Below are positions 1 through 501 of a DNA stretch of 501 nt, piece after piece. The stretch lies in sequence record MH607138.1, one strand, 5' to 3'. The position numbers and the translations under genes are program-made. Source of the DNA: a phage. How positions within the stretch are numbered: position 1 is the stretch's first letter; every line of letters starts with the position of its first letter. Under the pieces are notes generated by a model. That model searched no databases. It was not told the origin of the DNA and was given only the letters and a program-made list of their open reading frames with translations.

Positions 1-501
1 ATGCAGATCTTCAACATGCGTACCAACGACGAAGGTGTTCTGGGTCTGCGTCTGACCCTGTACAAAGACACCCGTGGTTTCTGGACCATCGGTGCTGGTA
101 TCTGGACCGTTTGCGCTAACCCGGTTTGCGCTGGTGCTCTGGACCGTATGATCGGTCGTAAATGCAACCCGACCGTTTGCCTGCTGAAAGCTCGTAAACA
201 GTTCAACAAAAAAGTTAACAAAGCTGGTCGTGGTGCTATCGCTGGTAACGCTTCTGTTAAACCGGTTTACAAATCTCTGAAAGCTGGTCTGGCTTCTGCT
301 CTGGTTAACATGGCTTTCCGTCGTGCTTCTTTCCCGTACAACGTTGCTTTCCGTTCTCTGCGTCTGCTGAAAAAACAGAAACGTTGGCGTAACCTGAACG
401 CTGGTAAAGCTTGCCGTAAATGGTACCGTCAGACCCCGAACCGTGCTAAACGTGTTATCAAAACCTGGGCTGGTGGTAAAGTTTCTCGTCGTGACATCGA
501 A
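1..501 (+). CDS. Phage T4-type lysozyme-like muramidase (GH24 / endolysin fold), synthetic codon-optimised variant; 167 codons, 3' end open (no stop codon in window)
   Basis: Seen in sequence: ATG at 1-3 and frame +1 open across all 167 codons (501 = 167 x 3). The other two forward frames hit stops early (e.g. TGA at 52-54 in frame +2, TAA in frame +3 near 116-118). Translation aligns by eye along its full length to T4 lysozyme as I recall it: MxIFxM..DEG at the N-terminus, LRLxxYKDTxGxxTIGxG, IGRxCN, KPVYxSL, INM, SLRxLxxKRW, WYxQTPNRAKRVI. Catalytic residues are conserved: Glu11 (nt 31-33), Asp23 (nt 67-69, = T4L Asp20), Thr29 (nt 85-87, = T4L Thr26). Codon usage is strictly one codon per amino acid (cgt, ctg, ggt, gct, aaa, acc, ccg, tct, gtt, aac, gac, gaa, cag, ttc, tac, atc, tgc, tgg, atg), so the DNA is a back-translated design. 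Product assignment rests on recalled T4L sequence, not a database search. Confidence 0.88.
   Translation, partial: MQIFNMRTNDEGVLGLRLTLYKDTRGFWTIGAGIWTVCANPVCAGALDRMIGRKCNPTVCLLKARKQFNKKVNKAGRGAIAGNASVKPVYKSLKAGLASALVNMAFRRASFPYNVAFRSLRLLKKQKRWRNLNAGKACRKWYRQTPNRAKRVIKTWAGGKVSRRDIE

What the first reader, a model, noticed from the sequence alone, without database searches (positions are those of the whole stretch)
1..501. Strict one-codon-per-amino-acid usage: the DNA is an in-silico back-translation, not a natural gene
Across 167 codons only 19 distinct codons appear, one per amino acid (all 19 Arg are cgt, all Leu ctg, all Gly ggt, all Ala gct, all Ser tct, all Lys aaa, and so on). No natural gene has zero synonymous variation over 500 nt. 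The chosen codons are the classic E. coli high-expression set. This makes the window a synthetic construct, so nucleotide-level signals (repeats, restriction sites, GC skew) carry no biological meaning; only the encoded protein does.
Basis: seen in the sequence. Interest (0 to 1): 0.7.

Follow-up and report, generated by a model that had tools for sequence, protein, structure and literature searches.

The report
Back-translated artificial T4-type lysozyme variant
The 501 bases are a computer-made reverse translation (one fixed E. coli "best" codon per amino acid) of a heavily altered, very positively charged relative of the phage RB69/T4 lysozyme, so this is a design artefact and not a natural gene.

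Summary
Frame 1 is one open frame of 167 codons using 19 distinct codons for 19 amino acids, with no synonymous variation. In E. coli's most biased genes the lowest count in any 167-codon window was 31 codons. All 17 degenerate choices are the top codon of ribosomal-protein and elongation-factor genes, and the chance probability is about 1e-32. No natural DNA resembles it.

The encoded protein belongs to the T4-lysozyme family (PDB E = 1.7e-31). Its closest natural relatives are Mosigvirus (JS09/RB69) gene e endolysins at 57-58% identity.

The protein does not look natural either:
- 30 of 81 family-invariant positions are changed.
- The substitutions are nearly random in kind.
- Acidic residues were selectively replaced by K, R or N, giving net charge +31 against +4 to +7 in natural T4-like relatives.
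- The Pfam score is half that of natural relatives.

This is a "one amino acid-one codon" back-translation of an artificial lysozyme variant. Who made it, and by what method, cannot be told from the sequence. Biological interest is low.

The parts
1..501 (+). Complete back-translated coding sequence: 167 codons, ATG at base 1, no stop codon, one codon per amino acid. Encodes a T4-lysozyme-family (GH24) variant.
   Evidence: codon table; natural-gene control, P about 1e-32; T4 lysozyme E = 1.7e-31 over residues 1-159; PF00959, 24.2 bits.
31..33 (+). GAA, Glu11: aligns with the catalytic Glu11 of T4 lysozyme; retained.
   Evidence: Alignments. The role of Glu11 comes from established knowledge of T4 lysozyme.
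37..45 (+). Three-codon insertion (V13-L14-G15) relative to every natural relative aligned.
   Evidence: Exact placement within 'EGVLGL' is ambiguous by one or two residues.
46..93 (+). Retained blocks LRLTLYKDT and GFWTIG, identical to the RB69/JS09 parent. They include Asp23 (= T4L Asp20, nt 67-69) and Thr29 (= T4L Thr26, nt 85-87). One substitution lies between them (E to R at residue 25).
   Evidence: (retention string).
139..168 (+). Retained block LDRMIGRKCN (residues 47-56). It is identical to Mosigvirus lysozymes and differs from T4 (LDKAIGRNCN), which marks the parent as RB69/JS09-type and not T4.
316..354 (+). Degraded core segment: FRRASFPYNVAFR replaces the family-invariant FQMGVAGVAGFTN. 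Q, M and G, which are invariant in 13 natural relatives, become R, R and A.
   Evidence: Q107, M108, G109 nearly invariant, with the window as the exception; a run of 12 consecutive changed positions.
418..459 (+). Longest retained block, KWYRQTPNRAKRVI (residues 140-153), 14 residues identical to the parent.
   Evidence: (longest run 14; P = 0.014 against shuffles).
1..501 (-). Antisense frame that is open across the whole window (167 codons, 19 distinct, no stop). This is a by-product: none of the 19 sense codons is TTA, CTA or TCA. It is not a gene.

Best explanation
The window is the output of a one-to-one codon dictionary ('one amino acid-one codon', maximum-CAI reverse translation) built on the preferred codons of highly expressed E. 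coli genes. It was applied to a 167-residue protein with no stop codon added. That protein is not a natural sequence. It derives from a Mosigvirus (RB69/JS09-type) gene e endolysin, a T4-lysozyme-family muramidase. About 42% of aligned positions are replaced, there are four internal indels, and the C-terminus is rewritten. The changes strongly favour removing acidic residues and adding Lys, Arg and Asn, giving net charge +31. Unaltered stretches survive as blocks, including the catalytic Glu/Asp/Thr positions. This pattern fits a sample from a generative or heavily noised in-silico process, or a crude charge-directed redesign. It does not fit evolution. Shown here: the codon rule, the absence of natural DNA, the family and closest parent, and the statistics of the changes. 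Inferred: that the protein is artificial, and that if expressed it would probably be a poorly folded, weakly active or inactive lysozyme. The second inference rests on changes at many invariant positions: FQMG to FRRA, Leu7 to Arg, His31 and its Asp70 partner both lost, and Arg95/Arg96 lost. Those residue roles come from my knowledge of T4 lysozyme.
For: Codon rule: 19 codons for 19 amino acids. The natural minimum is 31 per 167 codons, 17 of 17 choices equal the top codon of ribosomal-protein/EF genes, and P is about 1e-32. Only 10 of 17 match ordinary genes. [quoted passage not shown] No natural DNA. Family: T4 lysozyme E = 1.7e-31; PF00959 24.2 bits. Parent: JS09-type 58.5%, RB69 57.2% and T4 46% identity. 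None of 1,180 phage records reaches 60%. The best of 5.8 billion clustered proteins is 56%. The exhaustive search of 1.84 billion representatives gives only 45 hits at E <= 1e-3, none above 48% identity, although that library even holds engineered T4L chimeras such as PDB 6xmv. Unnatural character: 30 of 81 columns invariant in 12 natural T4-like lysozymes are changed. Only 6 of 69 new residues occur in any of 11 other homologues. Mean BLOSUM62 of the substitutions is -0.90 (14% positive), against -0.35 to +0.26 for natural pairs, including one at 36% identity. The random expectation is -1.27. Pfam score is 24 bits against 48-52 for natural relatives. Acidic residues are kept at 4 of 18 positions against 86 of 141 for the rest (P = 0.002), and 12 of 14 lost acids became K, R or N. 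Retention is clustered in blocks (P = 0.0014).
Against: Nothing in the sequence names the tool or the purpose. The substitutions are slightly more conservative than random (P about 0.01-0.02) and the catalytic triad is kept, so some functional awareness or design intent cannot be excluded. Retention at invariant columns (63%) is not significantly higher than at variable columns (50%; P = 0.11). This is odd for a well-trained family model and fits crude noise better. Structure prediction could not test foldability, because the natural control was predicted as badly as the window. Patent and synthetic-construct sequence divisions were not searchable as such.
Confidence: 0.9

Rival explanations
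1. A purposeful engineered lysin. [quoted passage not shown] This differs from the best explanation only in intent and in expected function.
For: The charge shift is directional: 12 of 14 lost acidic residues became K, R or N, 19 of 69 new residues are K or R against 1 D or E, and net charge is +31. The catalytic Glu11/Asp/Thr positions and the basic C-terminal helix block are retained. The one-codon method is used for real expression constructs (PMC3056764).
Against: Fifty-five further substitutions are unrelated to charge. They hit invariant and, from knowledge of T4 lysozyme, buried positions (L7R, FQMG to FRRA, I to A, five Cys), and there are four indels. A rational supercharging protocol would not do this. 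There is no stop codon, tag or cloning site. No paper in the held library contains the sequence strings, and the search for 'supercharged' with 'T4 lysozyme' found only 4 papers with passing mentions, none in a title or abstract; I did not open them.
Confidence: 0.08
2. A faithful back-translation of a genuine natural protein from an unsampled, very divergent phage. The DNA would be artificial but the protein real.
For: Family membership is clear and the catalytic residues are present. Phage sequence space is incompletely sampled.
Against: It keeps residues specific to Mosigvirus (LRLTL, LDRMIGRKCN, ALVNM, KWYRQ) yet breaks 30 of 81 positions invariant across T4-like lysozymes. Its substitutions are less conservative than those of a natural homologue at 36% identity. 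Net charge is +31 against +4 to +7 for natural T4-like relatives. The Pfam score is half that of relatives. Nothing above 58.5% identity appears in 5.8 billion clustered proteins or 50,697 phage genomes.
Confidence: 0.02
3. A natural gene with extreme translational codon bias.
For: None beyond the fact that the codons are those favoured in highly expressed E. coli genes.
Against: Even tufA, fusA and the ribosomal-protein genes use at least 31 codons per 167 and take the preferred codon at only 50-75% of sites. P is about 1e-32. No DNA match exists anywhere. The natural relatives of this protein live in AT-rich T-even-like phages with quite different codons (69-75% nucleotide identity only in the most conserved parts).
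Confidence: 0.003

Closest known systems
'One amino acid-one codon' / maximum-CAI reverse translation for E. coli (as in Optimizer or GeMS, PMC3056764; JCat-type output, from my own knowledge)
   Same: Every instance of an amino acid gets the single favourite codon of a set of highly expressed host genes. The window follows this at 167 of 167 codons, and 17 of 17 degenerate choices equal the top codon of ribosomal-protein/EF genes.
   Different: There is no stop codon and there are no flanks, tags or restriction-site edits that a construct meant for cloning usually carries. The tool cannot be identified.
Gene e endolysin of Mosigvirus phages (RB69, JS09 group); T4 lysozyme family, Pfam PF00959, glycoside hydrolase family 24
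   Same: Same length class and collinear alignment over residues 1-159. Identity is 57-58.5% to Mosigvirus lysozymes and 46% to T4. The catalytic Glu11, Asp20 and Thr26 equivalents and the WYRQTPNRAKRVI helix are retained.
   Different: 30 of 81 invariant family positions are changed, including FQMG to FRRA. There are four internal indels. Net charge is +31 against +7 for the parent, with no His and five Cys. The Pfam score is 24 bits against about 52.
Language-model-generated artificial phage lysozymes (ProGen; bioRxiv 10.1101/2021.07.18.452833)
   Same: An artificial PF00959-family sequence at 40-90% maximum identity to natural proteins, made in silico and then reverse-translated for E. coli.
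   Different: The ProGen sequences are reported to reproduce natural per-position conservation patterns and were vendor codon-optimised. The window protein does not respect conservation (retention at invariant versus variable columns, P = 0.11) and uses a strict one-codon dictionary. No link to that set was found or tested.
Supercharged proteins (surface Asp/Glu replaced by Lys/Arg; recalled from the literature on +36 GFP, not checked here)
   Same: Selective loss of acidic residues in favour of K, R or N, and a very high positive net charge.
   Different: Supercharging changes only exposed polar positions and keeps the core and the length. Here most changes are unrelated to charge and hit conserved positions, and there are indels.

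Membership tests
One amino acid-one codon back-translation (synthetic DNA) | Exactly one codon per amino acid over the whole coding sequence | tested here: met
   19 codons for 19 amino acids and none with two codons. Natural minimum is 31 codons per 167.
One amino acid-one codon back-translation (synthetic DNA) | The chosen codon is the favourite of the host or of its highly expressed genes | tested here: met
   17 of 17 degenerate amino acids use the top codon of E. coli ribosomal-protein/EF genes; only 10 of 17 match ordinary genes, so a high-expression table was used.
One amino acid-one codon back-translation (synthetic DNA) | No natural nucleotide counterpart | tested here: met
   BLAST against phages, plasmids and E. 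coli genomes; exact k-mers in viral, genome and metagenome contigs. Patent and synthetic-construct divisions were not searchable.
T4-type lysozyme (Pfam PF00959, GH24) | Significant match to the family profile above the curated threshold | tested here: met
   24.2 bits against a cut-off of 22.3, which is marginal. Natural relatives score 48-52 bits. Pairwise match to T4 lysozyme is E = 1.7e-31.
T4-type lysozyme (Pfam PF00959, GH24) | Catalytic Glu11, Asp20 and Thr26 (T4 numbering) | tested here: met
   Glu11, Asp23 and Thr29 of the window align with them. The roles of these residues come from established knowledge.
T4-type lysozyme (Pfam PF00959, GH24) | Conservation of the positions invariant among T4-like endolysins (for example FQMG, EAE, L7) | tested here: not met
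   30 of 81 invariant columns are changed. Q107, M108, G109, E63 and E65 are nearly invariant, with the window as the deviant.
T4-type lysozyme (Pfam PF00959, GH24) | Two-lobed alpha+beta lysozyme fold | tested here: inconclusive
   Single-sequence AlphaFold2 gave pLDDT 59.5 and Foldseek found no significant match. The natural parent control was equally poor at 54.5, so the test has no power.
T4-type lysozyme (Pfam PF00959, GH24) | Muramidase activity | not testable with these tools
   Needs expression and a cell-wall lysis assay.
Natural protein-coding gene | Synonymous codon variation, and substitutions relative to homologues that are conservative and respect invariant sites | tested here: not met

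The most novel reading that the evidence does not exclude
The protein is a deliberate, still functional, hyper-cationic (+31) redesign of an RB69-type endolysin. It would keep the catalytic triad and the basic C-terminal helix, and might cross the Gram-negative outer membrane or kill bacteria non-enzymatically. The window would then be its expression-ready gene.
Probability: 0.05. Interest if true: 0.3.

Novelty: already known. Interest (0 to 1): 0.07.

Why it matters
It matters mainly as quality control. A scan for natural genomic novelty should set this window aside, because its nucleotide-level properties follow from a codon dictionary and carry no biology. Those properties include the codon bias, the open antisense frame, the short repeats and the stop-codon pattern in the other frames. 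The protein adds little. It is a degraded or redesigned copy of one of the best-studied enzymes, with no sign of evolutionary shaping. It would become modestly interesting only if provenance or experiment showed that it is a working engineered lysin.

Tried and rejected
(1) Structure prediction as a foldability test. Single-sequence AlphaFold2 gave pLDDT 59.5 for the window and 54.5 for the natural parent P0001, so the test cannot discriminate. Foldseek on the poor model gave only meaningless hits, best E = 0.23.

(2) Nucleotide-level mutation of the natural RB69 gene as the source of the amino-acid changes. Only 31% of changes are reachable by one base change, against 37% for shuffled changes. 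Rejected.

(3) Frameshifted segments as the source of the divergent stretches. Rejected by inspection, because identities are interspersed residue by residue in register.

(4) T4 itself as the parent. Rejected, because the window shares the residues specific to Mosigvirus and is 46% identical to T4 against 57-58.5% to RB69/JS09.

(5) Literature look-up of the peptide and DNA strings found nothing. The search for 'supercharged' with 'T4 lysozyme' returned 4 papers with passing mentions only, which I did not open.

(6) RNA families and repeats: nothing beyond a 14-nt pair caused by a repeated AGN/AGK-A peptide.

(7) A conservation-aware generative model as the specific source. Not supported, because retention at invariant and variable columns does not differ significantly (P = 0.11). 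Not excluded either.

Full report
**1. The observation**

The window reads as a single open frame on the + strand. It runs from ATG at base 1 to base 501, 167 codons, with no stop. Only 19 codons occur, one for each of the 19 amino acids present (His is absent).

As a control I took 50 kb of E. coli K-12 holding the ribosomal-protein operons, tufA and fusA. I slid a 167-codon window through 44 annotated genes.
- The lowest number of distinct codons was 31 (tufA).
- Even the most biased genes used the 'window' codon at only 50-75% of degenerate sites.
- For all 17 degenerate amino acids the window's codon is the most used one in the ribosomal-protein/EF genes.
- In ordinary genes of the same locus this holds for only 10 of 17, so a high-expression table was used and not a genome-wide one.
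- With the codon fractions of the highly expressed set, the probability of 167 preferred codons out of 167 is about 1e-32.

**2. No natural DNA**

- blastn (word 11) against 50,697 phage records finds only partial matches, at most 49% of the window at 69-75% identity. All listed hits lie in T4-like phage genomes, under genes mostly annotated as lysozyme or endolysin. This is what shared protein sequence alone would give.
- Plasmids give 22-50 nt chance hits.
- Megablast against 5,426 complete E. coli genomes gives nothing.
- A 39-mer and a 24-mer from the most conserved part are absent from the viral, species-representative genome and metagenome contig collections.
- No Rfam family matches.

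**3. What is encoded**

The translation matches T4 lysozyme chains in the PDB at E = 1.7e-31 over residues 1-159. It passes Pfam PF00959 (Phage_lysozyme) at 24.2 bits, just above the 22.3 cut-off.

The word-indexed search of 5.8 billion clustered proteins gives 13 hits. The best is a 'lysozyme R' cluster of T-even-like coliphages at 56% identity. tblastn against the phage genomes finds 1,180 records, none at 60% or more, and the top ones are Mosigvirus phages.

Global alignments give these identities:
- 58.5% to the JS09-type phage LNA2.
- 57.2% to RB69 gene e.

The window shares the residues that distinguish Mosigvirus lysozymes from T4: N9, LRLTL, GFW, LDRMIGRKCN, ALVNM and KWYRQ. The parent is therefore an RB69/JS09-type endolysin.

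The exhaustive HMMER search of 1.84 billion representatives finds only 45 proteins at E <= 1e-3, none above 48% identity. Its top hits are long T4L fusion constructs. P0014 matches PDB 6xmv, a hemolysin-endolysin chimera, over its full length (339 of 339 residues, E = 8.4e-226). That library therefore holds engineered sequences, yet it does not hold this one.

**4. The protein does not look evolved**

Against the parent there are 69 substitutions in 159 aligned positions, four internal indels and a rewritten C-terminus.
- Thirty of the 81 columns invariant among 12 natural T4-like lysozymes are changed. One example is FQMG to FRRA.
- Only 6 of the 69 new residues occur at that column in any of 11 other homologues.
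- The mean BLOSUM62 score of the substitutions is -0.90, with 14% positive. Natural relatives at 65-81% identity give -0.31 to +0.26, and one at 36% identity gives -0.35.
- Random replacement gives -1.27 +/- 0.15-0.18, so the changes are only slightly better than random (P about 0.01-0.02).
- Natural relatives score 48-52 bits against PF00959, twice the window's score.

Two non-random features stand out.
- Acidic residues are selectively removed. They are kept at 4 of 18 positions against 86 of 141 for all others (P = 0.002). Twelve of the 14 lost became K, R or N. Among the new residues there are 19 K or R against one D or E. Net charge is +31, against +4 to +7 in natural T4-like relatives.
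- Unchanged positions are clustered in blocks, with runs of 14, 13 and 10 residues. There are 59 transitions against 78 expected (P = 0.0014).

Retention is not significantly tied to family conservation: 63% at invariant columns against 50% at variable ones (P = 0.11). The changes are also not explained by single-base mutation of the RB69 gene (31% against a 37% null).

**5. How it was most likely made, and what it would do**

[quoted passage not shown] That method assigns the favourite codon of a set of highly expressed host genes to every instance of an amino acid (PMC3056764).

The protein is most simply read as an in-silico derivative of a Mosigvirus endolysin. It could be a generative-model sample, a heavily noised copy, or a crude charge-directed redesign. 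The sequence alone cannot decide which.

Published language-model lysozymes of the same Pfam family are reported to keep natural conservation patterns and were vendor-optimised (bioRxiv 10.1101/2021.07.18.452833). This sequence does neither.

The equivalents of the catalytic Glu11, Asp20 and Thr26 are present. From established knowledge of T4 lysozyme, however, several changes hit buried or stabilising positions. These are L7 to R, M106 to R within FQMG, loss of the His31-Asp70 pair, and loss of R95/R96. I therefore infer a poorly folded, weakly active or inactive enzyme. This could not be tested, because single-sequence AlphaFold2 was as poor for the natural parent (54.5) as for the window (59.5) and the fold search on that model was meaningless.

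**6. Comparison and verdict**

The window passes every test for a one-codon back-translation. It belongs to the T4-lysozyme family by sequence, but it fails the conservation test a natural member would pass.

I add one point: the protein also appears artificial, so it too carries little biological meaning. Both the construction method and the protein family are well known. Interest is low. The only reading with some interest is a deliberately hyper-cationic yet functional lysin, which I put at about 5%.

Noticed in passing
window 1-501, - strand, frame in register with the sense codons: The antisense strand is also open over the whole window (167 codons, 19 distinct, no stop). None of the 19 sense codons is TTA, CTA or TCA. 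This is a by-product of the codon dictionary that an ORF finder could mistake for an overlapping gene.
   Followed up: yes
window 1-3 and 499-501: The coding sequence fills the window exactly. ATG is at base 1, the last codon is GAA (Glu167), and there is no stop codon, ribosome-binding site, tag or cloning site. The protein is 3-5 residues longer than its natural relatives (162-164 aa), as if its length had been set to 167 residues (501 nt) or the record had been cut there.
   Followed up: partly
window + strand, frames 2 and 3: Stops in the off-frames are monotonous. All 6 in frame 2 are TGA, and 12 of 13 in frame 3 are TAA. This is another consequence of the restricted codon set.
   Followed up: no
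window 240-253 and 399-412: The only direct repeat of 14 nt or more (13 of 14 bases identical) corresponds to the repeated peptide A-G-N/K-A. It is explained by the codon dictionary.
   Followed up: yes
L002 (phage RB69, AY303349.1) 301-789: The RB69 record annotates gene e from locus position 316, which is Met6. Yet the homology, and the canonical MNIFEML N-terminus shared with T4 and other relatives, start at an in-frame ATG at 301. The deposited start appears to be five codons too late.
   Followed up: partly
P0014-P0028 (representative protein library): The top hits of the 'genomes and metagenomes' representative library are proteins of 258-514 aa with the lysozyme match at internal positions. 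P0014 matches PDB 6xmv, a hemolysin-endolysin chimera, over its full length (339 of 339 residues, E = 8.4e-226). Engineered T4L fusion constructs therefore sit in that library as cluster representatives.
   Followed up: partly
window protein, whole length: The composition is unusual for the family. There is no His, five Cys (natural relatives have 0-3) and five Trp. Ala, Arg and Lys together make up 56 of 167 residues.
   Followed up: partly

What the first reader, a model, noticed from the sequence alone, without database searches (positions are those of the whole stretch)
28..90. T4 lysozyme catalytic core conserved within an otherwise strongly diverged sequence
The motif D10-E11-G12 and the block YKDTxGxxTIGxG (aa 21-33) retain the T4L catalytic Glu11, Asp20 (here Asp23) and Thr26 (here Thr29), while roughly half of all other positions differ from T4L. 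Selective retention of the catalytic residues suggests the sequence was selected or designed to stay an active muramidase rather than being a random or decoy sequence.
Basis: partly seen in the sequence, partly recalled or inferred. Interest (0 to 1): 0.55.

Follow-up and report, generated by a model that had tools for sequence, protein, structure and literature searches.

The report
Synthetic, highly cationic T4-type lysozyme variant
The window is a man-made, codon-optimised gene for an artificial, extremely positively charged derivative of a T4/RB69-type phage lysozyme; it keeps the catalytic residues but carries so many harsh changes that activity is doubtful, so it is a design curiosity and not a biological discovery.

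Summary
Frame +1 is one 167-codon ORF, and D10-E11-G12 (nt 28-36) and YKDTRGFWTIGAG (nt 61-99) align with T4 lysozyme Glu11, Asp20 and Thr26.

The window is not natural DNA. Every amino acid uses a single codon, there is no stop codon, and no DNA relative was found.

The protein is not closest to T4 (45% identity). Its nearest relative is the e lysozyme of RB69/JS09-type Mosigvirus phages (58%); nothing closer turned up in about 5.8 billion sequences.

The divergence is unnatural:
- Substitutions are almost as radical as random ones.
- There are five indels, including a 3-residue insertion between the catalytic Glu and Asp that no homologue has.
- 9 of 29 near-invariant family positions are lost.
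- 13 of 14 non-catalytic acidic residues are removed, giving net charge +30 and pI 11.4.

The three active-site acids are among the only four acids kept (p = 0.006). That supports deliberate or model-learned protection of the active site. Survival of E11, D20 and T26 alone is not significant (p = 0.2).

Evidence that it is still an enzyme is weak. The Pfam score is 24.2 bits against a 22.3 cut-off (natural relatives score about 52). AlphaFold confidence is low (pLDDT 55-59), worst in the catalytic region.

Verdict: an artificial member of a known family, of low interest.

The parts
1..501 (+). Complete synthetic coding sequence: 167 codons, ATG start, no stop codon, exactly one codon per amino acid. 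It encodes an artificial GH24/T4-type lysozyme derivative with net charge about +30 and pI 11.4.
   Evidence: PF00959 24.2 bits. T4L chains in the PDB E = 1e-31. Nearest natural relative 58% identity.
28..36 (+). D10-E11-G12. E11 corresponds to the catalytic Glu11 of T4L. D10 corresponds to Asp10, the salt-bridge partner of Arg145 in T4L (that role is from my own knowledge).
   Evidence: Invariant in the 14-sequence alignment; alignments.
37..45 (+). Inserted V13-L14-G15 between the catalytic Glu and the first beta-strand. It lengthens the Glu-to-Asp spacing from 9 to 12 residues.
   Evidence: Gap in all 13 natural sequences of alignment A1. The spacer is 5 residues in 47 of 47 homologues and 8 only in the window.
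46..72 (+). Verbatim parental block LRLTLYKDT (aa 16-24). It includes D23, which corresponds to T4L Asp20 (nt 67-69).
76..93 (+). Verbatim parental block GFWTIG (aa 26-31). It includes T29, which corresponds to T4L Thr26 (nt 85-87).
139..168 (+). Verbatim block LDRMIGRKCN (aa 47-56). It is specific to the RB69/JS09-type parent and is not conserved across the family. It contains the only non-catalytic acid retained (D48) and the native Cys (T4L Cys54).
316..327 (+). FRRA replaces the near-invariant family motif FQMG. Q105R, M106R and G107A (T4L numbering) put two arginines into a conserved segment.
418..459 (+). Longest verbatim block, KWYRQTPNRAKRVI (aa 140-153). It includes the counterparts of T4L Trp138 and Arg145, and the start of the cationic amphipathic C-terminal helix.
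   Evidence: The membrane-active role of T4L helix 143-155 is as cited in PMC11929351.

Best explanation
The window is an entire synthetic gene, made by back-translating a protein with a fixed one-codon-per-amino-acid table and leaving off the stop codon. From my own knowledge, the codons are the E. coli high-expression optimal set.

The protein is an artificial derivative of the e endolysin (GH24 muramidase, Pfam PF00959) of an RB69/JS09-type Mosigvirus phage. It was most likely produced by a computational generator or a mutate-with-constraints procedure, not by evolution. About 42% of positions were changed, mostly by radical replacements. Five small indels were introduced. Nearly every acidic residue outside the active site was replaced by Lys, Arg, Asn or another non-acidic residue. 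That raises the net charge from about +9 to about +30.

Several segments were left verbatim. They include those carrying Glu11, Asp20 (here D23), Thr26 (here T29) and Arg145.

If the chain folds, it would work like T4 lysozyme (established mechanism, my own knowledge). Glu11 protonates the MurNAc-beta-1,4-GlcNAc glycosidic oxygen, and Asp20 and Thr26 position the attacking water.

I infer that folding and catalysis are badly compromised; I put the chance of wild-type-like activity at roughly 10-15%. Any antibacterial effect would then come more plausibly from the polycationic, amphipathic C-terminal helices acting on membranes.

Shown: synthetic coding, family and parent, charge inversion, spared active-site acids, unnatural substitution pattern. 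Inferred: generator type, loss of activity, membrane action.
For: Synthetic origin:
- 19 distinct sense codons for 19 amino-acid types, and none of the 17 degenerate amino acids uses more than one codon. The natural homologous gene uses 49 codons.
- There is no stop codon and the source is exactly 501 nt.
- No blastn match in phages or plasmids.

Family and parent:
- PF00959 match and T4L E = 1e-31.
- The best natural relatives are Mosigvirus e lysozymes at 56-58% identity. Nothing closer appears among 5.8 billion clustered proteins or 1.84 billion representatives.
- The verbatim block LDRMIGRKCN is specific to RB69-type sequences.

Unnatural divergence:
- The mean BLOSUM62 score of mismatches is -0.90. 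Natural pairs give -0.12 at 65% identity and -0.35 to -0.55 at 33-36% identity.
- Replacements are only slightly better than shuffled ones (-1.28 +/- 0.16).
- BLASTP positives are 63% against 58% identities.
- 44 of 66 substitutions need at least 2 nucleotide changes.

Charge:
- 13 of 14 non-catalytic acids are replaced (P = 7e-5).
- D10, E11 and D20 are among only 4 acids kept of 17 (P = 0.006).
- pI 11.4 and charge +30.

Partial site awareness:
- The family-HMM score is 111 bits, against 82 +/- 12 for random-position mutants (P = 0.0055).
- Identity runs are clustered (P = 1e-4).

Doubtful function:
- 9 of 29 near-invariant columns are lost.
- 5 of 33 conserved hydrophobic columns became polar or charged; natural members average 1.3.
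- The Glu-Asp spacing is altered, uniquely among the homologues.
- Pfam gives 24.2 bits against about 52 for natural members.
- AlphaFold pLDDT is 54.7 and 59.1, and residues 11-43 fall below 50.
- The alignment-based model superposes on T4L at only TM 0.66 and rmsd 6.2 A; the single-sequence model finds no match.
Against: - The provenance (which generator or which laboratory) cannot be established. The peptide strings are absent from the searchable literature, and no paper describing a supercharged T4L was found.
- Most conserved hydrophobic positions (28 of 33) and 5 of 6 conserved glycines are kept.
- The sequence still passes the Pfam threshold.
- The alignment-based model is recognisably T4L-like, so a marginally folded, weakly active enzyme is not excluded.
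Low confidence may partly reflect the 14-sequence alignment.
- From my own knowledge, T4L is famously tolerant of single substitutions.
Confidence: 0.66

Rival explanations
1. Deliberate, rational charge engineering ('supercharging') of a T4-type endolysin. The aim would be an active muramidase that can cross the Gram-negative outer membrane or bind anionic surfaces. The active site is consciously fixed, and the protein works as a self-penetrating lysozyme.
For: - Acids are removed almost completely while the three active-site acids are spared.
- The cationic C-terminal helix block is kept verbatim.
- Changing the net charge of endolysin catalytic domains is a documented engineering strategy (PMC12730064, citing Low 2011 and Shang & Nelson 2019).
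- Positive charge on the T4L C-terminal helix is linked to activity against Gram-negative bacteria (PMC11929351).
Against: - A rational supercharging design changes surface residues only. This sequence also has five indels, radical changes at conserved hydrophobic positions (L7R, L66Q, M106R), the loss of the FQMG motif, four new cysteines, and a 3-residue insertion inside the catalytic Glu-Asp segment.
- Seven of the 26 parental basic residues were replaced by non-basic ones, which is pointless for supercharging.
- No publication on such a T4L variant was found.
Confidence: 0.12
2. A pure decoy or noised sequence. A natural lysozyme was randomly mutated (or imperfectly 'recalled') with a skewed residue palette. 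The catalytic motifs survived by chance or as part of arbitrarily kept blocks, and the product has no function.
For: - Substitution quality is close to random (-0.91 against -1.28 for shuffled replacements).
- Survival of E11, D20 and T26 alone has P = 0.20.
- One long kept block (LDRMIGRKCN) has no special family conservation.
- A tandem stutter (GFWTIGA then GIWTVCA) and repeated C-x4-C motifs look like generator artefacts.
- AlphaFold confidence is low.
Against: - Sparing of exactly the active-site acids has P = 0.006.
- The family-HMM score is above that of random-position mutants (P = 0.0055).
- Kept positions are enriched among conserved columns (69% against 48%, Mann-Whitney P = 0.037).

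These point to some site-specific knowledge, not blind noise. This rival overlaps the best explanation; they differ only in intent.
Confidence: 0.2
3. A genuine but very divergent natural phage lysozyme whose protein sequence was simply back-translated for gene synthesis.
For: Back-translation says nothing about where the protein came from. The sequence passes the PF00959 threshold, and its hydrophobic-violation count (5) lies within the range of the most distant natural members (maximum 6).
Against: - No relative above 58% identity in 5.8 billion sequences, 1.84 billion representatives or 50,697 phage genomes.
- Long verbatim RB69-type blocks sit next to near-random segments, unlike natural divergence.
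- Mismatches are far more radical than in natural pairs at any identity level.
- Nine near-invariant residues are lost.
- The insertion between the catalytic residues is unique.
- Natural relatives have pI 9.6-9.7; this protein has 11.4.
Confidence: 0.02

Closest known systems
Endolysin (gene e product) of RB69/JS09-type Mosigvirus phages, e.g. Escherichia phage vB_EcoM_LNA2 and RB69
   Same: 58% identity over 159 residues. Blocks LRLTLYKDT, GFWTIG, LDRMIGRKCN, KPVY, ALVNM and KWYRQTPNRAKRVI are identical. Same catalytic residues and overall length.
   Different: 66 substitutions, mostly radical. Five indels. 13 of 14 non-catalytic acids removed (net charge +30 against +9). Four extra cysteines and no histidine. 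FQMG changed to FRRA. Fully recoded DNA (58% nucleotide identity over aligned codons, no blastn hit).
Bacteriophage T4 lysozyme (GH24, PF00959; PDB 2LZM and hundreds of mutants)
   Same: 45% identity, E = 1e-31. Glu11, Asp20, Thr26, Arg145, Trp138 and Met102 equivalents are present. The alignment-based model is roughly T4L-like (TM 0.66).
   Different: It is more distant than the RB69-type parent. A 3-residue insertion follows Gly12. The predicted structure is low-confidence and superposes poorly (rmsd 6.2 A). Its Pfam score is half that of T4L (24.2 against 51.7 bits).
Charge-engineered endolysins (net-charge variants of lysin catalytic domains, Low et al. 2011; PlyC CHAP, Shang & Nelson 2019) and supercharged proteins
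   Same: A wholesale shift of net charge towards positive while the catalytic residues are kept. The strategy is described in PMC12730064.
   Different: Published charge engineering alters a modest number of surface residues and introduces no indels or core changes. Here the charge shift comes with near-random divergence elsewhere. The review also reports mixed results or no benefit from charge changes.
Machine-generated artificial lysozymes (e.g. language-model-generated PF00959 members such as the ProGen lysozymes; my own knowledge, not checked here)
   Same: A non-natural sequence of a lysozyme family, with indels and low identity to any natural protein, ordered as a synthetic gene.
   Different: From my own knowledge, published functional generated lysozymes have natural-like composition and substitution patterns. 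This sequence is compositionally extreme and loses near-invariant positions. No literature match was found.

Membership tests
Pfam PF00959 Phage_lysozyme / GH24 T4-type lysozyme | Profile-HMM score above the curated gathering threshold | tested here: met
   24.2 bits against a 22.3 cut-off, E = 4.6e-5. This is marginal: natural T4L, RB69-type and distant members score 47.6-52.5 bits.
Pfam PF00959 Phage_lysozyme / GH24 T4-type lysozyme | Catalytic Glu (T4L Glu11) at the end of helix A, within D-E-G | tested here: met
   D10-E11-G12 is present and aligned. The column is invariant in the 14-sequence alignment.
Pfam PF00959 Phage_lysozyme / GH24 T4-type lysozyme | Asp20 and Thr26 equivalents in the Y-x-D-[ST]-x-G-x-x-T-[IV]-G hairpin | tested here: met
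   Y21-K-D23-T-R-G-F-W-T29-I-G, nt 61-93.
Pfam PF00959 Phage_lysozyme / GH24 T4-type lysozyme | Fixed spacing between the catalytic Glu and the Asp (9 residues; a 5-residue spacer between 'EG' and 'YxD') | tested here: not met
   The spacer is 5 in 47 of 47 homologues that carry the motif and 8 only in the window, because of the inserted VLG. This is an empirical invariant of the sequences retrieved here, not a formal family definition.
Pfam PF00959 Phage_lysozyme / GH24 T4-type lysozyme | Two-lobed alpha/beta T4L fold with the active-site cleft between the lobes | tested here: inconclusive
   The model built with an alignment has pLDDT 54.7 and pTM 0.44, and matches T4L at TM 0.66 and rmsd 6.2 A. 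The single-sequence model has pLDDT 59.1 and no T4L match, TM 0.17.
Pfam PF00959 Phage_lysozyme / GH24 T4-type lysozyme | Conservation of near-invariant structural and substrate-site residues (e.g. the F-Q-M-G motif, Leu7, Thr59, Glu62, Arg95, Phe114, Ser136) | tested here: not met
   9 of 29 columns that are at least 90% conserved in 31 natural homologues are changed, mostly radically. FQMG has become FRRA.
Pfam PF00959 Phage_lysozyme / GH24 T4-type lysozyme | N-acetylmuramidase activity on peptidoglycan | not testable with these tools
   This needs expression and a turbidity or zymogram assay, with E11 and D23 substitutions as controls.
Natural phage endolysin gene (lysis gene in a phage genome) | Natural codon usage, a stop codon, phage genomic context, and close homologues in sequence databases | tested here: not met
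   One codon per amino acid and no stop codon. The source is only 501 nt. No DNA match was found. The nearest protein is 58% identical.

The most novel reading that the evidence does not exclude
The sequence is a working muramidase. It would be active despite net charge +30, the loss of nine near-invariant family residues, and a 3-residue insertion between the catalytic Glu and Asp. Such a polycationic GH24 enzyme could cross the Gram-negative outer membrane unaided. It would show that the T4-lysozyme fold and active site tolerate far more radical, non-natural divergence than family alignments suggest.
Probability: 0.07. Interest if true: 0.5.

Novelty: new variant of a known kind. Interest (0 to 1): 0.15.

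Why it matters
For biology it matters little. The window holds no natural gene, regulatory element or new system, only an artificial relative of one of the best-studied enzymes.

Its practical value is as a test case. Homology tools still recognise a heavily 'paraphrased' synthetic protein: Pfam only marginally, pairwise search clearly. Three cheap signatures tell a manufactured homologue from a natural one: single-codon usage, substitutions of near-random quality next to verbatim parental blocks, and a targeted composition shift that spares the active-site acids.

If the protein turned out to be active, it would be a notable example of fold and active-site robustness, and a possible self-penetrating endolysin scaffold.

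Tried and rejected
1. Frameshift origin of the diverged segments. Frames +2 and +3 of the natural LNA2 e gene are full of stops and do not resemble the window segments. Rejected.
2. DNA-level point mutation of the natural gene. 44 of 66 substitutions need at least 2 nucleotide changes, and mutated codons would break the one-codon rule. Rejected.
3. A natural divergent homologue. The word-indexed search of 5.8 billion proteins, the exhaustive HMMER search of 1.84 billion representatives and tblastn of 50,697 phage records all top out at 56-58% identity. Rejected.
4. DNA similarity to phages or plasmids (blastn, word size 11). No hit.
5. An RNA element on either strand. There are no Rfam matches. 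The only other ORFs are 22-25 aa, and no inverted repeats were found.
6. Literature provenance. 'Supercharged' plus 'T4 lysozyme' gave nothing relevant, and three peptide strings from the window are in no held paper.
7. A systematic T4L tolerance map (Rennell 1991; Baase 2010). Neither paper is held, so the statements about T4L tolerance rest on my own knowledge.
8. NCBIfam. Only a weak sub-threshold hit to the GTA endolysin BgtA (23.7 bits against a 315 cut-off), as for the natural parent. Uninformative.
9. An AlphaFold control on the natural parent.

Full report
**What is in the window.** The 501 bases are the whole source. In frame +1 they translate into 167 residues with an ATG start and no stop codon. 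The only other ORFs are 22-25 aa. There are no Rfam matches and no inverted repeats.

Codon usage is strictly one codon per amino acid: 19 distinct sense codons for 19 amino-acid types. None of the 17 degenerate amino acids uses a second codon. The homologous natural gene uses 49 codons, and 17 of its 18 degenerate amino acids use several. From my own knowledge, the chosen codons (GCT, CGT, GGT, GTT, TCT, ACC, ATC, TTC, TAC, GAC, AAC, CTG, AAA, GAA, CAG, CCG, TGC) are the optimal codons of highly expressed E. coli genes. This is the signature of mechanical back-translation, not of any genome. In line with that, blastn finds nothing in 50,697 phage records or 72,556 plasmids.

**Checking the observation.** D10-E11-G12 lies at nt 28-36 and YKDTRGFWTIGAG at nt 61-99, so the block runs 9 nt beyond the stated end. 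HMMER and BLASTP alignments to T4 lysozyme put E11 on Glu11, D23 on Asp20 and T29 on Thr26. The offset of three comes from an inserted V13-L14-G15.

Homology is beyond doubt:
- E = 1e-31 to T4L chains in the PDB
- 45% identity to wild-type T4L
- PF00959 above its gathering score

**What the protein derives from.** T4 is not the closest relative. tblastn against phage genomes, and the 5.8-billion-protein search, both give the e lysozymes of RB69/JS09-type Mosigvirus phages as best hits at 56-58% identity. Examples are Escherichia phage vB_EcoM_LNA2, RB69 and Shigella phage ESh27. The exhaustive HMMER scan of 1.84 billion representatives finds nothing closer.

Identity to this parent is not spread evenly. 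It sits in verbatim runs of 14, 10, 9, 6, 5 and 4 residues: KWYRQTPNRAKRVI, LDRMIGRKCN, LRLTLYKDT, GFWTIG, ALVNM and KPVY. The three longest runs together have P about 1e-4 under random placement. LDRMIGRKCN is specific to RB69-type sequences and is not conserved across the family. This shows direct derivation from that lineage.

**Why the divergence is not natural.**
1. Mismatches against the parent average -0.90 in BLOSUM62 and only 14% score positive. Natural family pairs give -0.12 at 65% identity and -0.35 to -0.55 even at 33-36% identity. The observed value is only slightly better than reshuffling the new residues among the mutated sites (-1.28 +/- 0.16).
2. 44 of 66 substitutions need two or three nucleotide changes.
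3. There are five indels within 162 residues plus a rewritten C-terminus.
4. 9 of the 29 columns that are at least 90% conserved in 31 natural homologues are changed, and FQMG has become FRRA.
5. The spacer between the catalytic 'EG' and 'YxD' is 5 residues in all 47 homologues that carry the motif, and 8 only here.

**The organising principle is charge.** The parent has 17 acidic residues and the window keeps four of them: D10, E11, D20 and D47 in T4L numbering. Thirteen of the 14 acids outside the active site are replaced, mostly by Lys, Arg or Asn (hypergeometric P = 7e-5). Two new acids appear in the rewritten C-terminal tail (D165, E167).

Given that only 4 of 17 acids survive, the chance that they include all three active-site acids is 0.006. 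Net charge rises from about +9 to about +30 and pI from 9.7 to 11.4. There is no histidine, and there are five cysteines against two in the parent.

The unconditional test is not significant: E11, D20 and T26 all escaping 66 random substitutions has P = 0.20.

More general site awareness is modest but detectable:
- 69% of highly conserved columns are kept, against 48% of variable ones (Mann-Whitney P = 0.037).
- A family HMM built without the window scores it at 111 bits. Two thousand mutants with the same number and palette of changes at random positions score 82 +/- 12 bits (P = 0.0055). The parent scores 261 bits.
- 28 of 33 conserved hydrophobic columns remain hydrophobic or Ala. The five violations (L7R, L33T, L66Q, M106R, Y161R; approximate T4L numbering) compare with a natural mean of 1.3 and a maximum of 6.

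- Pfam gives 24.2 bits against a 22.3 cut-off, while T4L, the RB69-type parent and a 28%-identical natural member all score 47.6-52.5 bits.
- AlphaFold2 with the 14-sequence alignment gives pLDDT 54.7 and pTM 0.44. Residues 11-43, the catalytic Glu, the insertion and the beta-hairpin, fall below 50. That model matches T4L structures only loosely (TM 0.66, rmsd 6.2 A).
- The single-sequence model (pLDDT 59.1) does not resemble T4L at all; its best T4L-containing chains have TM 0.17.

From my own knowledge of T4L, buried charges such as M102K cost several kcal/mol, and insertions cost 2-5 kcal/mol. I therefore infer that L7R, L66Q, M106R, L133K, G107A, F114A, two Gly-to-Pro changes and five indels together most likely exceed the fold's stability budget. 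I put the chance of wild-type-like activity at roughly 10-15%.

**Mechanism.** If the protein folds, it would act as T4L does (my own knowledge). Glu11 serves as general acid on the MurNAc-beta-1,4-GlcNAc bond, with Asp20 and Thr26 positioning the water.

If it does not fold, a +30 polypeptide still remains. It keeps the cationic amphipathic C-terminal helix segment PNRAKRVI verbatim and adds further Lys, Arg and Trp around it. The corresponding T4L helices (residues 126-155, especially 143-155) are reported to penetrate membranes independently of catalysis (During et al. 1999, as cited in PMC11929351). A non-enzymatic, antimicrobial-peptide-like action is therefore the more plausible residual activity.

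Changing the net charge of lysin catalytic domains is a known engineering idea with mixed results (PMC12730064).

**Provenance.** No paper holds the sequence, and no report of a supercharged T4L was found.

The sequence combines several features:
- verbatim blocks
- near-random replacements with a skewed palette (Arg 10, Ala 10, Lys 7, Asn 5, Gly 5, Cys 4)
- small indels
- a tandem heptad stutter, GFWTIGA followed by GIWTVCA
- two look-alike C-x4-C motifs, CANPVC and CNPTVC (P = 0.004; 0.02 allowing any spacing from 2 to 6)

These suggest an algorithmic generator or noising procedure with protected or weighted sites, not a human structure-based design. That is inference.

**Verdict.** The sequence was indeed made with the active site protected, but nothing shows that it remains an active muramidase, and several tests argue against it. 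It is an artificial variant of a very well-known family, carried on synthetic DNA, and its interest for genome biology is low.

Noticed in passing
window 1-501: Strict one-codon-per-amino-acid usage (19 sense codons in total), no stop codon, GC 50% against 41% in the natural gene. The window equals the whole source record, so it is a back-translated synthetic CDS and not a piece of a genome.
   Followed up: yes
window 76-117 (aa 26-39): The tandem 7-residue stutter GFWTIGA then GIWTVCA (21-nt units, 76% nucleotide identity) replaces the parental GFWTIGIGHLVTKN. It looks like a copy or repetition artefact of a sequence generator.
   Followed up: partly
window 112-129 and 163-180 (aa 38-43, 55-60): Two similar C-x4-C motifs with Asn-Pro inside (CANPVC, CNPTVC). 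Only C55 is native. The chance of two neighbouring Cys pairs spaced exactly 5 is 0.004 (0.02 for any equal spacing from 2 to 6). Whether they could form disulfides or a metal site was not examined.
   Followed up: partly
window 37-45 (aa 13-15): The inserted VLG lies directly between the catalytic Glu and the first strand. None of 47 homologues has any length variation there.
   Followed up: yes
PDB hits 144L/146L against window aa 132 and 156: The top-scoring PDB chains are T4L core-repacking mutants that share A129L and F153W with the window. Their margin over other T4L chains is only about 0.2 bits, so this is probably coincidence.
   Followed up: no
representative-library hits P0014-P0028: The best hits in the 1.84-billion-protein library are 258-514 aa proteins that carry a 45%-identical T4L as an internal or terminal domain. 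These look like engineered T4L fusion constructs sitting in a library of 'natural' predicted proteins.
   Followed up: no
L001 (MZ311865.1 12945-13412, Escherichia phage vB_EcoM_LNA2): The closest natural gene lies in an unannotated, 'UNVERIFIED' Mosigvirus JS09 genome record. Its product shares N36, K122 and A131 with the window where RB69 itself differs. This points to a JS09/LNA2-type and not a strict RB69 parent.
   Followed up: partly

Follow-up and report, generated by a model that had tools for sequence, protein, structure and literature searches.

The window, that is, the whole 501-nucleotide stretch of DNA analyzed here, is occupied by a single reading frame coding for a protein related to T4 lysozyme (T4L). 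Frame +1 is open throughout nt 1–501 and specifies 167 amino acids without a stop codon; the remaining frames and the opposite strand contained just three ORFs of 22–25 aa. No Rfam match was found on either strand of the window. The following features were distinguished:

1..501, + strand: artificial complete ORF (167 codons, ATG start, no stop) for a T4-type (GH24, PF00959) lysozyme-like polycation
19..21, + strand: Arg7 for Leu7, a charge where 105/105 natural homologues have Leu
28..33, + strand: Asp10-Glu11, both kept (E11 is the catalytic acid), columns conserved in 105/105
37..45, + strand: insertion Val13-Leu14-Gly15 right after the catalytic DEG motif, visible as the HMM insert-state 'vlg'
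46..99, + strand: mostly kept block LRLTLYKDT-R-GFWTIG-A-G in the alignments, with the changes E22R and I29A
67-69, + strand: catalytic Asp23 (T4L D20), within the 46..99 block
85-87, + strand: catalytic Thr29 (T4L T26), within the same block
100..138, + strand: rewritten IWTVCANPVCAGA, aa 34-46, with almost no parent identity, a net 2-residue deletion, His31 lost, and C38 and C43 gained
112..180, + strand: look-alike Cx4C pair, C38-ANPV-C43 and C55-NPTV-C60, with 3/4 Cys new
139..168, + strand: parent-specific LDRMIGRKCN, perfectly kept in the alignments
142-144, + strand: kept non-catalytic Asp48 (T4L D47), in a column with D in 94/104 naturals
178..237, + strand: helix-C region with the acid-targeted swaps D61L, E62K, E64R, E69K, D70K, and D72N in an otherwise kept context
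271..282, + strand: Lys91 and Lys94 for D89 and D92, the D92 column being D in 99/105 naturals
319..354, + strand: rewritten RRASFPYNVAFR, aa 107-118, in place of QMGVAGVAGFTN, with zero identical residues
388..417, + strand: rewritten RNLNAGKACR, aa 130-139, with D127R, E128N, A129L, A130N, L133K, S136R, and new Cys138
406-408, + strand: Lys136 (L133K) in an invariantly hydrophobic core column
418..459, + strand: perfectly kept 14-residue block KWYRQTPNRAKRVI, the longest identical run (shuffle p = 0.006)
460..501, + strand: rewritten C-terminus KTWAGGKVSRRDIE, with W158 and Y161 lost and the non-inherited D165 and E167 added

The coding sequence of the window is artificial and was made in silico. 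Every amino acid was specified by a single E. coli-preferred codon (19 distinct codons for 19 amino acids vs. 49 distinct codons in the natural parent gene), and the synonymous-codon diversity, stop codon, and genomic context of a natural gene were all missing, the window being the ORF exactly. The use of one preferred codon per amino acid and the lack of a stop codon identified the window as an in silico back-translation, not a natural gene. A mutational origin at the DNA level was ruled out since all codons remained the single preferred ones. The blastn search against 50,697 phage genomes returned only 103-nt matches (~71% identity) in the conserved WYRQTPNRAKRVI region, and none of the natural DNA matches in that collection spanned more than 21% of the window. 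The DNA repeat GACCGTTTGC, present at 105–114 and 171–180, accompanies the Cx4C motifs, which we treated as generator repetition rather than as a metal site or disulfide pair put there by design.

The PF00959 gathering cut-off of 22.3 bits was passed marginally (24.2 bits; natural T4-type members reach 48–52 bits), with E11, D23, and T29 in register with the invariant columns of T4L E11, D20, and T26. The nearest natural proteins were Mosigvirus endolysins of the JS09/LNA2 type, with 56–58% identity over 95% of the length; T4 lysozyme and T4 e-type proteins were ~45–46% identical to the window protein. The first-pass annotation had used T4L as the reference sequence. Judged by the identities (~58% vs. 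~45%), the real parent is a Mosigvirus JS09 / vB_EcoM_LNA2-type endolysin, not T4 lysozyme itself. Searches of 5.8 billion clustered sequences, 1.84 billion representatives, and 50,697 phage genomes yielded no protein above 58% identity.

With the Mosigvirus JS09-like gene e-type GH24 endolysins (vB_EcoM_LNA2, MZ311865.1; 'lysozyme R' of Shigella phage ESh27, P0001) the window protein shares D10/E11, D20, and T26 as well as the clade-specific residues N9, T16-L17, F24-W25, LDRMIGRKCN, V100, and KWYRQ, and with the LNA2 endolysin additionally N36, K122, and A131. The Mosigvirus parent has a net charge of +7 to +9, 17–18 acidic residues, 49 codons, and clade-HMM scores of 236–299 bits, whereas the window protein, with a net charge of +31 and 6 acids, differs by 5 indel events and 4 new Cys, scores 123 bits, and uses a single codon for each amino acid. 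Among solved structures, T4L variants in the PDB were the best sequence matches (E ~1e-31, residues 1–159). The domain order and the catalytic residues are the same as in T4 lysozyme (PDB 2LZM/1LYD, with hundreds of variants); unlike T4 lysozyme (+8), the window protein is altered at L7, R95, R96, Q105, M106, V111, L133, W158, and Y161, positions that we take to be buried or critical. The top PDB matches, T4L variants 144L and 146L, scored ~2 bits above wild type and have Leu at T4L position 129 and Trp at 153 in common with the window protein, which was taken as coincidence.

The protein contains 18 K, 19 R, 4 D, 2 E, no H, and 5 C residues, which gives a formal net charge of +31 (+30.4 computed at pH 7) and a pI of 11.4. 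The recount was identical to that of the first-pass annotation (18 Lys + 19 Arg vs. 4 Asp + 2 Glu, no His, ~+31), and neither the charge nor the pI computation pointed to a normal charge balance. The contrast with the moderately basic T4L, drawn in the same annotation, was confirmed: T4L carries 13K + 13R − 10D − 8E = +8, with a pI of 9.8 (sequence in agreement with the PDB alignments). Among 136 relatives of T4-type lysozyme (140–185 aa) the net charge ranged from −7 to +12 (mean 5.6, SD 2.5), so the window protein lies ~10 SD above them, an excess over the natural range such as supercharging would give. Its acid fraction was 0.036 vs. the natural minimum of 0.067, and its basic fraction 0.222 vs. 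the natural maximum of 0.191, both for the 136 relatives. The charge was dispersed along the protein, the net charge of 15-aa segments varying from −1 to +6.

Asp occurs at positions 10, 23, 48, and 165 and Glu at 11 and 167, exactly where they had been placed before (10/11, 23, 48 as T4L D47, and 165/167). In the alignment D10/E11 correspond to T4L D10/E11, D23 to D20, and D48 to D47, while D165 and E167 were newly acquired rather than inherited from the parent. Only 4/18 parental acids were kept vs. ~60% of other residues (Fisher p = 0.005), and 4/17 when the closer LNA2 parent was used (p = 0.008). The three invariant acid columns (D10, E11, and D20) were all among the four kept acids, with a hypergeometric p of ~0.005 that is optimistic because retention was blocky. 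Acidic residues were lost directionally, with those at the catalytic site left in place. At every position where an acid was lost, natural homologues have acidic or polar residues; therefore, those reversals fall at surface-type positions. The replacement pool contained 26% K/R and 3% D/E, and the swaps of T4L acidic motifs pointed out earlier were all recovered in the alignment (KDEAEK to LLKARK, NQDVD to NKKVN, DSLD to KSLK, and RWDE to RWRN).

Conservation and unseen substitutions were assessed against 105 natural homologues. HMM likelihood and natural-variation counts were taken as proxies for foldability, not as proof that the protein is unable to fold. Burial was gauged indirectly, from invariant hydrophobicity across the 105 homologues and from NMR cavity data (PMC4735865). 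The share of substitutions unseen in the 105 natural homologues amounted to 69–71% (47 of 66–68), compared with 1–12% in naturals of equal divergence and 7% in the ProGen design L056. Retention of parental residues varied between 47% and 54% across conservation bins and was 69% for invariant columns. In the clade-HMM the window protein scored 123.1 bits, naturals at least 236 bits, and L056 276 bits, whereas the parent with 68 random substitutions scored 119.8 ± 10.6 or 123.4 ± 10.7 bits. Hence, the substitutions were no more family-compatible than random ones. The pattern of identity with the parent was blocky (runs test p = 0.0006), with identical stretches alternating with 0%-identity ones, and the A-G dipeptide was seen 7 times vs. 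1.6 expected (p = 5e-5).

Charge changes made up ~1/3 of the ~80 differences from the parent; the ~50 non-charge differences comprised indels, four new Cys, Gly-to-Pro changes, and wholly rewritten segments. Three of the 17 new K/R in aligned columns lay in 105/105 large-hydrophobic columns (L7R, M106R, and L133K) and two replaced invariant uncharged polar residues (Q105R and S136R). Depending on the alignment, six to eight native K/R were lost, the invariant R95 among them. The conserved core and cleft of the clade were not preserved, as 9/29 invariant columns were altered (L7R, L32W/T, R95L, Q105R, G107A, F114A, A129L, S136R, and Y161 lost).

The same mixture of changes was seen region by region. 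The Val13-Leu14-Gly15 insertion, lying between E11-G12 and the beta-hairpin, is absent from all 105 natural homologues. In the helix-C region, the swapped acids included E62 (E in 101/105) and D70 (D in 73/105), and T59C, L66Q, and V75G were found there as further changes. The RRASFPYNVAFR segment carries Q105R at an invariant Q and M106R at an invariant hydrophobic position, together with G107A, G110P, V111Y, and F114A. For three of the residues replaced in aa 130-139 (A129, A130, and L133), the methyls are listed among the groups of T4L L99A that shift as O2 enters internal cavities (PMC4735865).

Altogether, these results argue that a Mosigvirus-type endolysin was probably rewritten in silico by a cationic-biased generative or algorithmic procedure and then back-translated. 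A natural JS09 / vB_EcoM_LNA2-type T4-type endolysin would have been the starting point or the nearest training example, and ~42–44% of the parent positions would have been rewritten with family conservation and 3-D burial ignored. Such a procedure would disfavor Asp/Glu and draw the replacements from a K-, R-, A-, G-, and N-rich pool. Some segments, including the blocks with the catalytic E11, D20, and T26, may have been passed on verbatim and others regenerated at new lengths, while in the long helix 60–80 and at positions 89/92 and 127/128 the changes fell mainly on acidic positions. Back-translation would then have followed, with one high-expression E. coli codon for each amino acid. We lean slightly toward an explicit objective behind the cationic bias over an unintended bias of the model. 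The kept D10, E11, D20, and T26 and the entire 137–150 cleft wall could reflect deliberate active-site protection, i.e., more design intent than blind rewriting. Since the rewriting fits the family no better than random mutation, we regard the window as artificial, consider its function doubtful, and do not count it as a biological discovery.

The first-pass annotation had favored deliberate surface supercharging and mentioned the bias of a generative model as a fallback; the latter turned out to be the better fit, given the random-level HMM score, the K/R in the core, and the unseen substitutions. Supercharging as competent design, in which an endolysin is given a cationic surface for the Gram-negative outer membrane with its fold and muramidase kept, seems unlikely. 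The net charge of +31 far beyond the natural range, the selective removal of acids with the catalytic ones spared, and the location of these removals at surface-type columns speak for it. The artificial origin and the directional cationization were upheld. The placement of the new charges did not fit. The changes were not confined to exposed, variable positions: 5/17 new K/R lay at invariant columns, both in the core (L7R, M106R, and L133K) and at the invariant cleft residue (Q105R). Native K/R were deleted, a step that supercharging would avoid, and the sequence gained four Cys, two Gly-to-Pro changes, and several indels. The family likelihood stayed at the level of random mutagenesis. Charges at buried positions, named earlier as an argument against design, were thus found in part, at L7R, M106R, and L133K, whereas the lost acids fell at surface-type positions. 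Structure-aware surface supercharging does not fit because of the core K/R, the lost K/R, the new Cys and indels, the unseen substitutions, the conservation-blind retention, and the random-level HMM score.

Comparison with known cationic proteins gave a similar picture. The window protein, with +31 on 167 residues (0.19 per residue) reached mostly by Asp/Glu to Lys/Arg changes, resembles the +36 GFP of Lawrence, Phillips and Liu from 2007, reportedly a supercharged protein. In classical supercharging, highly solvent-exposed non-conserved positions are altered and the rest is kept; in the window protein, unlike in such proteins, core and invariant positions were altered, native K/R were lost, and segments were rewritten. 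Artilysins carry a discrete polycationic peptide attached to an intact enzyme. No such polycationic or amphipathic fusion was present here, as there was no terminal tag and the alignment with the 162-aa endolysin ran end to end. With Artilysins and the ODM variants the window protein shares a presumed goal, more positive charge for action on bacterial envelopes. The ODM pipeline ranked generated lysozyme variants by their K+R fraction, and K/R enrichment of lysozymes (11.6% to 13.6% KR) is thus a published design aim that favors supercharging (PMC12392658). The ODM variants, however, belong to a LysM-containing lysozyme and bear few mutations with 13.6% K/R, unlike the window protein with 22.2% K/R and ~43% of positions changed (PMC12392658). 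The ODM lysozyme G732 was rejected as a matching design, being a different, LysM-containing enzyme. Literature searches turned up no supercharged T4 lysozyme or endolysin and no LM-generated cationic endolysin matching the window protein, and no provenance record for the sequence was found.

We also consider it quite unlikely that the protein was sampled from a ProGen-type family-trained language model, like L056, with an incidental cationic composition. L056 (PDB 7RGR; P0091) is likewise an artificial T4-clade lysozyme (168 aa vs. 167) of the same natural neighborhood, 73% identical to P0001, and the indels, verbatim blocks, and n-gram repetition (A-G ×7) are typical of autoregressive sampling. 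Unlike the window protein, L056 stays inside the family statistics (276 bits, 7% unseen, net +6 vs. 123 bits, 69% unseen, net +31), and a family-trained model sampled at normal temperature would leave invariant columns intact, whereas 9/29 were altered. The two proteins are just 39% identical, and derivation from L056 was rejected on these grounds. High-temperature or steered sampling would suit this explanation and the composition-biased rewriting equally, so the two overlap.

Undirected random mutagenesis or noise acting on the parent, with the charge excess arising by chance, would account for the HMM score, which matches that of randomly mutated parents, and for retention nearly independent of conservation, but appears highly improbable in view of the acid-specific loss (p = 0.005–0.008), the replacement pool rich in K/R (26%) and poor in D/E (3%), the blockiness (p = 0.0006), the A-G enrichment (p = 5e-5), and the indels. 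It is hardly credible that the window is simply the back-translation of a natural phage lysozyme, very divergent and highly basic, in spite of the PF00959 threshold passed and the catalytic residues kept, as nothing more than 58% identical was found in the three collections searched, long parent-identical blocks alternate with 0%-identity blocks, equally divergent naturals have at most 12% unseen residues vs. 69%, and the charge is 10 SD beyond the family range.

Under the preferred reading of a composition-biased rewrite, we infer that the product keeps its catalytic residues on paper as a +31 polycation. A stable T4L fold is unlikely because of the Arg/Lys now found at positions 7, 106, and 133 of the core, the changes of the invariant R95, Q105, F114, and Y161, and the insertion adjoining E11, and the protein is probably not a working enzyme. 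Its clade-HMM score, no better than that of randomly mutated parents, likewise speaks against a preserved fold and function. Single-sequence AlphaFold2 gave a pLDDT of 59.5 and a pTM of 0.50 for the window protein, with the natural parent as control doing no better (54.5 and 0.52), so that the prediction did not tell the two apart; Foldseek with the model of the window protein found no T4L match in the PDB (best E = 0.23). With the fold unlikely to be stable, non-enzymatic polycation effects on membranes or nucleic acids would be a likelier source of any antibacterial or binding activity than muramidase catalysis. It is very unlikely that the window encodes a purposeful polycationic lysozyme that folds, acts as an E11/D20-dependent muramidase, and kills Gram-negatives from outside without a permeabilizer. 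If it did fold and were active, the T4L fold would tolerate a +31 charge with charged residues at 7, 106, and 133, and the protein would be a candidate outer-membrane-crossing enzybiotic.

The window carries little weight for biology, being neither a natural system nor a design with signs of working. It is useful as an example of how to tell structure-aware design from composition-biased generative output. Four simple controls cleanly set the window protein apart from naturals and from L056, a validated language-model design: the diversity of codons, the share of unseen substitutions, retention in relation to conservation, and the HMM score in relation to randomly mutated parents. The rewritten C-terminus also contains the Chi octamer GCTGGTGG at nt 469–476, which we regard as accidental.

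The window was filled exactly by one open frame (nt 1–501; 167 codons) with an ATG start and no stop codon, and flanking sequence was absent. The remaining five frames contained three ORFs of 22–25 aa and nothing longer, and an Rfam search of both strands of the window gave no match. Throughout the ORF, one fixed codon was used for each amino acid, 19 codons for 19 amino acids (GCT, CGT, GGT, AAA, CTG, AAC, GTT, ACC, ATC, TTC, TCT, TGC, CCG, CAG, GAC, GAA and TAC, plus ATG and TGG), which is the set preferred by highly expressed E. coli genes. The gene of a natural homologue used 49 codons over 162 residues, and its GC content was 41% versus 50% for the window. Because a single codon per amino acid stands against 49 codons in the homologue, the DNA is an in silico back-translation of a protein, and the information therefore resides in the protein alone. 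The E. coli Chi octamer GCTGGTGG at 469–476, arising from the back-translated Ala-Gly-Gly, is almost certainly accidental.

A PDB sequence search with the 167-aa translation (the query) detected variants of T4 lysozyme (T4L) with E ~1e-31 over residues 1–159; the identity to T4L was just ~45%. The nearest natural proteins were endolysins of Mosigvirus JS09-type phages. 'Lysozyme R' of Shigella phage ESh27 (P0001), used as the reference parent, was 56% identical to the query, and the endolysin of Escherichia phage vB_EcoM_LNA2 (MZ311865.1) was 58% identical by tblastn and 57.7% over HMM columns. The query shared with its parent a series of specific, non-conserved residues (N9, T16-L17, F24-W25, LDRMIGRKCN, V100 and KWYRQ), with N36, K122 and A131 additionally matched by LNA2; the source was therefore a Mosigvirus-type endolysin and neither a family average nor T4L. 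When 1.84 billion representative proteins were scanned exhaustively with HMMER, only 45 hits were obtained, all of ≤48% identity, and no natural supercharged clade was present in the collections searched.

The top hits of that scan were T4L crystallization-fusion constructs (P0014–P0028, 258–514 aa); the library of 'public genomes and metagenomes' thus includes synthetic constructs, the T4L crystallization chaperones. The best solved-structure matches were the T4L variants 144L and 146L, ~2 bits over the wild type, whose printed alignments have, as does the query, Leu at position 129 and Trp at position 153 (T4L numbering); this sharing was judged coincidental. In several T4-like phage records (H20, H24, H25 and H30), the e-type soluble lysozyme was labelled 'baseplate hub + tail lysozyme' or 'baseplate subunit', probably by annotation transfer from gp5.

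The extreme positive charge with few acidic residues, reported in the first-pass annotation, was confirmed. Recounting from the translation reproduced its figures exactly (18 Lys, 19 Arg, 4 Asp, 2 Glu and no His; net charge +31, or +30.4 at pH 7; pI 11.4), the acids stood where it had placed them (Asp10, 23, 48 and 165; Glu11 and 167), and the acidic T4L motifs that it had described as replaced were so in the alignment. Among 136 relatives of 140–185 aa, the net charge ranged from −7 to +12 (mean 5.6, SD 2.5), which places the query ~10 SD outside, with an acid fraction below the natural minimum and a basic fraction above the natural maximum. In the alignments, D10/E11 corresponded to D10/E11 of T4L, D23 to D20 and D48 to D47, whereas D165 and E167 lay within the rewritten C-terminus and were not inherited. 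The net composition shift was R +7, K +5, A +4, C +3, N +3, D −6 and E −6. Parental acids were kept in 4 of 18 cases (22%) versus 68% of bases and ~60% of other residues (Fisher p = 0.005; 4/17, p = 0.008 with LNA2 as the parent), and the replacement residues were K/R in 26% and D/E in 3%. The cationization of the query is directional. D10, E11 and D20, the three acid columns without variation across 105 natural homologues, were all among the four survivors, with a hypergeometric p of ~0.005 that is optimistic because these residues sit within preserved blocks; the fourth, D47, is inside the verbatim block LDRMIGRKCN. Well-conserved acids were lost nonetheless, namely E62 (101/105), D92 (99/105) and E22 (92/105).

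The alignment with P0001 comprised 89 identities over 159 columns and ~80 differences with indels counted. The following features were recorded:

Window 37–45: insertion of Val-Leu-Gly (VLG) directly behind the catalytic Asp-Glu-Gly (E11-G12), present in 0/105 natural homologues
Region 31–45: net deletion of two residues, from the alignment
After G77 and in region 122–123: single-residue insertions, from the alignment
C-terminus: rewritten and lengthened, from the alignment
Nt 94, 130, 223, 241, 283, 400 and 469: Ala-Gly (GCTGGT)
Window 112–129 and 163–180: look-alike Cx4C motifs C38-ANPV-C43 and C55-NPTV-C60, derived from unrelated parental segments

Identity to P0001 was blocky (66 runs versus 86.9 ± 6.5 expected; runs test p = 0.0006). 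The longest verbatim block, KWYRQTPNRAKRVI, spanned 14 residues, and in a 12-residue stretch of zero identity QMGVAGVAGFTN was replaced by RRASFPYNVAFR. The pattern suggests segment-wise copying and regeneration rather than point mutagenesis. Acids were lost to bases (8), polar (4) and hydrophobic (2) residues; bases were gained at 6 polar and 5 hydrophobic positions, and basic residues became non-basic in 8 cases by the MAFFT alignment and in 6 by HMM match columns. There were also 15 hydrophobic-to-hydrophobic changes, two Gly-to-Pro changes and four new Cys. The dipeptide A-G occurred seven times versus 1.6 expected (shuffle p = 5e-5), none of the copies being inherited, and V-C three times versus 0.33; both excesses look like an n-gram habit of a sequence generator. 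In the Cx4C motifs three of the four Cys were new, residue 138 is a fifth Cys, and the DNA repeat GACCGTTTGC occurs at 105–114 and 171–180. The Cx4C pair might imitate disulfides or a four-Cys metal site, although generator repetition is more likely.

The reading of the query as a supercharged T4L-like protein held with respect to artificiality and directional cationization, but not with respect to competent surface supercharging. Among the 17 new K/R in HMM match columns (column statistics from the 105 natural homologues), L7R, M106R and L133K hit columns occupied by a large hydrophobic in 105/105 naturals, Q105R and S136R fell in invariant uncharged polar columns, and T157K and N116R in columns where the introduced residue almost never occurs. 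Work from the Matthews laboratory reportedly puts the cost of a charge buried at M102 or L133 at several kcal/mol. Native K/R were lost through R8T, K43A, K83S, R95L (invariant), R96A and K154A and, depending on the alignment, at K35 and K159, which counts against supercharging because a supercharger would leave native K/R in place. NMR of T4L L99A placed methyls of L133, A129, A130, V111, V103 and L84 among those perturbed upon O2 entry to internal cavities (PMC4735865), and 6/6 of these residues were altered in the query.

As many as 47 of the 68 aligned substitutions (69%; 47/66 versus LNA2) introduced a residue unseen at its column in the 105 naturals; this fraction was 1–12% in naturals as distant from P0001 as the query (52–58% identity) and 3.9% on average (maximum 21%) in all naturals. 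Retention was nearly blind to conservation: across the four lower bins, 52%, 47%, 54% and 53% of parental residues survived, compared with 69% in invariant columns, 9/29 of which were altered. Against a clade HMM derived from these 105 naturals, the query scored 123.1 bits (naturals: minimum 236, median 282), which matches P0001 carrying 68 random substitutions: 119.8 ± 10.6 when residues were drawn uniformly and 123.4 ± 10.7 when they came from the query's replacement pool. With Pfam PF00959 the query reached 24.2 bits, barely above the 22.3 cut-off (naturals ~52). Altogether, the query is not a structure- or family-aware supercharging product; it is synthetic, and in statistical terms it equals a random rewrite, with a compositional bias, of a known endolysin.

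The ProGen artificial lysozyme L056 (P0091, PDB 7RGR), found among the parent's homologues with 73% identity to that Mosigvirus endolysin, served as the positive control for family-aware generative design. L056, which was crystallized, scored 276 bits with 7% unseen residues and a net charge of +6, in contrast to 123.1 bits, 69% and +31, so family-aware generative design looks unlike the query. Derivation from L056 was rejected at 39% identity only, and an Artilysin-type fusion was ruled out, the query having no appended peptide. Supercharged proteins have a similar net charge, but the query violates their restriction to exposed, variable positions. Enrichment of lysozyme in K/R is a published aim (from 11.6% to 13.6%; PMC12392658); no supercharged T4L or endolysin of the query's kind was found in the literature. 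With regard to the GH24/PF00959 family, the query passed the Pfam threshold and kept the catalytic residues but failed the conserved-core test, and an artificial T4-type endolysin derivative is a better description of it than a bona fide family member. Taken with the indels, the local repeats and the way in which copied blocks alternate with rewritten ones suggest that an algorithm generated the sequence; candidates would be high-temperature sampling of the autoregressive or inpainting kind, or sampling guided to a cationic, possibly antimicrobial-peptide-like, composition.

Single-sequence AF2 modelling of the query gave pLDDT 59.5 and pTM 0.50, and Foldseek with this model retrieved no T4L match; the natural parent, modelled under identical conditions, gave 54.5 and 0.52, so that the prediction did not discriminate between the two. 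On paper, the product would be a lysozyme-like polycation of the GH24 type that keeps E11, D20 and T26 as well as the R145/R148 cleft wall. A stable fold would be disfavoured by charges at three invariant core columns, the loss of invariant R95, Q105, F114, S136 and Y161, Pro and Tyr in region 108–113, the insertion adjoining the catalytic Glu and the five cysteines. A stably folded, catalytically competent enzyme is judged unlikely. Non-enzymatic polycation action (LPS, membrane or nucleic-acid binding, or aggregation) would more plausibly account for any effect.

Follow-up and report, generated by a model that had tools for sequence, protein, structure and literature searches.

A single lysozyme frame fills the window

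The stretch of DNA analyzed here (the window, 501 nt in all) carries one reading frame, frame +1, which is open across its whole length and encodes a 167-aa T4-type lysozyme. The translation begins MQIFNMRTNDEGVLGLRLTLYKDTRGFWTIGAGIWTVCANPVCAGALDRMIGRKCNPTVCLL, and its N-terminus, MQIFNMRTNDEG, runs directly into the catalytic Glu11; no hydrophobic leader, export signal or signal peptide was found in this N-terminal part of the translation. A stop codon is absent, and the end of the frame coincides with the end of the protein alignment to lysozyme. The features used below are listed by nucleotide position, or by residue where indicated, with T4L standing for T4 lysozyme and P0001 for the best natural relative.

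1-501, plus strand: open frame from ATG to the last base, 167 codons, no stop; back-translation of an artificial variant of RB69/T4-type lysozyme e (GH24, PF00959)
31-87, plus strand: retained catalytic residues Glu11 (31-33), Asp23 (67-69) and Thr29 (85-87), in invariant columns
37-45, plus strand: insertion of Val-Leu-Gly after Gly12, from the alignment
112-129, plus strand: first C-x4-C pair, Cys38-Ala-Asn-Pro-Val-Cys43, straddling the start of modeled helix B (alignment and models)
Between residues Pro41 and Val42, plus strand: deletion of three residues (S-L-A) in the alignment with P0001
163-165, plus strand: Cys55, equivalent to T4L Cys54 and alone within the cluster in being ancestral; 12 of 14 aligned relatives have Cys here
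178-180, plus strand: Cys60, which replaces invariant Thr59 (Thr in all 14 aligned relatives) and forms the second pair, C-N-P-T-V-C, with Cys55
295-297, plus strand: Ser99, where T4L and RB69 have their second natural cysteine, Cys97; C99S relative to P0001
412-414, plus strand: Cys138, an isolated fifth cysteine replacing Q/N/K/D of the relatives, from the alignment
Residues 34, 80 and 125: further insertions relative to P0001, in addition to two extra C-terminal residues

The remaining frames and strands hold just three ORFs of 22-25 aa, with no frame longer than 25 codons, and an Rfam search of the window matched no RNA family; features hidden in another frame or strand, or in RNA, were rejected on these grounds.

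The DNA is a back-translation

A single codon stands for each amino acid throughout all 167 codons (GCT, CGT, AAC, GAC, TGC, CAG, GAA, GGT, ATC, CTG, AAA, TTC, CCG, TCT, ACC, TAC, GTT), and a second codon is used for none of the 17 degenerate amino acids. This set corresponds to the classical E. coli 'optimal' codons. The natural RB69 e gene (L001), which served as the control for codon use, employs more than one codon for every one of the 17 eligible amino acids and has a GC content of 41.5%, compared with 50.1% for the window; 308 bases were identical in a global DNA alignment of the 501-base window with this gene. Under average E. coli usage the codon monotony has p ~1e-65, a rough value calculated with approximate frequencies.

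Searches of DNA collections returned nothing related to the window: blastn against 50,697 phage records gave no DNA match, 72,556 plasmids showed no DNA similarity, and neither the IMG/VR viral contigs nor 185,579 species genomes contained an exact match to one 27- to 39-base stretch of it. Four peptides of the encoded protein likewise had no occurrence in a full-text literature search. The marks of a natural gene, namely mixed codons, a stop and DNA or close protein relatives in the collections searched, are all missing. Because the frame lacks a stop and ends where the lysozyme alignment ends, we regard the window as a back-translated protein and not a cloned gene. We conclude that the gene is not natural and that the window DNA was back-translated mechanically, with a single E. 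coli-preferred codon for each amino acid.

Relatives and family assignment of the encoded protein

A phmmer search of the PDB matched T4 lysozyme across residues 1-159 (E 1.7e-31), and the PF00959 profile score of 24.2 bits lies marginally above the gathering threshold of 22.3, with the natural relative P0001 scoring 52.5 bits. P0001 is annotated as 'lysozyme R' of Shigella phage ESh27, and its RB69 counterpart is AAP76030.1. It was the best of only 13 proteins recovered from a search of 5.8 billion clusters (56%), while HMMER over 1.84 billion representatives gave 45 matches, none at E <= 1e-30. By tblastn, 1,180 T4-like phages were matched, every one of them below 60% identity, and Mosigvirus (RB69-like) phages ranked at the top. 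No relative above 59% identity was found among about 15 billion proteins.

The earlier note had placed the protein with the T4-type lysozymes and compared it with T4L. The family placement holds; the nearest relative, at 56-59% identity to the window protein, is nevertheless of the RB69/Mosigvirus type and not T4L, which is 45% identical. The runs identical to P0001 comprise LRLTLYKDT, GFWTIG, LDRMIGRKCN, ALVNM and KWYRQTPNRAKRVI, with a 14-residue identical stretch at 140-153. Since such P0001-specific runs (LDRMIGRKCN, LRLTLYKDT and others) are kept, an RB69/Mosigvirus-type parent is preferred over T4, and T4L as the parent was rejected on this ground together with its lower identity.

The catalytic columns are intact: Glu11 is retained, Asp23 aligns with T4L Asp20 and Thr29 with T4L Thr26, and D10, E11, G12, D23 and T29 are among the invariant columns that survive. 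The invariant core and structural residues of GH24 lysozymes have fared worse, with 30 of 81 such columns changed. Its profile score and catalytic residues make the protein a marginal member of the T4-type GH24 lysozymes.

Substitutions disregard conservation and raise the charge

Relative to P0001 the protein carries 69 substitutions, mostly non-conservative, with a mean BLOSUM62 score of -0.90; natural homologue pairs gave mean scores of -0.18 to +0.26. These substitutions are not enriched in variable columns (identity 63% vs 50%, p = 0.11). The 81 columns referred to above are invariant among 12 natural T4-like relatives, and the 30 that are violated include M106->R108, L133->K136, W158->V161 and T59->C60; Q105 is also changed to Arg. 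The changes M106->Arg, L133->Lys and W158->Val (T4L numbering) hit buried positions. Five or six indels relative to P0001 accompany these changes.

The substitutions also shift the charge. Fourteen of the 18 acidic residues are replaced by K/R/N/A/L, and the 37 K+R and 6 D+E residues yield a net charge of +31, compared with +7 for P0001 and +1 to +8 for the aligned relatives (K+R minus D+E); histidine is absent. A simple nucleotide-level mutation process, such as G->A, was rejected as the source of the E/D->K/N changes because many of the changes need two or three base changes and because Ala and Gly are abundant.

Identity to P0001 is distributed in blocks, in which perfect runs alternate with almost wholly replaced stretches (aa 34-46, 57-66, 105-118, 130-139 and 156-167) that are strongly cationic and rich in Ala, Gly, Asn and Cys. 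This blocky arrangement suggests a generator that would keep motifs and refill the rest, and since it left the catalytic residues and long stretches of motif in place, such a generator would not have been blind noise. A natural divergent lysozyme was rejected on the single-codon usage, the lack of a match in the DNA collections and the non-conservative substitutions made without regard to conservation. The earlier note had treated the protein as a T4-type lysozyme of engineered or artificial origin, correctly so. The protein is an artificial, highly cationic derivative of an RB69/Mosigvirus-type lysozyme e.

Structure prediction returns low confidence

AlphaFold2 (AF2) run on the single sequence of the window protein gave a mean pLDDT of 59.1 and a pTM of 0.49, with pLDDT below 50 at residues 1-17, 21-23, 26-29, 31-46 and 76-83. 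Supplying a 14-sequence alignment did not raise confidence (mean pLDDT 54.7, pTM 0.44), and here the residues below 50 were 11-43, 56-60, 109-115 and 163-167. Most of the cysteine cluster lies at pLDDT below 50, and the region of the first pair does so in both models. A Foldseek comparison of a low-confidence AF2 model with T4L returned a loose match (TM 0.66, rmsd 6.2 A). The protein is probably poorly folded, its predicted foldability being low.

In these low-confidence models helix B spans residues 41-48 or 41-51 and helix C starts at 57 or 61. Cys38 is thereby placed three residues ahead of helix B and Cys43 within its first turn, with Cys55 in the loop preceding helix C and Cys60 at the helix C start. 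Within each pair the cysteines enclose an Asn-Pro, and each pair is modeled as straddling a helix N-terminus.

One ancestral and four acquired cysteines

Five TGC codons, at nt 112-114, 127-129, 163-165, 178-180 and 412-414, encode Cys38, Cys43, Cys55, Cys60 and Cys138, in agreement with the earlier description of two C-x4-C pairs and a fifth, distant cysteine. Nucleotides 112-180 translate as CANPVCAGALDRMIGRKCNPTVC, with a spacing of C-x4-C / x11 / C-x4-C. The peptide quoted earlier, which opens W-T-V-C, is right in its residues and residue numbering, with the correction that it starts at nt 103 and not at nt 112. The pseudo-repeat that had been pointed out, TVCANPVC against CNPTVC, is real and extends to the DNA, in which GACCGTTTGC is present at 105-114 and 171-180 and GTTTGCGCT at 109-117 and 124-132. 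Since the codon for each amino acid is fixed, the repetition in the DNA only reflects the peptide repeats TVC, VCA and NP.

The alignment traces each cysteine to its column. Cys55 falls within the 10-residue run LDRMIGRKCN that is identical to P0001, and its equivalence to T4L Cys54 was correctly recognized at the outset, as was the alteration of the Cys97 column, which is occupied by Ser99 here. The counterpart of Cys38 is T34 and that of Cys43 is A42, the three-residue deletion lying between them; the relatives have T (or D/P) in the Cys38 column and A in the Cys43 column, and Cys in neither. Across 58 relatives, Cys is absent from the columns of Cys38, Cys43, Cys60 and Cys138 in every case, mostly T, A, T and Q/N/K being found there, in line with the earlier view that the cysteines of the cluster other than Cys55 are non-native. 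Thr59, which Cys60 replaces, caps the N-terminus of helix C, the long helix that joins the domains, and its replacement would be expected to lower stability. Thr59 was also the residue examined in a classic study of capping: among the structure-search matches, the PDB entries 1lyh, 1lyi and 1lyj from that work bear titles on helix capping at Thr59.

In random placements of five cysteines over 167 aa, a span of 22 residues or fewer held four of them with p ~0.03, two C-x4-C pairs occurred with p ~0.004, and both together with p ~0.0008, all three values being post hoc. The clustering is unusual for random placement, though the sequence is no product of natural selection.

Origin and significance of the cysteine cluster

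The cluster probably arose incidentally when the artificial sequence was generated and has no evolved or demonstrable designed function; the codon use and the alignments establish the non-natural origin and the lack of conservation, and it is the lack of function that we infer. The generator would have kept the family motifs verbatim (the Glu11/Asp23/Thr29 region, LDRMIGRKCN and KWYRQTPNRAKRVI) and would have refilled the stretches between them with non-conservative cationic replacements and indels, regardless of the fold. Cys55 would then have been inherited, and Cys38, Cys43 and Cys60 (and Cys138) would have arisen inside the rewritten stretches. With one cysteine inherited and the others born in this way, the cluster would be incidental and neither a metal site nor a disulfide staple. 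A design artefact had been offered earlier as one option among several; it is now the favored reading, given that Cys60 takes the place of the N-cap Thr59 and that the surrounding damage is blind to conservation.

The chemistry available to such a protein would depend on the compartment. As the protein lacks a leader peptide, with its catalytic Glu already at residue 11, it would be expected to stay reduced in the cytoplasm, and all five thiols would presumably remain reduced in that of E. coli. In air or in the periplasm, formation of the local i/i+5 loops C38-C43 and C55-C60 would be kinetically favored, and scrambled and intermolecular disulfides would likely form on oxidation as well. A C-x4-C disulfide ring is sterically feasible, being 20-membered and of the same size as the Cys1-Cys6 ring of oxytocin. 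If any chemistry takes place at the cluster, these local loops are likelier than a Cys4 zinc site.

Three observations run counter to an incidental origin, the first being the retention of catalytic residues and motif runs noted above. The joint clustering value (p ~0.0008, post hoc) may leave room for intent or for a motif learned by a model, and the architecture shared by the modeled pairs (loop Cys, Asn-Pro, first-turn Cys) could be that of a deliberate helix-N-terminal staple. An i/i+5 contact across an N-cap has the spacing of the 'hydrophobic staple' (N'-N4). One proposal is that C38-C43 and C55-C60 are engineered local disulfides that staple the N-termini of helices B and C, their purpose being to offset the destabilization brought by extreme positive supercharging in a lysozyme intended for external attack on Gram-negative bacteria. 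The i/i+5 spacing is the same in both pairs and fits the hydrophobic staple, each pair brackets an Asn-Pro helix start (41 and 57-61 in the models), rings of this kind exist in molecules such as oxytocin, and the clustering is non-random. Raising the positive charge of lysins is, moreover, an established engineering aim (review PMC6023083). Against this, design logic is found nowhere else in the protein: buried core residues are changed to Arg or Lys, 30 invariant columns are violated, and the region is also hit by indels. Cys60 deletes the very Thr59 N-cap that a staple would have to stabilize, an unpaired Cys138 has been gained while the natural Cys97 has been lost, AF2 confidence is below 50 in the region, and neither a signal peptide nor a signal-arrest-release (SAR) segment provides a route to an oxidizing compartment. 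The classic T4L work, furthermore, reportedly relied on long-range pairs with Cys54 removed. We consider deliberate local disulfides unlikely.

A broader proposal holds that the whole protein is a purposeful RB69-type lysin, supercharged to +31, whose helices B and C were each given an oxytocin-size C-x4-C disulfide loop at the N-terminus, or else a Cys4 metal site shared between these two ends. Were this true, the window would encode a redox- or metal-switchable, outer-membrane-penetrating lysin with its N-terminal lobe held together; we judge it improbable.

The metal-binding half of that proposal can also be taken by itself, as a Cys4 site for zinc or another metal grafted from Cys38, Cys43, Cys55 and Cys60. 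Four cysteines within 23 residues of a small domain, in two short-spaced pairs, are compatible with such a site, and C-x4-C makes up half of a few natural zinc sites, such as that of the ATCase regulatory chain. The segment itself resembles no known module, however: its 38 residues matched no Pfam family at E <= 10, zinc-binding and Cys-rich families included, and segments of 33 to 38 residues matched no PDB chain at E <= 10, so that a known zinc or Cys-rich domain was rejected. The usual CxxC or CPxCG knuckles are missing, and the ligands are unconserved, only Cys55 recurring among the relatives. In both models helix B (8-11 helical residues) separates the pairs, which would direct C43 and C55 toward opposite helix ends, and a shared site would require two helix starts to converge despite this intervening helix. 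GH24 lysozymes are not known to be metalloproteins. A grafted Cys4 site is therefore very improbable.

The weakest proposal, a natural divergent phage lysozyme that has merely been recoded and carries a cysteine redox switch like that of the SAR endolysin P1 Lyz, can appeal to the retained catalytic triad and to the existence of cysteine-regulated T4-fold endolysins, and is close to refuted by the lack of an N-terminal SAR or transmembrane segment ahead of a catalytic Glu at residue 11, by the lack of any catalytic residue flanked by cysteines (the first, Cys38, comes nine residues past Thr29), by the ceiling of 59% identity among about 15 billion proteins, by non-conservative substitutions blind to conservation, by a net charge of +31 where aligned relatives have +1 to +8, and by the synthetic DNA.

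We return, then, to an incidental cluster in an artificial sequence. The stabilizing disulfides or Cys4 zinc site raised in the earlier note are unsupported rather than refuted, the cysteines being unconserved, the segment being unmatched in Pfam and the PDB, and an export signal being absent. The four-Cys cluster is not real as a biological feature; it belongs to a single artificial sequence. The window should accordingly be flagged as synthetic, back-translated DNA for an artificial lysozyme variant, and the cluster should not be taken as a new natural metal site or redox switch of the T4 lysozyme family. If the protein were expressed, its five thiols (the Cys54 equivalent, three new ones nearby and an odd fifth) would be a liability, and together with the low predicted foldability they would favor disulfide scrambling and aggregation over stabilization. 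A free Cys54 thiol is a long-known nuisance in disulfide-engineered T4L.

Relation to known systems

The SAR endolysins P1 Lyz and Lyz103 resemble the window protein in being T4-fold muramidases in which cysteines of the N-terminal part control activity, through disulfide caging or isomerization. Xu et al. 2005 (Science 307:113) and Kuty et al. 2010 (J Bacteriol 192:5682) reportedly concern T4-fold endolysins under cysteine regulation. SAR endolysins depend on a Cys-bearing N-terminal SAR membrane segment, as well as on a caging Cys close to the active site. Unlike them, the window protein has neither, and it shows no N-terminal extension that would admit it to this group.

Cys4 zinc knuckles and ribbons likewise present four cysteines as two short-spaced pairs. 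The window differs from them in having C-x4-C in place of C-x2-C, a modeled helix between the pairs, and neither a profile match nor conservation.

The T4 lysozymes with engineered disulfides are alike in that non-native cysteines were put into a T4-type lysozyme. Their disulfides (3-97, 9-164, 21-142 and similar) link positions far apart in the chain, were selected on the basis of crystal geometry and sit in a Cys54-free background. Perry and Wetzel, and Matsumura and Matthews, reportedly built such long-range disulfides and removed Cys54 because its free thiol scrambles them. The pairs of the window are instead i/i+5, Cys54 is kept, a fifth cysteine is left over, and the scaffold is heavily damaged.

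The closest natural system is the RB69/Mosigvirus lysozyme e, with which the window protein is colinear over residues 1-159 and shares the equivalents of Glu11, Asp20, Thr26 and Cys54. It departs from that enzyme in having lost Cys97 and gained four cysteines, and its family score is halved (24.2 vs 52.5 bits).

Phage lysozyme serves as a standard benchmark in work on generative protein models (bioRxiv 10.1101/2021.07.18.452833; 10.64898/2026.05.01.722156). The window protein shares with machine-generated lysozymes the character of an artificial PF00959-like sequence far from natural ones, in which motif blocks are kept and the rest is rewritten, and set beside them it looks like a low-quality or deliberately perturbed sample and not a validated design.

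Codon usage and origin of the DNA

The whole of the window (1-501) is written with a single codon for each amino acid, a rule obeyed at 167 of 167 codons with the E. coli 'optimal' set, and it contains no stop codon. In the RB69 e gene, a natural comparison, 17 of 17 amino acids appear with several codons each. The one-codon rule together with the missing stop is the signature of mechanical back-translation. The fixed codons also account for five kinds of restriction site left in the window, so back-translation was not followed by a step to remove sites:

Restriction sites (window position)
5, BglII
214 and 304, HpaI
261, AgeI
407, HindIII
422, KpnI

Relation of the protein to its natural parent

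Identity to the RB69-type parent ('lysozyme R' of Shigella phage ESh27, the nearest natural relative) is blocky, with perfect runs of at most 14 residues interleaved with stretches that are nearly fully rewritten, as if motifs had been retained and the remainder refilled. Directly after the catalytic Glu11-Gly12 lies a three-residue insertion that is found in none of the 14 aligned relatives. Three further changes hit the core of the C-terminal lobe, at sites that are buried in T4 lysozyme (T4L).

Features of the encoded protein
aa 16-24, 26-31, 47-56, 100-104 and 140-153, perfect-identity runs
aa 34-46, 57-66, 105-118, 130-139 and 156-167, nearly fully rewritten stretches
nt 37-45, Val-Leu-Gly insertion
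nt 322-324, Arg108, replacing T4L M106
nt 406-408, Lys136, replacing T4L L133
nt 481-483, Val161, replacing T4L W158

The core changes, taken with a pLDDT of 55-59 for the predicted structure, suggest that a T4L-like fold may fail. The positive charge of the protein is extreme: 37 Lys and Arg residues are set against 6 Asp and Glu, giving a net charge of +31, and histidine is absent. The nearest natural relative has 18 acidic residues; 14 of them are replaced here, and only D10, E11, D23 and D48 are kept.

Comparison with natural and public sequences

In RB69 (AY303349.1, locus 301-789) the annotated start of gene e is the second Met, at locus 316; it is the ATG five codons upstream, at locus 301, that lines up with both the start of T4 e and Met1 of the window protein. 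The top matches in the library of 1.84 billion representatives (P0014-P0028, 258-514 aa) carry an embedded Cys-free T4L with Thr at position 54. These are probably crystallisation fusion constructs, and this public library would therefore contain synthetic sequences.
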